DNA from: a virus
Taxonomy: Duplodnaviria; Heunggongvirae; Uroviricota; Caudoviricetes
Length of the DNA stretch: 64,000 nucleotides
Direction: 5' to 3' (one strand)
Virus record (IMG/VR): IMGVR_UViG_3300035208_008116
Span: 9,539-73,538 of that record
A program made the position numbers and the translations under genes. The notes under the pieces were generated by a model that had not been told where the DNA came from, did no database searches, and was given only the letters and a program-made list of their open reading frames with translations. Positions within the stretch are counted from its first letter, which is position 1. Each line of letters starts with the position of its first letter. Positions 1-64,000 of the stretch are shown here, in pieces.

Positions 1-1
1 C

Positions 2-1564
2 TTGAAAGAAGTTTCTACTCCCGTTGTCGCTGCAAAAATTACAGGGATCTTTAGGAGTGGAGCAATCTCAAGACCGTTTACTTCAGCAAAAACCGGTTAT
101 TGGAAACCCGAGGGGAATCGCTGGGACTTTATCCCCGGATTAAAAGAGCCGGGGCAACCCTCAATTTATATGGCAAAACCAAAAAAGGCTTCTGTCCAAA
201 AAGTTGATATTCCTACGAGAAAAAATATGGTTGATACCGTTAGTAAACAAATGTTCCAGGCTGGAGATGATCTCCTTGAGAACTACAAAGTCCCTAAGAG
301 AGAGATGAATAGAGATGCTTATACTCGTTATCTAAAAGGAGTTATTGATTCTGTTGATGTTAATATCCCCAAAGGAATGGGATTCCAAGACTATCAAGCG
401 GCAAGGACAAAAGTTCAAGACAGGTTGAGAGTTAAGGCTACTCAATATGTGGAGGAGGCTTTTGATCCAAAAAATGAAATAAAGTTCTCTGACTTTGAAA
501 CTCCAATAGGAGAAAATAAAAGGGTTCATCCTATAAAAGCTCTAGCACTAGAGTTCGAAAAGGAGGGGCTAGATCCCGAACGGGCAATGGTAGCAGCGAT
601 TAAGAGGGATACCGAAATTAAGTTAGGGTTGAAGGTGGCAGAAAAGACTCCAACAACCCAAAAGTCTTTTGACCCTCTTGCTAGAGAAGGTCTCCAGACA
701 CTGGGGATAAAAGCGTGGCATGATAATACTATTGGACATCTTAAAAATACCCCTAAAGATAATTACTCTTATGGGTTTGCTAAGACCATGGATGAGGGGT
801 TAAAAAAAGCGTTTGGAGAAAAATATTCTACAAATTGGAGTCTTAATTCTTACTTTGATATGACCACTAATATAGGGAAGATGATGTGGGGCCCAAGAAA
901 CATCTCCGGAACCTTAAATGAAAATAAGATGCCAATTTCCCAATTTAAGCAATTCTCCAAGGCGGTGGAATCAAAGAATTCCCAGGCAATCCATCAAGCA
1001 AGCGTTGAAAGGAATAGGGCCCTTGACCTCGCTAGCCAAGGAAGGACCCCTCTTGGGGCTTCTGAGGCCGAAGTAGAGGCCGCTCAGTCAGGGTTGCGTC
1101 TTAAGGATGCCACTCAGGGTGAGGGGATAAACTTCACAGATATGACAAAGGGAGAACTTAATATCTTTAAAGGAAGAATCTCAGCCGAGGCAGATGGTAA
1201 TTATTCTGCTGAGCGGGGGGCAGATGATGCTAATCGCTTAATCTGGGATATTGTGAATCGCTATAATAGTAACCCTAATGTTAAGACCCCTGCCAAGAGG
1301 CCTTATATGGCTCCAATCTTAGAGGAAGTAAAGGCGGAAGCCTCTACTTACAGGAATGAGAATAAAGCCGTGGCAAAAACAAGTAAGGGGATTTTAGCCC
1401 TGGGCGACAAGATTGCTTCGATCGTTAGAAGTATTAAAAGTATGGAGAAACTCGATAACGAAGGAAAATTATCGGAGAAGATTAAAAAACAATTATCCGC
1501 GAATCGTAAATTAAAAGAAGATCTTGCAAAGATTCAGGAGATGCTTAAGTCAAGAGGGGGTTAA
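2..1564 (+). CDS. hypothetical protein, 5'-partial (ORF open to window edge)
   Basis: 520-codon ORF running from position 2; no recognisable catalytic motifs. Confidence 0.4.
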   Translation: MKEVSTPVVAAKITGIFRSGAISRPFTSAKTGYWKPEGNRWDFIPGLKEPGQPSIYMAKPKKASVQKVDIPTRKNMVDTVSKQMFQAGDDLLENYKVPKREMNRDAYTRYLKGVIDSVDVNIPKGMGFQDYQAARTKVQDRLRVKATQYVEEAFDPKNEIKFSDFETPIGENKRVHPIKALALEFEKEGLDPERAMVAAIKRDTEIKLGLKVAEKTPTTQKSFDPLAREGLQTLGIKAWHDNTIGHLKNTPKDNYSYGFAKTMDEGLKKAFGEKYSTNWSLNSYFDMTTNIGKMMWGPRNISGTLNENKMPISQFKQFSKAVESKNSQAIHQASVERNRALDLASQGRTPLGASEAEVEAAQSGLRLKDATQGEGINFTDMTKGELNIFKGRISAEADGNYSAERGADDANRLIWDIVNRYNSNPNVKTPAKRPYMAPILEEVKAEASTYRNENKAVAKTSKGILALGDKIASIVRSIKSMEKLDNEGKLSEKIKKQLSANRKLKEDLAKIQEMLKSRGG

Positions 1565-1855
1565 TTCTCTTTCCTCCGCGTAGTTACGGGCTCCACTATA
1601 ATGTTTGTGTCCACAAAAAGGACAAACAACCGCGAGCCAGGCATTGTAATTCTTCCTTGGATCAAAAGTTAAGGGGGATTTTTTCCCACAGTTACGACAA
1701 ATAAAGTCCGGAAAAGGACTCCCCCCCTTGGAAACTCGGAGGTCTATTCGTCGATAGTAGTAAGCTTTCTTAAAGCAATTACGACAACAGTATAATTGTT
1801 TATTTTTTACGGGAATAAACTCCCTCCCGCAGGTGGCACAATTTCTTGTTTGCAT
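1550..1855 (-). CDS. zinc-ribbon protein (four CxxC pairs)
   Basis: CATCG...CCRNC...CRNCG...CPFCGH spacing typical of double zinc ribbon. Confidence 0.4.
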   Translation of the reverse strand: MQTRNCATCGREFIPVKNKQLYCCRNCFKKAYYYRRIDLRVSKGGSPFPDFICRNCGKKSPLTFDPRKNYNAWLAVVCPFCGHKHYSGARNYAEERELTPS

Positions 1856-1869
1856 TGCAGGGAACCTCT

Positions 1870-2238
1870 CTAGGAATTGCCCATGTGTGAAAATTCATTA
1901 AGTATTCCCTTCTGAAGTGATTTTAAACTATTGATAATCTGTTCAACATTCTGGACATGCGCTCTTGCGATATTATAAAGATGATTTTCTTCCGTTGCTT
2001 CTGCAAAAATCTTTGCCTTTGTACTCGTGATCGCTTTACCATTCTCATCAACCCGATTCTCGATATCTCTTGCAACTAACGTAAAATTTCTTTCAGCTGT
2101 AACCATCTGCATATTGTAGTAACAAAAATGTTGTGCCATCCTCGCAATTAACTCTCCCACCTCTTCACCACTAACCTCGCTTCTTTTATATTCGGCCATA
2201 AAATTGTCCATGTCCACTTGGTATCCTTCTTTTTCCAT
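1870..2238 (-). CDS. hypothetical protein
   Basis: 122-aa ORF in co-directional gene string. Confidence 0.3.
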   Translation of the reverse strand: MEKEGYQVDMDNFMAEYKRSEVSGEEVGELIARMAQHFCYYNMQMVTAERNFTLVARDIENRVDENGKAITSTKAKIFAEATEENHLYNIARAHVQNVEQIINSLKSLQKGILNEFSHMGNS

Positions 2239-2273
2239 ATTTTTTATTTTTAATTAATTATTAATTTCGACCT

Positions 2274-2813
2274 TTAATTTTCTAAACAACCCTCAGGGGT
2301 CCAGTCTTCGTCATAGATATACTGGCCGTTCAGGTGACCAAGCTCATGCTGGACAATCTGTGCGTCCTTACCTGAGAGTTCTATCACCCCAGGGGTTGTT
2401 AACGTGACATTCCCATCAATATCCTGAATGGTTTGGCATTCAAGGGTAATTTTATGGAATCGTTGACGAATGATTGGCTTATTATTAGGAAAAGATGAAC
2501 AGGCCTCCTTTTTGTCAACATAAGCTTTAGTATGGTTTATTATAACGGGATTGACAAGTATCTTCGCCTCTGCTGTGACAAAAAACCTTAATGGTCGAGT
2601 GTCATTAATCTGACTATGGGCAATAGCATAAGCCCCAGGATAAGGGCCATTCTGGGTGAAGCAGAGATTGTACATAATCTTGGCGTCTTCCACTAACTGT
2701 GGGAGGTCCTTATCTGTAACAGGAATGCTTTTTAATTTTGTTGGCGGGACAAGATACTTCAAGAAATTAATAGCCCCCTCTTCTTTTGCGGCTTTTGTTG
2801 CTTTATTATCCAT
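2274..2813 (-). CDS. def: peptide deformylase-like metalloenzyme
   Basis: three PDF motifs in order: G-x-x-AIA-x-x-Q, KEACSSFP (EGCLS-like), QHELGHLNG (QHExDHLxG). Confidence 0.6.
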   Translation of the reverse strand: MDNKATKAAKEEGAINFLKYLVPPTKLKSIPVTDKDLPQLVEDAKIMYNLCFTQNGPYPGAYAIAHSQINDTRPLRFFVTAEAKILVNPVIINHTKAYVDKKEACSSFPNNKPIIRQRFHKITLECQTIQDIDGNVTLTTPGVIELSGKDAQIVQHELGHLNGQYIYDEDWTPEGCLEN

Positions 2814-3109
2814 TAGAATTGCTCAAGCCACTTCTTTAACTCTTCGGCTTGAATTTTTGTTAAAACGACCTCCTCATAATTAAGATTCTCAAATCCAAGA
2901 ACATAACTTATTGCCTGTTTAATCCTCCAGAATAGGGGCATCTTTCGATCTGCCTCTACTACGGTTGCCCACATATAACCAAAATCATCATCCCACAATT
3001 CAAAGGCCACAAAATGCCCTTTGCTCCCACAATTACATTCGAGTCTTAAGTCTTTTTTCATAATTATTATTGTTAAATCCAATAATCGGAGCATCGACCC
3101 ATTTCTCAT
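2813..3109 (-). CDS. hypothetical protein
   Basis: 98-aa ORF, start/stop overlap with neighbour. Confidence 0.25.
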   Translation of the reverse strand: MRNGSMLRLLDLTIIIMKKDLRLECNCGSKGHFVAFELWDDDFGYMWATVVEADRKMPLFWRIKQAISYVLGFENLNYEEVVLTKIQAEELKKWLEQF

Positions 3110-3216
3110 CTAAAAAGACGTCATCAACCTTACATTTTGATTCTTTTTTCATCGCGTCGGAGGCAGAATTTGCCATAACAAACTTCCTAACAATATATCT
3201 TTTTTGAGGTAATTTT

Positions 3217-5358
3217 TTAGCCATTTTCGGTTGTTGATGTTCCATTAATTTTAGTGACGATTATTTTATGGTCGAAGAGGTCCTTAATGCTTCTTAGGTG
3301 GGAGATGCAGATGGTCTGTCTAAAATTTCTCCTTAGTTTTTCAAGGACATTAGAAAAATCTTCTGTTGATTCTTCATCAAGTCCAATAAAGAGCTCATCA
3401 AAAATTCTAAATCCAACTTTCTGAAGAGTTGCTAATGCTTCAGCGATAGCTACGGTGATCTTTAATTTTTGACCCCCAGAATAGTTATCGAAATCAAATT
3501 CCTCCCCTACTTCATTATAGATATTAATAAAGAGACCTTCAAGCATTGTTTCCCCATTATTGGCTTGTCTTTGTGTTTCAAGACGGATCCTAAAATCAGA
3601 AAGTTCTCCTAGGATTTCATTAATCTTCTCTTCTAAACGGGGAATAAGATAGTCAACAACAACTGTTTTTACTCCTTTCGGGGAGAAGGCTTCTTTTATG
3701 AGAGAGAGAACCTCGACTTTTTCAGTGACCTCAAGGAGTTCCTGTCTTTTTGTCGCAATTGACTTTTGGCAAATTTCAATAGTATTTTGAGCTTGAACCG
3801 CCACGGCAACTTCCCCTTGAAGAATAGCCAATTGAGATGTAAGTTTCTCCTTTTGTTCTATTAAATTTTTTTCCTTCAAGACATCATAACTTCCTCGGTA
3901 TTCATTAAGTTTTGCCTCAAGCGCGATAATTGTACTTTGGCAATCAGAGGCAGAAACGTTGACCTCTGCGCAATTGGTCATCAAAGAACTTAACTCCCCC
4001 TCATAAGTGGGAAGTTGTTCCCTTTGGCTGAGAATCATTGCTTTCTGGCTTTCTAGATTAGGGATATTCTTAACCAACCCTTTTAGCGTGTTATACCTCT
4101 CAAGGGCCCCCTCGGCGAGAGTGACCTCAGGGCCTAAGGCACTTAGGGCTTCTTCGTAGACCTTCTTTTGTCGTTCTTGTTCTAGCTTTAATTCATTTTT
4201 TTGTTTTATCTGTCCCTCAAGAAACCCCATCTGAGAACTTATTGACTTTGTCGATTTGTAGGAGTGATTACAAACGGGGCAAGTTTCCTCGATTCCCCCA
4301 TCAGTCATCAACTTAATCAATTGTTTATTGATTTCTCGAATTTCTGAGTCATAATCATAATTATTAACCCTGAAATCAGACATAAGAGAACTCCGTTTCA
4401 GTTTTTGTTGATAGATTTTTTCCTGGGTTTCTTCGAGTTCCTTTAGCTCATCTTGATATCCAATTAGTCCTAGTAATTGATGATCGACATTATTAAGATC
4501 TAAACTCTTAATCGTCTCAATCTTGGCTTTAATCGTATCAATTTGATCCGAATAAGTGCGTTGTTGGTACTGAAAGGTCTTTAAAGCAGAAGTCTCGGCG
4601 GCAAGTCCTCTTTCAATGGAATTAACTTCCTCCTCTTTTGCCTTCACTATTAACAGTGAACTATCAACCTCTTGAAGGGTTTTTTGGAGTAAAATCTCTT
4701 GTTCCTTCTTTTGTTGAATGTCCTTTACAAGGGGCTCTGTTTCTTTGATTTGGTGTTCAAGTGACTCAATTTGGGTAACCGCCCGCACTCTTCGCTCCCC
4801 CTCGAGGCTTAATTGGTCGCGGGCGCGTCCATAGTAAAGATCATAGTCCTCAGCACTGATTACTTCGAGGAGGAGGTCTTTCCTTTTATTAGCTGGCTGT
4901 CGGACGAAACTCTCAATGTTGTCTTGCGGATAGGCGACGCTGTTGATGAAGAGCGAGTAGGACGCCCTAACGATCTTGGTTTCGATAAAGTCTTGGATTT
5001 CTTTAAGACCTGTAATCTGGAGAGGAGTGTATTTAATTCCATCATTGGATTCCTCAAGGCTAAGGACATGCTTTCCTTTATCGCTAATACTTCTTTCAAT
5101 TCGGTATTGGACAACTTTGTCATCGGAATCATCTGAAAGGTCAAGAATAACTTTAGCCACTTTTTTGCCTCTTTTGACGAGATTACGGTTGTCTGAACGG
5201 CCTTTGCCATAGAGAGCCCAGATAATCGCTTCTGGGATCGTTGATTTTCCCGAACCGCTGCGTCCATCAATGAGGAACTCCGAATTACTTTCGAACTCGA
5301 TTGTCGTTTTTTCATGTGATAGGAAATTATTAATTTGTAATTTTTTAAGTATTATCAT
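3217..5358 (-). CDS. sbcC: SbcC/Rad50-family recombination ATPase
   Basis: N-terminal Walker A GRSGSGKST, long coiled-coil, CPVC zinc hook, signature YSGGQK, Walker B/D-loop IFDELFIGLDEE. Confidence 0.75.
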   Translation of the reverse strand: MIILKKLQINNFLSHEKTTIEFESNSEFLIDGRSGSGKSTIPEAIIWALYGKGRSDNRNLVKRGKKVAKVILDLSDDSDDKVVQYRIERSISDKGKHVLSLEESNDGIKYTPLQITGLKEIQDFIETKIVRASYSLFINSVAYPQDNIESFVRQPANKRKDLLLEVISAEDYDLYYGRARDQLSLEGERRVRAVTQIESLEHQIKETEPLVKDIQQKKEQEILLQKTLQEVDSSLLIVKAKEEEVNSIERGLAAETSALKTFQYQQRTYSDQIDTIKAKIETIKSLDLNNVDHQLLGLIGYQDELKELEETQEKIYQQKLKRSSLMSDFRVNNYDYDSEIREINKQLIKLMTDGGIEETCPVCNHSYKSTKSISSQMGFLEGQIKQKNELKLEQERQKKVYEEALSALGPEVTLAEGALERYNTLKGLVKNIPNLESQKAMILSQREQLPTYEGELSSLMTNCAEVNVSASDCQSTIIALEAKLNEYRGSYDVLKEKNLIEQKEKLTSQLAILQGEVAVAVQAQNTIEICQKSIATKRQELLEVTEKVEVLSLIKEAFSPKGVKTVVVDYLIPRLEEKINEILGELSDFRIRLETQRQANNGETMLEGLFINIYNEVGEEFDFDNYSGGQKLKITVAIAEALATLQKVGFRIFDELFIGLDEESTEDFSNVLEKLRRNFRQTICISHLRSIKDLFDHKIIVTKINGTSTTENG

Positions 5359-5623
5359 TTTTTAAAGATTCAATAATTGGTTCAACTTCACTAGGCCCAA
5401 ATATCGTCTCAGGGGTATTAACCCAAGCCATAACTTCTTGTTGTTTCTCTACCGGGAGGTGAAGGTCAATAATCTTCTTGATAACATCAGCCTTGGCTAA
5501 GGCGACGTCAGCGGGTGAGTAGACTCCACTAATGGAAGGAGGGAGCATCTTAAACTCCACAAAAATTTGTTCCCCGCAGTGAGGGCAGATTCTGGGAGCG
5601 ATTGTTTTTATTTCATTGTCCAT
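5345..5623 (-). CDS. hypothetical small protein (CPHCG zinc-binding motif)
   Basis: 92-aa ORF overlapping sbcC start. Confidence 0.3.
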   Translation of the reverse strand: MDNEIKTIAPRICPHCGEQIFVEFKMLPPSISGVYSPADVALAKADVIKKIIDLHLPVEKQQEVMAWVNTPETIFGPSEVEPIIESLKNDNT

Positions 5624-5628
5624 AGTAC

Positions 5629-5970
5629 TTATATTAGTTCGGGATTTTCGTAGATATTCCCTATAATCTCATAATCTTTTACGAGGCTAAAGACTGCTTC
5701 CTTGTCTTTCATTTTTAGTCTCCAAGCCCCCTTTTCTAAATCCCATGAGACGGTATAAATAGACCCCTCTGAATCACCCTGTTGAGGAGATCTCACAATA
5801 TCCCCTTCGTAAACTTCTATTCCATTAGAATCACTTACTCCCGTATACTGCAATATTCGATGGAAGTTATCACTCACTAAAGCCTCAGTTGGCCAATCTT
5901 TTACGATATCTGGATCAATCATTCTTTTTTCTTCTTTTCTCCAGACCTTAAATTTAATTTCCCTTTCCAT
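5629..5970 (-). CDS. hypothetical protein
   Basis: 113-aa ORF. Confidence 0.3.
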   Translation of the reverse strand: MEREIKFKVWRKEEKRMIDPDIVKDWPTEALVSDNFHRILQYTGVSDSNGIEVYEGDIVRSPQQGDSEGSIYTVSWDLEKGAWRLKMKDKEAVFSLVKDYEIIGNIYENPELI

Positions 5971-5972
5971 GT

Positions 5973-6506
5973 TTAAATTTGCTTAATTAATAATTGAATA
6001 ACTTCTCTTTGGGCTCCTGTCGTCTTGAACTTGTCATTGACGCAGGCTTGCCCCACTTGGGCTAATCCGAAACCATCACAAAGATTATCGTCATCGAAGG
6101 AGACTCGGTAGCGTTTATAGGTCTCCAGCATCATCTGGTCCTTTTGGGCATTACCTTTTCCTGTAATGAATTTCTTTAAGGTGGTGGGGGCAACGATTAA
6201 GAAATTTGTACCCTCCTCCTCTAAGTAATCCCTCACGAGATAATTCAATCCGGCTAACTGGACCAATGCAGTTGTGTTTCGCGCCATGAAGGCTAACCCC
6301 TCAATGACTACGACCTTTGGTTGGTTTTTAACAAGGAACTTAATGATCTCTTCTTTAATCTGTTTTATCCTTCTGATTTCGTCTAGGGGGCGAGATCCTC
6401 CTGGCTTAGACTTAATTAATTTTTTGTCAGACATCTTTCCGTCTTTAGTGGCGACGAGCCCTGTCCCCGTTAAGGATAAATCAATTCCGACGGAAATTGT
6501 GTTCAT
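5973..6506 (-). CDS. RuvC-like Holliday junction resolvase
   Basis: N-terminal GIDLSLTGTG (RuvC ILGIDPGSRVTG-like), VIEGLAF acidic residue, C-terminal DGFGLAQ (DAADALAIA-like). Confidence 0.55.
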   Translation of the reverse strand: MNTISVGIDLSLTGTGLVATKDGKMSDKKLIKSKPGGSRPLDEIRRIKQIKEEIIKFLVKNQPKVVVIEGLAFMARNTTALVQLAGLNYLVRDYLEEEGTNFLIVAPTTLKKFITGKGNAQKDQMMLETYKRYRVSFDDDNLCDGFGLAQVGQACVNDKFKTTGAQREVIQLLIKQI

Positions 6507-6508
6507 TT

Positions 6509-7042
6509 TTATTTTTTCTTAAAATAACCCGTTGACCTTATCCATGGTTGAGGGACGGCAATTTGGATAACGGATGGAGTTGCCCCCCTTTCTGACTTAT
6601 AATCATCGACCTCTTGAAAAATTGCTTCCACCTCCATTTCTTTAAATAACTCTCCCAAGCCACTCGGTGAGAACCGCCAGTAGTCATCTGGATGATGATG
6701 AATATTCCAAGACCATGGGACGGTAACAAAAAGATATGCTCCAGACTTGAGTGACCCAATAATATTCTCGGCAACAATGAATGGATTACTAGTATGTTCA
6801 AGCAGATCCATACAAATTCCGAGATCAAACTTCTTCCCCTTAATGGGCTTTCTTAAATCAACCCCATTATCAAAATCCAACATATGATAATCCTTTAATC
6901 CCCCTGTCTCAAGTAGTTGCTGAACAAAATTTGCCCCAATCGCCTCTGTGCCCCCATAATCAGCGACCCTCATATCATCCCTTAAAAAGGGTTGATGATT
7001 GTTCAGAAAATTCTGTAAAGATTTTATTGATGTTACTGTCAT
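6509..7042 (-). CDS. class I SAM-dependent methyltransferase
   Basis: MLDFDNG...FDLGICMDLLEH...LKSGAYLFVTVP Rossmann-MTase pattern. Confidence 0.45.
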   Translation of the reverse strand: MTVTSIKSLQNFLNNHQPFLRDDMRVADYGGTEAIGANFVQQLLETGGLKDYHMLDFDNGVDLRKPIKGKKFDLGICMDLLEHTSNPFIVAENIIGSLKSGAYLFVTVPWSWNIHHHPDDYWRFSPSGLGELFKEMEVEAIFQEVDDYKSERGATPSVIQIAVPQPWIRSTGYFKKK

Positions 7043-7043
7043 A

Positions 7044-8063
7044 TTAAGTTCTTACTAATTCTAATCCTTTCATTAATTTTTCCAAGTCAACCTCTTTTTC
7101 TTTGGCATAAATTTCGAGGAGGTTCTCAATATTAAAATCAAGAGCTCCTTCAATATGGACCTTTGTCCTTTCCCGAGGATACTGCTCAACTATTAGATAA
7201 GCATCGTACTTAGATAATTCCTCCTTCAACTCATTAATCTTAATATTCTTATCAGTGATGATGACCTTAACGATATTGTGAGGATTTGCTAAGACGGCCT
7301 TTTTCACATAGTCAATTGTTGGGTTTTCAAATTTAAAAATGGCTCTCCCCGGTAATCTAATTTGTTCAACTTTTAATTTCTTCCCAATCTTCCAGATATA
7401 TTTATCCATTTCCCCAACCTCATTACAAAAAATACTCCCTGTGACAATAACATTATCGTCGTGAGTTGGGGTATGAATATGTCCTCCAACAACCAGGCCG
7501 TATTTCTCTGCTAATTTTTTTCGCGGTAAAACAGGTTCATCAAAAATATTAGTTGAAATTGTTCCAGCCTGAGTGTCCGACATGGCGTGATGGTGGAAGA
7601 GAATGTCTGCTCCCTTAAGTCCTCGCATTATTTTTGAAGTTGCTTCACTATTCTCTTTAACCCCAAGCTCAGCTTTGGTTGAATAAGGGAGGAAATCCAC
7701 CACATACTCGCCAAGTGGCCATGGAGAGAGCTTTGTTGTGCAAATATGCCAGTTAACTTTATTCAGTTCTTTCAGGAAGTCAAGCGCACTCTTTCCATTG
7801 GCAGAAGTCTCGTGATTCCCTCTCAGGAGGTAAAGATCTTTCTTTCCAAAACGTTCCAAGAAGGCAACAAATTCCCGAATGACCTCAGAGGAATTATTCC
7901 GGCCATTTAATTGGTCTCCCATAAAAACAATATGGTCACAATCTTTTAAGGATTCCACAATAAAATCGAGGGTCTCCTTCTTTTCGCTAAGCCTACGATC
8001 CTTAATATAGTCCGCATAGCCAAGAGAATCTTTAAAATGTAGGTCACCGATTACGCCGATCAT
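7044..8063 (-). CDS. sbcD: SbcD/Mre11-family nuclease
   Basis: calcineurin-like motifs GDLHF, MGDQLNG, LRGNHE, GGHIHTP. Confidence 0.75.
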   Translation of the reverse strand: MIGVIGDLHFKDSLGYADYIKDRRLSEKKETLDFIVESLKDCDHIVFMGDQLNGRNNSSEVIREFVAFLERFGKKDLYLLRGNHETSANGKSALDFLKELNKVNWHICTTKLSPWPLGEYVVDFLPYSTKAELGVKENSEATSKIMRGLKGADILFHHHAMSDTQAGTISTNIFDEPVLPRKKLAEKYGLVVGGHIHTPTHDDNVIVTGSIFCNEVGEMDKYIWKIGKKLKVEQIRLPGRAIFKFENPTIDYVKKAVLANPHNIVKVIITDKNIKINELKEELSKYDAYLIVEQYPRERTKVHIEGALDFNIENLLEIYAKEKEVDLEKLMKGLELVRT

Positions 8064-8542
8064 TTGATTTTTTGAATGGTTAATTTATATTTTGCACAAA
8101 GTTTAATTCGTTCTGGGGGTATAGGACGCGTAACGATTAAGGCTGGTTCGCTTTGATGATAAACCCAATTTCCAATAGACCCTAGATGTTTTAAGATTAG
8201 CATTTCCCCATTTACACTACAGATGTCGCTTTGAGGAAAGGAGACTTTTAATTCAACTATTTTATTTTCTCCTTTTAAAGCCATTTGTCTCATTATTGTT
8301 CCGAATTTAGATTGGGATTTTATTCGATTACTCCAGACCCATGTCCCCTGAGTTTTTCCAAACTCCCGGGTGTCTAACTCTCCTGGGCAAAATCCTTCCT
8401 TCTTAATCTTCTTCCAATTTTGATCAGTAGTGTAATGATACCCATTAAGAAGCTTCCCCGTGCCACCTTCTGGACCCCCTAAGGGGCCCAGAGTGGCCGA
8501 TCCTTTACGCCATCGCCTCCAGAGCTGCGATAATTTGTCCAT
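8060..8542 (-). CDS. hypothetical protein
   Basis: 160-aa ORF. Confidence 0.3.
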   Translation of the reverse strand: MDKLSQLWRRWRKGSATLGPLGGPEGGTGKLLNGYHYTTDQNWKKIKKEGFCPGELDTREFGKTQGTWVWSNRIKSQSKFGTIMRQMALKGENKIVELKVSFPQSDICSVNGEMLILKHLGSIGNWVYHQSEPALIVTRPIPPERIKLCAKYKLTIQKIK

Positions 8543-9188
8543 AATTTACAGGAAGAAATGCAAGGCCTGTAATCTCCATAACCTTATCTTTAATCATACT
8601 GGCATCTCCTGACACTCCCAATTTTACAGACGCTAATTCCTGGATTTTTTCGATTTCCGTTTTTACTCCCTCAACCTTTGCTTCAGCGGTTTGATTTTCA
8701 GGGAATGATCCGAATGCCCCCCATCCATCTCCACCTGTTGAAGGAGCGGAGTCTTCTTCGTCTCCACCTTCTACAGGCATTGAGGTGGCCCCAAGCTTTT
8801 CAGCTGCCCCTAAGCGGGTGGCCTCCTTTTGCTGAGCGATCCAATCAGCGTTGACAATTTTTGGATCTTGCCAAATTGAAATAATCTTAGTGTCATTACC
8901 TGTTCCGTTTCGGGCAGGCAGGTTCTTGGTATATTTAAAACCAATAATTTGGCCAAGATTAACATGGGACATCTCGTCATGGAAGATCTTCTTGGTGTCA
9001 AGAACTCCAGTCTTAATAATTGTCCCGTCCTCTGCTAACAATTCGTAAACGGTTTGAGGCATACTATACTTATTAATGGCCTTACTCTTTCCAATATAAG
9101 TTCCTTGAACGGCATCGCCAATTTCCTTAAATGTGGCCCAAACAGTTTGGGTAATTTTACCTTGAGAAAAAATATCTACTGCTGTCAT
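8505..9188 (-). CDS. hypothetical protein with acidic Gly-rich segment (possible ssDNA-binding/recombination accessory)
   Basis: 227 aa, acidic EGGDEEDSAPSTGGDGWGAF segment; location in recombination module. Confidence 0.25.
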   Translation of the reverse strand: MTAVDIFSQGKITQTVWATFKEIGDAVQGTYIGKSKAINKYSMPQTVYELLAEDGTIIKTGVLDTKKIFHDEMSHVNLGQIIGFKYTKNLPARNGTGNDTKIISIWQDPKIVNADWIAQQKEATRLGAAEKLGATSMPVEGGDEEDSAPSTGGDGWGAFGSFPENQTAEAKVEGVKTEIEKIQELASVKLGVSGDASMIKDKVMEITGLAFLPVNYGQIIAALEAMA

Positions 9189-9248
9189 GTTGTTTATTGT
9201 TTATTAGTTAGTTTATCCAGCCCCTCAAGGCTGGAAAGGTCTCCTTCG

Positions 9249-9758
9249 TTAGGACGCCTTCTTTATAATTTTTTGGAACGTTTCTTCGGGGCGTTTTTCT
9301 ACTTTGAACAAATCGGGACAAACCCGATCCACTAACTGTCGACCAATCTGGGCTACAGATTCAGTTAGTTCCTCACAAGATTCAGTCAATTCCCTTTTTG
9401 AGATATATCGGTTCATTGCGATATCCGCGAAGGGACTTGTAATGATGTGGGCAATTTCGTGGGTCACCGCAGACGAGAGGGTTACAAGCTGTTCTTCTGC
9501 GAAGAGTTTGGAGGCAAGGGGAAAAATATTAATATACGCACTCTTGTAGGCTTTGTTGTACTGGATATCGAAAGCGATTTCTCCTTCTTTTCCACTTCGG
9601 GGGTGATCAACCTCATGAGTCTGAAAGTAAATGGAAAGGTTCCCCAGTCCGTAAATTTCAATAATCTTAGGGACAATCCTTTTCATCCATTTTTCTAACT
9701 CATTATGGGGAAGAGAATCATAACCGATTTTACCTTTATTTTCCTTTTGTTTCTTCAT
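9249..9758 (-). CDS. HExxH metallopeptidase-like protein
   Basis: VTHEIAHIITSPF motif. Confidence 0.35.
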   Translation of the reverse strand: MKKQKENKGKIGYDSLPHNELEKWMKRIVPKIIEIYGLGNLSIYFQTHEVDHPRSGKEGEIAFDIQYNKAYKSAYINIFPLASKLFAEEQLVTLSSAVTHEIAHIITSPFADIAMNRYISKRELTESCEELTESVAQIGRQLVDRVCPDLFKVEKRPEETFQKIIKKAS

Positions 9759-9813
9759 ATTTTTTATTTATTATAGAGCCATTATACTCCCAAGCTCCTT
9801 ACTTGTCAACTAA

Positions 9814-10449
9814 TTATTTGGGGATAACTTCTTTGGAGCAAGACGCCACATAGAGTCCGTTCCACCAATTTAACACGTCCCCATTCCCCCGAGAGGGGAG
9901 AAACCATTGATGGTTAATTCTGATATTAAGATCGAAGATTGCGTCTTGGGTTCCCTTCCGTACTTCTGGCCAATTATAGTCATCGACAATAAGGATAAAA
10001 TCTTGGGCTAAGGCTTTAAGGTATTGCGAAATTGCCTTGTACTGTTCTTCCTCTTTATGCCCCCCGTCGTAGAAATAGATATTGATATCATTTAACCCTT
10101 GGGCTTTTTGGTTGATAGTGAAACAATCCCCCTCAAGAAAATTAACTCCACCCTTTAAGAATTTTTTTGTATTTTTCAAAAAGGCTTCTTTTCCTCCCTC
10201 GAAGATAGACCAATCATCAATGGCACAATGAAAGTCCGGCTTATTCTGGTAAAGAGCCGAAATCAAGGTTGAACCCTTCCATGTTCCAATCTCAAGATAG
10301 CGGTCACCCTTTGCCACTAGATTATTGAGGAAATGTCGAATCTTTGGACTCGACATCCCCTCAATGGCAAGAATATCCTTAGTTAACTTTGATTTTTCTT
10401 TGACAGCCTTTTTAAGAGCACTCTCAATTTTCTTTTGGTATTTATCCAT
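9814..10449 (-). CDS. class I SAM methyltransferase (TylF/MycF-like O-MTase fold)
   Basis: YLEIGTWKGST...CAIDDWS...ILIVDDYNW pattern. Confidence 0.45.
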   Translation of the reverse strand: MDKYQKKIESALKKAVKEKSKLTKDILAIEGMSSPKIRHFLNNLVAKGDRYLEIGTWKGSTLISALYQNKPDFHCAIDDWSIFEGGKEAFLKNTKKFLKGGVNFLEGDCFTINQKAQGLNDINIYFYDGGHKEEEQYKAISQYLKALAQDFILIVDDYNWPEVRKGTQDAIFDLNIRINHQWFLPSRGNGDVLNWWNGLYVASCSKEVIPK

Positions 10450-10450
10450 A

Positions 10451-11080
10451 TTAGAACCCTGATTTAACTAATTTATATTCCATCCAAGCAGAAGACAGAA
10501 GGCGATTTTCCATTGTAATCTCTCCTTTCTTTTTTCTTCTCTCTTCTAAGGTATGCCAAATAATCTCTCCTTCCTTTTCTTCCCCTAATTTCTTGAAGAC
10601 AACCTCTCTTGCTTTTTTCCCTGGGATTAAACTGAAAGTGATAGTAGCCATGTTCCCTCCAACATCCTCAGCACTAACAAATAACACCTCTTCTCTTTGC
10701 GGATCTTCAGACGGTCTCATCCCCCCAGTTTTTATTAATTGGTCCCTCATAGTCTTTGGGGCCTCAGGATCAGCAGAGAAGGTGGAGGCCCAAGCCTCGC
10801 TAATTGTGACAAACATTAATACGGGAGGGAAGTGTTCTGTCGCCAGGACTCGAGCCGCAATTCGACAAAGCTCTCCTCTTTCTTCTCCACTCTTTGCTAC
10901 CTCAAGGGGTAGCCCCATTACCTCCATATCCCCCTTTTTATCAGGTTCAAGGATAGCAAAAAGTCTTGGAGGCATTTCTGCGCCTCCTTCAATTGTCTTA
11001 ACGGCTGCCTCGGTTAATTTCAAGAATGTGTCTTGGATGGCTTTAATCGGGGTTAAGGTTTTTTTTGTTTTTAGCTTCAT
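10451..11080 (-). CDS. hypothetical protein
   Basis: 209-aa ORF. Confidence 0.3.
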   Translation of the reverse strand: MKLKTKKTLTPIKAIQDTFLKLTEAAVKTIEGGAEMPPRLFAILEPDKKGDMEVMGLPLEVAKSGEERGELCRIAARVLATEHFPPVLMFVTISEAWASTFSADPEAPKTMRDQLIKTGGMRPSEDPQREEVLFVSAEDVGGNMATITFSLIPGKKAREVVFKKLGEEKEGEIIWHTLEERRKKKGEITMENRLLSSAWMEYKLVKSGF

Positions 11081-12074
11081 TGTTATTTATTTGGATTCTA
11101 ATTTGTTCTGTCAATTCGGGATTCTTCTTCAACGCATTCTTGGCATTCTCTCGACCTACTCCAAGTTTTTCCCCATCGTAAGTATAAGTGTTACCAGTCT
11201 TAGTGATCACTCCGATCTTCTCACCATAGTCGAGGGTGTCTCCCTCTAGGTCTATCCCTGTCCCATAGTAGAGGTCGATAGTCCCGGTCTTAAATGGGAA
11301 GGCACACTTATTCTTTACTGCGGTAATCTTAAGGGTGGAACCAATGACCTCATCTTTTGAATCCTTAATCTTATCCACAGTGGCTACACTTAACCGGACT
11401 GAGGCATAGAATTTCAGGGCTTTGCCACCGCTAGAGGTCTCCTTAGGGCCGTAGATGACTCCTACTTTGCTTCTAGTCTGGTTGATGAAGATAACCGAAG
11501 TCTTTGATCTGGCAACGGGCCCAGTGATGATTCTGAGGGCTTTAGAGAGGAGTCTGGCCTGTACTGCATAGGTATCCTTAAGCATACTCTTGGAGTCTTC
11601 CTCCATTTCACTTTTAGGAACAAGGCTGGCAACCGAGTCAACAATAATTAAATCTACTTCATTTGTTTCCGCCAATGTTCTAATAACATCAAAGGCACTT
11701 TCAAGGGTCTCATTTTGAGAGATAATAACTTTAGAAGTATCTACCCCAATCTTCTTGGCGTAATCAGAATCGTAGGCATTCTCAGCGTCAATGTAAGCAA
11801 CAGTGCCTCCGGCCTTTTGAACCTGAGCCGCGAAGAAAAGTGAGATGGTACTTTTCCCCTGACTTGGTTCCCCATAGAGTTCAAGAAGTCTTCCCACCGG
11901 GATACCCCCCCCAAGAAGATTATCAATCGCATAACTTCCTGTAGGGATCATCTCAGTCTTTCCAATAACCTCTTCTTCTGTAATGACAATACTTTCTCCA
12001 TACTTTTTACGGAGATCTGACATCGCGTCCTTAAGTGTAGGTGTTTCGTCTTTTTTCATATTACTTATTTCCAA
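11043..12074 (-). CDS. recA: RecA recombinase
   Basis: GGGIPVGRLLELYGEPSQGKSTI Walker A, AYIDAENAYD, IIVDSVASLVPKSEMEED loop region. Confidence 0.85.
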   Translation of the reverse strand: MEISNMKKDETPTLKDAMSDLRKKYGESIVITEEEVIGKTEMIPTGSYAIDNLLGGGIPVGRLLELYGEPSQGKSTISLFFAAQVQKAGGTVAYIDAENAYDSDYAKKIGVDTSKVIISQNETLESAFDVIRTLAETNEVDLIIVDSVASLVPKSEMEEDSKSMLKDTYAVQARLLSKALRIITGPVARSKTSVIFINQTRSKVGVIYGPKETSSGGKALKFYASVRLSVATVDKIKDSKDEVIGSTLKITAVKNKCAFPFKTGTIDLYYGTGIDLEGDTLDYGEKIGVITKTGNTYTYDGEKLGVGRENAKNALKKNPELTEQIRIQINNNEAKNKKNLNPD

Positions 12075-12822
12075 AGATAACTAACCTCCAAGGACGAAGA
12101 ATTGATTCCCGAAACGCTTCGTCCCAGGCAAACCTCATTCTCAACTCTTCACTCCACACACAAGTTGTATCTGGATCATAGGCTCGAATATATTCACAGG
12201 GTGACATATACCCTTGACACCCAGAGCTTGAGACCGCTGTAACGGGAGCTGTGGACGGAATAATAATTGGTGGTTCTGGTTCAACTGGGGGTAATTCGTC
12301 AATAATACAAGCATCACCCTCTAAATGATAACCTTCCTCGCAAGTGATAGGGATAATTTCAGGAACGCAAGTATCTTCCTCAAGAACAAAACCTTCTTCG
12401 CAAACGACTGGCGGAACAACAACATCAACACAAGTTTCACCCTCAAGGATTTGACCCTCTGGGCAAACAATCGGGTCTGGGATAACTGGGCAAGCCTCAA
12501 TAGTAAATGTCTTGGTGTCTTGAGCCACAACAACCCAGCCCAAGATTAAGCGTCTGACTTGAGCCTTAACGGTATGAGTGCCGACCGGCAAGGTGAAAGT
12601 GCCAGCATTCCAGTTTGAGTGATCGTGATGGCGATTATAAACAACCACATCGTCCAAATACACCCGAACCTTACGCAATGGCTGGAGATAAGTGGCGGTG
12701 CCAGTAATGGTTACATTTTGCTCGCCACAACCAACCGAGATTGGATTAATGGCAATATTGTCCGAGCTAGCGAACGAGAATAAGGGAGCTAAGAGAGCTA
12801 GAGCCAATAGGTATTTTTTCAT
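12061..12822 (-). CDS. secreted Cys-rich repeat protein (signal peptide + 3x CxEGxxLExxxC repeats)
   Basis: MKKYLLALALLAPLFSFASS signal; CPEGQILEGETC/CEEGFVLEEDTC/CEEGYHLEGDAC. Confidence 0.5.
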   Translation of the reverse strand: MKKYLLALALLAPLFSFASSDNIAINPISVGCGEQNVTITGTATYLQPLRKVRVYLDDVVVYNRHHDHSNWNAGTFTLPVGTHTVKAQVRRLILGWVVVAQDTKTFTIEACPVIPDPIVCPEGQILEGETCVDVVVPPVVCEEGFVLEEDTCVPEIIPITCEEGYHLEGDACIIDELPPVEPEPPIIIPSTAPVTAVSSSGCQGYMSPCEYIRAYDPDTTCVWSEELRMRFAWDEAFRESILRPWRLVIFGNK

Positions 12823-12823
12823 A

Positions 12824-12910
12824 TTATTTTAATTGACCTGTTAATAATGCTACTAATAAAACTAAATAAATAATTGGTGAAATTAGGATGGTGAAGATAA
12901 TGGGTTTCAT
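12824..12910 (-). CDS. tiny hydrophobic peptide MKPIIFTILISPIIYLVLLVALLTGQLK
   Basis: ATGA start/stop overlap with upstream peptide gene; single TM helix. Confidence 0.3.
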   Translation of the reverse strand: MKPIIFTILISPIIYLVLLVALLTGQLK

Positions 12911-13008
12911 TTGTTTTTAGCTAATAAAACTCCAAAAAGAAATGCTATCAACGTTGCAACAATTACTGGTCCGACATCTTGGGTTGTAAAAAGGCATATT
13001 GGTTTCAT
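12907..13008 (-). CDS. tiny hydrophobic peptide MKPICLFTTQDVGPVIVATLIAFLFGVLLAKNK (paralog of next)
   Basis: both start MKPI; TM helix. Confidence 0.3.
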   Translation of the reverse strand: MKPICLFTTQDVGPVIVATLIAFLFGVLLAKNK

Positions 13009-13016
13009 ATTAATGT

Positions 13017-13090
13017 AACGACTGATTTACTATTTCTAAAACTGATTTACTATTTCTAAAACTTTAAACGACTGAGTTACTATTTCTAAA
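13017..13090. repeat. tandem 20-bp direct repeat x3 (ACTGATTTACTATTTCTAAA)
   Basis: two perfect adjacent copies 13021-13060 plus third copy with one change 13071-13090, each preceded by AACG. Confidence 0.8.
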
Positions 13091-13266
13091 ACTCTATCTG
13101 CCCATTCTCTATCTTGGTCTTTTTGTGCTTCGGTCAAAGTGTCATAGGGTAGCCATAATTTCTGCCATCGTTCTAATCTGGCAGGGGTGATATTCTCGGT
13201 CTTGGCAATATCTTGACTCCAAGCCATCCATTGATTATGTTCTAATTCAGCTAGTTTTTCTCTCAT
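13036..13266 (-). CDS. hypothetical protein (3' end runs into tandem repeat; true stop uncertain)
   Basis: 76-aa ORF. Confidence 0.3.
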   Translation of the reverse strand: MREKLAELEHNQWMAWSQDIAKTENITPARLERWQKLWLPYDTLTEAQKDQDREWADRVLEIVTQSFKVLEIVNQF

Positions 13267-13289
13267 AGTTGTTTTGTTAATTTAATAAT

Positions 13290-13637
13290 CTAACCAATTG
13301 ATAATATCATTTTTTCTTTCCAACAAGGGCATCGATATGAGTGGCCATCCCATTCCCCCGTAACATTATTTTTACATTCTAGTGCTGGTTTTAATTTTTT
13401 CCCACACATTGAGCAATGATAGGGATCCATCTTTTTTAACTTGTCACCAAAAGATTTTATTAGAGCAAGACTGTGCGCGTAACCATTAGATTCATCGTCA
13501 CGACCTTCTTTTAAGGCTCGTTTATATTCCTTAAAAATTAAGGTTGTCAATTCATCCAAATATTCTTCTGGGGATTTTTCTTCCGGGGCAATCCAAGCAC
13601 TAGGGCAAGAGGATGATGATTGTGTTTGTTTTTTCAT
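13290..13637 (-). CDS. hypothetical Cys-rich protein
   Basis: CSMCGKK...C..CPCW motifs; preceded by junction motif. Confidence 0.35.
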   Translation of the reverse strand: MKKQTQSSSSCPSAWIAPEEKSPEEYLDELTTLIFKEYKRALKEGRDDESNGYAHSLALIKSFGDKLKKMDPYHCSMCGKKLKPALECKNNVTGEWDGHSYRCPCWKEKMILSIG

Positions 13638-13660
13638 CTTATTATTTGTTAGGGGTTAAC
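13638..13660 (-). promoter_or_regulatory. junction motif copy 1 (TTAACCCCTAACAAATAATAAGATG)
   Basis: immediately 5' of start codon 13637. Confidence 0.5.
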
Positions 13661-13733
13661 ATTTTAATTCTCCTCTCCATCCCATAATTACCATATGTTT
13701 AAAGTAGAACCAGAATGTTTTTAAATAAATCAT

Positions 13734-13757
13734 CTCTTTATTTGTTAGGGGTTAATA
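13734..13757 (-). promoter_or_regulatory. junction motif copy 2 (overlaps stop of 13752..13988; followed by ATG of a 24-codon ORF)
   Basis: TTAACCCCTAACAAATAAAGAGATG. Confidence 0.5.
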
Positions 13758-13988
13758 ATTAAACTGCCAAAGTTTTTTCTCAGGTATTTTACAAGTCATT
13801 CTGTAATCACTTCCATCATCGCTCAAGGAGAAGTCATTTACACTATATTCTCCACCAGCGTTTCTACATTCTTTCATTTTGTCTTCTGGGAGAATTTTTG
13901 GAGTTGGTTGAAAAAATGTGAAGATACCACCGAGAATGATAAGTCCTATAGATAATCCTGCTAAAAAATATTGTGTGTTTGTTTTCAT
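13752..13988 (-). CDS. small membrane-anchored/secreted protein
   Basis: N-terminal TM helix; junction motif upstream. Confidence 0.35.
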   Translation of the reverse strand: MKTNTQYFLAGLSIGLIILGGIFTFFQPTPKILPEDKMKECRNAGGEYSVNDFSLSDDGSDYRMTCKIPEKKLWQFNY

Positions 13989-14010
13989 CTCTTTACTTGT
14001 TAGGGGTTAA
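13989..14010 (-). promoter_or_regulatory. junction motif copy 3
   Basis: covers stop of 14000..14353 and abuts ATG 13988. Confidence 0.5.
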
Positions 14011-14353
14011 GTGTGGAAGATAAATACTTCTTAAATATAAACATCGGCATTTTCATTTCTTCCATTGAAGAAGATTTTATATATTGGCGATATTCTTCCC
14101 ACGCTTTTTCAAACCATGGAGCGTTTCTGTATTTGGGTATAAATGTTCTATCTAGTGCTTCACAAACCATTGATGGTAAATCGTTATAGAAATCCTTATT
14201 GTATTTTACTGGGTCAGAGGTTTCATCAATAAACTCCTGTGGCGTCCCGAGAATAATGAACTTCGGTCTTTTGTCCGACATTAAACTTTCTGGTATCTCG
14301 TTACCAATATAAAGTATCTTTTCTTGAATCGCTTGTTCTATTGTTTTCTTCAT
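14000..14353 (-). CDS. hypothetical protein
   Basis: 117 aa, ends LNP* inside junction motif. Confidence 0.35.
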   Translation of the reverse strand: MKKTIEQAIQEKILYIGNEIPESLMSDKRPKFIILGTPQEFIDETSDPVKYNKDFYNDLPSMVCEALDRTFIPKYRNAPWFEKAWEEYRQYIKSSSMEEMKMPMFIFKKYLSSTLNP

Positions 14354-14359
14354 ATATGT

Positions 14360-14548
14360 TTACTTCTTAATGTCTAATAATTTAGATTTTCTAACTCTAT
14401 CGCGAATTTTATCCTGCTGGCTTTGGCTTAGGTGAGAGCAACCGATATGGCGGACACACCATTTGTGCTTATGTCTTTCAAAGTAGCCTTCGTTTGGTCC
14501 TACCCATTCTTCACATAAAATACATTTTCCACCAAATTTGTTTCTCAT
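14360..14548 (-). CDS. small zinc-binding protein
   Basis: CILCEEW...H..C..H; junction motif immediately upstream. Confidence 0.35.
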   Translation of the reverse strand: MRNKFGGKCILCEEWVGPNEGYFERHKHKWCVRHIGCSHLSQSQQDKIRDRVRKSKLLDIKK

Positions 14549-14570
14549 CTTTACTTGTTAGGGGTTAATA
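14549..14570 (-). promoter_or_regulatory. junction motif copy 4
   Basis: covers LTPNK* end of paralog A and abuts ATG 14548. Confidence 0.5.
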
Positions 14571-14820
14571 ATTCAAGGACAAAATTTTTAAACTCTTGAG
14601 AATTTTCGCACAAGTCTGGGGTATATTCATCCACTTTCTCCCTCAAATCCGTATAGATATACTCCACAAGAGAGGGGAGAGAGGCGTGGACTTCGGCAAG
14701 CATTTTATTAGCTCCCTTTATTTCATTTCTAATATCTCTTACAACTTCCTTGTCTCCCCAGCCTAGCATTTCACTAGCTAGTCTCTCCCTCGGCAATAGT
14801 TTTTTTAGGTCTTCAATCAT
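14551..14820 (-). CDS. hypothetical protein, paralog A (MIEDLKKLLPR...LLTPNK)
   Basis: start moved to ATG 14820 (ORF-track TTG 14829); ~60% identical to 14982..15254. Confidence 0.45.
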   Translation of the reverse strand: MIEDLKKLLPRERLASEMLGWGDKEVVRDIRNEIKGANKMLAEVHASLPSLVEYIYTDLREKVDEYTPDLCENSQEFKNFVLELLTPNK

Positions 14821-14975
14821 AATTAGCAAGTACTTATTGGATAATTAGGGTAAAAAGGTTGTTGGGGTGATGTTGGGTGGTTGGGTGGAATATAGGGAAC
14901 AGGATTATTCTGATGAATATAAATGTGGATTTCCACAATTTGTTTTTCTTCTTTTTTTGTTGTTTTATTTTTCAT

Positions 14976-15000
14976 ATCTATTTATTTGTTAGGGGTTAAT
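14976..15000 (-). promoter_or_regulatory. junction motif copy 5
   Basis: covers LTPNK* end of paralog B; followed by ATG 14975 of a 44-codon low-complexity ORF. Confidence 0.5.
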
Positions 15001-15254
15001 AATTCCTCAATATCTTTTATCCTGACAAATACCCCGTCATCTTCTCTCCCTTTTTCCATCTTAATATAAAGTATATTCAATTTTTTAACATTCTCCCTCA
15101 AATCCGCATAGATATACTCCACCAAAGAGGGGAGGGAGGCGTGGACTTCGGCCAAGGCTTTGTTGTAGCCTTCTTGGGCTCTTATTGTCCACCAATTATT
15201 ATTGTGTTCTGCTTCTTTCTTCCTTGGCAATAGTTTTTTTAGGTCTTCAATCAT
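14982..15254 (-). CDS. hypothetical protein, paralog B
   Basis: shares MIEDLKKLLPR, LAEVHASLPSLVEYIY, ELLTPNK with paralog A. Confidence 0.45.
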   Translation of the reverse strand: MIEDLKKLLPRKKEAEHNNNWWTIRAQEGYNKALAEVHASLPSLVEYIYADLRENVKKLNILYIKMEKGREDDGVFVRIKDIEELLTPNK

Positions 15255-15466
15255 AATTTATTTTTTAATTTTGATAAAAATTCCTCGGCAATTTTAAGTA
15301 GGTCAGCTTCTTCAATTCTTAGTGGTCGCATTTTTTCTTCTAGGTCGTGGAGTCGGTGATAGAGATTTGTCATTGTGGTTTCACCATATTTTATTCTGTC
15401 TAAGATGATATCTCTTTTACTTAGAGGAATGTTCGCATATTTCCTAAAAAATTCTTCAATCTTCAT
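15251..15466 (-). CDS. hypothetical protein
   Basis: 71 aa, ATGA overlap with downstream gene. Confidence 0.35.
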   Translation of the reverse strand: MKIEEFFRKYANIPLSKRDIILDRIKYGETTMTNLYHRLHDLEEKMRPLRIEEADLLKIAEEFLSKLKNKL

Positions 15467-15497
15467 ATATTATTTCCTGCCTTTTTAGGGGAGGGGG

Positions 15498-15638
15498 TTA
15501 GAAAGCTAGTTCTTTTAATTTCTCAACAAACTCTTTGTATCCCATATCGATATGTGCAATGGTGTCTCCATCTTCATTGGAGGGGAAAATTGTGTTCAAA
15601 ATCTCAGCTAATAATTTTTCTTTGCCTAGAGTTTCCAT
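15498..15638 (-). CDS. hypothetical small protein (46 aa)
   Basis: ATG-initiated ORF filling gap between genes. Confidence 0.25.
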   Translation of the reverse strand: METLGKEKLLAEILNTIFPSNEDGDTIAHIDMGYKEFVEKLKELAF

Positions 15639-15642
15639 ATTT

Positions 15643-16032
15643 TTATTTCTTGAACATCAGTTCTGCTGAATCAGTGATATTTTTCATTAATTTATGAAGA
15701 GGGCCCTTAATGAAATAATCCCTGATTTCCCTTAAGGCTGGAACGACTTCTTCAAGGGACTTACACTCCCTCCACCCCCTCCTTAAACAAGTTTGATAAA
15801 AATCTTCAATGGCATCTTCTGGAGAGCGATGGAAAGTCCGATTTCCACTAGGATAACCTCTACTATATTCACACCCAGAAGGGGGGCAAGTGGTTAGAAT
15901 ATACTGATAAGGATCACAAGAAATAACAGCCCCCGTCTTCCCCCGATAGGGGATACGAATACCTTTGGATTCTCCCTCTTCGAGAGACCCTTCCTCTTCA
16001 ATATCCTTAATTTTTACTATTTTTGTTTTCAT
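15643..16032 (-). CDS. hypothetical protein
   Basis: 129-aa ORF. Confidence 0.35.
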   Translation of the reverse strand: MKTKIVKIKDIEEEGSLEEGESKGIRIPYRGKTGAVISCDPYQYILTTCPPSGCEYSRGYPSGNRTFHRSPEDAIEDFYQTCLRRGWRECKSLEEVVPALREIRDYFIKGPLHKLMKNITDSAELMFKK

Positions 16033-16180
16033 TTTTCCATGGTGGAGCGTAGTTGCTCTTGATTAACCCACTAGCCATTAAACTTTGGCACTTTAAGCAA
16101 TAGATACACATATGTCCCTGCTTATTTTTTTTACAATATCGGCAGAGCTCATCCTCGTTAGATGATTTCTTGGTAGTCAT
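16007..16180 (-). CDS. small zinc-ribbon protein (MTTKK...CRYC...CIYCLKC)
   Basis: in-frame Met of ORF 16007..16417, which otherwise overlaps fic out of frame. Confidence 0.25.
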   Translation of the reverse strand: MTTKKSSNEDELCRYCKKNKQGHMCIYCLKCQSLMASGLIKSNYAPPWKNENKNSKN

Positions 16181-16727
16181 CGTGCTTACTTGTTCTAAAC
16201 CACTGATAATATTCAATCTGTTCTTCCCCCTCATGAATAATATGCAGGGGGAGGCCCAAGAGCAGACGATGAATGTTGTAGAGAATTCTTCCCACTCGTC
16301 CATTCCCATCCTCAAAAGGGTGGAGAGATTCGAAGAGAATATGGAGAGTCGAAGAAAGATTTGATTTTGATAATGGGTCCATTTTTTCAATCTCAACAGC
16401 AGTCTCGATCGCATCAATGGAATCAGTCGCCCATTCTTTTAGCTGAGCCCTTAGAAGATTCCCATCAATAAAAATCTTTCGATGGCCTCCAATAAAAACA
16501 TCACAGTCTCTTAATTTTCCGGCAATTCGAGGGTTAAGATGCCCCATCAGTTTTTTGTGGATAGTTAAAATATATTCAACTTTCTTCCCCATCCGCTCAC
16601 GATTTTTGTAAGCATATTCCCAAGCCTCTTCGGCGTCAGCTAAAGCCTCGGCACCATAAACTCCCTCAATCGCATTTGATTCCATTAAAAATGAAGTAAC
16701 ATCTGATTGTTTTAATTTTTTTGACAT
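16158..16727 (-). CDS. Fic-domain protein (AMPylase family)
   Basis: canonical Fic motif HPFEDGNGRVGR. Confidence 0.7.
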   Translation of the reverse strand: MSKKLKQSDVTSFLMESNAIEGVYGAEALADAEEAWEYAYKNRERMGKKVEYILTIHKKLMGHLNPRIAGKLRDCDVFIGGHRKIFIDGNLLRAQLKEWATDSIDAIETAVEIEKMDPLSKSNLSSTLHILFESLHPFEDGNGRVGRILYNIHRLLLGLPLHIIHEGEEQIEYYQWFRTSKHDDYQEII

Positions 16728-16730
16728 GAC

Positions 16731-16961
16731 TTAAATATAATTGCCTTTTAATACCTCAAGTAAGTTTCTTAAAAATTTTTTACCATTATCCCCATCCTGC
16801 TTAATCACTTTTGTATTAACTTCTACCCACTCTTCCTCACCAACAAGAAAAGGATGTTCTCCTATTAACCCCTCATTAAAATTAACACAATAATAAGGAT
16901 TGGCTAATATCCTTCCCAGGTCTTCGATTGTTAATGGTTGGTCTCCTTTTAATTTTTTCAT
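16731..16961 (-). CDS. hypothetical protein (leaderless; start at ATG 16961, not ORF-track GTG 16976)
   Basis: TATAAT box 16968-16973 lies 6 nt upstream of ATG. Confidence 0.4.
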   Translation of the reverse strand: MKKLKGDQPLTIEDLGRILANPYYCVNFNEGLIGEHPFLVGEEEWVEVNTKVIKQDGDNGKKFLRNLLEVLKGNYI

Positions 16962-16967
16962 AGTTCT

Positions 16968-17015
16968 ATTATACACCCATCATCATTACTTGGCAAGTAA
17001 CAACCTGTGGATAAC
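16968..17015 (-). promoter_or_regulatory. class-I promoter P1: TTATCCACA box, -35 TTGCCA, 17-bp spacer, extended -10 TGTATAAT
   Basis: rc of 17007-17015 = TTATCCACA; 16991-16996 = TTGCCA rc; 16968-16973 = TATAAT rc. Confidence 0.65.
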
Positions 17016-17231
17016 TTAATCCAGGTCAAAACTAATAATTCTCGCTGCTAACTGAGCTCGCTTTTTCCAATCTGTTTCAAAAGATAATTGACTCCTCAAA
17101 TCGTTCTTCTGGATCTCCCCATAAACGTTCTCGAGAGGAAGAGGCTTTTTCATCATAATTACGGCCTCATCAATCTTTTCTTGGGGGACATCGAGTTCCT
17201 CTAAAGTTTTTCGAATTAATTCTTCGTCCAT
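17016..17231 (-). CDS. hypothetical protein
   Basis: 71-aa ORF. Confidence 0.3.
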   Translation of the reverse strand: MDEELIRKTLEELDVPQEKIDEAVIMMKKPLPLENVYGEIQKNDLRSQLSFETDWKKRAQLAARIISFDLD

Positions 17232-17383
17232 GTTATTTATTTCTCATGAATTTGATAACAATACCGTAAGTCAAGAAATAATAAGTTCTTTCATATCTCC
17301 AGTCACAATATTCGGATGAACAATTGTGACTAAAGTAATAAGGAAATTTTTTTCCGACTCTTTTAAATATTTTTATTTCCATC

Positions 17384-18022
17384 TTATTTTATAGCTTCTA
17401 CCCAAATCATCTCACTTCTTTGGACAGTATCTTTTGGGTGCTTGGCGGTCTGAGATGGTGGATGTTGGGGGCTATACATCGGATAAATTACCATCTTGAT
17501 TTTATCGACCTTAAAACCAGCGTGAAAAAGAAGGCGTCCGAGGAAGTCAGGGTTAAAAGGAATATTGTGAAATTCTCCTTCATGGGCCTGATTGCCATAG
17601 ATTACCTCCATCCAATCTTTATAAACTTTCAAATTAAACTTATTTCCTTTGATATTGGTAGCCCAATATTCTGCAATCTGGTCAAAATTTGTAGTCATTA
17701 AACATAATTTTCCTCCAGGTTTAAGGACTCGGTACATCTCATGGAGGACTTTCTCAATGTTAAAGAAGCCCACGTGCTCGATAGCGTCAAAGGATTCAAT
17801 GTAGTCGGCGTAATTATCCTTAAAGGGGAGGGCGGACATGTCAGCTTTGACAAACTTTGACCCCTTATCGATAACTGCCTGAGCGTAAACTCCCTTTTTA
17901 GACTTTAGACCATCAAGGTCAACATACTTGTCGACGTTAATAAAATTTTTTACCAAATGCACGCCACACCCCAAATTTAATTTAATTTTTTTTTTCATTT
18001 TTTTTATTATTAATGTATTCAA
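17384..18022 (-). CDS. class I SAM-dependent methyltransferase
   Basis: LNLGCGVH, DAIEHV, VLKPGGKLCL motifs. Confidence 0.55.
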   Translation of the reverse strand: MNTLIIKKMKKKIKLNLGCGVHLVKNFINVDKYVDLDGLKSKKGVYAQAVIDKGSKFVKADMSALPFKDNYADYIESFDAIEHVGFFNIEKVLHEMYRVLKPGGKLCLMTTNFDQIAEYWATNIKGNKFNLKVYKDWMEVIYGNQAHEGEFHNIPFNPDFLGRLLFHAGFKVDKIKMVIYPMYSPQHPPSQTAKHPKDTVQRSEMIWVEAIK

Positions 18023-18407
18023 GGGTTACTTGTTTTAATCCTCCCCCTTTATCTATTAAGATTTGATGGACTAACTTATGACAAGATTGACAGAGGGGGA
18101 CAAGATCTTGAGGTCTTTCCCTCCCCACCTTTTTGTACGTTAGGTGGTGAAGTTGGATTCTTCTCTTTGCTCCACAGGCACTGCAAATTCTTTCCCTCTC
18201 CCGATAATAATCAATTTTTACTTTTTTCCAATGATCACTTTCCAGATATTTCTGATAAACTTTCTTACTTTTAAATACCTTAAGGCTGCCGCTTACTTTT
18301 CTAGGCTTGGCTCTTGGAACCTTTTTTTTGATCTCATTTAATCGACCTTCTTTCAAAAATCTTCTCCAAGTAAGCTTTGTTTTCTTTTTTGCTTTGTGCG
18401 TTGCCAT
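17982..18407 (-). CDS. HNH endonuclease
   Basis: CSACG...HHL...LCQSCHKLVH HNH motif. Confidence 0.6.
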   Translation of the reverse strand: MATHKAKKKTKLTWRRFLKEGRLNEIKKKVPRAKPRKVSGSLKVFKSKKVYQKYLESDHWKKVKIDYYRERERICSACGAKRRIQLHHLTYKKVGRERPQDLVPLCQSCHKLVHQILIDKGGGLKQVTLEYINNKKNEKKN

Positions 18408-18492
18408 GTTGGATATTTAAACCCTCGTGAGGCCTGCTTAGCCCTTCGTGGTGAGGTTTTTATCTCAGATTAGTCCTACCCTACCACTCCAC

Positions 18493-20355
18493 TTAAAAAT
18501 TAATGTCATCAGCGTTAATTTCATCACTTTTTAATTCCTCATGAATATAAGCAATTCCCTTATCGACCATTATCTGTTTAACCTCTGAGGCGACCTCTAA
18601 CGCGAGGTTTGCTCTCTTCTGAAGAAGTTCATCCCTAACAGCTTCTTCCTCTTTAACGACCTTTAGTTTCGCGGCGACCTCCTCATCGTCACTTAGATGT
18701 TCCCATGACTTAGCCTCCGTTAAGCCCCTGTTTGCTACTTCAACTTTTTTATTGGCAAAATCCACGCTTCTATCCAGCAGGATTTGTGCCTTGGTTGATT
18801 CTAGTAATAATCCATTATTCATTCTAACACTAATTTCTTTAGAAATTCCAGTCCTTCTATTCTTAAGAATTTTGATTTGACTGTCTTCTTTGTAAATGTC
18901 TTCTCCATCCTTAACTCCAGATAATTGACGATTAATCAACAAGACAGCGTCACTTTCTTGAGAAATGGCCGCAGAGTGACCAATATCGTCCATTGTCAGA
19001 TTATCCCCATTAGCCTTTCTTAAATGAACCATCAAGACAATGATAACTTCCTCCTTAATGGCAATCCTCTTAAGTTCCCGGCAAATAGCCCCAAGATAAA
19101 GGGAGTAGTTAGCCATCACACTTTTGTTATCCGTAGTCGGGACAAGAAATCCCAAATGGTCAATAAAGACAACCTTGGTCTTGTATTTTTCCTTAGCTTC
19201 GATAATTTTCTTTTCAACCCACTCAACTTTTCCAGAAACATTCCTAATTGGGGTATAAGTCATAAGAGTGTCATCAGCTCCCATTTTAGTGAACTTAGCC
19301 CAAAGTTCACGGAGTAGAACTTCATAAGATAACCAAAGGCTGGGAATCTTGTTCATAGCCATATTGAAGGAGAAGGTCTGCGCAAGTGTTGTTTTCCCAA
19401 ACCCAGACTTCCCAGTAACGACAATTAGGTCCCCCTCCTTAAATCCCCCACTCAGAGCTTCATCGATCAATTCGAAGCCACACGGGAAGTTGAGACTGAC
19501 ATCATTCTTAAGGCGGGCGACAACCTCGGACATAGGAAGGACAATGTCTTCCCCCTCCTCTTCTGGCTGAATACCACTTAAGGCTTTTAATTCCCTATTC
19601 GTGATAGAATTGAAAACCGCCCGGAGCTCTGTCTCATGAAGGGGTTCTGATAACCCCTTATTCCAGTAGACAACCATTGGCCAAACGGTTGCCCCCCAGT
19701 CTGGCTGCTTAAAAGATTTTAAGAGTTTCCCGACTAATTGGGCGGCAGCTTTATTCCTTTCTCCGACGGGAACTCCCTCAATAAGGGAACTCCAGTCAGT
19801 ATTTTTATACTTATGGTCAAACAGATCAAAGTTTTCAAGAGGAAAAGGTTGGAGTTCCTCAATCAAAACCCACTCATACCGGCGCCCTGATTTATGGAGG
19901 CTTGGGGCTAAGATGATGTAACCTCCATCTGATTTAATATCAACCAAAGGCTTTACTCCGATCCGACTCGCCAGTCCTTCTGGATATTGATAGAAAAGAT
20001 GCCATCCTCCAGACCCTGTTTTAGCGGTTAACGTTGGAGGAAGACCTTTCGTACTCCCTTGCTCGATGATAATATCTGGATTATTCGGATCCTTTTTGCA
20101 GTCGACATCTACCACTGAGATTCCTGAGATCTTCCCCGTGACGACGGCAATATTTGCCTCTGGCCATTGTGTCCACCAGGCGGTGACTTCTTGCACAGTA
20201 GGCAACCTCTTCTGAAACTCAGCCCAAGTTGGGATGAGTGGCGACTTCTTATCCTCACCTGCCCCTATTGGGATAACCGCCCATGATTTTGAGAGGTATT
20301 TTAGTGCCTCTTCGAGCATTATCGGGGTCTTTTCTTCCATTAATTCTTCGCGCAT
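18493..20355 (-). CDS. bifunctional primase-polymerase (N) / P-loop replicative helicase (C)
   Basis: N-terminal PrimPol-like region; C-terminal Walker A GKSGFGKTT and Walker B VVFIDHLG. Confidence 0.65.
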   Translation of the reverse strand: MREELMEEKTPIMLEEALKYLSKSWAVIPIGAGEDKKSPLIPTWAEFQKRLPTVQEVTAWWTQWPEANIAVVTGKISGISVVDVDCKKDPNNPDIIIEQGSTKGLPPTLTAKTGSGGWHLFYQYPEGLASRIGVKPLVDIKSDGGYIILAPSLHKSGRRYEWVLIEELQPFPLENFDLFDHKYKNTDWSSLIEGVPVGERNKAAAQLVGKLLKSFKQPDWGATVWPMVVYWNKGLSEPLHETELRAVFNSITNRELKALSGIQPEEEGEDIVLPMSEVVARLKNDVSLNFPCGFELIDEALSGGFKEGDLIVVTGKSGFGKTTLAQTFSFNMAMNKIPSLWLSYEVLLRELWAKFTKMGADDTLMTYTPIRNVSGKVEWVEKKIIEAKEKYKTKVVFIDHLGFLVPTTDNKSVMANYSLYLGAICRELKRIAIKEEVIIVLMVHLRKANGDNLTMDDIGHSAAISQESDAVLLINRQLSGVKDGEDIYKEDSQIKILKNRRTGISKEISVRMNNGLLLESTKAQILLDRSVDFANKKVEVANRGLTEAKSWEHLSDDEEVAAKLKVVKEEEAVRDELLQKRANLALEVASEVKQIMVDKGIAYIHEELKSDEINADDINF

Positions 20356-20378
20356 ATTATTTATTTTTGATTAATCTT

Positions 20379-21323
20379 TTAATTTTTTAATACGAATTGT
20401 GCCTTTTTAAGGGCGGTCTCCAGAGTCCAGTTGTAATGGTTGGCGATAGCATCTTCTTCGCAGGCCTTAAAAACTCTCTTGAGTTCTGGGGGGCTATAGC
20501 CAATTAGGGCCATAGCAATGGGCATTAGCCTCCTGACAAGTAGCCGATATTCATCATAGGTTCTAGGGGCCAGATCTTTAGCCAAGAAGTAGTACCCTAA
20601 GACCTTACACTTAGCCTCTTTACTTTCCAGGAGGATCCTCAACCTTTCAGGCCAATTGTAATTAGTACGGAGTTTCTCGTTAATTTTACGGGTTACCTTT
20701 TTACTGACCTTAATGGGCTCTGTTGTGGCCGGGAGCTCCGCTCCCGTCTTTAACGAAGTTAAAGATAACCTTTTGTCTTCTGTGTTCTCCTTATTCCCTT
20801 TTGTATCCTTACGGTCCATATCTTTTACCCGGCTTTTACGATAGATTTTACCCGGCTCCGTGTCCATATCTTTTACCCGGGTATCCGCGTCCATATCTTT
20901 TACTCGGGGCATTAAATGGCCTAAAATATCCCTTTTTCTTCCAGCCCCCCTCTTGCTTTTGACCGGAATAAGTTCACTTTTTTCTTTCCATTCAGACTTA
21001 TCTGCGAGCAAATAAACGTTGGGTAACTGTCGTTTTGTGACTGGGTCTTTTTCCTTTATTATTTGGATGATTCCAGCCTCTTTTAGTGTGGCAATTGCCT
21101 TAATTATTGTAGGCTTAGTTAGCCCATGCTGTTCCGCCATTTTCTCAATTGACGGGAAGCATTCCTGGGTATGAAAATCTGAGTGGCGGCTAAGAGAATT
21201 ATAAACAGCAGTAGCATTAACACCACAAATACGAGCGTAACCATTGAGATACGCGTCATCGATTTTATATTGATCTTTTCTCCGCATATCGCGGACTTTT
21301 ATCACTCTTTCCTTTTTTTCCAT
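20379..21323 (-). CDS. HTH DNA-binding replication-initiator-like protein with in-frame RVKDMD repeats
   Basis: N-terminal HTH; location beside primase-helicase; 19-bp DNA repeats inside ORF. Confidence 0.4.
   Translation of the reverse strand: MEKKERVIKVRDMRRKDQYKIDDAYLNGYARICGVNATAVYNSLSRHSDFHTQECFPSIEKMAEQHGLTKPTIIKAIATLKEAGIIQIIKEKDPVTKRQLPNVYLLADKSEWKEKSELIPVKSKRGAGRKRDILGHLMPRVKDMDADTRVKDMDTEPGKIYRKSRVKDMDRKDTKGNKENTEDKRLSLTSLKTGAELPATTEPIKVSKKVTRKINEKLRTNYNWPERLRILLESKEAKCKVLGYYFLAKDLAPRTYDEYRLLVRRLMPIAMALIGYSPPELKRVFKACEEDAIANHYNWTLETALKKAQFVLKN
20808..20909. repeat. iteron-like direct repeats GTCCATATCTTTTAC(C/T)CGG x3 plus partial copy
   Basis: copies start at 20814, 20862, 20889; partial AGATTTTACCCGG at 20843. 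Confidence 0.7.
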
Positions 21324-21364
21324 ATCATCTAATAAATTTAATTAATAATGAGGAGTAACTACAC

Positions 21365-21430
21365 AAAGGGGCTATGGAACTGCGCCGGTATTTGAAAACC
21401 GTTCCTATTTCTAGGAATTCCATAGCCCCT
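21365..21430. terminator. 13-bp perfect inverted repeat AGGGGCTATGGAA / TTCCATAGCCCCT (40-nt loop) between tandem minus genes
   Basis: seen directly; T-rich flank on minus strand. Confidence 0.35.
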
Positions 21431-21529
21431 TTGGGCAACTACTATTAAATTTTGATTCAAATTGGCGCGCATGGTCACAATAATACACTCAAAGTAACGA
21501 ACGGTAAACCTAGTAAAAAGTGGATAACT

Positions 21530-21811
21530 TTAATTTATTATGTTGTGAGGATTTTTGTAGGCATTGGTGACTTCACCTTTTAGTGATCTCATATTGGCAA
21601 CAAACGCTCGAGGTTCAACCACTAATTTCCCTTGAAGATATTTTTCTCTGACAGTTTGAAGTTCGGGGACATCATCAAATTTGAAGTAACCGATTGGTAG
21701 ATTCTTCTCGCCCTCGATCTGGTAATCAATCCCAAGAAGGGGGAAATTAAGAGTTGTTAATGTCGAAGCGAGGGACAGGTCACGGGTGGAGAATATTTTT
21801 TGTTCTTCCAT
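21530..21811 (-). CDS. hypothetical protein
   Basis: 93-aa ORF. Confidence 0.3.
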   Translation of the reverse strand: MEEQKIFSTRDLSLASTLTTLNFPLLGIDYQIEGEKNLPIGYFKFDDVPELQTVREKYLQGKLVVEPRAFVANMRSLKGEVTNAYKNPHNIIN

Positions 21812-21841
21812 ATATTTTTATTTAATTTTACTAATACCTTA

Positions 21842-21857
21842 AGTTTATCATAAGTCC
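21842..21857 (-). promoter_or_regulatory. class-II motif copy (GGACTTATGaTAAACT on minus strand)
   Basis: one of five copies of GGACTTATG-N-TAnnnT. Confidence 0.4.
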
Positions 21858-21868
21858 TAAGGTTTTTG

Positions 21869-21939
21869 CGCAGGTGCTCCGACTTGAACGGAGAGTCACT
21901 GCTTTGGAGGCAGTTGGTTTACCATTAACCGACACCCAC
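21869..21939 (-). tRNA. tRNA-Trp (anticodon CCA)
   Basis: manual fold: 7-bp acceptor (two G-U), D-arm GGTT/AACC, anticodon loop CUCCAAA, T-arm CTCCG-TTCAAGT-CGGAG; no encoded CCA. Confidence 0.55.
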
Positions 21940-21969
21940 TTCACTAGGGGATTAACCCTAGTGGTTATA

Positions 21970-22212
21970 TTATTTATTACCACCAATCCCTAAGAAGTTG
22001 CCTTTCCCATCTGAGAGAGCGTTCTTTATGAGATAAGCTACTCCAGCGGCGGCTCCTAAGTTAGATAAACGTAACCAGTCGATATTGGTCCAAGCAAATC
22101 CTGGCTCAGCTAAAGCGCTTTGCATATAAAGCAAAACCGCTGTGAAAACTGCAACTAAAAGACCTAGGCCTAAATCTCTTAACTTTAAACGAAACATATT
22201 TGAAGATTCCAT
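21970..22212 (-). CDS. small membrane protein
   Basis: two hydrophobic helices. Confidence 0.3.
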   Translation of the reverse strand: MESSNMFRLKLRDLGLGLLVAVFTAVLLYMQSALAEPGFAWTNIDWLRLSNLGAAAGVAYLIKNALSDGKGNFLGIGGNK

Positions 22213-22427
22213 AATGAATTTAAATTATTTTCTGATAAGGGAATATTGGATATCGACCTTTTTATTAGTATAGGCTTCCTCACACTTGATAAGGTTGCTT
22301 ATCACGGTTGTTATCCTCAATCTGACTAGGGGATGGATTGGTATCCTTCTCGAGTGGGGTAGGAGTTGCCTCTATCCGCTTTTTAAGACCTAATAATTTT
22401 AACAAAAATTTAATCATAGTCAAATTA

Positions 22428-22610
22428 TTATTTAAAAGGATCTACTAATATTTTTGTGTTGATACCAGCATCTTTAATTTCTTTAAGTTGTGCCTCAACT
22501 TCAGCGAGCCTTCTTTCGTAGTTTGCTTTTTTGTTGAGTAAATTTTTTATGCAGTCTGGTACTTTTTTGGCTTCTCCTATTTTTGTTTTATCTTTTGAGA
22601 TAATTAACAT
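22428..22610 (-). CDS. hypothetical protein
   Basis: 60-aa ORF. Confidence 0.25.
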   Translation of the reverse strand: MLIISKDKTKIGEAKKVPDCIKNLLNKKANYERRLAEVEAQLKEIKDAGINTKILVDPFK

Positions 22611-22627
22611 ATCTTTTTATCTAATTA

Positions 22628-25363
22628 TTATGAGCTTGTTATTAATTCCCAAGTTGGGGTTGAATCATCAGTGCAGATATATAGTTTCCCAGAATAATAA
22701 GCTACTTCACCAGTTGACCCTGCTGGCCTATTGGCTGGTGTCGCATCTTTGGGGTCTGAATCTAATGTCCTAACTATTAACCTACTTGTAAAAGTTGCTG
22801 TTTCGGTTGAAGCTGCCCCTACTTCAACATTCCCGTTTAAATCAATACTTGTGTCAGCAAATAAATCTAAATGTCCATCATCATCGCTTCCGATTTTTAC
22901 ATCAGCATCTCCAAACTCGACATATTTATCAATAGCATCTAATCTCCAATTAGCTCCTGCGACATCGTCCCAAATACCCCAAGCAGTATAGTCTGCCGGG
23001 CTAGCACTCATGCCATTAAGATATAGTCCATAAAGCGTAGTCTCACCATTAGTAATACTTGGACTGTTAGGAAAAATGCTTAAGTAGTAACCATAATAAA
23101 TAGAATCAATCGTTCCGGCAGTTTCCTGCTGAGCAACGGACATATTCACATAATTGCCATAAGCGGTATAAGTTAAAGTATTTCCAGCAGAATCTAGCTC
23201 AAAATAAGCATCTATTTGGTTTTGTGTTCCATAATGGTTTAAAGCGACATCGTTATCGCCAGAATAGATACTTTCGTTATTAATATTTATATTATTAGCG
23301 GAATAGTTGAAACTACAACCAGTGCCATAAGCGTCTTGTGTCACCGATGACGAGATGCTTGAACCCAACCCAGATATACTTATATATTTATCGTTAGGAG
23401 AACCTGTGAATACCGTATCGGCGTTATTGATAACTTGGCTCAACAGTGTGTAACCAAAATTATCACTAACTGCATTTTGCAATTCTCTTTCAATATAAAC
23501 TAACTGTCCCCCCGTCGTTCCAATATAAGCAGCACCATTTACCCCAATACCCGATGGGGTATCTTCGTCTGGCCATACTTGAAGCGAATAGCCAGGACTT
23601 GCTGCTACCCCTATCCCGACCTGGTCTTTAAATTCAGAAATTCCATAAACTGTTAAATCTCCACCTAAATCAGTATCAGTATTAACTATCAAATTACCAT
23701 TAAGTTCAGTATCCGTATCAACATATAAATTACCTCCCGCACTGATATCACCAGTAACGTCCAGGTTTCCATCAAGGTATTCGTTGCTTGTAATATGAAG
23801 ATTATCTGCGGTTGTTAATCCTGTACCAGCATCAACTGAAAACACATCACCTAAAGCCAAAGTTAAAGTTGGTGGAGTAGTATAAGTTGCAACTATTGCT
23901 TTGCTGTCTGGGTTAGCCCAAGTGTAATCAGCATTTCCATTAGCAGTCCACACACTCTCAGCATAATAATCTATTGTCGGGGTAATCCCTACTTGACTGT
24001 TAAACCAAGTGTCTACATAATCATCGTCATTAGTTCCAGGCGATGGATTTGTTCCACCTACGAAGTCAGAGTTTTTAAAATAAAATGTCGAGTAAATATG
24101 TATCCCTATAAAAATATTAGTAAGAGCTACACCTAAATCGTCTACGCCATTAGCTCCAGAGGGGACTGGTTCATCAGCTTGGCTTACTCCAACAATATTA
24201 AATGTAGTTTTATCAACAAGAACAATCGCACCATCATTAGCACCTGATAGAAAGTTATAATCATAATCCGTCCCCCCATGGACTAAGGGAGCAGAAGTCA
24301 TTGAGAATTGATTGCTTTGAATTATTAAATCATCGATGATAGTAATTGGTTTATAAAAAGTCCTCTCGCCAGTCTTCTCGACAAGTATGTTAGTTTGTGA
24401 CCCGTTAATTGGGTCATAATGCCACTCTCTTAGCTTCCCATCTGTATCAGCAATTAATTTCCAAATATTACTTAAAAGGAAATTGCTTTCGGACCCTTGA
24501 TACATAACGAGTTGGGCTTCTTTTGTATCATCTAAGACAGCAGCGATCACAGCAGAAGTCCCGGAGTCGCTAAAAGTAACTAGCCCTGCATTATCTCCTG
24601 TTTTTGGTGTTCTCCACGCCCATCCTTTAGTTGAGGAATTTGCAAAAGATTCAGAATAATATAGATAAGGTCTGTCAGACCCAGTCTCGATATTCTCAAC
24701 GGTAACCATCGTTTGGTCAGAAGCTGTTCCGTTACCAAGGGTCAAACCCAAAGCCGTTAGGGATTTATAAGTTGATTCACTATCAACTAATCGAAGATCT
24801 GTACTTAGAGTAACAAAAGGATCGGCTGATGTATCTAAAGAAAACTCAGCAGCGGTCAGGGTGTGGCTGGTGGTATTAATATTAATCAAAGAAAGGGTAT
24901 TTTCCTCATCATCAATATTTGTTGCGGCAAGCCCTCCATGGATAAGTAAAGGAGATGTCCCAAGGGTTGAGTTAGTATTAGGGGTAATTGTTGGAAAATT
25001 AAGAGTCCCCAGCCCAAACCCGGAAAGGTCTACTTCACTGTTCTCAAATTTAATATATTCAGTTCCGTTAGTAACTTCAGAATCAAAGCCTATAGAGATG
25101 CTGTCCCCAGAAGTGGTTGGAGATAATACTGTCCCCGTTCTGTCCCACAGATTTCCAGCACTTTCTAATTCAACCCAATCTCCGTTAGTGACTCCTCCTT
25201 GAAGTTGATAATTTTTTGAAGTATCAAGAACATAGACAGTCATTCCCTCAAAACGTTTAATTGCGGAAATAGCGTCCCTAGTAGTCGTTGTGGAAGCGAC
25301 CATGCTTTCTTCAATCGGGAGTCCAGCATTCAATTTGAATTGTGAGCTTAAGGTTATTGCCAT
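22628..25363 (-). CDS. tail fibre protein
   Basis: 911 aa, extremely T/S/G/N/D-rich, low-complexity beta-rich composition, conserved C-terminal tip-like region. Confidence 0.55.
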   Translation of the reverse strand: MAITLSSQFKLNAGLPIEESMVASTTTTRDAISAIKRFEGMTVYVLDTSKNYQLQGGVTNGDWVELESAGNLWDRTGTVLSPTTSGDSISIGFDSEVTNGTEYIKFENSEVDLSGFGLGTLNFPTITPNTNSTLGTSPLLIHGGLAATNIDDEENTLSLININTTSHTLTAAEFSLDTSADPFVTLSTDLRLVDSESTYKSLTALGLTLGNGTASDQTMVTVENIETGSDRPYLYYSESFANSSTKGWAWRTPKTGDNAGLVTFSDSGTSAVIAAVLDDTKEAQLVMYQGSESNFLLSNIWKLIADTDGKLREWHYDPINGSQTNILVEKTGERTFYKPITIIDDLIIQSNQFSMTSAPLVHGGTDYDYNFLSGANDGAIVLVDKTTFNIVGVSQADEPVPSGANGVDDLGVALTNIFIGIHIYSTFYFKNSDFVGGTNPSPGTNDDDYVDTWFNSQVGITPTIDYYAESVWTANGNADYTWANPDSKAIVATYTTPPTLTLALGDVFSVDAGTGLTTADNLHITSNEYLDGNLDVTGDISAGGNLYVDTDTELNGNLIVNTDTDLGGDLTVYGISEFKDQVGIGVAASPGYSLQVWPDEDTPSGIGVNGAAYIGTTGGQLVYIERELQNAVSDNFGYTLLSQVINNADTVFTGSPNDKYISISGLGSSISSSVTQDAYGTGCSFNYSANNININNESIYSGDNDVALNHYGTQNQIDAYFELDSAGNTLTYTAYGNYVNMSVAQQETAGTIDSIYYGYYLSIFPNSPSITNGETTLYGLYLNGMSASPADYTAWGIWDDVAGANWRLDAIDKYVEFGDADVKIGSDDDGHLDLFADTSIDLNGNVEVGAASTETATFTSRLIVRTLDSDPKDATPANRPAGSTGEVAYYSGKLYICTDDSTPTWELITSS

Positions 25364-25364
25364 T

Positions 25365-26189
25365 TTATTGTTTGTAAGTTATCGAAAAAGAAGTTTGGGA
25401 AGTCAGATTATTAAATTCGTAAACCCTATAATCTTGGGGGGTCCCATCGAGACCAGTAATAGATTTCGTGCTGACAGTATAGTCTGAAATGATCTCAAAA
25501 CTATTAGGGTCTAAAATTGAAGTAAGGGCAGGGTAGGCCAGTGGGTAAGCAAAATAATAAACCTGAGAGGAAGGTGAAGTGGTTACCGTTTTATTCCCTG
25601 AAGAAGATACAGATTTTGTCAGCCCTGCAATTTGGGAGCCAGTTAATCCTTGAGCTCCCACTCCCCAATAATAAGGATAAACGAAGGTAAAGGTTTTGCT
25701 ATTGGAGGTTATTTCGGTCGTTCCATCTCCGACATGAGCGGTATAGGTTGTTGTTGTGGCTAGGGTGGTGGGGTCGGTATAATCTTCAGACCCCCCTCCA
25801 GGAATAGGGTTGGCCTCAGTCTCAATAAGGGAGGCTCCTCGATAATAGGTGACTAAGGTAATATCATCAGTGTGTTTTACTGTTACTGCAGTTAACTCGA
25901 CACTGGCTGAGGTATCTCCAAATTCTCTCGTCCCAGTGGAAGGGGAAGTACTAAGGGTTATCCCAGGGGAAACATATGGGTAAAGCATGTAGTCAAGGAC
26001 CTCCTGGGTGGTAATTTTTGTGGTTCCCAAATCTGTTCCTGCAGTCAAACCTCCGACAGTCGAAAGGGTTTCTCCACTGGGGAGGTAGTCAGAATTTCCT
26101 ACGAGTCCTTCAAGGTAGGTAAAGTTGTCGTTAATATCCTCCCTTGAGTCCTTCGGCAAATCGTCTTCGTTTATTGTAATTAGTGCCAT
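25365..26189 (-). CDS. tail fibre/baseplate-associated structural protein
   Basis: T/S/G-rich composition, adjacent and co-oriented to tail fibre. Confidence 0.4.
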   Translation of the reverse strand: MALITINEDDLPKDSREDINDNFTYLEGLVGNSDYLPSGETLSTVGGLTAGTDLGTTKITTQEVLDYMLYPYVSPGITLSTSPSTGTREFGDTSASVELTAVTVKHTDDITLVTYYRGASLIETEANPIPGGGSEDYTDPTTLATTTTYTAHVGDGTTEITSNSKTFTFVYPYYWGVGAQGLTGSQIAGLTKSVSSSGNKTVTTSPSSQVYYFAYPLAYPALTSILDPNSFEIISDYTVSTKSITGLDGTPQDYRVYEFNNLTSQTSFSITYKQ

Positions 26190-26206
26190 ATTTTAAAATT
26201 ATTTCC

Positions 26207-26355
26207 TTACCCCTCAACATTTTATAAAGCTTTAGAGATTTTGATCGCGCTCCATGTTGAGGGGAATCGGTGTTTGTAACTTAAAAGTTAAAACCGCTGA
26301 TTGTTATTGAAGGTCAGATCTCTTTCTCGAGCTGGCGATGCCTAGCCAACGCCAG
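26207..26355 (-). promoter_or_regulatory. structured leader: 11-bp IR CCCCTCAACAT/ATGTTGAGGGG and 7-bp hairpin GCTGGCG/CGCCAGC upstream of tail genes
   Basis: perfect inverted repeats at 26210-26220/26254-26264 and 26330-26336/26349-26355. Confidence 0.4.
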
Positions 26356-26433
26356 CATTGCTTCGTGAAAAATCCGCGGCCGCATAAATGCCGAGGGGTA
26401 AATAAACAATTTCTTCACAATGAGCACATTCTC

Positions 26434-26449
26434 ATAATACCATAAGTCC
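26434..26449 (-). promoter_or_regulatory. class-II motif copy (GGACTTATGgTATTAT on minus strand)
   Basis: faces tail-fibre genes. Confidence 0.4.
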
Positions 26450-26474
26450 TAATAGATTTGAGGGGGAGACTGAC

Positions 26475-26521
26475 TTATCCCCAACTAGGTACTTGCCAAG
26501 TAATGAGGATGGGAGTATAAT
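26475..26521 (+). promoter_or_regulatory. class-I promoter P2 (TTATCCCCA box; TTGCCA-17-TATAAT; leaderless)
   Basis: -35 26493-26498, -10 26516-26521, ATG 26528. Confidence 0.65.
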
Positions 26522-26527
26522 AGCCGT

Positions 26528-27085
26528 ATGACTAATAAAAATCATGTTTGGGTTATCACGGATACTCACTTTTTTCATAAAAAGATGGAGGAATACTGCG
26601 GAAGGCCGGAAGATTTTGGGGGGAGAATTCTGGTTGAGCTGGCAAGTTGTCTGAAGCGGGGGGATATCTTAATCCACTTAGGAGATATCAGTATGGGCCA
26701 TGACGAGGATGCTCATAATTCACTAAATTTGATTATCCCAGGAGGAGTAACGAGGATTCTGGTAAGGGGCAATCACGATAAAAAGAGTAATAAGTGGTAT
26801 CTCGAACAGGGGTGGGACTTTGTCTGCGAATCGTTTACTGATACCTATTTTGGAAAAAAAGTCTTATTTTCTCATACTCCAGCCCCAATCGGGGACTATG
26901 ATATCAATTTCCACGGGCACTTCCACAATAGTCCTAGTTCAAGATGGGAGCCTGAATATGTTAAGAACTTAAGTAAGGGGAAGCATAAATTGTTAGTTTT
27001 AGAGGATCATTATTATAAGCCATGGAATCTCCAAGAGATTCTTAAAAATATAACCACGAAATATGTCAAAATTAGAAAAAACTGA
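26528..27085 (+). CDS. calcineurin-like metallophosphoesterase
   Basis: ITDTHF, GDIS, GNHD, GHFH motifs. Confidence 0.65.
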   Translation: MTNKNHVWVITDTHFFHKKMEEYCGRPEDFGGRILVELASCLKRGDILIHLGDISMGHDEDAHNSLNLIIPGGVTRILVRGNHDKKSNKWYLEQGWDFVCESFTDTYFGKKVLFSHTPAPIGDYDINFHGHFHNSPSSRWEPEYVKNLSKGKHKLLVLEDHYYKPWNLQEILKNITTKYVKIRKN

Positions 27086-27275
27086 GAGTCACTATTCTGC
27101 TCAAATGGAAGTTTCTGAGTATGATTTTTTGGAGGTAATTATGAGTGAGGATCCGATTGATAGGGGTCGAATTAAAATTAAATTCCTTGATGGGAGGTGG
27201 AGGACTCAAGAGGAGACCATCACAATGTTTGAGGAAGTGATTAAACTAATAAAAGGGCTAAAAGTCTCAAAGTAA
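27063..27275 (+). CDS. hypothetical protein
   Basis: 70-aa ORF. Confidence 0.3.
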   Translation: MSKLEKTESHYSAQMEVSEYDFLEVIMSEDPIDRGRIKIKFLDGRWRTQEETITMFEEVIKLIKGLKVSK

Positions 27276-27277
27276 AA

Positions 27278-27466
27278 ATGAAAACGATAAATAGAAATGA
27301 GTTGTTAGCCAAATATCTTTTGAAGCATAAGAATCTTCGGGTCTGGCAGAATATCAGAAACTGGGCGGGGGAGAGTTTTATTTATGCCAGTAATCTTGCC
27401 CGAGATCAAATTGAGCTACCCCCAGAGGCAAGTGCTTATTTATCAGACACTTTTTACTGGGAATAA
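27278..27466 (+). CDS. hypothetical protein
   Basis: 62-aa ORF. Confidence 0.3.
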   Translation: MKTINRNELLAKYLLKHKNLRVWQNIRNWAGESFIYASNLARDQIELPPEASAYLSDTFYWE

Positions 27467-27471
27467 GGATT

Positions 27472-27876
27472 ATGGCAAATTTTTGTGAAAATAATTTAAG
27501 GGTTAGCGGAGATGTCAAAGAACTTAAGGACTTTGTCAAGAAGGTTGGGAAGAAATTTGACTTCAATAAGGTTGTTCCAATGCCGAAAAAATACGAGAAG
27601 GGCGAGAAATGGTGGGGGTGGAGAATCTCTCATTGGGGTTGCAAGTGGACTCCTTATACTGAAAGTATCAACGTCGAGTTAGATAACCTTTCTGATGGAT
27701 CAATTTTTGCCAGTTTTGATACCCCCTGGTCACCACCAGTTGAATTTATCAAGACGGCAAGCAAGAAGTATAAAAATCTTAGTTTCCTCCTTCGCTACGA
27801 AGAACCTGGGATGGGATTTACTGGAATAGCTTTAGCGAAAAAAGGAAAGGTCAAAGATTATTGTTTAAGTTATTAA
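27472..27876 (+). CDS. hypothetical protein
   Basis: 134-aa ORF, W-rich. Confidence 0.3.
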   Translation: MANFCENNLRVSGDVKELKDFVKKVGKKFDFNKVVPMPKKYEKGEKWWGWRISHWGCKWTPYTESINVELDNLSDGSIFASFDTPWSPPVEFIKTASKKYKNLSFLLRYEEPGMGFTGIALAKKGKVKDYCLSY

Positions 27877-27877
27877 T

Positions 27878-28246
27878 ATGGAACAAATTATCAAAACAAA
27901 GTTTGACGTGGGGGATAAAGTCTGGGTTATTAATGATCTTTTGAATTACCCTAGAACAAAATTATTCGTCCCGAGATCATGGCATATTTCGGAAGTTATT
28001 TGGATTAAAGATAAAAAGAATCCTCAGGGGTATTACTATTACCATCTTTCAGTTAGTAGAGGAAAGGGTAGCGGGATGCCCGTTTCTGATTCTCCTCTTG
28101 TCTTGTATGGGGATTATATTCTTCCACTTGTTTATGCGACAAAGGAAGAGGCAGAGGAGGCGATCAAAAATAGAAAAGTAACAATCTCAAAGGCAGATAT
28201 AGCAAAAAAGTTTAAAATCCAATTAGCAGAATTAGTTATTATCTAA
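27878..28246 (+). CDS. hypothetical protein
   Basis: 122-aa ORF. Confidence 0.3.
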   Translation: MEQIIKTKFDVGDKVWVINDLLNYPRTKLFVPRSWHISEVIWIKDKKNPQGYYYYHLSVSRGKGSGMPVSDSPLVLYGDYILPLVYATKEEAEEAIKNRKVTISKADIAKKFKIQLAELVII

Positions 28247-28247
28247 T

Positions 28248-28787
28248 ATGGCAAACATCGATCTAACACCAATTCTTATCGAGAAATATGGGAAAAAGAC
28301 TCATAAACCAGGACGGTACAACGCTTCCGAGCTTTATTCCTTGATTCATGGCCACTGGTTAAAACCTGAAGATTATCTTCATACGGGGTATAATGATGTC
28401 CCCTCGATTTTAAGAATGTGGATGGGGATAGGTGGGCATGAACAGATTCAATCACTCTTCCCTGCCGAAGAGTGTGAGATTAAGAAAGAGTGGCAGGTGG
28501 GGGATATGACTCTGGTTGGTAAGTGTGATAGATTGCTCCCCGGTGAAGTTTGGGAGATAAAGACCTCGGCCAAAGAAATGGATAAAGCCAAACCATGGGC
28601 TGAACACCAAGCGAAATTATACTGTACAATGTTTGAGAGGCCTCAAGCGAGGGTCTTGCAACCAATTGTAACAGAGGGCAAGGTTGTCCTAAAAGAGTTG
28701 GCTGTAGTGTATCGAGATGATAAATGGTTCGAAGGGGAATTAAAAAAACTAGCCATTTTCCATCGGAAGGTGCTACAATGTAGTTAA
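28248..28787 (+). CDS. PD-(D/E)xK-family nuclease-like protein
   Basis: GKCDRLL...EVWEIKTS (D...E-x-K) arrangement. Confidence 0.4.
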   Translation: MANIDLTPILIEKYGKKTHKPGRYNASELYSLIHGHWLKPEDYLHTGYNDVPSILRMWMGIGGHEQIQSLFPAEECEIKKEWQVGDMTLVGKCDRLLPGEVWEIKTSAKEMDKAKPWAEHQAKLYCTMFERPQARVLQPIVTEGKVVLKELAVVYRDDKWFEGELKKLAIFHRKVLQCS

Positions 28788-28845
28788 CAAGTCGTTAGTG
28801 GTCGATATAATGAAAAAAATTAAAAGTTTAATTTGATAATTAATT

Positions 28846-29091
28846 ATGGAAGGAGATATTAGAGACGGGGAAGTTGTCGATGGTGAAAAGGGAGAAGAAA
28901 AGAAGTTAAAGGAAACTTTAGCTGAAAAATATAAAAGAGTCGGTTTAACAATAGAGAATTTACTTAAGGCTGAAGGCCTCCAGATGGATGTGATCCACCA
29001 GGTGTTCTTTCGCCCTATCCAGCCTGAAAAGACCCCTATTATCGACGCGTCGGCAGTGTCCGAGGTCCCAGAAAAAAGGGGGGAGGCTTAA
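28846..29091 (+). CDS. hypothetical acidic protein
   Basis: 81-aa ORF. Confidence 0.3.
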   Translation: MEGDIRDGEVVDGEKGEEKKLKETLAEKYKRVGLTIENLLKAEGLQMDVIHQVFFRPIQPEKTPIIDASAVSEVPEKRGEA

Positions 29092-29092
29092 C

Positions 29093-29139
29093 TTATCCAC
29101 AACTTTTTACTTGCCAAGTGAAAAGAATGGGTGTATAAT
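29093..29139 (+). promoter_or_regulatory. class-I promoter P3 (TTATCCACA; TTGCCA-17-TGTATAAT)
   Basis: -35 29111-29116, -10 29134-29139, ATG 29146. Confidence 0.65.
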
Positions 29140-29145
29140 AGGCGT

Positions 29146-29373
29146 ATGAATGAAATAATAGGAAGAGAGGTATCAAATGATCGTGGGTCGATAATGGTTA
29201 GTTGGAACAAACCCTTGTTCCGGAAACTATCTAAGGCCTATATCAAGGCGACAGAAGCTGGGGAAGAGTCATTCACTATGGATGACTTGGCTTTTGATAC
29301 AAAATATGCCGGGTACCTCCTTCTCTATTTGGCAGATAAATTAGGAGTTAAAAATAAAAAAAATGGCAAATAA
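29146..29373 (+). CDS. hypothetical protein (leaderless; ORF-track GTG start at 29131 is inside the -10 box)
   Basis: first ATG 6 nt after TATAAT. Confidence 0.4.
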   Translation: MNEIIGREVSNDRGSIMVSWNKPLFRKLSKAYIKATEAGEESFTMDDLAFDTKYAGYLLLYLADKLGVKNKKNGK

Positions 29374-29581
29374 ATTGACGTCCTTAGGGGAGCTCGCCCT
29401 TGAGCTAAAAATTAATAAGAGTCAACTATTATATTATCATAAGTTGGGGCTTATTAATCCGATTGAGACAGTTGGGAGGATGAATCTTTTTGATCGTCAA
29501 GAGACAATTGGAGTGATTAAAAAAATCCAAAAGTTGCAATCAGCTTCAAAAAGTTTGAGCGAGATAATGGATCTTCTTTAG
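29363..29581 (+). CDS. MerR-family HTH regulator (short)
   Basis: LGELA...LLYYHKLGLINP N-terminal MerR HTH signature. Confidence 0.5.
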   Translation: MANKLTSLGELALELKINKSQLLYYHKLGLINPIETVGRMNLFDRQETIGVIKKIQKLQSASKSLSEIMDLL

Positions 29582-29590
29582 GATTTAAAA

Positions 29591-31339
29591 ATGAAAAAAA
29601 TATTAGCGCAAAATTTGGGTTATCATCATTTTGCTTTTTACTTCGACTACGAAGAGACAATCGTTGAATTCTGTCGGTGGATAAAAGCAACATATGGATA
29701 TCAAAACTTCACCTTCTACGGCTTTAATGGAACTAAAGCCTGGATTTTTAGTGATCCTCAAATTTTAGCAGCGATTAAAAATAATTATCCTGATACTGAG
29801 TTAGACTTAGTGTCTGACGATGCTTATCGAAAAGCCCTCGTTAAGATGGGGGAAGACGAGAGGATTGAAACTAGGGCTATAGAATTGAAATCGGCGACTG
29901 ATTCTGATATTAAAATACCTAATCTGAAGTTACCTCTTTACCCTTATCAAAAGGTGGGGGTAGAATTTTTTATTAATAACCAAGGAAGGGCTATCTTGGC
30001 TGATCAGATGGGGACGGGCAAGACTGCGACGTCCTTAGCTTATATCGTTTATAAAGGAAGTCGAAGATCTTTAGTTATTTGTCCCGCCTCAGTTAAGTTT
30101 GCATGGAAAGATGAAGTCGAGAAATGGACGACTTTAAGGTGCCGTGTGGTTCAGAGCAGTGATGACAAAGAGGTCTTTAAGGAGAGGGCAGATATTTTTA
30201 TTATAAATTATGACATCGTCCGAAAATTTAAAGATTCTATCCTTAGTCGGCAGTGGGAGGTTTTAATCTGCGATGAGTTTCACATGATTAAGAATAGTCA
30301 GGCTCAAAGGACAAAATCAGTAAAGGAAATTGCCAAGGGTATTGAATCTTGTCTCCTCTTGAGCGGAACCCCACTACTTAATAAGCCTGTTGAATTATTC
30401 AATGGCCTTAATTTGATGGATCCTCGAACGTGGAATAATTACAGTACTTATGTTTATCGTTATTGTGGGGCAAAAAGAACGAGGTATGGTTTAGAAGTAA
30501 AGGGGGCCACAAATATTGAAGAGCTCCAGCAACGGATCCAAAAATACTTTTTAAGAAGAACAAAAGAGCAGGTCTTAAAAGATCTCCCCCCGAAGAGATT
30601 CATTAGTATTCCAGTGGAACTTGAACCATCCATCGCTAAAGAGTATTCCATTCTAGAGGCTTCGTTAAGGCAATATCTTCTTCAGGTTAAAAAGAAGAAA
30701 GGGGTAGATGTTGAGAAGACCTTAGGGAGTGAGCACTTAGTTAAGCTTGGACACATGAGGCAGTTAACGACGAGGGGAAAACTAGCAACAGCTGAGGAAT
30801 TGATCAAAAACATTGTGGATAGCGGAGAGAAAGTGGTGGTGTTCTCAAACTATCATGAGCCTTTAGTGGAGTTAAATAGGAAGTTTTTTTCGAGCTCTGT
30901 TCTCCTTACTGGTCAAACAAAAGTAGAAGATCGAAGAGAGATGGTGGAAGAATTTCAGCAGAATAAGAATATAAGAATTTTCTTCGGTGGAATAAAAAGT
31001 GCGGGGGTTGGTATTACTCTAACATCGGGAACGGTAGTAGTGTTTATAGATTATAGTTGGGTACCAGCAGACCACAGCCAAGCGATCGATCGCATCCATC
31101 GCATCGGTCAAACAGCTGAGGCCGTGACAATCTATCAACTCTTTGCTCGTCATACAATAGATGAAATGATGAAGAAACTTCTTGAGAAAAAACAAGTTAT
31201 TTTTGATCGATTAATTGAGGGGAGAGACGGAGAAGCTCTTGAAGGGGATGTAGTGAGTGATTTGCTAGCAATGGTAAAAGCTGAAGAATTTGAATTTACT
31301 GTTGATAGTAAAGGGCGAAAAAAGTTATCCACAGTATGA
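29591..31339 (+). CDS. SNF2-family DEAD/H helicase
   Basis: LYPYQKVGVEF, DQMGTGKT, LICDEFHMIKN, SGTPLLNKP, C-terminal helicase motifs. Confidence 0.8.
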   Translation: MKKILAQNLGYHHFAFYFDYEETIVEFCRWIKATYGYQNFTFYGFNGTKAWIFSDPQILAAIKNNYPDTELDLVSDDAYRKALVKMGEDERIETRAIELKSATDSDIKIPNLKLPLYPYQKVGVEFFINNQGRAILADQMGTGKTATSLAYIVYKGSRRSLVICPASVKFAWKDEVEKWTTLRCRVVQSSDDKEVFKERADIFIINYDIVRKFKDSILSRQWEVLICDEFHMIKNSQAQRTKSVKEIAKGIESCLLLSGTPLLNKPVELFNGLNLMDPRTWNNYSTYVYRYCGAKRTRYGLEVKGATNIEELQQRIQKYFLRRTKEQVLKDLPPKRFISIPVELEPSIAKEYSILEASLRQYLLQVKKKKGVDVEKTLGSEHLVKLGHMRQLTTRGKLATAEELIKNIVDSGEKVVVFSNYHEPLVELNRKFFSSSVLLTGQTKVEDRREMVEEFQQNKNIRIFFGGIKSAGVGITLTSGTVVVFIDYSWVPADHSQAIDRIHRIGQTAEAVTIYQLFARHTIDEMMKKLLEKKQVIFDRLIEGRDGEALEGDVVSDLLAMVKAEEFEFTVDSKGRKKLSTV

Positions 31340-31370
31340 ACTTGCCAAGTAGATAAAATGGGAGTATAAT
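31325..31370 (+). promoter_or_regulatory. class-I promoter P4 overlapping helicase stop codon
   Basis: TTATCCACA 31325-31333, TTGCCA 31342-31347, TATAAT 31365-31370. Confidence 0.65.
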
Positions 31371-31426
31371 AGAAGAAGATAAAAAGAGGTTAAGGTCGAA
31401 CCCTCTTGGAGAATAAAGATATTAGT

Positions 31427-31585
31427 TATGGAAAAATGCGATAAGTGTAAGAAGAAGGTTAATCTTTACCGTTTTACTTGGAGGTACAATGATAAAGAAA
31501 GAACCTACTTAAAGTCAAAGAGATTCATTATCCATACAGGGTATAAATATCTTTGCAAGAAGTGTTTACTAGAAATTATTAATTA
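31427..31585 (+). CDS. small zinc-ribbon protein (52 aa; CDKC...CKKC)
   Basis: first ORF downstream of P4. Confidence 0.35.
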
Positions 31586-31603
31586 GATTAAATAAATAGA
31601 TAT

Positions 31604-32413
31604 ATGGACAATCGTAGTGCAAAAACGTTTTTATGGACAGTCGGGGTGATTATCGCCATAATTTTAGTTATCATTCTACTTCCTTTTAAAATTATTGGAG
31701 CAGGTGAGAGAGGGGTAGTCCTTCGGTTTGGAGCGGTCAATAGGATCATGCCTCCGGGGTTGAGTTTTAAACTCCCTTTGATGGAGAGAGTTGCTGTCAT
31801 TGACATAAAAACTCAAAAGGAACAAGTGGAAGCAAATGCCGCCTCAAAAGATCTTCAGAGTGTTAGTGCGGTTATTGCTGTTAACTATAATGTAATGCCA
31901 GATAAGGTTGATTCCTTGTGGAAGAATATTGGCTCTGATTATAAAGTTAGAGTTATTGATCCTGCCATCCAAGAAGCCGTCAAGGCCGCGACAGCAAACT
32001 ATACTGCCGAAGAGTTGATTACTAAAAGGCCCCTAGTTAGTGAGGGGATAAAAACGAATCTTTCCGAAAGACTCCGACCTGATTTCATTATGGTCACAGA
32101 GCTGTCAATCGTGAATTTTGATTTTTCTGAGTCCTTTAATTCTGCTATTGAGAGTAAAGTGACAGCTGAGCAAAATGCGTTAGGGGCTAAGAATAAATTG
32201 GCCCAAGTTAAGTTTGAGGCTGAACAACGCATTGCTACCGCTCAAGCAGAGGCTGAGGCTATTAAGTTAATGTCAGAGGCGGCGAACAATGAGAAGTATG
32301 TGTCTTTAAAGAAGGTCGAAGTTCAGTTAGAGATGGCTAAGAAGTGGAATGGGGCGTTGCCTGTTAATCTTTACGGATCTTCTCCTATTCCATTCATTGA
32401 CATTGCTAAGTAA
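31604..32413 (+). CDS. SPFH/band-7 (stomatin/prohibitin-like) membrane protein
   Basis: N-terminal TM helix then GERGVVLRFGAV SPFH core. Confidence 0.7.
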   Translation: MDNRSAKTFLWTVGVIIAIILVIILLPFKIIGAGERGVVLRFGAVNRIMPPGLSFKLPLMERVAVIDIKTQKEQVEANAASKDLQSVSAVIAVNYNVMPDKVDSLWKNIGSDYKVRVIDPAIQEAVKAATANYTAEELITKRPLVSEGIKTNLSERLRPDFIMVTELSIVNFDFSESFNSAIESKVTAEQNALGAKNKLAQVKFEAEQRIATAQAEAEAIKLMSEAANNEKYVSLKKVEVQLEMAKKWNGALPVNLYGSSPIPFIDIAK

Positions 32414-32439
32414 TTATTAGTTAAGCTAAATATATTATT

Positions 32440-32994
32440 ATGAAGTTAAGATATTATGCCGGTAAGTTGACCGGAATTGCCGAGACCTTAGAGGATATGA
32501 AACTCCTGATGGAGGTTTCAAAGGGAAAGGTTGTTAGTGACCATGCCCCTCGTGGTAAAAAGGACCCTACTCCTTCCCGCCAATTAAAAAAGAAGGGAAA
32601 GGGTTCCAGACCAGGAAGTAGTGCATGGGTGTCGTGCTCTGTTTGTGGCAGGATTTTTAGGGGGTACAAGACTCTAAATAACCATCTCCGTATTGCCCAT
32701 GGCATTACGAAGGAGGTTATTGCTCCCTCAAAATTAAAAAGAATCGCATCAAAGCCAGATCTTCCATGTCCTATCTGTGGGAAAGTCAAGAAGGGGTATC
32801 ATGCTTTGGCCAACCACCTCCGAATGGTACATGGTCTTCAAAAGAAAGATCTGCACAAGAAGGGGATCTACCTTGGAAGGGGTTATGGAGACAAGCGATA
32901 TACAGGAAAGGTTATAACCAACTACCTTGATGACAATTCTGCTGAGGCCGAGGAAAAATTGGCTGAAGAGCGAAAAGGTTGGATAGAAGTATAG
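32440..32994 (+). CDS. tandem C2H2-type zinc-finger protein
   Basis: CSVCGRIF-x12-HLRIAH and CPICGKVKK-x-HLRMVH. Confidence 0.5.
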   Translation: MKLRYYAGKLTGIAETLEDMKLLMEVSKGKVVSDHAPRGKKDPTPSRQLKKKGKGSRPGSSAWVSCSVCGRIFRGYKTLNNHLRIAHGITKEVIAPSKLKRIASKPDLPCPICGKVKKGYHALANHLRMVHGLQKKDLHKKGIYLGRGYGDKRYTGKVITNYLDDNSAEAEEKLAEERKGWIEV

Positions 32995-33293
32995 TTATGG
33001 TTAAGAAGTCCAAAAAAGTTGACGAACAACCTCGCTCCATTACCTTTACGGTAGTGGACGAGGAAAATCGTCCGGTCGAAATGATTAGAGTAAGTAGTGA
33101 TGGATTCTTCTTTAAAGGGGAGAAAGTTGAGGATAAAGAGAAAATTTATGACAGGATGTGCCAGTGGTTAGCGGTCGCTGAAGAGATTTCAAATCTTGAG
33201 CTAAAGCGAAATCAACTATTGGCTGCCAGTCTTAAAGACATCATGGCTAAGTATCCTGAGTATGCCCCTAAAGATGACCCGATCGTTAGTTAG
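32979..33293 (+). CDS. hypothetical protein
   Basis: 104-aa ORF. Confidence 0.3.
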   Translation: MDRSIVMVKKSKKVDEQPRSITFTVVDEENRPVEMIRVSSDGFFFKGEKVEDKEKIYDRMCQWLAVAEEISNLELKRNQLLAASLKDIMAKYPEYAPKDDPIVS

Positions 33294-33302
33294 AAAATAA
33301 AG

Positions 33303-33881
33303 ATGAAAGCAAAAACAATAATGGGATGGGTTGGTGTTGGGAGTTTTATTCTTTTGGTAACCTTTTCTGTTTGGAGAAGCCAACAAGCGCCGGTTATCCA
33401 AATAAAAGAAGAAAGTAAGGTTCCGATAGAGAGAGAAGCAGCGGATATCAAATCCATCCCAGTTATTGGTTCTGATTGGTCTGACAGGTTCCTTATCGGT
33501 AATAACCATTATCGAGACATGGATCATAAAGTCCCATTAATTAGGTCCTCAATCTTGGATGATTCTGCCCAAAAAAAGGCTATAATTATAGCCAAATCTA
33601 ACACTTTTGCACACGTTGTCCCTGGGATGAGACTATTTTCTGATACAATGGGGGAGTCCGGGATCCTTGACCGAAGAGGCCAAACAGTGGGAGAAAATCT
33701 TATTTGTGGGTGGGCTTGGCAAGAGCCGGAAGAGTTAATGAAGATTCTTTATGAGTCTCCTGAACACAAAGAAAATATTGTGTTTGATAGATATCGATAT
33801 GTTGGTTTTGGGTATAGCCTAATGACTGTTGAGGGATGGCCTTGTGTCGTTGTCGTGACCCATTACGCGGTAGTACTTTGA
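33303..33881 (+). CDS. secreted CAP/SCP-like domain protein
   Basis: signal/TM at N-terminus; GENLICGW and HKENIVFDRYRYVGFG resemble CAP motifs. Confidence 0.3.
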   Translation: MKAKTIMGWVGVGSFILLVTFSVWRSQQAPVIQIKEESKVPIEREAADIKSIPVIGSDWSDRFLIGNNHYRDMDHKVPLIRSSILDDSAQKKAIIIAKSNTFAHVVPGMRLFSDTMGESGILDRRGQTVGENLICGWAWQEPEELMKILYESPEHKENIVFDRYRYVGFGYSLMTVEGWPCVVVVTHYAVVL

Positions 33882-33891
33882 CAATAAAAGA

Positions 33892-33914
33892 GGGGGCGAT
33901 TCGGCCCCCTTCTT
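33892..33914 (+). terminator. rho-independent terminator GGGGGC-loop-GCCCCC + T-rich tail
   Basis: directly after stop of 33303..33881. Confidence 0.5.
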
Positions 33915-34178
33915 CCCGAGTTTAAAAAAGGTATTGTGGCGGGACTTTAAGTTCTCGGTTATCCATACAGCCTAATCATCATTAACCACATAATGTGATG
34001 GTCTCGGGAATAAGGGGACTAAAAGTTAACAATCCCCCCCCTGGCTTTCTTTTCTCAGGGAGTATTAGGCTATTAGAAAGGGACGTTCTGGTTCTACCCC
34101 TAGCAGGTAATCGACTGGGGCTATCCGGATTATAATGGTTCTGCTCCTTGTGATAAGCAAATCAGGGTTTGCTTAAAA

Positions 34179-34427
34179 ATGGTCGAATTAGTTATTATTA
34201 CTAATCAAACTATTAAATTGATATTTATGAAGTCGTCTGTTAAGAATTGGATCATAGGGCTAGTGGTTGTTATTATGGTCCTCCTTTGTTTAGTTGTTAT
34301 TGTTCGGAGAAAAACTGTTTCTTCTTTGATTATCGAAGAAGCGGCCCCAGAAGAAATTGTTTCAGGGTCGTTAGATACAGTGGAAGTTCCGGAAGTAGCC
34401 TCGACAACAATTGAAAAAGAGAGTTAG
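34179..34427 (+). CDS. small membrane protein
   Basis: TM helix. Confidence 0.3.
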   Translation: MVELVIITNQTIKLIFMKSSVKNWIIGLVVVIMVLLCLVVIVRRKTVSSLIIEEAAPEEIVSGSLDTVEVPEVASTTIEKES

Positions 34428-34463
34428 GAGCTCTCGGCAATTCAGTCCGTTAACTGATAACTT

Positions 34464-34871
34464 ATGGCTTATAAACATTTTGCGATTGCGATGGTTTTCA
34501 TTTTGCTGACCATCCCGACAATCGCTTGGGGTCGCAGTATACTGGAACCTTGTGATTTAGAGAGTGTTGAGGGCAATATTTGCTTAATCACTCGTGAAGC
34601 TGAAAAACAAGGTGTGGATGTGGAGACAGCACTGGCGATAGCAAAATGTGAGAGTGGTATTAGGCACTACGATGAAAAAAAGGGGGGAGTCCTCAAGGGG
34701 ATAGAAAATCCTCTTGATACTGGAATTTTCCAAGTAAACCTTTATTATCATGGTGCAACAGCGAAGAAACTGGGATATGATCTTTATGACAAACAGGACA
34801 ATATCACTTACGCAATTAAGGAAGTAATGGCAAAAGATGGATTTTCTCCGTGGTATTGTTGGTCAGGCTAG
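34464..34871 (+). CDS. SLT-domain lytic transglycosylase
   Basis: signal peptide; catalytic CES and GIFQVN motifs. Confidence 0.55.
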   Translation: MAYKHFAIAMVFILLTIPTIAWGRSILEPCDLESVEGNICLITREAEKQGVDVETALAIAKCESGIRHYDEKKGGVLKGIENPLDTGIFQVNLYYHGATAKKLGYDLYDKQDNITYAIKEVMAKDGFSPWYCWSG

Positions 34872-35020
34872 GGCCAATAGCTCTCTAAGAGGCTCCCTGG
34901 AGGCCGTAGAAGGCGCGTAGCGCGATATTGGCGATAGACTTAGGGGTTTAGCTGGCTCTGCCCAAATAGCCTTAGCAAGAGGTCGAAAAACCTATTATTA
35001 GTTTAATTTAAAACAAACTC

Positions 35021-35236
35021 ATGGAAAACGAAGAAAAAGTAATCCCCGAGATCATTCCTGAAGAGGTTACTCCTGAGGTGTCTTCAGAAGATTCTGTTGA
35101 TACTGAAGAAGAGATTCTTGACGAAGTTGATGATGTCATGGCTGTTCCCTTTGATGGCGAAACTGAAGAAGAGGCCGAAAAAAGGATGGCTGATATCAAG
35201 GAAATGGAATCTGAGGGGGCAGAGTTTGCTGGTTAA
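35021..35236 (+). CDS. small highly acidic protein
   Basis: 71 aa, E/D-rich. Confidence 0.3.
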   Translation: MENEEKVIPEIIPEEVTPEVSSEDSVDTEEEILDEVDDVMAVPFDGETEEEAEKRMADIKEMESEGAEFAG

Positions 35237-35240
35237 ATAT

Positions 35241-35546
35241 ATGTTCGAGGATATTAGGCCTCATGGTAATCGGCTATTAGCTAAGATTATAACTGAGGAA
35301 ACAACGTCAAAGTCTGGGTTAATCCAGACGGCTAATTCAAATAATAAGTGGGCAACAGTGCTTGCTGTTGATGAAGAAGCAGAAACGGCAATAGAAAAAG
35401 GGGATTTAGTTTTCTTTTCTCTATTTCAGTCTGTTGAAGTTGATCCTCAGGACGTTACCTTAATCTTAGTAAAACTGGATGACGTCTTAGCTTATAAGAA
35501 GTCAGTGACTGACGACTTAAAGGAAGATGTCAGCGTTCTAGGTTAG
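35241..35546 (+). CDS. groES: GroES-like co-chaperonin
   Basis: IRPHGNRLLAKIITEETTSKSGLI...KGDLVFF...LILVKLDDVLAYK matches Cpn10 pattern; start set at ATG 35241 inside ORF 35097..35546. Confidence 0.6.
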   Translation: MFEDIRPHGNRLLAKIITEETTSKSGLIQTANSNNKWATVLAVDEEAETAIEKGDLVFFSLFQSVEVDPQDVTLILVKLDDVLAYKKSVTDDLKEDVSVLG

Positions 35547-35622
35547 ATACATCAGAGTCGGTGATTTTGGGTCTGGAGGAGGTCGAATCCCTCCGGTTAC
35601 ACCCCCAGCTTCACCACTCTAT

Positions 35623-35694
35623 TGCGGGGTAGGGTAGTGGTTCACCCACAAGGCTCATATCCTTGAGACACCGGTTCGAATCCGGTCCCCGCTA
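35623..35694 (+). tRNA. tRNA-Met/Ile2 (anticodon CAT), U1:U72 mismatch
   Basis: manual cloverleaf: D-stem GGGT/ACCC, anticodon loop CUCAUAU, T-arm ACCGG-TTCGAAT-CCGGT; gene 35697 starts 3 nt after the 3' end. Confidence 0.55.
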
Positions 35695-35696
35695 CA

Positions 35697-36476
35697 ATGA
35701 AATATGCAGTCATCACAATGGTTCATAATGGGGGATGGTATGTTCCTATCTGGCTTAAGTACTATCGTCAATTTTTTGCAGATGAAGATATTTATATTAT
35801 CAATCATGGCAGTACTGACGGCTCAATAACTGATGAGATAAGAAAAAGACACAAAGTCTCCGATCTTCCTTTTAGTGGGGTGATTAGTTTTGATTTTTTG
35901 GTAGCTAATGTCTCAATGCTCCACGCTAAATTGGAGGGACTTTATGATTATATTGTGATTGCTGATATCGATGAGTTGATTGTGGCTGACCCTAAATACT
36001 TTAAAGATTTGAGAGAGTATCTTGACCAATCAACATTAAGCCACATTTCTGTGGGGACAAGGTCTCTTATTCAAGAACCGGAGGAGAAGGAATTAGATTT
36101 ATCTAAACCTATTCTCCCTCAAAGAAAAGTTTGGTTTTCCGAACCTGATTACGAAAAGCCTTGTATCAACAAAGTGACTCCAATTTGGACAGTAGGATTC
36201 CATTATCTTTGTACAGAGCCAGGGACAATCGTCGACGGTATGCCTTCCTACAAGATTGTTCCGAAGGTTTATGATGATAGGGTTCTGCTGATACATCTTA
36301 ATCGAATGGATGTTAACCTTTCTCGAAAGAACCACAAGAATTACCAGAAGGATAGCTTACCAGAGAAAGGGCCTCAATGGAGTAAATTCCTTCCCGAAGA
36401 CGACTTTGATTTTTGGTATTATGGGACTGTATACAAAAAAGAGGTGATTCCCAAGAGGTTTAAACATATTTTTTAA
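35697..36476 (+). CDS. glycosyltransferase-like protein
   Basis: AVITMVHNG...DIDEL (DxD-like) arrangement. Confidence 0.3.
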   Translation: MKYAVITMVHNGGWYVPIWLKYYRQFFADEDIYIINHGSTDGSITDEIRKRHKVSDLPFSGVISFDFLVANVSMLHAKLEGLYDYIVIADIDELIVADPKYFKDLREYLDQSTLSHISVGTRSLIQEPEEKELDLSKPILPQRKVWFSEPDYEKPCINKVTPIWTVGFHYLCTEPGTIVDGMPSYKIVPKVYDDRVLLIHLNRMDVNLSRKNHKNYQKDSLPEKGPQWSKFLPEDDFDFWYYGTVYKKEVIPKRFKHIF

Positions 36477-36480
36477 CACA

Positions 36481-36504
36481 AAAAGCCCCGAGAGGGGGCC
36501 TTTT
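36481..36504. terminator. bidirectional rho-independent terminator (GCCCC-gagag-GGGGC flanked by A4 / T4)
   Basis: seen directly. Confidence 0.55.
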
Positions 36505-36543
36505 GTGAACCAATGAGTAAATCACTGCCGAAGTGACATCTTG

Positions 36544-36559
36544 ATACTACCATAAGTCC
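36544..36559 (-). promoter_or_regulatory. class-II motif copy (GGACTTATGgTAGTAT on minus strand)
   Basis: orientation conflicts with flanking + genes. Confidence 0.3.
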
Positions 36560-36609
36560 CCATTTTTGTATAGAATTTAGAGATTAATAGTCATAAATTA
36601 TAAATTTTT

Positions 36610-36867
36610 ATGAAGATTCCTTATAAAATAGAGATTTATTCGGCTCCTTTTTGTCATTATTGCCATAGTGCTAAAGATTTTTTAACAGAAAAAGGATATA
36701 AATTTACTGATTTTAACGTTTTGGACGATATTGATAAGCGAAAAGAGATGCAAGATCTGTCGGGGCAATTATCAATTCCTGTCATTGTTCTAAAAAATGG
36801 GAAAAAATCAGTTAAGGTTTTGACTGGTTTTGATAAAAAAGTCTTGGGTGAGGCGCTGGAATCCTAA
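36610..36867 (+). CDS. glutaredoxin/NrdH-like redoxin
   Basis: CHYC active site, IPVIV motif. Confidence 0.65.
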   Translation: MKIPYKIEIYSAPFCHYCHSAKDFLTEKGYKFTDFNVLDDIDKRKEMQDLSGQLSIPVIVLKNGKKSVKVLTGFDKKVLGEALES

Positions 36868-37012
36868 TTTGGCAATTTACAGAGGTGCTAGTGTAATTAA
36901 AAAGCTCTATCAGGTGGTGATTTGGAAGTAGAAGGCTTCGTCATTTTTGGCGGGGCCTTTCTGTTTTTGACAATTCACTTAGTTCTTGAAGAAGGCGTAT
37001 TATTCCTAGCAC

Positions 37013-37044
37013 AAAAAAAGCCCCATCGTTGGAAACGACAGGGC
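37013..37044 (-). terminator. rho-independent terminator for minus-strand block (hairpin + U7)
   Basis: rc: GCCCTGTCGTT-TCC-AACGATGGGGC then TTTTTTT. Confidence 0.5.
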
Positions 37045-37053
37045 TTAATTTGG

Positions 37054-37134
37054 CTATTTGGCTTTCTTCACTTTCTTAGCTTTCTTGGCAGGTTTTTTGG
37101 CTTCCCTTTTTGCTTTGTTTGCGCTCTTGGGCAT
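37054..37134 (-). CDS. tiny Lys-rich basic peptide MPKSANKAKREAKKPAKKAKKVKKAK
   Basis: ATG ORF immediately upstream of terminator. Confidence 0.25.
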   Translation of the reverse strand: MPKSANKAKREAKKPAKKAKKVKKAK

Positions 37135-37139
37135 TATGG

Positions 37140-37595
37140 CTATTCTAAAGTTTTAGCAACTTCGACTGCGGCTGCTTTGGTTACTTCTTTGATGAGCTTA
37201 TTGGTCTCGGCTTCTAGATCTTCTCGGCTGACCAAGATTTTTCCTTCAGTTATGTCAGTAATTCGAAGATTGACCTTTTCAACCTCTTTAGTTAGATCAA
37301 TTACTTTTTCTGAAAGACCTGCGATTGCTTCGCCTAAGAGCACTTTGTACTCATTTAGGTCTTTGGACTTATCTTCAAATTCAGGATCGGCTTCATCTAG
37401 TTTGGAGAGTTTGTAGTCACAGATAGCAACATCTTTTTCTTTCTCAAGGATAAATTTCTTAGTGTTATCAATACTAACATTGAGGTCTAAAAGTTCGGTG
37501 CGAACACTATTGATCATAAGCATTCGAAGATAATCACGAGAGATATCGCGGAGGCTGTTGATAATAGCGGTGTAAGACTTAGTGTTTGGTTGCAT
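37140..37595 (-). CDS. coiled-coil protein
   Basis: heptad-rich 151 aa. Confidence 0.3.
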   Translation of the reverse strand: MQPNTKSYTAIINSLRDISRDYLRMLMINSVRTELLDLNVSIDNTKKFILEKEKDVAICDYKLSKLDEADPEFEDKSKDLNEYKVLLGEAIAGLSEKVIDLTKEVEKVNLRITDITEGKILVSREDLEAETNKLIKEVTKAAAVEVAKTLE

Positions 37596-37604
37596 TAGAT
37601 TTAT

Positions 37605-37925
37605 TTAGTTAACGATTTTTGTAATAATAACCAACAAATGGGCCTTGATGGCTTCTTTGCTTAGGGACGAATTCTTGGCACTGGCTTCTTTCTTTCTTAA
37701 GATGGTATTGACTATTCTACCGACTTGATTGGTTGTCAAGTTTTCGTTTATCAATTCTTTTTCTGGACTATCGAGATTGACCATATGCATGGTCCAATTA
37801 TTTTTTTCTAATTGTTCACAAGCCAGACTATATTTCGTATGGGGAATATTTACTATTACTAAATTGTCTGGTTGGTCTCGATAGATAATTTCACAATTTG
37901 TTGGCAATCGGATGGGAATGCTCAT
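37605..37925 (-). CDS. hypothetical protein
   Basis: 106-aa ORF. Confidence 0.3.
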   Translation of the reverse strand: MSIPIRLPTNCEIIYRDQPDNLVIVNIPHTKYSLACEQLEKNNWTMHMVNLDSPEKELINENLTTNQVGRIVNTILRKKEASAKNSSLSKEAIKAHLLVIITKIVN

Positions 37926-38122
37926 TGATGCTTAAGTTCTTGGCTAATAATTTCGACCAATTTATCTTCCATTTGGTAATAGATGTTACCATTGAGGCCC
38001 TTAGATGGCCTGAATATTGGCTCTATGGCTTCTTCTATTAATCTGATGGCTAGTTTTCGATACGGGTGTTCGGCATCGTTAAGAGATATCTTGGCCTTCA
38101 TCTTGTTTGAGCATATGTCCAT
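37922..38122 (-). CDS. hypothetical protein
   Basis: 66-aa ORF. Confidence 0.25.
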   Translation of the reverse strand: MDICSNKMKAKISLNDAEHPYRKLAIRLIEEAIEPIFRPSKGLNGNIYYQMEDKLVEIISQELKHQ

Positions 38123-38504
38123 CCCATTTTAGCTTTTCAAAGCTTTTGGGGAAGCAGGTTTTGAAGAGCCAAATAGACCAACGGCAAGCTTCTAGCTCGC
38201 TGGAGCCGAAGAAATGATGACCAAGTTCATGGAGGGTAGAGAGAATTGATGGATGGTCTCCATCTAATTCTATAATTGAGAGTTTGTCTTCACTCTCATT
38301 ATCGATGTAGCAATACCTATCACTTACTTGGGGCTGTATTCCGGTGGCTAGGGTGTGGATAAGGAGTAAAAGCCTGGTAATTTTGATGGGGTCTTTTTTC
38401 CATCCTTTATAATGAGCTTTTTTCCATTCTTTAACCCTGGCGATTAGTTCTGGAGGAAAATTAGGGCTTGGCAATTTCATTATTTCTTCTTTGGTTGGGT
38501 ACAT
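38079..38504 (-). CDS. HExxH zinc metallopeptidase-like protein
   Basis: LSTLHELGHHFFG motif. Confidence 0.4.
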   Translation of the reverse strand: MYPTKEEIMKLPSPNFPPELIARVKEWKKAHYKGWKKDPIKITRLLLLIHTLATGIQPQVSDRYCYIDNESEDKLSIIELDGDHPSILSTLHELGHHFFGSSELEACRWSIWLFKTCFPKSFEKLKWDGHMLKQDEGQDIS

Positions 38505-38545
38505 TTGCTATTTTATTAAGGCTACTAATAATCGACCTTTTATTT

Positions 38546-39835
38546 TTACCATTCATCCCCATATCTTCCATATCCATAGGGCTCATGGTTGTCAGGATGC
38601 CCATAAGGGGCTTGATATGGGTCTTGTTCTGAAGAAGCTAGCTTTTCGGCAAATTCATTATCTAGTTCTTCATTTTCTGTTGGCTTTTTATCTTTTTCTA
38701 TTTCATTAACTTCTTTTGCATATTCGTATTCATTTTGGAAGAAGCAGGCTTTTTTCATCAATTCTTCAATTTGGTGGGTGATAGCAGGAATGTCTTCTGT
38801 GTCTGTAGGGTATACATCAAGATAATTAAAGAAGTCATCAACAATTCCTTCCATTTCTTCTTTGAGTTCTCCTAATTTTGTTAGGAATTCATCATCGATG
38901 GTTGGCTCGTCTTCTGGGGGAATATCAATTTTTTCGGGGTCTTTTTCTTCAGTCTTTATCAATGTTCCTTGACCTTGGAATCCAATTGGCGTTTTTTCGG
39001 TGGTAACGTATGTTCTTTTGACTGGGTCCCAAACATGGAGTGTATTTGAGGTTGATTCGTTTCCTGAAAAATATGAAGTTGCTAGAGTTTGCCTTTCTTG
39101 GAGTAGTCCTAATGGGACATTTGTTAACTTCATTTCTCCCTTAGGTTCGAAGGAATATAATCTTTTTTCTTTGATATTATCTCCTTCTCCCTCTGATGAT
39201 AGTTTAATGAAGCCTCTGCTTTTTGCCATATGGAGTGGGCTAGAATTCCTTGCAAAATATACTCGATGGATTTTTTGAGTTGTCTTATTTATCTGGAGAG
39301 CAATGAAAGCGGCTGATCCTTGGACTTTTCCTTCTTTGTCTCTGTTTCCTTCAAGATAGAGAGCTAATTCAATGGCTAATGTTTCAGAGTCATTGTATTT
39401 TTCAAAGATTGTCTTTGGATTATAAGTGCTTTCAATACTGTATTTTGTTCGGTAATTGAGTCCCATCTTCTCATGACGTTCTTTTAATTCATCATCATTA
39501 CTGATTATTCCGTTATGGATGACTAAATAATCGAACTTTAATGATTTATCACTAACAAAAAGTGGGTGGGTTTGATCTAGGTAATTATCAGTGGAAGTAG
39601 GCATTCTATGGTGAGCGATCATCATTTGAACTGGTTTCATTTCGATATCCATCAAGAATTTTGCGGGTTCGCAAGCTCTTTTAACTTCATAGGTTAGGCT
39701 TGGATTGATGCGAACGACACCAAATCCTTTGCTGCCTCTTTCGTGTTGTTCTTCGTATCGATTGATGATCCAATCATTGACAGGTTTTTTGTTCTTACCT
39801 TTTTTGGTATCGAACATGGCTATTAATCCACACAT
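38546..39835 (-). CDS. class-II (Ntn) glutamine amidotransferase domain protein with acidic C-terminal tail
   Basis: N-terminal MCG (Cys2 nucleophile), HNGIISN motif. Confidence 0.55.
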   Translation of the reverse strand: MCGLIAMFDTKKGKNKKPVNDWIINRYEEQHERGSKGFGVVRINPSLTYEVKRACEPAKFLMDIEMKPVQMMIAHHRMPTSTDNYLDQTHPLFVSDKSLKFDYLVIHNGIISNDDELKERHEKMGLNYRTKYSIESTYNPKTIFEKYNDSETLAIELALYLEGNRDKEGKVQGSAAFIALQINKTTQKIHRVYFARNSSPLHMAKSRGFIKLSSEGEGDNIKEKRLYSFEPKGEMKLTNVPLGLLQERQTLATSYFSGNESTSNTLHVWDPVKRTYVTTEKTPIGFQGQGTLIKTEEKDPEKIDIPPEDEPTIDDEFLTKLGELKEEMEGIVDDFFNYLDVYPTDTEDIPAITHQIEELMKKACFFQNEYEYAKEVNEIEKDKKPTENEELDNEFAEKLASSEQDPYQAPYGHPDNHEPYGYGRYGDEW

Positions 39836-41532
39836 TAGAATTGTACGTTATTGTCTGATAATTGGTTTTCGCTATGGATTATTCGCAATGTCTCCTCAGC
39901 ATCACTATAGTCTGCTTCATACATTGCTTCTCCTGGGCCAAAAGGATTTTCTCCGAGGATTCTTTCCCCTGATTCTATTCTGGCTTGATCCATTTCTTGA
40001 GCGACTTGCCTTGTTGCTTCAGCAGCTCTTCGGGCAGGATTGGAATCTTTATCGATGTGAAGATTTAATTCTTTTTGGTGAAGAACTTCTGTAATTTCTC
40101 CTGGAGTTCTTTTTCCGTCAATTTCGATATATTCAGGAAGATTTTTATGACTAATTTCAACTGGCTTTAAACCTTTTTCAATACTGTGGACTAGTTTTAA
40201 GAATGGTTTAAAGTTTAATTCTTGTCGATCTTCGTAAGGAATTCCAATCATAACAATAGGGATTTGCGTATCTTTGGCTAATTCTCCCGTGCGTAGATTA
40301 ATCATATTGTTATAATTTTTGAAGGCGGAACGATAGCGAGATTGCATCTTAATCAGAATTTCTTTCATGCTTTCAAGATCGTCTTGAGTTTTTAGTCTTT
40401 CTTGGCCAGCAAGGAAGTGAAGATTAGCATCAACAGCCATTAAGCTCTTTATTCCTTTTCGTAATCCAAAGAAGAAATATTGGTGATTAAGTTTCCAATT
40501 AAAGGCAACGATTCGTTTCGATAATTCTTTGGCGAATGTTTCGACATTGCTATCTCCATTGATAGTAAAGTTCACAAATCCGGAGAGTTCTTCAATATCT
40601 AGTTTCTTATTGATTGGAACAATTTTCTTGGCGAGAACTTTTTGAGCATTTGGTAAATTGGATGGCTTTTGGAGTTTCCAGCCTTGCATGATGTTGTAAC
40701 TAACAGCTTTTTTATCTGCGAGGACTCTTTCTGGATTCAAGATATAATTAATTTCATTCTTGTACATAGGATAGAACTCGAATTTCTTAATATATTTCTT
40801 GATTTGTTCAATGATTCCTTTTGACAAGGCTGGATAATCAGCGAGTAGAAGTTCTTGAAGAGCTGATCCTTGTTTTTCTGTCTTAAATATCAGATCATTA
40901 TATTTTGCGAATGCACGAGGATGATTAATGATCTCATTGTAGACAGTGCCTAAAAAGGCCATTGTTGCCATTGCAATTTTTGGGGTTGTTAGCCATTCGG
41001 CGCTGGGGGTACGAAATTCGTAAACAGCTATTCCGTTTTTACTATCTGCTCTGGAATCATTGAGTTTTCCATAGCCTGATTTTAATCGGACGTTTAGATT
41101 CATTTTGTTGTCTCCACTCATAAGTGGAAGATAAAATGAGGCTAATCGTTTATGGATCAGATTAACTTTTCCGTTGTTAGTGGAATTGCTTGGAAGTGAG
41201 AAGTGAATATGGCCTCCGACTGATCCGTGAAGACTTAATGTTGATAGATCGAAGAGGGAAAGTTGTTTGCTGACAGCTTTGAAGATTTTTCCTATATTAT
41301 CGACTAGTTCGGCAGGATTTTTGGCATATTTAGGACGGATTTCTCCCGTTTCATTGCAGCCATCCCAACCAAATTCTCCTCCTGGGGTTTCGAATCCCAT
41401 GCTTCTTGATGGCAATCCTTCGAGGAGGCTAGAAAAAACTTCTTCGGCACTAACACGATTATCTTGTAGTAAGAGATTGAATTCAGGATCAGCTCCGATT
41501 GTGAATCCAAAGTCTGGGGTTTTTTTTGGCAT
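39835..41532 (-). CDS. glutamine-synthetase/GCS2-fold carboxylate-amine ligase (amidoligase-like)
   Basis: TIGADPEF, ETGEIRP, GGHIHFS motifs in order; start overlaps amidotransferase stop. Confidence 0.4.
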   Translation of the reverse strand: MPKKTPDFGFTIGADPEFNLLLQDNRVSAEEVFSSLLEGLPSRSMGFETPGGEFGWDGCNETGEIRPKYAKNPAELVDNIGKIFKAVSKQLSLFDLSTLSLHGSVGGHIHFSLPSNSTNNGKVNLIHKRLASFYLPLMSGDNKMNLNVRLKSGYGKLNDSRADSKNGIAVYEFRTPSAEWLTTPKIAMATMAFLGTVYNEIINHPRAFAKYNDLIFKTEKQGSALQELLLADYPALSKGIIEQIKKYIKKFEFYPMYKNEINYILNPERVLADKKAVSYNIMQGWKLQKPSNLPNAQKVLAKKIVPINKKLDIEELSGFVNFTINGDSNVETFAKELSKRIVAFNWKLNHQYFFFGLRKGIKSLMAVDANLHFLAGQERLKTQDDLESMKEILIKMQSRYRSAFKNYNNMINLRTGELAKDTQIPIVMIGIPYEDRQELNFKPFLKLVHSIEKGLKPVEISHKNLPEYIEIDGKRTPGEITEVLHQKELNLHIDKDSNPARRAAEATRQVAQEMDQARIESGERILGENPFGPGEAMYEADYSDAEETLRIIHSENQLSDNNVQF

Positions 41533-41981
41533 TAGTTATTATTAAGTCTAAGTTTGCTTATTAATTGATTAGCTTCTTCTTCTGTGTTGTTTGGAGCCAT
41601 ATATCTAATTATGTCAATAATTTGCCTGTTAGATAAAGGCTTTTTTCGACAAAGGATAGCAAAAAGGAGAGAGGATAATTCTCGGTTATGCCAATTATTG
41701 AATCCTTGGCTATTATCTCCCATTCCTGAGACTCTAGCATTGAGATAAAGTAATGCTTCGTGAAGGGCTTGATATGAAGGTCCATCTGGTTTTTTTATAC
41801 TCCAGACAACTGAATTCTTTTTTATGAATTTGATGAATGCGAGTTGCCCTGATGAATTAAGTTGGTCGTAAGTGATGGTTTCATGTTTTTCCCAATACCT
41901 ATCCCTCCATTGGCTGTAATCGTTTCTTATTTTAGGAACAAGGGCTTTGACTCCTTTTAAGTTAATTGTGGGGTACGGCAT
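41532..41981 (-). CDS. hypothetical protein
   Basis: 149-aa ORF. Confidence 0.3.
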   Translation of the reverse strand: MPYPTINLKGVKALVPKIRNDYSQWRDRYWEKHETITYDQLNSSGQLAFIKFIKKNSVVWSIKKPDGPSYQALHEALLYLNARVSGMGDNSQGFNNWHNRELSSLLFAILCRKKPLSNRQIIDIIRYMAPNNTEEEANQLISKLRLNNN

Positions 41982-42463
41982 GATTTTTTGAAGTCGTCGA
42001 CGTTAATAATTGTAGAACAATGTGGACATTCAATTAGCGATTCTGTGTTATTCCAATCATTTTCAATAGATATTATCATTCCGCATTTACATATAATGAG
42101 TCCATCTAGGATTTTTGGCATGTTGATTGATTTTCCTTCTCCAATTGTATGAATGTGATCAACATCTTCGGTTTCTTCTGGTTTGGGTTTGGGAGGTGTT
42201 GATGGCATTAATTCTTCTTCAATATTTTCAGGATTATCTAATTCTGACCATTCATCACTTATTCTATGTCCACATTCGGGACATTCAAAGTTTGTTTCAT
42301 CTGTTTCTGTATCATCGGTTTCATAGTCACCATCATCACTTTCGTTTGAATTAGGAACAAAGCGTCCATATTCATGCTGGAATTGAGTGTAGTTAAAATG
42401 ATCAATAATGGCTGAGCAATATGGGCAGACTTTTTCGATTTTTTCTTCTTGGTCTGTTGGCAT
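41957..42463 (-). CDS. multi zinc-ribbon acidic protein
   Basis: CPYCS, CPECGH, CKCG, CPHCS pairs. Confidence 0.4.
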   Translation of the reverse strand: MPTDQEEKIEKVCPYCSAIIDHFNYTQFQHEYGRFVPNSNESDDGDYETDDTETDETNFECPECGHRISDEWSELDNPENIEEELMPSTPPKPKPEETEDVDHIHTIGEGKSINMPKILDGLIICKCGMIISIENDWNNTESLIECPHCSTIINVDDFKKSCRTPQLT

Positions 42464-42465
42464 TT

Positions 42466-42717
42466 TTAATATTCTTCTTCTAGTTTTTTTTGATGATGGC
42501 GACTTAATTGGAAATGGCTATCCAATTCATCATCTAGGGGGTCCATGAAGCATTCTTCTTCTTCGTTTAAACTTTGACGAAAAGCTGATAATCCTTCTCC
42601 CCAATCAGCATCTCTCATTGATTTTATGGAATAGTAAGGATAGCAGTTTTTATAATCTTTAGGGTTTAAGGAGGCTGTTTCGTTATCTAATAATGGTTCG
42701 TTACTCATCTGGATCAT
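42466..42717 (-). CDS. hypothetical acidic protein
   Basis: 83-aa ORF. Confidence 0.3.
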   Translation of the reverse strand: MIQMSNEPLLDNETASLNPKDYKNCYPYYSIKSMRDADWGEGLSAFRQSLNEEEECFMDPLDDELDSHFQLSRHHQKKLEEEY

Positions 42718-42913
42718 TATTCTTAATTTGTGGGTTGAGATTAGAGATTAATGATCGACCGCTGATTAGTTTAGCTATTTCTTCATCGGACATCGGAGTG
42801 CAGGCGAAGATTTGGGTCAAACGATCAGTTTTAAGGATTATTCCGACTAATTCTTTATTTTCTTCTTTGCGAATGGTGATGCAACCTGAGGTGTTTGTTA
42901 GGTATTTATCCAT
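42701..42913 (-). CDS. hypothetical protein
   Basis: 70-aa ORF. Confidence 0.25.
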   Translation of the reverse strand: MDKYLTNTSGCITIRKEENKELVGIILKTDRLTQIFACTPMSDEEIAKLISGRSLISNLNPQIKNNDPDE

Positions 42914-42921
42914 ATGATTTA

Positions 42922-43656
42922 TTATGGTAGGACCACTTTTTGTGGTTTATTTTTAATGCCTTTTCCTCTTGGCACGTCAATATTATTTATCAGTCGTCGA
43001 ACATCGTTGGGGTTTCTTGGAGTTGATGATTTCATTTTTTTCCATGTGAACCCAAGGATATACATTTTTGTTGGTGCCATCTTTTTTCGGTCTGGATAGT
43101 CAATATCTGATTCGTAGCTATAGGAGAAGATTGGTTTATATTTGATTCTTAGATTATTTGTTAATTCATTTGATAGCCAACCTGAGATAATGGCGGAGAT
43201 TAATCCTGGAGGGCAAGGTTTGGGCAAGTAAGCCTCTCTACTCATCATGAGGGTTATATACATAATCCCCTCAGATTGCATAATCTTTGGAAGATTTTGT
43301 AATTGTTGACTAACCTTGTTTCCATAGGGATCACAAAAATCTAGGAAGAGGCTATTATATTTGAATTTATTGAGGGGATTCTGGGCCCAATCTTTGAGGC
43401 TGGTGAATATTTTACTGGGACTATCTAGAAGGGGTTTAACTTTTGGACTGAAATCAATGGAATCAAGTTCTTCTATGAATTTGAGCCTATCGTTATATCT
43501 TCGGAAGTTTCCTTCTCCGTAAAATTCGAGTCCGGTAAGTTTAATATCTCCTCTTAGTTTCTTGTAGGCTAGGAAACCTTCTTTAAGTGGTTTGAATGAT
43601 GATATCTTTGATTTCCCGAAGTGTACTGTTTCGGGGTTTATTATTAATGCTGGCAT
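42922..43656 (-). CDS. hypothetical protein
   Basis: 244-aa ORF. Confidence 0.35.
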   Translation of the reverse strand: MPALIINPETVHFGKSKISSFKPLKEGFLAYKKLRGDIKLTGLEFYGEGNFRRYNDRLKFIEELDSIDFSPKVKPLLDSPSKIFTSLKDWAQNPLNKFKYNSLFLDFCDPYGNKVSQQLQNLPKIMQSEGIMYITLMMSREAYLPKPCPPGLISAIISGWLSNELTNNLRIKYKPIFSYSYESDIDYPDRKKMAPTKMYILGFTWKKMKSSTPRNPNDVRRLINNIDVPRGKGIKNKPQKVVLP

Positions 43657-43662
43657 AAGATT

Positions 43663-44232
43663 TTATTTGTCTCTAAATTGTCCTGCTTGGAAGCAGTTTT
43701 TATAATGAGAGAACCAGAATGGCTTATCATCTGCTAATTGTTCTGATAAGTAGAAAGGATTTCTGATTCCATTCTTAGTTAAGCCAAATTTGATTGGCTT
43801 ATGACCACATCTAGCTTCTTGGCAATATGATTGTCGAGTTTCGCATGGTGTTTGGTAGTAGACAAATTTTTTATTCTTGGTTGTTTGGACTCGAATCATG
43901 GTGGTTTCTCCTTGAAGCTGTTCTGATGTTTTTAAGATATCTAATTCCATGGGGAAGGCGTGGAAGTGAGTGTCACTGCTTTCCCAAACTATTCTTCCTT
44001 TTTTATCTTTTTTTCCTAGATTGAGAAGAATTTCGATGCGATAGCATTGTTGCTCGCCAGTGGTGATTTCGTGTTCAGTTTCTGGAGTCATTCGATAACC
44101 AGAGATGAAACCAACTGTGCCTATTTTGATTCCTTCATTTAAATCACCTTGTTTTATTTTAGGATGAAGTTTGGGGAATCTATGGCGAGTAAATGTTACC
44201 CAAGTTCCAATTGGTAAGAGGTCTTTAGGCAT
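43663..44232 (-). CDS. hypothetical protein
   Basis: 189-aa ORF. Confidence 0.35.
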   Translation of the reverse strand: MPKDLLPIGTWVTFTRHRFPKLHPKIKQGDLNEGIKIGTVGFISGYRMTPETEHEITTGEQQCYRIEILLNLGKKDKKGRIVWESSDTHFHAFPMELDILKTSEQLQGETTMIRVQTTKNKKFVYYQTPCETRQSYCQEARCGHKPIKFGLTKNGIRNPFYLSEQLADDKPFWFSHYKNCFQAGQFRDK

Positions 44233-44262
44233 ATTTTATTTAGTCGCTAGCGACCCTCAGGA

Positions 44263-44589
44263 TTAGGGCTTAGGATCAGCTATTAAGTCTTGTAATTTCA
44301 CCGTTTTTTTCTTAAAGTCTTTCTCCATTAGCTTACATTTGTCGATATCGCCAAATAAGCAAGAAGCGTCGCCAATTATATTGGTGATACAACCTTTAAG
44401 TTTAGAGACATCCCCCTTTAATTTTGGGTGGATTTCTCCTCGGATATTACTAAGATCTCCAGTGAGATGATCAATAATACCGGTTAAGTTGGTGATATCT
44501 CCCCAAGCTTTGGTTGGAGTGTTTAAGATTCGTTTTCCTTTTTTGTAGTAATAACCTAAGGATGCTAACTGGATGAGTTTCTTTCTCAT
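44263..44589 (-). CDS. hypothetical protein
   Basis: 108-aa ORF. Confidence 0.3.
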   Translation of the reverse strand: MRKKLIQLASLGYYYKKGKRILNTPTKAWGDITNLTGIIDHLTGDLSNIRGEIHPKLKGDVSKLKGCITNIIGDASCLFGDIDKCKLMEKDFKKKTVKLQDLIADPKP

Positions 44590-44597
44590 AGGATAAC

Positions 44598-44795
44598 CTA
44601 GTAAAAGAGGCTAATAATGGCGACTGGCACCCAGACGAATAAGATAACTAAAGAAGCGCTAATGAAGAACCACGACCAGAAGGGGCGAGTCTTTCTTGTC
44701 TTCCAACTATCTTTGAGAATGTAGAGATAGCAAGGCACAAAAATGGCTATCGTAAACAGAGTTAGCCAATGAATGTTGTTAAGATTGATTATCAT
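44598..44795 (-). CDS. small two-helix membrane protein (start moved to ATG 44795)
   Basis: ORF-track GTG start lies inside terminator hairpin. Confidence 0.3.
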   Translation of the reverse strand: MIINLNNIHWLTLFTIAIFVPCYLYILKDSWKTRKTRPFWSWFFISASLVILFVWVPVAIISLFY

Positions 44796-44801
44796 GGTTA
44801 A

Positions 44802-44832
44802 AGATGACAAAAAGCCCACCGATTAGGTGGGC
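44802..44832 (-). terminator. rho-independent terminator GCCCACC-gatta-GGTGGGC + U-run
   Basis: seen directly; T-runs on both sides. Confidence 0.5.
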
Positions 44833-44839
44833 TTAAGTC

Positions 44840-44980
44840 TTATTTTTGGCGCTGATAGTAGATTTCAGCGTTAAGGTTTTTAATGCGTTCTGTCTCAGGG
44901 GTTTTCTCATTGATTTGTTCACTTTCGTAGAAGTCATCAAGGAGTTCGTAAAGTTGATTAAGCTTTGTAGGGCTAAGCAT
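44840..44980 (-). CDS. hypothetical small protein (46 aa)
   Basis: ATG ORF ending just before terminator. Confidence 0.25.
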   Translation of the reverse strand: MLSPTKLNQLYELLDDFYESEQINEKTPETERIKNLNAEIYYQRQK

Positions 44981-44988
44981 GTGATTGT

Positions 44989-45174
44989 TTAATTAAGAGG
45001 TGCTAATTGCTGAAGAAGGCTGTTGGCTAAATCTGGGTAATACTGGCGGGTGTAAGCCCATTGTTCTCTTATGAATTGAATACGGTTAATTGATTGATTG
45101 ATGATGGTAGTGTTATGTTTTTTCTCAAGGAGTTTGAGGTTAGCAAGAGCTCGGTCTTCTAATTCTTTAGGCAT
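44989..45174 (-). CDS. hypothetical protein
   Basis: 61-aa ORF. Confidence 0.25.
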   Translation of the reverse strand: MPKELEDRALANLKLLEKKHNTTIINQSINRIQFIREQWAYTRQYYPDLANSLLQQLAPLN

Positions 45175-45199
45175 GATACTAAAGTTAAATTAATAAGAA

Positions 45200-45363
45200 G
45201 ATAAGCAGTCAGGGAGAGACGATTTTATCTTATCGCCTCTAGTCCACCACGTTGGATGGGTTATACCCTTACTCCTTCTTTGATATGAAGAAGCTATTAG
45301 TGTGGGGTATTTTCTTAAGAGTTAGCTAGTTCTTAAGGCTATAGCGTCCCCCTGACTGCTTAT
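45200..45363. repeat. 15-bp perfect inverted repeat GATAAGCAGTCAGGG / CCCTGACTGCTTATC bracketing 134 bp intergenic DNA
   Basis: seen directly. Confidence 0.8.
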
Positions 45364-45372
45364 CTTTAGGTT

Positions 45373-45645
45373 TTAATGGCCAATGAATTCAAGTTCTTCT
45401 CGACAAAAGTAGTCATTAGACATTTCTGGTAAAGAGTTAACCTTGATTTCATAAGGATAACTTAGACCAAAATGAACATTAGTGATTCTGCCAATTCTCC
45501 CTAAATAATAAGCCTCAAATCGAGCTTGGCTTTGTGGGGAAATTCCTTCATTTGTAACTAACCTTATGACTTGGACAATGTCTCCTACTTGTAGGGCTGT
45601 TGGCTCTATGGCGATTTCTTTTTTAGGGTCGAGGATGGTGAGCAT
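45373..45645 (-). CDS. hypothetical protein
   Basis: 90-aa ORF. Confidence 0.3.
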   Translation of the reverse strand: MLTILDPKKEIAIEPTALQVGDIVQVIRLVTNEGISPQSQARFEAYYLGRIGRITNVHFGLSYPYEIKVNSLPEMSNDYFCREELEFIGH

Positions 45646-45896
45646 GGTCTAATATGTGCCTGGTTTGAATTTGAAGTAATTAGCAATGCCTTCGATCGAG
45701 CGTTCTGGCTTATTGACGATTTCATCATTATTCTTAATGAAGCGGTCATAAGCTCTATACATCCAAAGCCTTGAGGCATTAGGATTATAGATTTTATGGG
45801 GTTTATTGAAGGTAAGTGTGGTCATTGGATTGGTTGATTAAATAATAATGGTAAGGTCCTAGTTAATTAGGAACTAGGAACTACCTTCAAGAACAA

Positions 45897-46247
45897 TTAA
45901 AGTTTGCAAGAGATTTCATCTTCATCAAGAGGTTCATCATCTCCATTCATTCTATCTGTTAGATAATACCAACTAATAATGTCTTTATCGTTTCCTGATT
46001 CTAATAAACCATAACTTGAGATAATTTTCCCTTGGAAGAGTCGAATCATTGATGATTCATTATAAGATTCACGATAAAGAACAATGTCCCCTAATTTATA
46101 TTTAGGCTGTTCTTCTGGTCTGGAAAGATGTTTATTTAAAAAAGTTTCTTGTCTAACTTCTTCTTTTTGATCGCAACTACGACATAATCCTGACCAGCTT
46201 GAGAGGTCTGCAGGTTTTTTACACTCAGGACAGAGTAATTTAGGCAT
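45897..46247 (-). CDS. zinc-ribbon protein (CPECKK...CRSC)
   Basis: 116-aa ORF. Confidence 0.3.
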   Translation of the reverse strand: MPKLLCPECKKPADLSSWSGLCRSCDQKEEVRQETFLNKHLSRPEEQPKYKLGDIVLYRESYNESSMIRLFQGKIISSYGLLESGNDKDIISWYYLTDRMNGDDEPLDEDEISCKL

Positions 46248-46395
46248 AATATGTGTAATTAACTAATAAAGATAGATGAGCAGTCAACGAGAGGCAATTT
46301 ATAGCTAAGGTCGTTAAGGCTACAAATAATGAGCTCTTAATCGGTTGAAGCATGATTGGCTCTCTGTGACCACTCACCTATTAATTAAGGAAACT

Positions 46396-46422
46396 AACAA
46401 AAGCCCGCCTACAAAGGCGGGC
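46396..46422 (-). terminator. rho-independent terminator GCCCGCC-tttgta-GGCGGGC + UUUUGUU
   Basis: directly downstream of 46443..46802. Confidence 0.55.
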
Positions 46423-46442
46423 TAATCATTAGTTCTAAAGGA

Positions 46443-46802
46443 CTAAGCGGTGACTGGCTTAGTATAAACAGGAAAGACGAAATCAAGAGTTCCTGCGTAT
46501 TCTGTTTCAACTGGGGCAGATACAAATGGTTCAGGAGCGTAATACTTTTCAGCATCTTCCTGACGCATTGATAGTTTCATCAGGCCATCTATGACTCTAC
46601 CAAAGACTTGTACCCCATTAAAGTCAAAGACTCTGGTATCTTCACCATTGGCATCTTTGAATAGTTTCCAGTGTTTGATGCATTCGTGCTCTTCACCTGG
46701 CTTATTAGAGATACAAACTAGTTTAAAATTATCATCATCAATACGGACTCCTTTAATATTAGTGTCAGTATTGCGATTAAAGATTGTGGTTACTTTTAAC
46801 AT
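46443..46802 (-). CDS. hypothetical protein
   Basis: 119-aa ORF. Confidence 0.35.
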   Translation of the reverse strand: MLKVTTIFNRNTDTNIKGVRIDDDNFKLVCISNKPGEEHECIKHWKLFKDANGEDTRVFDFNGVQVFGRVIDGLMKLSMRQEDAEKYYAPEPFVSAPVETEYAGTLDFVFPVYTKPVTA

Positions 46803-46902
46803 AATGATTATTTTGATTGATTAACGATTGATTAATGATTGATGGGATGAGTCCCTCAAGGACGCTAGTTTGGCTTGGAAGCCTTTACGACAACTAGCAA
46901 CT

Positions 46903-46928
46903 CGCTTAAGTCAGGATTAACCTGCATA
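46903..46928. repeat. 26-bp direct repeat copy 1 (CGCTTAAGTCAGGATTAACCTGCATA)
   Basis: 23/26 identical to 47355-47380. Confidence 0.7.
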
Positions 46929-46952
46929 AGAAAATATGGAAAAGTCAGTGAG

Positions 46953-47156
46953 CTAGTTGGTAGCAGGAAGGTTCTTCATTAGGGATAAGACATGGTCAGC
47001 CTTAAGAGCTGTAATTGTTGCCATAGTTTGGTAATAACTCTCTAGGCCACAATAAGATAGATTATCTATTTCTTTAGCTTTCTTAGCTTTATCTATCAAT
47101 GACCCTAAATCAGCAGTAAGGGTAACCCAAATTGTATCTAAAGCTTCTTTAGTCAT
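46953..47156 (-). CDS. hypothetical protein
   Basis: 67-aa ORF flanked by the 26-bp direct repeats. Confidence 0.3.
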   Translation of the reverse strand: MTKEALDTIWVTLTADLGSLIDKAKKAKEIDNLSYCGLESYYQTMATITALKADHVLSLMKNLPATN

Positions 47157-47354
47157 GATATTATTATGATTAATGATTAATGCTATAGGCTATAGACTTC
47201 TAAGCCCTACGGAGTAGGGCGATAGGCTATAGGGGGAAATATTACGGATAAATCCGTTACTGGACTAGAACCAACTCCTAACAAAGGAATACAATAACAA
47301 ATTGCTATTGTTGGCTCACTGTCACCTACTATCCCTTATTTACGATAGGATGAA

Positions 47355-47380
47355 CGCTTAAGTCAGGACCAGCCTGCATA
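47355..47380. repeat. 26-bp direct repeat copy 2 (CGCTTAAGTCAGGACCAGCCTGCATA)
   Basis: see copy 1. Confidence 0.7.
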
Positions 47381-47730
47381 CTATGGATAAGGCCTAGCTA
47401 AGCTAGTTCGACCCCTTACCCTCTACACATATAGTTATATTTGCTACCACGAGGGGAAGGACCTAGCCCCTACCCTATAACAACTATATATATACCCATA
47501 TAGTAATAAGAAGCCCTTTGTGGGCTATCGGAAGGGGGAGGGGAGTTGTTCGTTTAGGGATGTAGAAAATTTGAAGGTACCATAGGGTAACCATCTCACC
47601 CGCTCCCGTGACTACTATTTCCAAATTACCCTTATTATCTCCAATCTACCCCTAGTAACCTATAATCTATTTAGGGTCCCCTATTTCTATGATCAGTAAC
47701 CCCCTATCCTAAATATAATTTTTTCTTAAG

Positions 47731-47777
47731 TTATCCACAGCTGGATACTTGCCAAGCTGATAGGATGGGTGTATAAT
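47731..47777 (+). promoter_or_regulatory. class-I promoter P5
   Basis: TTATCCACA 47731-47739, TTGCCA 47749-47754, TGTATAAT ending 47777. Confidence 0.65.
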
Positions 47778-47786
47778 AGGAGCATT

Positions 47787-48401
47787 ATGAATATGGAGAA
47801 AGAAGATTTAATTAGGGTGTTAGTTGAGGAGGGGAGGGAGGTTCTTGAGAAAATTGATAACCTCCAGCGGTGTGTCGATATTATTAAAGTGGCCCTTAAT
47901 GATGAGGGAGATGAAGCTATCTCTATCCTCTCTGACCATCTGGATATGAGGAAGGGGGAATATTATGACATCTCTCAAAAGGAGAATCTTCTCAAAGAAG
48001 AGATTCTTAGGGAGGAGGAAGAAGTTAAGAGGAAGATTGAGGAAGAAAAAAGGAGAGAAGAGACTATGGTTAAGCCCTTAGAGGTACCCTCTTATTATGA
48101 GGTTTATGAGAAAGGGAGTACATATAAGGCGTTTATTGATAGATCTCTTTCTTATTGTGCTGGGCAGAAATGTAAAAAAAGGATATATTGGGTCAAAAAT
48201 CCAGAGGGGAAAGCTAAGCCAGTAAGGTTTATTACATGGAAAGAACTAGAAACCCTTGTCCTAATTCCCCCTATAAAGGAAGCCTATATCAGTGAGAGGA
48301 AGGCTTTGGGTGCTCCATGGATCTGTCTTGAGCATCATCATGATTGTGTCGATCGTTATAAAAATTTTTCCGCTGAAAAGGCTTTAAGATTAAAATCATG
48401 A
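47787..48401 (+). CDS. hypothetical coiled-coil/Cys-rich protein (start at first ATG, not GTG 47769)
   Basis: ORF-track start lies in -10 box. Confidence 0.4.
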   Translation: MNMEKEDLIRVLVEEGREVLEKIDNLQRCVDIIKVALNDEGDEAISILSDHLDMRKGEYYDISQKENLLKEEILREEEEVKRKIEEEKRREETMVKPLEVPSYYEVYEKGSTYKAFIDRSLSYCAGQKCKKRIYWVKNPEGKAKPVRFITWKELETLVLIPPIKEAYISERKALGAPWICLEHHHDCVDRYKNFSAEKALRLKS

Positions 48402-49012
48402 ACACCAAACCAAACACTTACTCGCGATTTAATCCTTTGACTCACTCCTACGAGATGATTCATAGGGAGGAACTCCTTAAGCGGAACCTTAAGATTATTA
48501 AACTTAGGGGGGAAGGCTTGACTTATGAGGAGATTGGCAAGCGATTTGGTATAAGCCGAGAGAGGGTGAGGCAAGTAGGGAAGCTTCTTAAACCAGAGTT
48601 TTTTACCAACCAGAGGCAAAAATCCCCGAGGAAGATTGTAAAATGCCATTGGTGTGGCAAACCGGTAGATATTAGGCTCTGGGATTGGCAAAGAGACAGG
48701 GTGACCGGCAAGAAAAGGCATTATTATTGCAATCAGAAGTGCTCATGGGCAGATAAAAGGATCTATCAGAGTAAGGAGGAGCAGCAGGCGGAGATGATGA
48801 GGCGTTATAAGATTCGCTATCGCCAAGACCCTAAAGTAAGGCAAGCCCGGGCGGAAGCTTCAGTTAAATGGATAAAGAAGCTTAAATTAGATCCTGTTAA
48901 GTGGGAAGCTTATAGGGAGAAGCAAAGGCTCTGTTCTAGAAAATGGCATCGTATTAATAAATTAAGAAAGAAAAAAAATGAGCAAAATCATATTACGAGG
49001 GGACGCCGCTAG
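48398..49012 (+). CDS. sigma-70 region-4-like HTH protein with basic zinc-ribbon tail
   Basis: LTYEEIGKRFGISRERVRQV matches sigma r4.2 HTH; CHWCGK...CNQKC. Confidence 0.45.
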   Translation: MNTKPNTYSRFNPLTHSYEMIHREELLKRNLKIIKLRGEGLTYEEIGKRFGISRERVRQVGKLLKPEFFTNQRQKSPRKIVKCHWCGKPVDIRLWDWQRDRVTGKKRHYYCNQKCSWADKRIYQSKEEQQAEMMRRYKIRYRQDPKVRQARAEASVKWIKKLKLDPVKWEAYREKQRLCSRKWHRINKLRKKKNEQNHITRGRR

Positions 49013-50582
49013 ATTCGCCCTGAAGAAGGGTATTGATGAAGTGGCGGACTCAGTGAAGATCACTTTGGGTCCAAGGGGGAGGAATGTCGTTCTCCAACGT
49101 TATAATGTGCCCTTGATTACGAATGATGGGGTTTCGATTGCTAGAGAGATTGAGGTTAAAGACCCTATCGAGCAATTGGGGGTGGATATTGTAAAGGAGG
49201 TAGCCAATAAAGCGAATGATGTGGCCGGAGATGGCACCACGACAGCGATTATACTCACTCAGGCTATCTCAGAGATTGGTTTAGGGCGAACGGCCTTCTT
49301 TTGCGATAAGATGGCCGTCAGGAGGGGCTTAGAGGCTTCTAGCGAGCTTGTAGTATCGAGGCTGAAGGAAATGGCCCGCCCAGTTAAGACTTTAGAGGAA
49401 GCGGTTCAGGTTGCTTCCATTAGCGCGGAGAGTGAGGAGTTAGGCAAGGTTATTGGAGAAGTGGTGATGGAAGTAGGCAAAGATGGGGCCGTTACCGTGG
49501 ATGAATCTCCTGCTTCTGGCATTTTTTCAGAGATAGTGACAGGGATGAAGATTGATAAAGGCTATCTCTCCCACTATATGGTAACCGATAATGAGAAAAT
49601 GGTGGTTGAATATCCTAACGTTGCGGTCTTGGTTACCGACAAGAGGTTGAGTTCAGTTAAAGACATCTTCCCCTTCTTGGATAAAGTTATTAGCGGGGGC
49701 CAAAAAGAACTTCTAATTATTGCTGAGGATGTTGAAGGGGAGGCCTTGGCGGGGATGATTGTTAACAAGGTTAGGGGGATTATGAATGTTGTCGCCATCA
49801 AAGCGCCGGGTTTTGGAGAACGAAAGAAGGAGATTATGGAGGATATTGCTATTGCGGTGGGGGGCAAAGTTGTTAGTAAGTCTGTCGGGTTGGATCTCGC
49901 CACGGTTGAGCCCAATGAAGTCTTAGGACAAATTAGTCGATTAGTCGTGACAAAAGATCAGACGGTTATGATTCGGGGGAGCCTTAGTGACGATGGGGCC
50001 GTCCAAGAAAGGATTGCCTCCATTAAGAAGGACATGGAGTCGGTTGAATCCAAGCATGATAAGGAACAAATGAAATCTCGGATTGCCATGCTCAATGGGG
50101 TTGTCGCCGTGATTAGGGTAGGGGCAAACACTGAAGCCGAGGCCAAATATCTAAAACTGAAGGTTGAGGATGCTGTTAATGCTACTCAAGCAGCAATCGA
50201 CGAGGGTATTGTTACTGGGGGAGGGAGTGCTTTAGTTAAGGTCTGGGAATGGTTAAGGGTTAATCGTCCGGGAGATTTAAACTCGGTTGAGTTTCAGTCA
50301 GGGGTAGATATCCTCTTGGAGTCTCTACTTGTTCCCTTTAAACAAATTGTGGAGAATGCTGGAAGGGATGACTTTGCGGTTTTGCTCTTAGATCTTCGTA
50401 AAGGTGACCAAGGTTATGATGCCAAGAACGATATTGTCGTTGAAGATATGTTTAAAGCGGGGATTATTGACCCAGTAAAGGTAACTCGAACAGCCTTAGA
50501 ACGCGCAGTCAGTGCGGCTGCCATATTATTAACCACGGAAGTCGCCGTGGCAGAAGTTAAAAAAGATGATGGCCATGTCTAA
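48978..50582 (+). CDS. groEL: GroEL-like chaperonin (Cpn60)
   Basis: LGPRGRNVVL, VAGDGTTTA, equatorial/apical domain pattern over 534 aa. Confidence 0.85.
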   Translation: MSKIILRGDAARFALKKGIDEVADSVKITLGPRGRNVVLQRYNVPLITNDGVSIAREIEVKDPIEQLGVDIVKEVANKANDVAGDGTTTAIILTQAISEIGLGRTAFFCDKMAVRRGLEASSELVVSRLKEMARPVKTLEEAVQVASISAESEELGKVIGEVVMEVGKDGAVTVDESPASGIFSEIVTGMKIDKGYLSHYMVTDNEKMVVEYPNVAVLVTDKRLSSVKDIFPFLDKVISGGQKELLIIAEDVEGEALAGMIVNKVRGIMNVVAIKAPGFGERKKEIMEDIAIAVGGKVVSKSVGLDLATVEPNEVLGQISRLVVTKDQTVMIRGSLSDDGAVQERIASIKKDMESVESKHDKEQMKSRIAMLNGVVAVIRVGANTEAEAKYLKLKVEDAVNATQAAIDEGIVTGGGSALVKVWEWLRVNRPGDLNSVEFQSGVDILLESLLVPFKQIVENAGRDDFAVLLLDLRKGDQGYDAKNDIVVEDMFKAGIIDPVKVTRTALERAVSAAAILLTTEVAVAEVKKDDGHV

Positions 50583-50766
50583 ATCTAAAGAGGATCATTA
50601 TATTATTAAAGTTTATTGTGATAACTGTGACTGGGTGGGGACTCAAGCAATCCCTAAAGGCCATGCGGTGGGATCTTTGACCATTAACGGAGTGGAATGC
50701 CCGTGTTGTGGCTGTGAGACCCTTCGGTCCTTAGGCCAACCTAATAACCCAGAAATTAATTATTAG
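50566..50766 (+). CDS. small zinc-binding protein (CDNCDW...CPCCGC)
   Basis: 66-aa ORF. Confidence 0.3.
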   Translation: MMAMSKSKEDHYIIKVYCDNCDWVGTQAIPKGHAVGSLTINGVECPCCGCETLRSLGQPNNPEINY

Positions 50767-50779
50767 TTAGTCTATCATT

Positions 50780-51013
50780 ATGAAAAAAGGATTTACGTTA
50801 ATTGAGTTGATAGTGGCTATCGCGATTATTATTATCCTGACTGATATCCTCGTGATCGCAGCCAAGAAGACCTTTAGGGAGGAGGAAGACCAGTTAAAAA
50901 TGACTGATAAGGAATATTGTATCAAGTACTATAGTGATTACCGGTTGGAGAATCTGCCTGCTCGATGTCTTAAGACCTTTGGTGTAACCTCGGTGGTTAA
51001 TCAGGTCGACTAA
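50780..51013 (+). CDS. type IV pilin/pseudopilin-like protein
   Basis: MKKGFTLIELIVAIAII prepilin N-terminal cleavage/methylation signature. Confidence 0.55.
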   Translation: MKKGFTLIELIVAIAIIIILTDILVIAAKKTFREEEDQLKMTDKEYCIKYYSDYRLENLPARCLKTFGVTSVVNQVD

Positions 51014-51042
51014 GATTGTTAGGACTTTAGTATAATAAGAAT

Positions 51043-51261
51043 ATGGCAATTGAAAAAGTTATCGTCGTCCTAGCTGGCAATAAACAAGAATATGAGAAAT
51101 ACTTGGAAGATCAACATCTCAGTTCTAGCCAGGCGGTCTTTGGAGATACGACTGAATCAATGATTCGTTTAAGGGTTTCTTCTATTGTGACGGTGGGGAC
51201 TTTTTGGGATAGACCTGATGCTTGGCCGTTGCAGAATATGGCAGAGAGTCGATTAAGATAA
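51043..51261 (+). CDS. hypothetical protein
   Basis: 72-aa ORF. Confidence 0.3.
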   Translation: MAIEKVIVVLAGNKQEYEKYLEDQHLSSSQAVFGDTTESMIRLRVSSIVTVGTFWDRPDAWPLQNMAESRLR

Positions 51262-51287
51262 ATTAAAAATAAAATACAAATAAATAT

Positions 51288-51743
51288 ATGAACCGTTCTG
51301 ATCCTTTAAATATTAGCGAGGCGAAGAGACTTTTAAGCCTCAACCAAAAAGGAGTCTCTAAAGAGGAGATGATTAGACTTTTGAAACGCTCTCGTCCTTT
51401 CCTCGATAAATATTTTAAAGAGCACAAGATTACTTATCTCTATCGCCCAGGAAAAAGATTCCGGGATGTAGAGATCCAGCAAATTTTGACTCTTTATGAT
51501 AAAGGGGATACCTCTATCTCGGCCATCAGTCGAAGGTTTGGAGTTTGTCATGAGACGATTAAGAGGATCGTTGAAGGGCATAATGTCGAGAAAGATGCCC
51601 CAGAGAAGGTCATTAAAGTGAAATATATTGAGGAAGATGGGGAGAAGGTTTGTGCGGGGCTAAGCTATAGTGATTATCTCCGAAGGGCTTACGGAAAAGA
51701 CTATAAAAAATATCTATCAAATTCTAAGAATTACGCCGGTTAA
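51288..51743 (+). CDS. HTH DNA-binding protein
   Basis: ISAISRRFGVCHETIKRIV HTH-like segment. Confidence 0.3.
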   Translation: MNRSDPLNISEAKRLLSLNQKGVSKEEMIRLLKRSRPFLDKYFKEHKITYLYRPGKRFRDVEIQQILTLYDKGDTSISAISRRFGVCHETIKRIVEGHNVEKDAPEKVIKVKYIEEDGEKVCAGLSYSDYLRRAYGKDYKKYLSNSKNYAG

Positions 51744-51889
51744 GGCGAATCTTTGATTGGCCCTAACGGGGATAGTTCTTTGAAATAAGTTGGTAAGCAG
51801 ATAAAGGGTGACCGATTCGGTGGAGGTCATATGCCATCTTCTGTCGGCACTCCCTATCTGCTTATCAATACAATGGAGGTTAATGGGCC

Positions 51890-52060
51890 ATGGACACATG
51901 CTGGCAGTGTGGTAAGAAGCCAAAGTTTGTTGTCCCCGTCATCATCAGGGGCAAGGAATACCTATTTTGTGTTTCGTGTTGTGAACGAACAGCCAAGGAC
52001 TATGGAGGGTCGAACGATGACGGAATTGAACCAGCGAGCGTGCGACCAGTTGATGCCTGA
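51890..52060 (+). CDS. small zinc-ribbon protein MDTCWQCGKK...CVSCC (56 aa) with GGAGG SD
   Basis: in GC-richer island; SD-like GGAGG 9 nt upstream. Confidence 0.3.
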   Translation: MDTCWQCGKKPKFVVPVIIRGKEYLFCVSCCERTAKDYGGSNDDGIEPASVRPVDA

Positions 52061-52333
52061 ATACTGGCAATACTGGAAAGGGATGTGTCTGTCGAGCTGT
52101 AACAAGGTCAGTCAATGTTCCAAGTTTTCGGAAGGAGCTAACCTTGATGCTTTCAAAAAGAAACAGGCTCACGACGCTACTCATCGCGTGGGAAGGCCGA
52201 TGCCGAACCCCGACTAGCGTGTCCATCAAGGAAGTGACCGAGGCCAAGGACGATTTCAGAAAGGAGTTTGGCTGGGCGAAACTAACCGAGTTAATCAACG
52301 AAGTGACAATGGCCTGTGCTAAGGAGACGAGCG

Positions 52334-52459
52334 ATGGCTACTTGTCCAAGGTGCGGAAAAGAAGTGGATACCTATCAGACTGCGTGCGACTGCGGTCAGT
52401 TGTGGCCAGGAAGAACACCAGACGGCAACACCGTTAAACCTCCAAAGCTCCGCCAGTAG
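52334..52459 (+). CDS. small zinc-ribbon protein MATCPRCGKE...CDCG (41 aa) with AAGGAG SD
   Basis: canonical SD 7 nt upstream, unusual for this genome. Confidence 0.3.
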   Translation: MATCPRCGKEVDTYQTACDCGQLWPGRTPDGNTVKPPKLRQ

Positions 52460-52487
52460 CTCCTTAAAAGGAAAACTGGCAACATCT

Positions 52488-52570
52488 GCGTTGTTGGTGG
52501 AGTGGTCATCACGGACGACTGTAAATCGTCTGCCATTGCGGCAAGGGGAGTTCGATTCTCTCACAACGCA
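52488..52570 (+). tRNA. tRNA-Tyr (anticodon GTA), long variable arm
   Basis: manual fold: perfect 7-bp acceptor GCGTTGT/ACAACGC, D-arm, anticodon loop CUGUAAA, 15-nt variable arm, T-arm GGGAG-TTCGATT-CTCTC. Confidence 0.6.
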
Positions 52571-52751
52571 CACTCTCTTTGGAGATACTAGTGTCCTCGC
52601 CAGTCACTAGGCCGGAAGGTGGGTATATCCCAATGGCGTAATTATGACAAATAAATTAGAAAGAAAAATTCAGTTTGGTAAATATACCAAGAGGGATTAT
52701 AGAGAAGTGAGGAGATTATTAAAAAATAAGTGGAAGGAAGAGGAGTTAGAG

Positions 52752-52798
52752 TTATCCACAGTTCCCTACTTGCCAAGTAAGAAAGATGGGAGTATAAT
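52752..52798 (+). promoter_or_regulatory. class-I promoter P6 with no ORF downstream for ~600 bp
   Basis: TTATCCACA 52752-52760, TTGCCA 52770-52775, TATAAT 52793-52798. Confidence 0.65.
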
Positions 52799-52805
52799 AG
52801 AATAA

Positions 52806-53413
52806 GTACGTTGAAAATTGAATAGTAATCGAAGGCGTCGACTTGGTGGCAATGAATGAGATACTTCAATAAACTTTGACTTTATTACAAAAGACTCGTT
52901 CCCTTTTCCCCAAATCAATGCCTTGGATTACAAAATGAGGTTGTTACAGTTCAGCTACTTCAATAACAATTGATTATTATAGCTTCACAGCTAATTACTT
53001 TGGACTCGTCTTGTGAGAGACCTGTTCTATTGTCTTCTGTTAAAGGAAGAATAATTGCGGGTAGCCCCGTACGTCTCTTCGTCTCGTAAGATGGAGGTAA
53101 GGGGATCCTCGAGTCCTCCTACTATTGTACCTTTTCATCAACTTTTGGTTTGGTGGAAAGCACCAACAAATTAAAACAAACTTTGCCGCGATTGAGGATG
53201 AATTTCCTAAAAGCAAAAATAGGAAAAAATCTTAGCGGCTAAACTGGACTAACTATCGCCTCATTTTGTAACCTAAGGTCGAGTGGCAACGAATCAGATA
53301 CTTCAAAAATAATTGGATTTTTTTGTTCTGGGGTTACCCCGGAAAAACTACCTGGTTCAATTTATCCCTCGACCTTAGTTCGCAATTATAAGTCAAAGTT
53401 ATAATAAAATAAG
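52806..53413 (+). ncRNA. candidate structured noncoding RNA(s)/long leader upstream of Ro60 gene
   Basis: no ORF >30 codons; nested long-range complementarities 52872-80/53392-400, 52928-40/53259-71, 53272-83/53366-78; ~35-bp direct repeats at 52832-52869 and 53273-53306; driven by P6. Confidence 0.35.
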
Positions 53414-54820
53414 ATGAAATTTAATACGAAAGAGTCCACTCGGACTACTAACTTAGCAGGAGGTGTTGCTTTTTCAATTTCTCCAGAAATTGAGTTGCTG
53501 CACGCGGTCTTAACGACCTTCCTCGATGATAAGTATTACGAGTCAAAAGAGGATCGGATTGCTCGAATCAAGAAGTTAATCTCCTTGAATAAACCAGAGT
53601 TCGTCGCCAAATTAGCCTGTGTGGCTCGTCTTGAGTTTAATCTTCGGTCAGTGACTCACCTTCTTTTGGGTGAACTGGCTAAGACTCATAAGGGAGATAG
53701 CCTAGTGAAGGATGCGATTGTTAAGTGTACTGTTCGTCCTGATGACCTGACTGAACTCGCGGCTTATGTTGGGACGCCTTTACCTAAGCAACTTAAGAGA
53801 GGGGTGCGTAATGGTCTCCTAAAATTTAATCGTTATCAATTAGCCAAGTATAAGGGTGAAGGTAATAAGATCTCTCTCGTTGACTTATTTAATCTTTGTC
53901 ACCCTAAAGTTAAGCACGCCTCTGAAGAGCAAAAGCAAGCTTGGGCAGATCTTATTAAGGGCGACTTAAAATCCTTTGACACATGGGAAACTGAAATCTC
54001 AAATTCAACTGCTGAAGACAAGAGCGAGAAGTGGGCACAACTTGTTCAAACGGGCAAGATGGGTTACATGGCTTTGTTAAGGAATCTCAACAACCTTATT
54101 AAAAATAATGTTGATGAGGAGACTATCGGTTGTGCGATTAAGAAGTTGACTGATCCTGAGGAAGTTAAGAAGTCAAAGCAAATGCCCTTCCGTTTTGTGA
54201 CTGCTTACGATAATGTAAAAGGGAATCGTAAATTGACTGATGCTATTTCTGTGGCGATGGATATGGCGGTCTCTAATACTCCTAAGCTACCGGGGAAGAC
54301 TCTCGTCGCGGTAGACGTCTCTGGCTCGATGAGGGGAGATCCCATTAGGAAGGCGGCTATCTTTGGGGCCACCTTAACTCAAGCTAATCCTGATACTGAT
54401 TTGATTCTCTATGACACCCGAGTGAAGGAAGAGGTTGTTGGCAGCCGTCTCCCTGTTATTGATTTGGCTAAGAAGATTGAAAATGATGCTATGGGTGGAG
54501 GGACTGAAACTTCTTTAGTCTTTAAGTATGCGATTGAAAAGAAGAAAGTCTATGATCGGATTATTATTATTTCCGATAACGAGAGCTGGGCAGAAGGTTG
54601 GGGTTATGGAACTAAGTCTATTCAAGGATGGTATGGTCAATATAAAAAGATTTCTGATCCATTTGTCTACGCGATCGATATTCAGGGATATGGAACTAAG
54701 GATATTGCAGGAGGGAAAGTTTTTCACCTCTGTGGTTGGTCTGATCGCCTCCTTGATTATATCGGTAAGATGGAGGAGGGTGATGCCTTGGTCGATTATA
54801 TTAAAAATTATAAAATTTAA
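53414..54820 (+). CDS. Ro60/Rsr-like protein (TROVE domain + vWA domain)
   Basis: N-terminal TROVE-like segment (GG...LxxFLxDxYYE...LFxxxLA pattern), C-terminal vWA MIDAS VAVDVSGSM. Confidence 0.6.
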   Translation: MKFNTKESTRTTNLAGGVAFSISPEIELLHAVLTTFLDDKYYESKEDRIARIKKLISLNKPEFVAKLACVARLEFNLRSVTHLLLGELAKTHKGDSLVKDAIVKCTVRPDDLTELAAYVGTPLPKQLKRGVRNGLLKFNRYQLAKYKGEGNKISLVDLFNLCHPKVKHASEEQKQAWADLIKGDLKSFDTWETEISNSTAEDKSEKWAQLVQTGKMGYMALLRNLNNLIKNNVDEETIGCAIKKLTDPEEVKKSKQMPFRFVTAYDNVKGNRKLTDAISVAMDMAVSNTPKLPGKTLVAVDVSGSMRGDPIRKAAIFGATLTQANPDTDLILYDTRVKEEVVGSRLPVIDLAKKIENDAMGGGTETSLVFKYAIEKKKVYDRIIIISDNESWAEGWGYGTKSIQGWYGQYKKISDPFVYAIDIQGYGTKDIAGGKVFHLCGWSDRLLDYIGKMEEGDALVDYIKNYKI

Positions 54821-54826
54821 ATTATT

Positions 54827-55090
54827 ATGGAAAACAATAAAGAACTTCAGATCCCAAGAGCAATGAAGGAACTTGATTGTCAGATTAATATTCTAGGGAA
54901 TGATTTGTTGGAACTTCGGAAAAGACTTGAACTTGTTTTGGTTAATCGTCCGGTGCCTGAATCTGAGAAGACTGTTTCCCCTATACCCCCATCAGGGACC
55001 CCGTTAGTTGCGGCAATTGATGAGGAGATAAAAAAAGTTAAAGATATGGAGGTTTTGGTAAGAGTAATTTTTGAGACGCTTGAAATCTAA
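54827..55090 (+). CDS. hypothetical protein
   Basis: 87-aa ORF. Confidence 0.3.
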   Translation: MENNKELQIPRAMKELDCQINILGNDLLELRKRLELVLVNRPVPESEKTVSPIPPSGTPLVAAIDEEIKKVKDMEVLVRVIFETLEI

Positions 55091-55442
55091 TATGTGGTAT
55101 AGAATGTTCCATCCAATCAAAAATCTTTATCGGCGCTATCGTTATGGTGGGGGTTGTTGTGATGTCTTCAGTTTGGATTATTATCTGGCAAAGAAGATCC
55201 TTCCTTCCCTAAAATTGTTTAGAGATAAGACTAAAGAGGATTTTGGTGGATACCCTTGCGGTTTTGATACCCCAGAGGAGTGGACGAAGGTCCTGGATGA
55301 AATGATCTGGTCATTCCAATATCTAGTTGATGGAGAAGAAACAGGAAACCCCTTTGACCTTGAGGTTATGGGAGTGAATGCCGAGAGAGAGCAAAAGGGA
55401 TTTGAATTATTTGGGAAGCACTTTAGGAATCTCTGGCTATAA
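55071..55442 (+). CDS. hypothetical protein
   Basis: 123-aa ORF. Confidence 0.3.
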   Translation: MRRLKSNMWYRMFHPIKNLYRRYRYGGGCCDVFSLDYYLAKKILPSLKLFRDKTKEDFGGYPCGFDTPEEWTKVLDEMIWSFQYLVDGEETGNPFDLEVMGVNAEREQKGFELFGKHFRNLWL

Positions 55443-55572
55443 AAAACGTCTCGTGTCGTGGTCCAACACGGGGGGGTGGAAGACTCGAGAAGCAACTCGT
55501 AAAAACATAGGCTTGTCACTGGGGTCGATCCAACCCTATCGCCAAAAAGCAACCTTGGTAGGTGACGGCCAT

Positions 55573-55640
55573 GCCCCTCCCCCGACGGGGGGATAACTTA
55601 TCGGCAGATAAGGGAAGTTGTTCAAACCAACAGGGGGGCT
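55573..55640 (+). ncRNA. tRNA-like cloverleaf element (non-canonical D and anticodon loops) within GC-rich hairpin cluster 55450-55645
   Basis: 7-bp acceptor-like stem GCCCCTC/GGGGGGC, hairpins CCCC-gac-GGGG, CTTATC-ggca-GATAAG, GTTG-TTCAAAC-CAAC (T-loop-like). Confidence 0.3.
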
Positions 55641-55771
55641 CATGTTAGGACAGATTTTTTCATTCATTGGTTGGGGGATCCTTTGTTTCTGTTGGGTAGT
55701 TTTTTATATCCTTTATCTTCCCTTTGCTTTGATAATTATTCTTGGGATATTAATATTTAATAAAAATTAAC

Positions 55772-55948
55772 ATGGGAGGAAAAAGTCATGGAGAAAAAAT
55801 AAAAAAGTTCTTGGGTCTACATTCTCAGGGTAGAAAGAAGTTTGCTGCCGAGAAGGCTCTCCTAAGGGCAGAAAAGAAGCAAGAAAAAGAAATAAGGTCT
55901 GGGCGCAAAGGTCATAAGCCGAAACCTCGGGAGATCTTAAAAAAGTAA
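55772..55948 (+). CDS. small basic protein (58 aa, K/R-rich)
   Basis: ATG ORF; stop abuts next start. Confidence 0.3.
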   Translation: MGGKSHGEKIKKFLGLHSQGRKKFAAEKALLRAEKKQEKEIRSGRKGHKPKPREILKK

Positions 55949-55949
55949 A

Positions 55950-56171
55950 ATGAAAAGAAAAGAAGATTGGGAATTATTAAAGAATAAGAATTGGGTCGCC
56001 TTTGCGACGGCGATGACGATGGTACAACTTGTTCTATCATCCTTCTCTCAGATGGTCTTATTCTATCTTCTTGTTGGTTTCCTTGCGATGTTGATTGAAC
56101 AGGAGTGGAGGCGTCCATGGATAATCCTTCTTTGGCTCCCCTGGGGGTTTAAAATTTGTAATCAGGAGTAA
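55950..56171 (+). CDS. small membrane protein
   Basis: two hydrophobic helices. Confidence 0.3.
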   Translation: MKRKEDWELLKNKNWVAFATAMTMVQLVLSSFSQMVLFYLLVGFLAMLIEQEWRRPWIILLWLPWGFKICNQE

Positions 56172-56172
56172 G

Positions 56173-56601
56173 ATGAAATCAGTATTAATTACATTCCCCC
56201 TTAGAGAGGTGTGCTGGAAATTTATTAAGTTTTTTGAATATACCCCGGATCCTTTTGGGGTTCCTCTTGAGACAAAATGGATAAAACCATATCTTAGTAA
56301 AAAGTCACTATCATCAATTGCCGAGAATAAGGACTTTGCGGATCTCGCCATCTTCGCTGATGACTTTTCTCACCTGTTTGTAGAACATGTCCCAGCTATC
56401 ATGGTGATGGTTCTTGAAATGGTCAAGGACTTAGAATCGACACAGAGCGTTGAGCAGGCCCACTTGCTGGAATGTGGTTTATGTTGGGTTATTTTTAATA
56501 ATTATGTTTCGAAGAGAGGAGTTAAAATTACGATGGAGGAATTGGATGAGGTGGTTAGTAGCTTCTTACTTTTTTTAGAAGAACATGCCCAAAGGATTTG
56601 A
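56173..56601 (+). CDS. hypothetical protein
   Basis: 142-aa ORF. Confidence 0.3.
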   Translation: MKSVLITFPLREVCWKFIKFFEYTPDPFGVPLETKWIKPYLSKKSLSSIAENKDFADLAIFADDFSHLFVEHVPAIMVMVLEMVKDLESTQSVEQAHLLECGLCWVIFNNYVSKRGVKITMEELDEVVSSFLLFLEEHAQRI

Positions 56602-56911
56602 TAAATGGCTCTCTCGGGAACAATTTTTTAACGAGGTTTCCAAAAGGGCTAATTATTTAGATAGTAAAACCATTGAATTGGTTTATTATGCGATAGTTAA
56701 AACTATTGTTAGTGAGTGTAAGACCTCTGGGGGGGTAAGGCTCCCCGACTTTGGGGATTTTACTTTCTCTTGGAGGAAGGAAAAGGGACTAATGGATGTT
56801 AATACCAGGGAATATATCCAGATTCCTCCCTATCGGATGATCAAATTTACCTTGGGTTATCGTTTGAGGGGGTACCTCAAACAACTAAGTGATCGATTGA
56901 AGACCCCTTAG
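56585..56911 (+). CDS. HU/IHF-family (DNABII) DNA-binding protein
   Basis: VRLPDFGDFTF...R...IPPYRMIKFTLGYRLRGYL matches HU beta-arm pattern. Confidence 0.55.
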   Translation: MPKGFDKWLSREQFFNEVSKRANYLDSKTIELVYYAIVKTIVSECKTSGGVRLPDFGDFTFSWRKEKGLMDVNTREYIQIPPYRMIKFTLGYRLRGYLKQLSDRLKTP

Positions 56912-56926
56912 GACTTATGCTATTAT
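56911..56926 (+). promoter_or_regulatory. class-II motif copy GGACTTATGcTATTAT upstream of 56946
   Basis: seen directly. Confidence 0.4.
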
Positions 56927-56945
56927 TACCCTAGTTCTTTGCCAA

Positions 56946-57596
56946 TTGAATACGGGGATAAATAATAATATGTCTAACGAACAAATAAAAAAGGCTTTTG
57001 GGGACGCCGAAAAAGAACTCCAACAAGAAGAAATTGACAAAATTAAGAGCATTGTCCGCTCTTACCTTGAAGAGATTCAAGATAAACAGGACAAGAAGAA
57101 CCGCAAACAAAAAGAGGTCGATGAGATTGACGAAGAGATTCGTCTTTTAAAGAAAGATCTCGATGATTTAAAGGCTGGGCGCCTTGATAAGATGGAAGAG
57201 CGCCAGAAAGTAGATAAGAGAGCTCGAGACATCTCAATTATTATCATTAAAAAGGTTGAAAAGGAGTATGTTCCTTACAAACCTTGGTATTCTCCTTACG
57301 ACATTACCTGGAATCCGAAGTACCAGTACATTGCCCCTAATAATGATGGGCAATGGTACACCAAATCAGACGCGGGGACTGTCACTACCACGTCTTCGTC
57401 ATGGGATTCTCCTTTGATGATGTTATCAGGGCCTCAAAGCCTTCTTGATAACAGTGCGTCGGCTTTCAATAGCAATGTAGTGAATTCTAACTCTCTGAAT
57501 CAGGTTATGGATAATATGATTAGGACAACAGGGTCACTAATGAGCAATTTTGTAGGAGGAAGTTACGATATTAATGGTAAAATTACAAATCTTTAA
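56946..57596 (+). CDS. coiled-coil protein (possible scaffold/structural)
   Basis: N-terminal heptads, S/N-rich C-terminus. Confidence 0.3.
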   Translation: MNTGINNNMSNEQIKKAFGDAEKELQQEEIDKIKSIVRSYLEEIQDKQDKKNRKQKEVDEIDEEIRLLKKDLDDLKAGRLDKMEERQKVDKRARDISIIIIKKVEKEYVPYKPWYSPYDITWNPKYQYIAPNNDGQWYTKSDAGTVTTTSSSWDSPLMMLSGPQSLLDNSASAFNSNVVNSNSLNQVMDNMIRTTGSLMSNFVGGSYDINGKITNL

Positions 57597-57679
57597 CAAT
57601 TAGCCCCCGTATTTCGTGCAGAGAACGCAAAAAAGAGGTAACTTTTTATAAGTTGGCCTCTTTTTTGGTGTGATAATTA

Positions 57680-57695
57680 GGACTTATGGTATACT
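57680..57695 (+). promoter_or_regulatory. class-II motif copy GGACTTATGgTATACT upstream of 57737
   Basis: seen directly. Confidence 0.4.
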
Positions 57696-57736
57696 TTGAG
57701 TGAGTTTTTAATAAAAATCTCTTAAATTTTAAAAAA

Positions 57737-60631
57737 ATGGCAACAAAACCTTTTGATCAATCCGCCTTTGACCAGTTAAATACATCGATGGGTGCCCTTG
57801 AGAGTTCTTTAGCCTCTTCTCCGACAGCCTATACTAATAATGTTGAGCCCACGAGGACTGATTTAAGTCAGGAGGCCCAACTAAAGAATATCCAGAATCG
57901 AATTGCTCAGATGGCCTCCCAAAAGAAGAGGGAGGAGTGGTATGGGCCAGACCAGAATGAAGAAAGTTCTACGGCAGGGACGAATGTTGGGCTAATAGGA
58001 AGAGGTTTGAATGCTCTTGCAACCCCCCTTTATGCGACAGTGGGGGGAGTAGAAGCAATTTTAGGAAAGGGAACCAAACAGGGATTTGCTAATATCGGTG
58101 CGAATATTACCGAGAAGGGGACTTTTGGAGATCTTTTGGAAAAATATGGGGCACCTCAGACAGGATTAGGAAAACTTTTATTTACGATGCCTTTGGGGCT
58201 GGCTTTAGATATCGCTGGAGACCCTGTCAGTATGGTGACAATGGGGACAACTTCACTGATTCCCCGTTTGGGGTATGGAGTAGTAAAGGGGTCTAAAGTT
58301 GGAGGGCTAGGGGCAGGATTAATGGCTGCCAAAGAAGGACTTGTCTCAAAAGCCGCTTCAGGAGCGAGCACGTCTTTGGGTTTGATGGGGGGGATTGCGA
58401 AAGCGGGGGAAAAACTTGGGAAAGTTGCTAAAGTGGGAGACATCACTTCTTCTAAACTTGCAGAGATGTCAAGTTCCTTGGGGAAGGTCGCCGCAAATAG
58501 AGCGGAACTTTATAACCAACTAGTGGGAAGAAATGTTTTGGATCTCGCAACGAACCCAAATAAGATTAGGGTGGGGGAATTATTTGAGGCAGGTTTGGAA
58601 AAGCTTCCTTATGGGAAGGACCTTGTCAGGACACTTTCTTATAACCCGGCAGAATGGTTTCGTGTCGCCAAGATTCGAGATAAAGTTGAGGCATTAGTCG
58701 ATATCGAGAAAAAAGGAGGAAATATTTCGAATCTTTCAGCTCTAAAAGGAATAGAAAAAGAAGATGCCATCACTGCCCTCTTCAAGGCGGCTGAGAGTAA
58801 TGCCCCAAAAAAGAGGGTTGTTTCAATTTTTAAAGAAGGGAAAGAGATCGGGGAGGATGTCGCCCAGAAGTGGAAGTCATTAGACTCTGTTGAAAATGCC
58901 CAGAGGTTACTTGGAGAGGCGGGGATTGAAGCGGAGTTGGATCAAATTAAGAAAGCTTATTCTCGCTTGGGGATGAATCAGACAGGCGTCCAATGGTATG
59001 ATGACGCAATTTCGAAAGCGAAGGAATTTAAAATAAAAAATGTCCCTGTTGTCGAAAAGATTTTAGATGCCTATGAGTCTTTTGTTAGTATTTTTAAGAC
59101 GAGTAAAATTGGGCTGAGTCCTGTAGCATGGACAAATGCAATTGTTGGAAACCCCACAATGGCCGCGATGGGCGGGGTTAATATTACTAATCCCAGATAT
59201 ATGCAATCGGTGAATGCTGCAAGAAAATTGCTTGCCGGAAACCAGTCTCCTGAATTTATAATGAAAGAATTGATAGAGAACCCCGCATGGAAGAGTTTTA
59301 TCGGAGAGTATCCGGGAGTATTCGAGAAGACCTTCGGCTTTAAAGGGGGGCTTTTAGGGACAAAAATAAAAGATATTTCTATGGGGGTGGCCAAAAAGGG
59401 TGAGACAGTCCCCTCTTCTATTACGGCCCAACTCTATAAGGATGTTGCTGCGGGAAAAGGGGTTTCCCCTTATCAGATGGCGACTGGGATGGGTGCAAAC
59501 GAATTTGCTTCTAGTAAGTGGCTAAACACTTTTAAAGAAGGGCTTGCAGAGAAGGCTGCTAAGGGTAGTTACTCTGCCAAAGTTTTGGATATTGCTTTAA
59601 ATACTTCCATGTCAAAATATGAGAGGATTGACCAATCTTTTAAATTGGGAACAGCTTTGCACCTCTCTAATAACGGAGTGGGTGAGGGGGAGTTACTAAA
59701 GTTGGCAAGGATTGTGAAGATGGACAAAATGGATATCACTAAAGTAGGGACAAAAACGGGGTTCCTTTATAAGCTTTCTCCAGAGAGAGCCACAGAGCTC
59801 GCGAATGAAATTTATATGAATTATGCTGCGATGCCCGGAGCGGTGAAGGTTTTAAGGTCTGCTCCCCTATTTGGAAGTCCTTTTGCCTCATTCCTTTATG
59901 CGATGGTGGGGAAGACAGCAAAGACAGCAGCTTATAATCCGGCGATCTTCAATAAGGTTAACTTCCTTTTGGATGAGGTGGCAGGGTCAAAATCTCCACT
60001 TGAGAAGAAAGCTCTTCAGCTCCAATATTATAAGTGGTTGAATACCCCTGGAATGATTCGGCTTCCCTTCTTTAATAAAAATCCAATCTATGCAAATGTT
60101 GCCAACATGATTCCTTATTACACGATGAACATGTTTACTCCCTCGGAAAGAAAATATAAGGATACCCTCCCAGGGACAATTATTAAAATGGTAGATAAGT
60201 CGCCTCTTTTTAAGGATCCGGTGGGACAGGTCTTATTTGACTATTTTGTCCAACCAATGATGTTAGCTGCCTCTAAGGATCCCTCAATGACTATCCAGGG
60301 ATCTTTCGGGCAACCTCTCTACCCGAAGGGTGCAACGACCGGGACGAAACTCTTTTATGCCTTAAGATCATTGGCTGAGGCCCCAGTTCCAGGCGTTGCC
60401 GCCTATGGAGGATATTTTCAAGGGGCATTAGCACCAGGAATTACTGAATATATGCCAAGTTACCGTTGGAGACAGATGGCCCAAGCCACTCAAGGAAAAA
60501 ATCAATTGGGGATTACTACTAAGGAAGCACCGTCCTCTCGAATGTTACGTTCGTTAGGTGGGTCGTTAGGTCTTCCTACACAACCAGTTGATCTTACGTT
60601 TTTATCAAATCAAATTAATAAAGGAAAATAA
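57737..60631 (+). CDS. large Gly/Ala/Lys-rich virion structural protein (function unknown)
   Basis: 964 aa; location upstream of terminase genes. Confidence 0.3.
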   Translation: MATKPFDQSAFDQLNTSMGALESSLASSPTAYTNNVEPTRTDLSQEAQLKNIQNRIAQMASQKKREEWYGPDQNEESSTAGTNVGLIGRGLNALATPLYATVGGVEAILGKGTKQGFANIGANITEKGTFGDLLEKYGAPQTGLGKLLFTMPLGLALDIAGDPVSMVTMGTTSLIPRLGYGVVKGSKVGGLGAGLMAAKEGLVSKAASGASTSLGLMGGIAKAGEKLGKVAKVGDITSSKLAEMSSSLGKVAANRAELYNQLVGRNVLDLATNPNKIRVGELFEAGLEKLPYGKDLVRTLSYNPAEWFRVAKIRDKVEALVDIEKKGGNISNLSALKGIEKEDAITALFKAAESNAPKKRVVSIFKEGKEIGEDVAQKWKSLDSVENAQRLLGEAGIEAELDQIKKAYSRLGMNQTGVQWYDDAISKAKEFKIKNVPVVEKILDAYESFVSIFKTSKIGLSPVAWTNAIVGNPTMAAMGGVNITNPRYMQSVNAARKLLAGNQSPEFIMKELIENPAWKSFIGEYPGVFEKTFGFKGGLLGTKIKDISMGVAKKGETVPSSITAQLYKDVAAGKGVSPYQMATGMGANEFASSKWLNTFKEGLAEKAAKGSYSAKVLDIALNTSMSKYERIDQSFKLGTALHLSNNGVGEGELLKLARIVKMDKMDITKVGTKTGFLYKLSPERATELANEIYMNYAAMPGAVKVLRSAPLFGSPFASFLYAMVGKTAKTAAYNPAIFNKVNFLLDEVAGSKSPLEKKALQLQYYKWLNTPGMIRLPFFNKNPIYANVANMIPYYTMNMFTPSERKYKDTLPGTIIKMVDKSPLFKDPVGQVLFDYFVQPMMLAASKDPSMTIQGSFGQPLYPKGATTGTKLFYALRSLAEAPVPGVAAYGGYFQGALAPGITEYMPSYRWRQMAQATQGKNQLGITTKEAPSSRMLRSLGGSLGLPTQPVDLTFLSNQINKGK

Positions 60632-60636
60632 ACAAT

Positions 60637-61137
60637 ATGGACCCAAATCAAATGAACTCAGGAACCTCTCCAGAAATGGGGACTCCAACTGCCCTCAACC
60701 AGGGGGTGCCGTCGCAGGGTACTCCCACCCAAGGGATGCCAAGTGACCCTAAAGCCGCGCTACAAGAATTGATGGCTGCCGTTGATGAAAAGATGGCGGG
60801 AGTAAACCAAAAAGCTTCAGTTGGTCAAGATATGGACCAGCAAGCAAAAGTTGAAATACTCCAGGTACTTTTTGACGTATTACAGAGGAATGGTATTGAC
60901 CCAAATGACCAAGAGGCAGTTAATGCTTTCTTGGAGCAATTAAAACAGGCTAGTCCAGAGGTTTATAATGCCTTTGAGACAGCCTTAAATAATATTTTAG
61001 ATACCTTTGGAGGTGAGACCCCTGAAGGGGTACCAGGGCAGAATCCCGCAGAGGCGTTTCCTAATTTAGGAGCCTCTCAACAGGGGATGCTCCAAGAAGA
61101 GCAAGGGCAAACTCCCCCCGTGGGGATGGTTGGATAG
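60637..61137 (+). CDS. hypothetical Q/P-rich protein
   Basis: 166-aa ORF. Confidence 0.3.
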   Translation: MDPNQMNSGTSPEMGTPTALNQGVPSQGTPTQGMPSDPKAALQELMAAVDEKMAGVNQKASVGQDMDQQAKVEILQVLFDVLQRNGIDPNDQEAVNAFLEQLKQASPEVYNAFETALNNILDTFGGETPEGVPGQNPAEAFPNLGASQQGMLQEEQGQTPPVGMVG

Positions 61138-61165
61138 TTGGATCGCTTAATTATGAAGAAATACA

Positions 61166-61843
61166 ATGGAATATTATGAAAAAAATTATGAAGATGTCTT
61201 TTCATCTGAGCGTTCTTTGAAAAAGTGCCCATTAGATGAGATCGAGATAAAAGACTTGACTTTGAAGGATTACCAGGAAACTTATCGGAAGTTTTTGACG
61301 GAGGCCTTTGATTTCTTCTTCTTAGCCATTGTTAGGCAAACATGGTTAAGGAGACATTTTGGAAAAAATGGTCAATATCTGGCAAAGAGTCAATCCAATC
61401 GCCATGATCTTGATAGGGCTTATAGCATATTTCTTAGACAGTATGTTGGTAAGGATTTTCGAATTCTTTCTCGTTGGTTTGCTTCTTATCGGGTAGCTAG
61501 TTACTTCGATGATTTTTTTCCAGAATTTATGGAAAGAAATCCTTTTGAGGAGCCAAACTACTTCCGGTTACCTTACTCCCACGTCTCGATAGATTTTCTT
61601 GTTGTCGTTTACCAAATGACAGAGAGGTTAGAACTCCTTGAAAAAGCGGAGAAGGATAAGATGAACTATAATGTATTCCTTGATTATGTTATCAATCATT
61701 CTTTGTCTTATAATGATTCCTGTGGAGAAGATAAGTATATTCCAATGGTCCCAGATTCTCAGTGTCCCCCGTATATTAAGAACTTGGAATTGCCGATAAA
61801 TAAACCAAAGAAGATTAAACGCTTAAAGAAATTGATAAAATGA
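61166..61843 (+). CDS. hypothetical protein
   Basis: 225-aa ORF. Confidence 0.3.
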   Translation: MEYYEKNYEDVFSSERSLKKCPLDEIEIKDLTLKDYQETYRKFLTEAFDFFFLAIVRQTWLRRHFGKNGQYLAKSQSNRHDLDRAYSIFLRQYVGKDFRILSRWFASYRVASYFDDFFPEFMERNPFEEPNYFRLPYSHVSIDFLVVVYQMTERLELLEKAEKDKMNYNVFLDYVINHSLSYNDSCGEDKYIPMVPDSQCPPYIKNLELPINKPKKIKRLKKLIK

Positions 61844-62358
61844 AAGAATTAAAACCAGTAACCTTTATTCAGGGGAGATACCACTTCAGTCGGCAGAATA
61901 CCTTTCAGCAGATGCTTCTGCTTAGGGCTTTGACGATAACCCAAGACCCTCAAAAACTCAGAGAAATGATGGGGGTTAAGAAAGTGGCAGATGTTTATCG
62001 GACATTGGATAAAATGGCATTAAGGAAAGAATATCATGACGCGCTCGCGAGAGAAGGCATCTCATTTGACTACATCATTCAAGGAATCAAAAAGGAGGCC
62101 GACGAAGGTTTTAAATCTAGTGATAGATTAAAAGCTTTCCAGATTCTTCTTAAGTCTCTCGGAATGGACAAGTATGAGGAAAAACAACTGACAGGAGGTA
62201 GTTGGGAGGATGAACTCTTAAGGGTTATGGAAAATCCAAAAAAGATTGAGAAGGCTGAAACTCCCATTCTCTACGAAGTGGCCACTCCAGCGATTCCTGA
62301 GTCGGCGAGGTTAATTAAGGAGCACGAGCAAGAAGAAGGGAAAAGTCTTTATGAGTAA
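61840..62358 (+). CDS. putative small terminase subunit
   Basis: position directly upstream of TerL with overlapping stop/start; no diagnostic motif. Confidence 0.25.
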   Translation: MKELKPVTFIQGRYHFSRQNTFQQMLLLRALTITQDPQKLREMMGVKKVADVYRTLDKMALRKEYHDALAREGISFDYIIQGIKKEADEGFKSSDRLKAFQILLKSLGMDKYEEKQLTGGSWEDELLRVMENPKKIEKAETPILYEVATPAIPESARLIKEHEQEEGKSLYE

Positions 62359-63802
62359 TAGTGAACAAAAAATTTCCAGGTTAAGGGACCCAAAATTTTA
62401 TTTGGAGAATTTTTGTATGATCAAAGGAAAGACTCCTGGCCTCATTCCTTTTATTCTGAATGAGGCACAGAAGGATCTCTTCAATACGATCATGACTAGT
62501 CCTCGTACGATTATTCTCAAGGCAAGACAAATTGGTTTTTCGACAGCAACTACCGGGTTCTTTTATCACAACACGATAATGAATCCTGGAACAACAACAG
62601 CCCTAATTGGCTACAACTCAGATCTTACTTCAGAACTCCTTGATAAGGTTAAGACCTTTTATCGGAGTACCCCTGATGATCTTAAGCCAGCTCTTCACTA
62701 TAACTCTAAATATGAGATTAGTTTCCCTAAGATTGACTCAAAGATCCTAGTGCTTCCTTCAACTGAGAACGTCGGTCGAGGCTATACTCTTCACAATGTG
62801 TTGGCTACCGAACTTTCGGCTTGGGAAAAGGCAGAAGAGAAGATGATGGTTTTGGAAGCTTCTGTTCCGGTAGAAGGAAGAATCGTAGTGGAATCAACTC
62901 CTCGGGGGCAAGGTAATCTTTACCACAAGATGTGGATGGCTGATGATACTGGCTATGCAAAGAAGGAGTATGGGTGGTGGTGGCTTTATACCGAAGAAGA
63001 GATTGAGACAATCAAGAAGAGGATGAATAACCCCCTTAAGTTTGCTCAAGAGTACGGGCTTGAATTCTTGTCTTCTGGTCGACCAGTTTTTGATTCTGCC
63101 TCTTTGCAAAAGCAGAGAAAAAATCAAGTGGCTGTGGGGGAGGAGGTTACGAGTCGTGATGGGGATGTGGAGATAGTTAAGGTTATCGATCAGCTCCGAA
63201 TTTATTTTGACCCTAGACCAGGAAGAATATATGTTATGGGCGTTGACGTTGCGGAGGGTGTCACTGGTGGAGACTATTCTGTTGTTACTATCTGGGATCG
63301 TATTTCGGGGGAAGAGGTCGCTTTTTACAGGGGGTTAATTGCTCCTGATATGTTTGCTACTGCCCTTGATAAATGGGGACGAAAATATAACAACGCTTTG
63401 ATGGTTGTTGAGATCAATAACCATGGGCTAACGACGGTTACTTGCCTTAAGCAGTTAGTTTATCCTGCCCTTTACTTCCGTCCTTCAAAATTTGAAGGAA
63501 TTGGAATGAGTTGGAGTGATAAACTTGGTTGGAAGACAACAAAGTTGACGAGGCCCTTACTTATTGATGATTTTGCTCAAGCAATTAGGGATGATCTTTT
63601 AATAATACACAGTAAAGAGATTTTGGATGAGATGAATGTCTTCGTTTATGACGCTAATAATAACATGGTTCCGATGGAGGGGTTCCATGATGACTGTATT
63701 TTTTCTAGCGGTATCGCTTTCCAAGGATTCAAAGTTTTATATGATAAGCCGTTAACCCAGGTCGATTATGAATACTATTTACCCAAGAGTTCAAATTATT
63801 AA
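62351..63802 (+). CDS. terL: terminase large subunit
   Basis: Walker A variant LKARQIGFST, coupling LATELSAW, C-terminal RNaseH-like nuclease acidic residues (VMGVDVAEG...). Confidence 0.7.
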   Translation: MSNSEQKISRLRDPKFYLENFCMIKGKTPGLIPFILNEAQKDLFNTIMTSPRTIILKARQIGFSTATTGFFYHNTIMNPGTTTALIGYNSDLTSELLDKVKTFYRSTPDDLKPALHYNSKYEISFPKIDSKILVLPSTENVGRGYTLHNVLATELSAWEKAEEKMMVLEASVPVEGRIVVESTPRGQGNLYHKMWMADDTGYAKKEYGWWWLYTEEEIETIKKRMNNPLKFAQEYGLEFLSSGRPVFDSASLQKQRKNQVAVGEEVTSRDGDVEIVKVIDQLRIYFDPRPGRIYVMGVDVAEGVTGGDYSVVTIWDRISGEEVAFYRGLIAPDMFATALDKWGRKYNNALMVVEINNHGLTTVTCLKQLVYPALYFRPSKFEGIGMSWSDKLGWKTTKLTRPLLIDDFAQAIRDDLLIIHSKEILDEMNVFVYDANNNMVPMEGFHDDCIFSSGIAFQGFKVLYDKPLTQVDYEYYLPKSSNY

Positions 63803-63819
63803 TTAAAAAATAAAAAAAT

Positions 63820-64000
63820 ATGGAAAAAGTAACAAAGCAGCAAATTCTTAAGAAAATTGTCTCCACGGCGGGGGCAAGAGAGGTTGGAGATAAAATCGGC
63901 GCCAATTGGAAAAATATAAATCTTGGGCAATTTAGTCAAGGCCTAAAGGTCGAAACAGAACATAAGGATATCACAAAAGGGTGTCCAATATTAACGGGAA
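63820..64000 (+). CDS. hypothetical protein, 3'-partial (likely first structural gene after terminase)
   Basis: ATG at 63820, ORF open to window end. Confidence 0.3.
   Translation, partial: MEKVTKQQILKKIVSTAGAREVGDKIGANWKNINLGQFSQGLKVETEHKDITKGCPILTG

What the first reader, a model, noticed from the sequence alone, without database searches (positions are those of the whole stretch)
52752..55645. Phage Ro60 (TROVE-vWA) homolog flanked by promoter-driven ORF-free structured regions: candidate Ro60/Y-RNA-like RNP module
53414..54820 encodes a protein whose N-terminus follows the TROVE pattern of Ro60/Rsr and whose C-terminus has a vWA MIDAS motif (VAVDVSGSM). In bacteria and mycobacteriophages, Ro60 orthologs are encoded beside their Y-RNA ligands, some of which (YrlA type) carry tRNA-like modules. 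Directly upstream, consensus promoter P6 fires into 608 bp with no ORF. This region shows nested long-range complementarity (9-, 13- and 11-bp perfect pairings spanning 300-530 nt) and terminal ~35-bp direct repeats, as expected for one or more structured RNAs. About 600 bp downstream lies a GC-rich (atypical for this genome) hairpin cluster containing a 68-nt cloverleaf with a 7-bp acceptor-like stem and a TTCAAAC T-loop, but non-canonical D and anticodon loops (a tRNA-like element rather than a tRNA). Together these suggest a phage-borne Ro60 with its own RNA partner(s).
Basis: partly seen in the sequence, partly recalled or inferred. Interest (0 to 1): 0.72.

Follow-up and report, generated by a model that had tools for sequence, protein, structure and literature searches.

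The report
Phage Ro60 with three Y-RNAs
This phage carries a gene for the ring-shaped RNA-binding protein Ro60 preceded by three tandem genes for its probable small RNA partners (Y RNAs); the arrangement is real and well conserved, but it is already known from bacteria and other phages.

Summary
The upstream half of the finding holds. ORF 53414-54820 is a Ro60/Rsr homolog by Pfam, by sequence match to a solved phage Ro60, and by predicted fold. The gene-free stretch between a near-consensus promoter (52770-52798) and the gene holds three tandem stem-closed RNA units on the gene's strand: Y1 (52826-52930), Y2 (52933-53266, unusually large) and Y3 (53273-53378).

A covariance model built from small units in related loci finds Y1 and Y3 (E about 1e-10) and nothing else in the 64-kb window. 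It gives 172 hits in 497 kb of TROVE-gene loci, 171 on the gene's strand and nearly all just upstream. It gives 3 weak hits in 883 kb of control phage DNA. Both variable helices show heavy compensatory change.

In relatives one unit per array often carries a tRNA-like module and scores as a sub-threshold Rfam YrlA. The window's units lack that module.

The downstream "cloverleaf" is not supported as part of the system. ARAGORN calls it, the Rfam tRNA model does not, its folding is marginal, and no other Ro60 locus has it.

Multiple Y RNAs upstream of Ro60 are published for bacteria, mycobacteriophages and Thermus phage phiLo. This is a new member of a known kind.

The parts
52770..52798 (+). 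Sigma-70-type promoter-like site (TTGCCA, 17-nt spacer, TATAAT), 28 nt upstream of the first RNA unit.
   Evidence: 11 of 12 matches, the best site in 52300-56000; a site with >=10/12 lies within about 120 nt upstream of the array in 21% of 57 related loci, against 3.5% of random windows.
52826..52930 (+). Y1: Y-RNA-like unit. The conserved core is 52841-52915; the basal stem is extended by linkers F (52825-35) and F' (52921-31).
   Evidence: Covariance model R1: 46.6 bits, E 1.3e-10 in a 497-kb search; alignment. Fold z -4.9, 0 of 200 shuffles as good.
52933..53266 (+). Y2: giant unit. It has the same terminal architecture: 5' AUGAGG-UUGUUA-CAGUUCAG-CUACUUC and 3' CUGGACUA-ACUAUCG-CCUCAU. Its apex is about 290 nt of several hairpins.
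   Evidence: A half-motif plus pairing scan finds 52935-53264, with 0 hits in 439 kb of shuffled loci. With filters off, R1 recognises only the 5' half (13.3 bits) because the 3' half is too far away. Lower stem 6/6 and upper helix 7/8 pairs, read directly from the sequence. Fold z -4.5. A 20-nt closing helix is reported (I1).
53273..53378 (+). Y3: Y-RNA-like unit. The conserved core is 53278-53373; the apex holds the hairpin CUGGGGUUACCCCGG.
   Evidence: R1: 46.9 bits, E 1e-10; alignment. Fold z -4.2, 0 of 200 shuffles as good.
53414..54820 (+). Ro60/Rsr homolog, 468 aa: TROVE HEAT-repeat ring plus a vWA domain with MIDAS motif DxSxS (D301, S303, S305).
   Evidence: Pfam TROVE 2.8e-25 and vWA_Ro60 8.9e-8. 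PHROG 850 'RNA-binding protein' 5.9e-44. phmmer 5e-21 over residues 9-458 to Thermus phage phiLo Ro60, 9L5Y/9KOP. AlphaFold2 model with pLDDT 81; the top 13 Foldseek PDB hits are all Ro60, TM 0.63-0.74.
52488..52571 (+). tRNA-Tyr(GTA) gene, same strand, 255 nt upstream of Y1. This is context only; no co-transcription is shown.
   Evidence: ARAGORN and Rfam tRNA at 53.2 bits. Of 57 related Ro60 loci scanned, 12 also have tRNA genes or clusters within 2.5 kb.
55549..55641 (+). It is not shown to belong to the Ro60 module and its function is unresolved.
   Evidence: ARAGORN call with mismatches and 0 calls in shuffles. No Rfam tRNA, tRNA-Sec or YrlA hit. No R1 hit. Fold z -1.4 to -2.1. No similar DNA in other Ro60 loci.

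Best explanation
The region is a phage Ro60 ribonucleoprotein cassette: a promoter, three tandem Y-RNA-like genes (Y1, Y2, Y3) and the Ro60 gene, all on one strand.

**Anatomy of one unit.** Each unit is a long hairpin closed by its 5' and 3' ends. From base to apex it has:
- a variable basal stem of at least 6 bp;
- a sequence-conserved, partly non-Watson-Crick internal motif, 5' U-(G/U)-G-(U/C)-(A/G)-A opposite 3' U-U-(A/U)-U-C-(C/G/U);
- a variable 8-bp helix that always ends in a G-C pair;
- an almost invariant (A/U)UACUUC;
- a free-form apex.

**Inferred steps.**
- The promoter makes one precursor that runs through the three units into the Ro60 mRNA. No terminator lies between them.
- The units are cut out. 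The extended basal duplexes built from the shared inverted linkers F and F' are plausible endonuclease substrates.
- Ro60 binds the conserved terminal module of each unit. The helix end plus AUAC occupies the position of the published Rsr-binding motif of YrlA.
- The variable apex then acts as the adaptor that brings Ro60 to another factor. By analogy with Deinococcus, Salmonella and Thermus phage phiLo, this would be a host 3'-5' exoribonuclease such as PNPase, so that structured RNAs are handled differently during infection.

**Shown:** protein identity, RNA family membership, conserved structure, and linkage and strand. **Inferred:** transcription, processing, binding and the effector.
For: **Protein**
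- Searches identify it as Ro60.

**RNA family**
- The seed alignment of 14 small units already shows 13 of 19 pairs with changes on both sides. Covariation score is 0.56, against 0.18 shuffled and at most 0.17 slid.
- On 143 distinct hits, 85% of cells are paired and 17 of 19 pairs have changes on both sides (736 cells). The score is 0.66, against 0.18 shuffled and at most 0.16 slid. The upper helix is 91% paired with all 8 pairs covarying.

**Specificity and linkage**
- 172 hits fall in 497 kb of TROVE loci. 171 are on the gene's strand, nearly all within about 700 nt upstream. Only Y1 and Y3 are hit in the 64-kb window.
- 3 weak hits fall in 883 kb of control viral loci that had been pre-selected for the 5' motif.
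- 74 hits, all on the gene's strand, lie in loci around TROVE genes in bacterial genome bins.

**Homology to YrlA**
- The roughly 130-nt units in 10 of 10 tested relatives give Rfam YrlA hits of 32-52 bits, most of them full-length.
- The alignment places our upper helix on YrlA positions 2-7/105-110 and AUACUU on YrlA AUGCuu. The published Rsr-binding motif GNCGAAN0-1G lies near the YrlA 5' end (PMC4201824), and I place it on these model positions by reading the Rfam consensus.

**Trans-acting RNAs rather than a leader**
- In a few loci the units lie downstream of the gene: L169/L171, L183 and L217.

**Precedents**
- M. smegmatis YrlA and YrlB lie upstream of rsr and are processed from one precursor. 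D. radiodurans Yrn1 and Yrn2 are made with a tRNA in one precursor (PMC4201824).
- phiLo Ro60 binds two upstream-encoded Y-like RNAs and host PNPase (PMC12135203).

**Promoter**
-.
Against: - There are no expression data, so stable small RNAs, their ends and Ro60 binding are all unproven.
- Rfam's Y_RNA and YrlA models find nothing in the window, even at E<=10.
- The published motif GNCGAAN0-1G is not literally present. CGAA occurs only in Y3.
- None of the three units has the tRNA-like module that Chen et al. found in at least one Y RNA per species.
- Y2, at 330 nt, is far outside the usual 80-130 nt. It was placed by a custom scan, not by the covariance model.
- The invariance of UACUUC is partly circular, because the seeds were chosen with it and the model rewards it.
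- The A3 alignment was fitted to the model, which inflates pairing percentages. The slid controls argue this is not the main effect.
Confidence: 0.82

Rival explanations
1. The three structured units are cis-acting parts of the Ro60 mRNA leader, for example Ro60 autoregulation sites or mRNA stabilisers, and are never released as separate RNAs.
For: They lie between the only good promoter and the start codon, and no intrinsic terminator is predicted on the + strand between them. The last unit ends 36 nt before the ATG. There are no expression data.
Against: In several related loci the same units lie downstream of the gene (L169/L171, L183, L217). Units in relatives are YrlA homologs, and YrlA-type RNAs upstream of rsr are processed out of a precursor and bound in trans (PMC4201824). 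Copy number varies from 1 to 5 per locus, which is easier to explain for gene products than for a leader. The two roles are not mutually exclusive.
Confidence: 0.1
2. The downstream GC-rich cloverleaf (55549-55641) is the tRNA-like RNA partner or substrate of this Ro60. It would replace the tRNA-like module missing from the upstream units.
For: ARAGORN calls it, and calls nothing in 663 kb of local shuffles or 1.28 Mb of window shuffles. It has a canonical T-loop sequence, TTCAAAC. The upstream array lacks a tRNA-like unit. At least one relative (L176 1768-1887) carries a canonical-order tRNA-like apex inside a Y stem.
Against: It has no Y-type terminal stem or motifs, and R1 with filters off gives nothing there. 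The Rfam tRNA, tRNA-Sec and YrlA models give nothing, even on 131 nt. The acceptor stem has two A.G mismatches and the D arm is poor. Fold z is only -1.4 to -2.1. It is separated from Ro60 by two ORFs. Neither it nor those ORFs occur at any other Ro60 locus. Several relatives also have arrays without a detected tRNA-like unit (L123, L130, L139, L148, L168, L185), so nothing needs replacing.
Confidence: 0.07
3. The repeats act at the DNA level, as iterons, a replication origin or protein-binding sites, and the RNA folds are incidental.
For: There are direct and inverted repeats in a non-coding region.
Against: Hits are strand-specific: 171 of 172, and 74 of 74. Helices are kept through compensatory changes while their sequence drifts, and G-U pairs are selectively kept (GU in 116 of 143 sequences at one pair). 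Only RNA-level selection explains this.
Confidence: 0.01

Closest known systems
Thermus phage phiLo Ro60 with Yrl1 and Yrl2 (PMC12135203; PDB 9KOP, 9L5Y)
   Same: Both are phage-encoded Ro60 genes with two or more Y-RNA-like genes in the non-coding region directly upstream. It is the best solved relative of the window protein (phmmer 5e-21 over residues 9-458; Foldseek TM 0.71). In phiLo, binding of the RNAs and of host PNPase was shown experimentally.
   Different: Protein identity is only about 24%. The phiLo RNAs were defined by a CGAA motif. Model R1 finds nothing in the phiLo upstream region, and only weak hits just after the gene. The window has three units, one of 330 nt.
Bacterial YrlA / YrlB (Rfam RF02553; Chen et al. 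2014, PMC4201824)
   Same: These RNAs are encoded next to rsr, often several per locus and processed from one precursor. A terminal stem carries the Ro-binding site. The helix and the following AUGCUU/AUACUU align between the families. Relatives of the window locus have units with the permuted T-arm / acceptor-like / D-arm module. The small units resemble the 'long hairpin with small loop' class (YrlB, Yrn2).
   Different: The window units have no tRNA-like module and no Rfam hit. The literal GNCGAAN0-1G motif is absent. This clade adds a conserved lower internal motif (UGGYAA/UUAUCC) outside the Rfam model, and an invariant UACUUC.
Metazoan Y RNAs with Ro60 (1YVP)
   Same: The protein fold is the same (TM 0.71-0.74). 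The RNA logic is the same: a terminal stem with a conserved, imperfectly paired protein-binding site, plus a variable effector loop.
   Different: There is no sequence similarity to the GGUCCGA/UUGACU helix. Transcription is from a bacterial-type promoter, in tandem with the protein gene.

Membership tests
Ro60 / Rsr (TROVE + vWA ring protein) | TROVE (HEAT-repeat) domain | tested here: met
   Pfam PF05731 at E 2.8e-25, 89.8 bits against a cut-off of 23. Full-length phmmer match to phiLo Ro60.
Ro60 / Rsr (TROVE + vWA ring protein) | C-terminal vWA domain with a MIDAS motif (DxSxS) | tested here: met
   PF25045 vWA_Ro60 at 32.7 bits against a cut-off of 27.7. D301, S303 and S305 are invariant in 13 homologs.
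Ro60 / Rsr (TROVE + vWA ring protein) | Overall fold matching solved Ro60 rings | tested here: met
   AlphaFold2 model with pLDDT 81 and pTM 0.61. The top 13 Foldseek PDB hits are all Ro60/Rsr, E 3e-16 to 5e-11, TM 0.63-0.74. This is a predicted structure, not a solved one.
Ro60 / Rsr (TROVE + vWA ring protein) | Binds Y RNAs and misfolded RNAs | not testable with these tools
   Needs EMSA or RIP.
Y RNA (Ro60-associated small RNA, bacterial/phage type) | Encoded within about 2 kb of the Ro60 gene | tested here: met
   Y1-Y3 end 36 nt before the start codon on the same strand. The same linkage holds in about 90 loci.
Y RNA (Ro60-associated small RNA, bacterial/phage type) | 5' and 3' ends form a long stem, interrupted by a conserved internal loop or bulge, below a variable loop | tested here: met
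   Folds. Covariation: 17 of 19 pairs with changes on both sides. The central motif is conserved in sequence but often unpaired.
Y RNA (Ro60-associated small RNA, bacterial/phage type) | Conserved Ro-binding motif (GGUCCGA in animals; GNCGAAN0-1G or CGAA in bacteria and phiLo) | tested here: inconclusive
   The literal motif is absent. CGAA occurs only in Y3 (53293-96). By my reading of the Rfam YrlA consensus in the alignment, the corresponding position in this clade carries ..G(A/U)UACUUC.
Y RNA (Ro60-associated small RNA, bacterial/phage type) | Size about 80-130 nt | tested here: inconclusive
   Y1 is 75-105 nt and Y3 is 96-106 nt, which fit. Y2 is about 330 nt and does not. Relatives range from 57 to about 280 nt.
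Y RNA (Ro60-associated small RNA, bacterial/phage type) | Accumulates as a discrete RNA bound by Ro60 | not testable with these tools
   No transcript data are available for this uncultured phage.
YrlA (Rfam RF02553) | tRNA-like module: T arm, acceptor-like stem-loop, D arm | tested here: not met
   No YrlA or tRNA hit in 52806-53413 at gathering score or at E<=10. It is present in relatives at 32-52 bits against a gathering score of 69.
tRNA (for the downstream element 55549-55641) | Cloverleaf scoring as tRNA | tested here: inconclusive
   ARAGORN calls it, with two A.G mismatches in the acceptor stem and a weak D arm, and calls nothing in shuffles. Rfam tRNA gives no hit at E<=10 on 131 nt.

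The most novel reading that the evidence does not exclude
The most novel reading left open is that this clade of Y RNAs is a modular 'socket'. The terminal Ro60-binding stem, ending in the invariant UACUUC, would accept interchangeable apical cargo. The cargoes seen are a small loop, a permuted YrlA-type tRNA mimic, a complete canonical-order tRNA-like domain (L176 1768-1887, where UACUUC forms the 5' acceptor strand), and, in this window, a roughly 290-nt multi-hairpin domain (Y2). On this reading Y2 is a new kind of large Ro60-tethered scaffold or decoy with its own target. The frequent adjacency to phage tRNA clusters would mean the system acts on tRNA supply or tRNA-targeting defences during infection.
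Probability: 0.15. Interest if true: 0.6.

Novelty: new member of a known kind. Interest (0 to 1): 0.4.

Why it matters
- It gives a firm annotation to 1.2 kb of otherwise unannotated phage sequence.
- It adds an uncultured phage (contigs of at least 102 kb) to the viruses that carry their own Ro60 ribonucleoprotein.
- At family level, Rfam's YrlA and Y_RNA models miss these RNAs. A simple 63-position model recovers about 250 units next to Ro60 genes in phages and in bacterial genome bins.
- The model shows that tandem arrays of 1-5 units are usual, and it explains some spurious 'tRNA' annotations in cultured Xanthomonas phages.
- It pinpoints the conserved nucleotides (UGGYAA/UUAUCC and UACUUC) that binding experiments should target.
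- It does not change the current picture of what Ro60 and Y RNAs are.

Tried and rejected
- **Rfam on the window** (gathering score, then E<=10 on 52300-56000 and on 55530-55660). It found only tRNA-Tyr and noise, with no Y_RNA, YrlA or tRNA at the candidate RNAs.
- **Exact-pattern scan of viral contigs** with GTGGCAAN{6,12}TACTTCAA. It returned mostly chance matches. I reused them as a negative control.
- **My first regex and pairing heuristic** for delimiting units was too crude. The covariance model replaced it.
- **Relatives of the window phage**, sought through neighbouring proteins (the 123-aa ORF and the 964-aa protein) to test conservation of the downstream element and of the Y2 apex. 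None was found in viral contigs.
- **The three public contigs carrying the same Ro60** are 100% identical over 7.4 kb, so they offer no population variation.
- **BLAST of the downstream element, the Y2 apex and the flanking ORFs** against all Ro60 loci found nothing.
- **R1 with filters off** cannot span Y2, because the 3' half is too far away.
- **DNA-level repeats, or a degenerate tRNA array**, as the explanation for the upstream region. I rejected both on strand specificity, G-U-preserving covariation and the absence of tRNA hits.
- **The 2020 Annual Review on bacterial Ro60** could not be read, as it is not held.
Full report
**What is in the window**

The 64-kb window is phage DNA. It encodes a large terminase, primase/helicase, SbcCD and a tail protein. 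Identical sequence occurs on public contigs of 54-102 kb. On the + strand, in order, lie:
- a real tRNA-Tyr at 52488-52571;
- a promoter-like site TTGCCA-17-TATAAT at 52770-52798;
- about 600 nt with no credible ORF;
- a 468-aa ORF at 53414-54820, followed by two small ORFs;
- a GC-rich hairpin cluster at about 55450-55645.

**The protein**

The ORF matches Pfam TROVE (E 2.8e-25) and vWA_Ro60, and PHROG 850. By sequence it matches the solved Ro60 of Thermus phage phiLo over residues 9-458 (E 5e-21). It matches human Ro60 and Deinococcus Rsr more weakly. An AlphaFold2 model (pLDDT 81) has Ro60 structures as its 13 best Foldseek hits in the PDB, with TM 0.63-0.74. The MIDAS residues D301, S303 and S305 are invariant among homologs. 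The protein half of the finding is confirmed.

**The upstream RNA region**

The 614 nt fold with z -6.1 and split into three stem-closed domains.

The explanation came from a relative, L001, whose Ro60 is 47% identical. Its 630-nt ORF-free upstream region carries four units with the same motifs. One of them holds a permuted tRNA-like module that Rfam scores as a partial YrlA.

Homologs at 60-71% identity are abundant, mostly on phage contigs of about 40 kb. I collected about 90 Ro60 loci from viral and metagenome collections. I then aligned 14 small units of about 63 nt and wrote a structure for them:
- a 6-bp basal stem;
- a conserved internal motif;
- an 8-bp upper helix;
- a single-stranded (A/U)UACUUC;
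- a variable apex.

On the seed alignment 13 of 19 pairs already change on both sides.

**Results with covariance model R1** (built)
- It finds 172 matches in 497 kb of Ro60 loci. 171 are on the gene's strand, almost all within about 700 nt upstream. A few lie just downstream.
- In the window it finds exactly two: 52841-52915 and 53278-53373, each with E about 1e-10.
- On 143 distinct matches, 85% of cells pair and 17 of 19 pairs show changes on both sides. The covariation score is 0.66, against 0.18 for shuffles and at most 0.16 for slid partners.
- The internal motif is conserved in sequence but often unpaired, as expected for a protein-binding site.
- In 883 kb of viral loci pre-selected for the 5' motif but lacking Ro60, there are only 3 weak hits.

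**The third unit, Y2**

Y2 is too long for the model. With filters off, R1 sees only its 5' half. A half-motif plus pairing scan places it at 52935-53264. That scan returns nothing in 439 kb of shuffled sequence, and it also finds units of 190-280 nt in other loci. Y2's basal stem pairs 6/6 and its upper helix 7/8, and it carries UACUUC and CUAUCG.

The units share inverted linkers in the order F-Y1-F'-Y2-F-Y3-F' (coordinates in note 3). Neighbouring units therefore compete for the same extended basal duplex.

**Relation to known families**
- In 10 of 10 relatives tested, the roughly 130-nt unit gives an Rfam YrlA hit of 32-52 bits, most of them full-length. All are below the gathering score of 69.
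- The alignment puts our upper helix on YrlA positions 2-7/105-110, and AUACUU on YrlA's AUGCuu. Reading the Rfam consensus, I place the published putative Rsr-binding motif GNCGAAN0-1G (PMC4201824), which lies near the YrlA 5' end, on these positions.
- The family is therefore a divergent YrlA-type terminal module, with or without the tRNA mimic.
- The same model also hits next to TROVE genes in bacterial genome bins of several phyla, so the family is not phage-specific. It finds five tandem units in cultured Xanthomonas phage 10KY502B.
- The literature already describes several Y RNAs upstream of rsr that are processed from one precursor, sometimes together with a tRNA, and YrlA RNAs in most of the Ro60-encoding phage genomes searched (PMC4201824). 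It also describes a phage Ro60 that binds two upstream-encoded Y-like RNAs and host PNPase (PMC12135203).

The window's cassette is thus a new member of a known kind. Its particular features are the absence of a tRNA-like unit and the giant Y2. Several relatives also show no detected tRNA-like unit.

**The downstream element**

ARAGORN calls a 93-nt tRNA-Arg(CCG) with a long variable arm. It never does so in shuffles. Against this:
- the Rfam tRNA model gives nothing, even on 131 nt;
- folding is only marginally better than chance;
- R1 gives nothing there;
- neither the element nor its flanking ORFs recur at any other Ro60 locus;
- I found no relatives of this phage that would allow a conservation test.

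It may be a degenerate tRNA-derived element or part of a terminator or processing region. It is not shown to belong to the Ro60 module.

**Mechanism**

Shown:
- a Ro60 gene;
- three same-strand RNA units of a family whose structure is under selection;
- tight linkage of that family to Ro60 genes.

Inferred:
- The 52770-52798 promoter drives one precursor through Y1-Y3 into the Ro60 mRNA. Promoter-like sites are enriched upstream of the arrays, 21% against 3.5%.
- The units are excised and Ro60 binds the conserved terminal module.
- The variable apex recruits a partner, most likely a host 3'-5' exoribonuclease, by analogy with the systems that have been studied experimentally.

The main rival, a purely cis-acting leader, is weakened by loci where the units lie downstream of the gene, and by homology to RNAs known to act in trans.

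**Verdict**

Novelty is 'new member of a known kind', and interest is moderate (0.4).

Noticed in passing
L176:1768-1887: One Y-type unit has as its apex a complete canonical-order tRNA-like domain (D arm, anticodon arm, T arm). Rfam tRNA scores it at 49 bits and ARAGORN calls it Leu-UAA. The family's invariant UACUUC serves as the 5' acceptor strand, pairing with GAAG. This differs from the permuted YrlA design found in other units of the same family.
   Followed up: partly
L220:1350-1937 (Xanthomonas phage 10KY502B, OQ622092.1): There are five tandem Y-type units upstream of the TROVE gene in a cultured 43-kb phage. The record's 'tRNA-Thr' (locus 1810-1877) lies inside one unit, and ARAGORN's tRNA-Glu (1589-1658) lies inside another. 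Both are probably miscalled tRNA-like modules.
   Followed up: partly
L218:2993-3056 and 3184-3261 (Thermus phage phiLo, MH673673.1): Model R1 finds nothing in the upstream region where Yrl1 and Yrl2 were reported. It gives weak hits (16.3 and 13.9 bits; E 0.009 and 0.05) just after the Ro60 stop codon, overlapping the annotated CDS phiLo_25. One of them carries GUACUUC.
   Followed up: no
window:52825-52835, 52921-52931, 53268-53278, 53374-53384: Adjacent units share inverted linker sequences (GUAAUCGAAGG / CCUUGGAUUAC / GUAACCUAAGG / CCUUAGUUCGC). Extended basal duplexes of Y1 and Y3, or alternatively of Y2, can form, but not all at once. This could be a processing signal or a folding switch.
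   Followed up: partly
window:52218-52825: Gene callers on identical contigs call nothing between 52217 and 53414, so the gene-free stretch is about 1.2 kb, not 608 nt. Besides tRNA-Tyr it holds uncalled small ORFs. One is a Cys-rich 47-aa ORF (52316-52459; CPRCG...CDCG, zinc-ribbon-like). Another is a charged 53-aa ORF (52644-52805) whose 3' end contains the promoter.
   Followed up: no
L223, L222, L267, L270 (genome bins): The closest Ro60 homolog in genome bins (61% identity, with two Y units beside it) is on a 2.4-kb contig binned as Candidatus Saccharibacteria. Three further Saccharimonadales bins, one a complete 1.2-Mb genome, have homologs at 36-39%. Together with a pilin-like N-methyl protein (50780-51013), this hints at a Saccharibacteria (CPR) host.
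   Followed up: no
L159:3970-6232; L183:4299-6374; L176:60-1562; L213: In 12 of 57 loci scanned, the Ro60/Y-RNA cassette abuts phage tRNA genes or clusters, mostly on the same strand. These reach up to 16 tRNAs plus a tmRNA in L159.
   Followed up: partly
window:48978-50582: The phage encodes a full-length GroEL-type chaperonin (534 aa, Cpn60_TCP1), 2.8 kb upstream of the Ro60 cassette.
   Followed up: no
L032:553-617: A good Y-type unit (22 bits; GGAG-UGGCAA-...-UUACUUC...UUUUUCU-CCGU) lies on a 5.5-kb viral contig with no TROVE gene in the sequence held. It may be an orphan Y RNA, or the gene may lie beyond the contig end.
   Followed up: no
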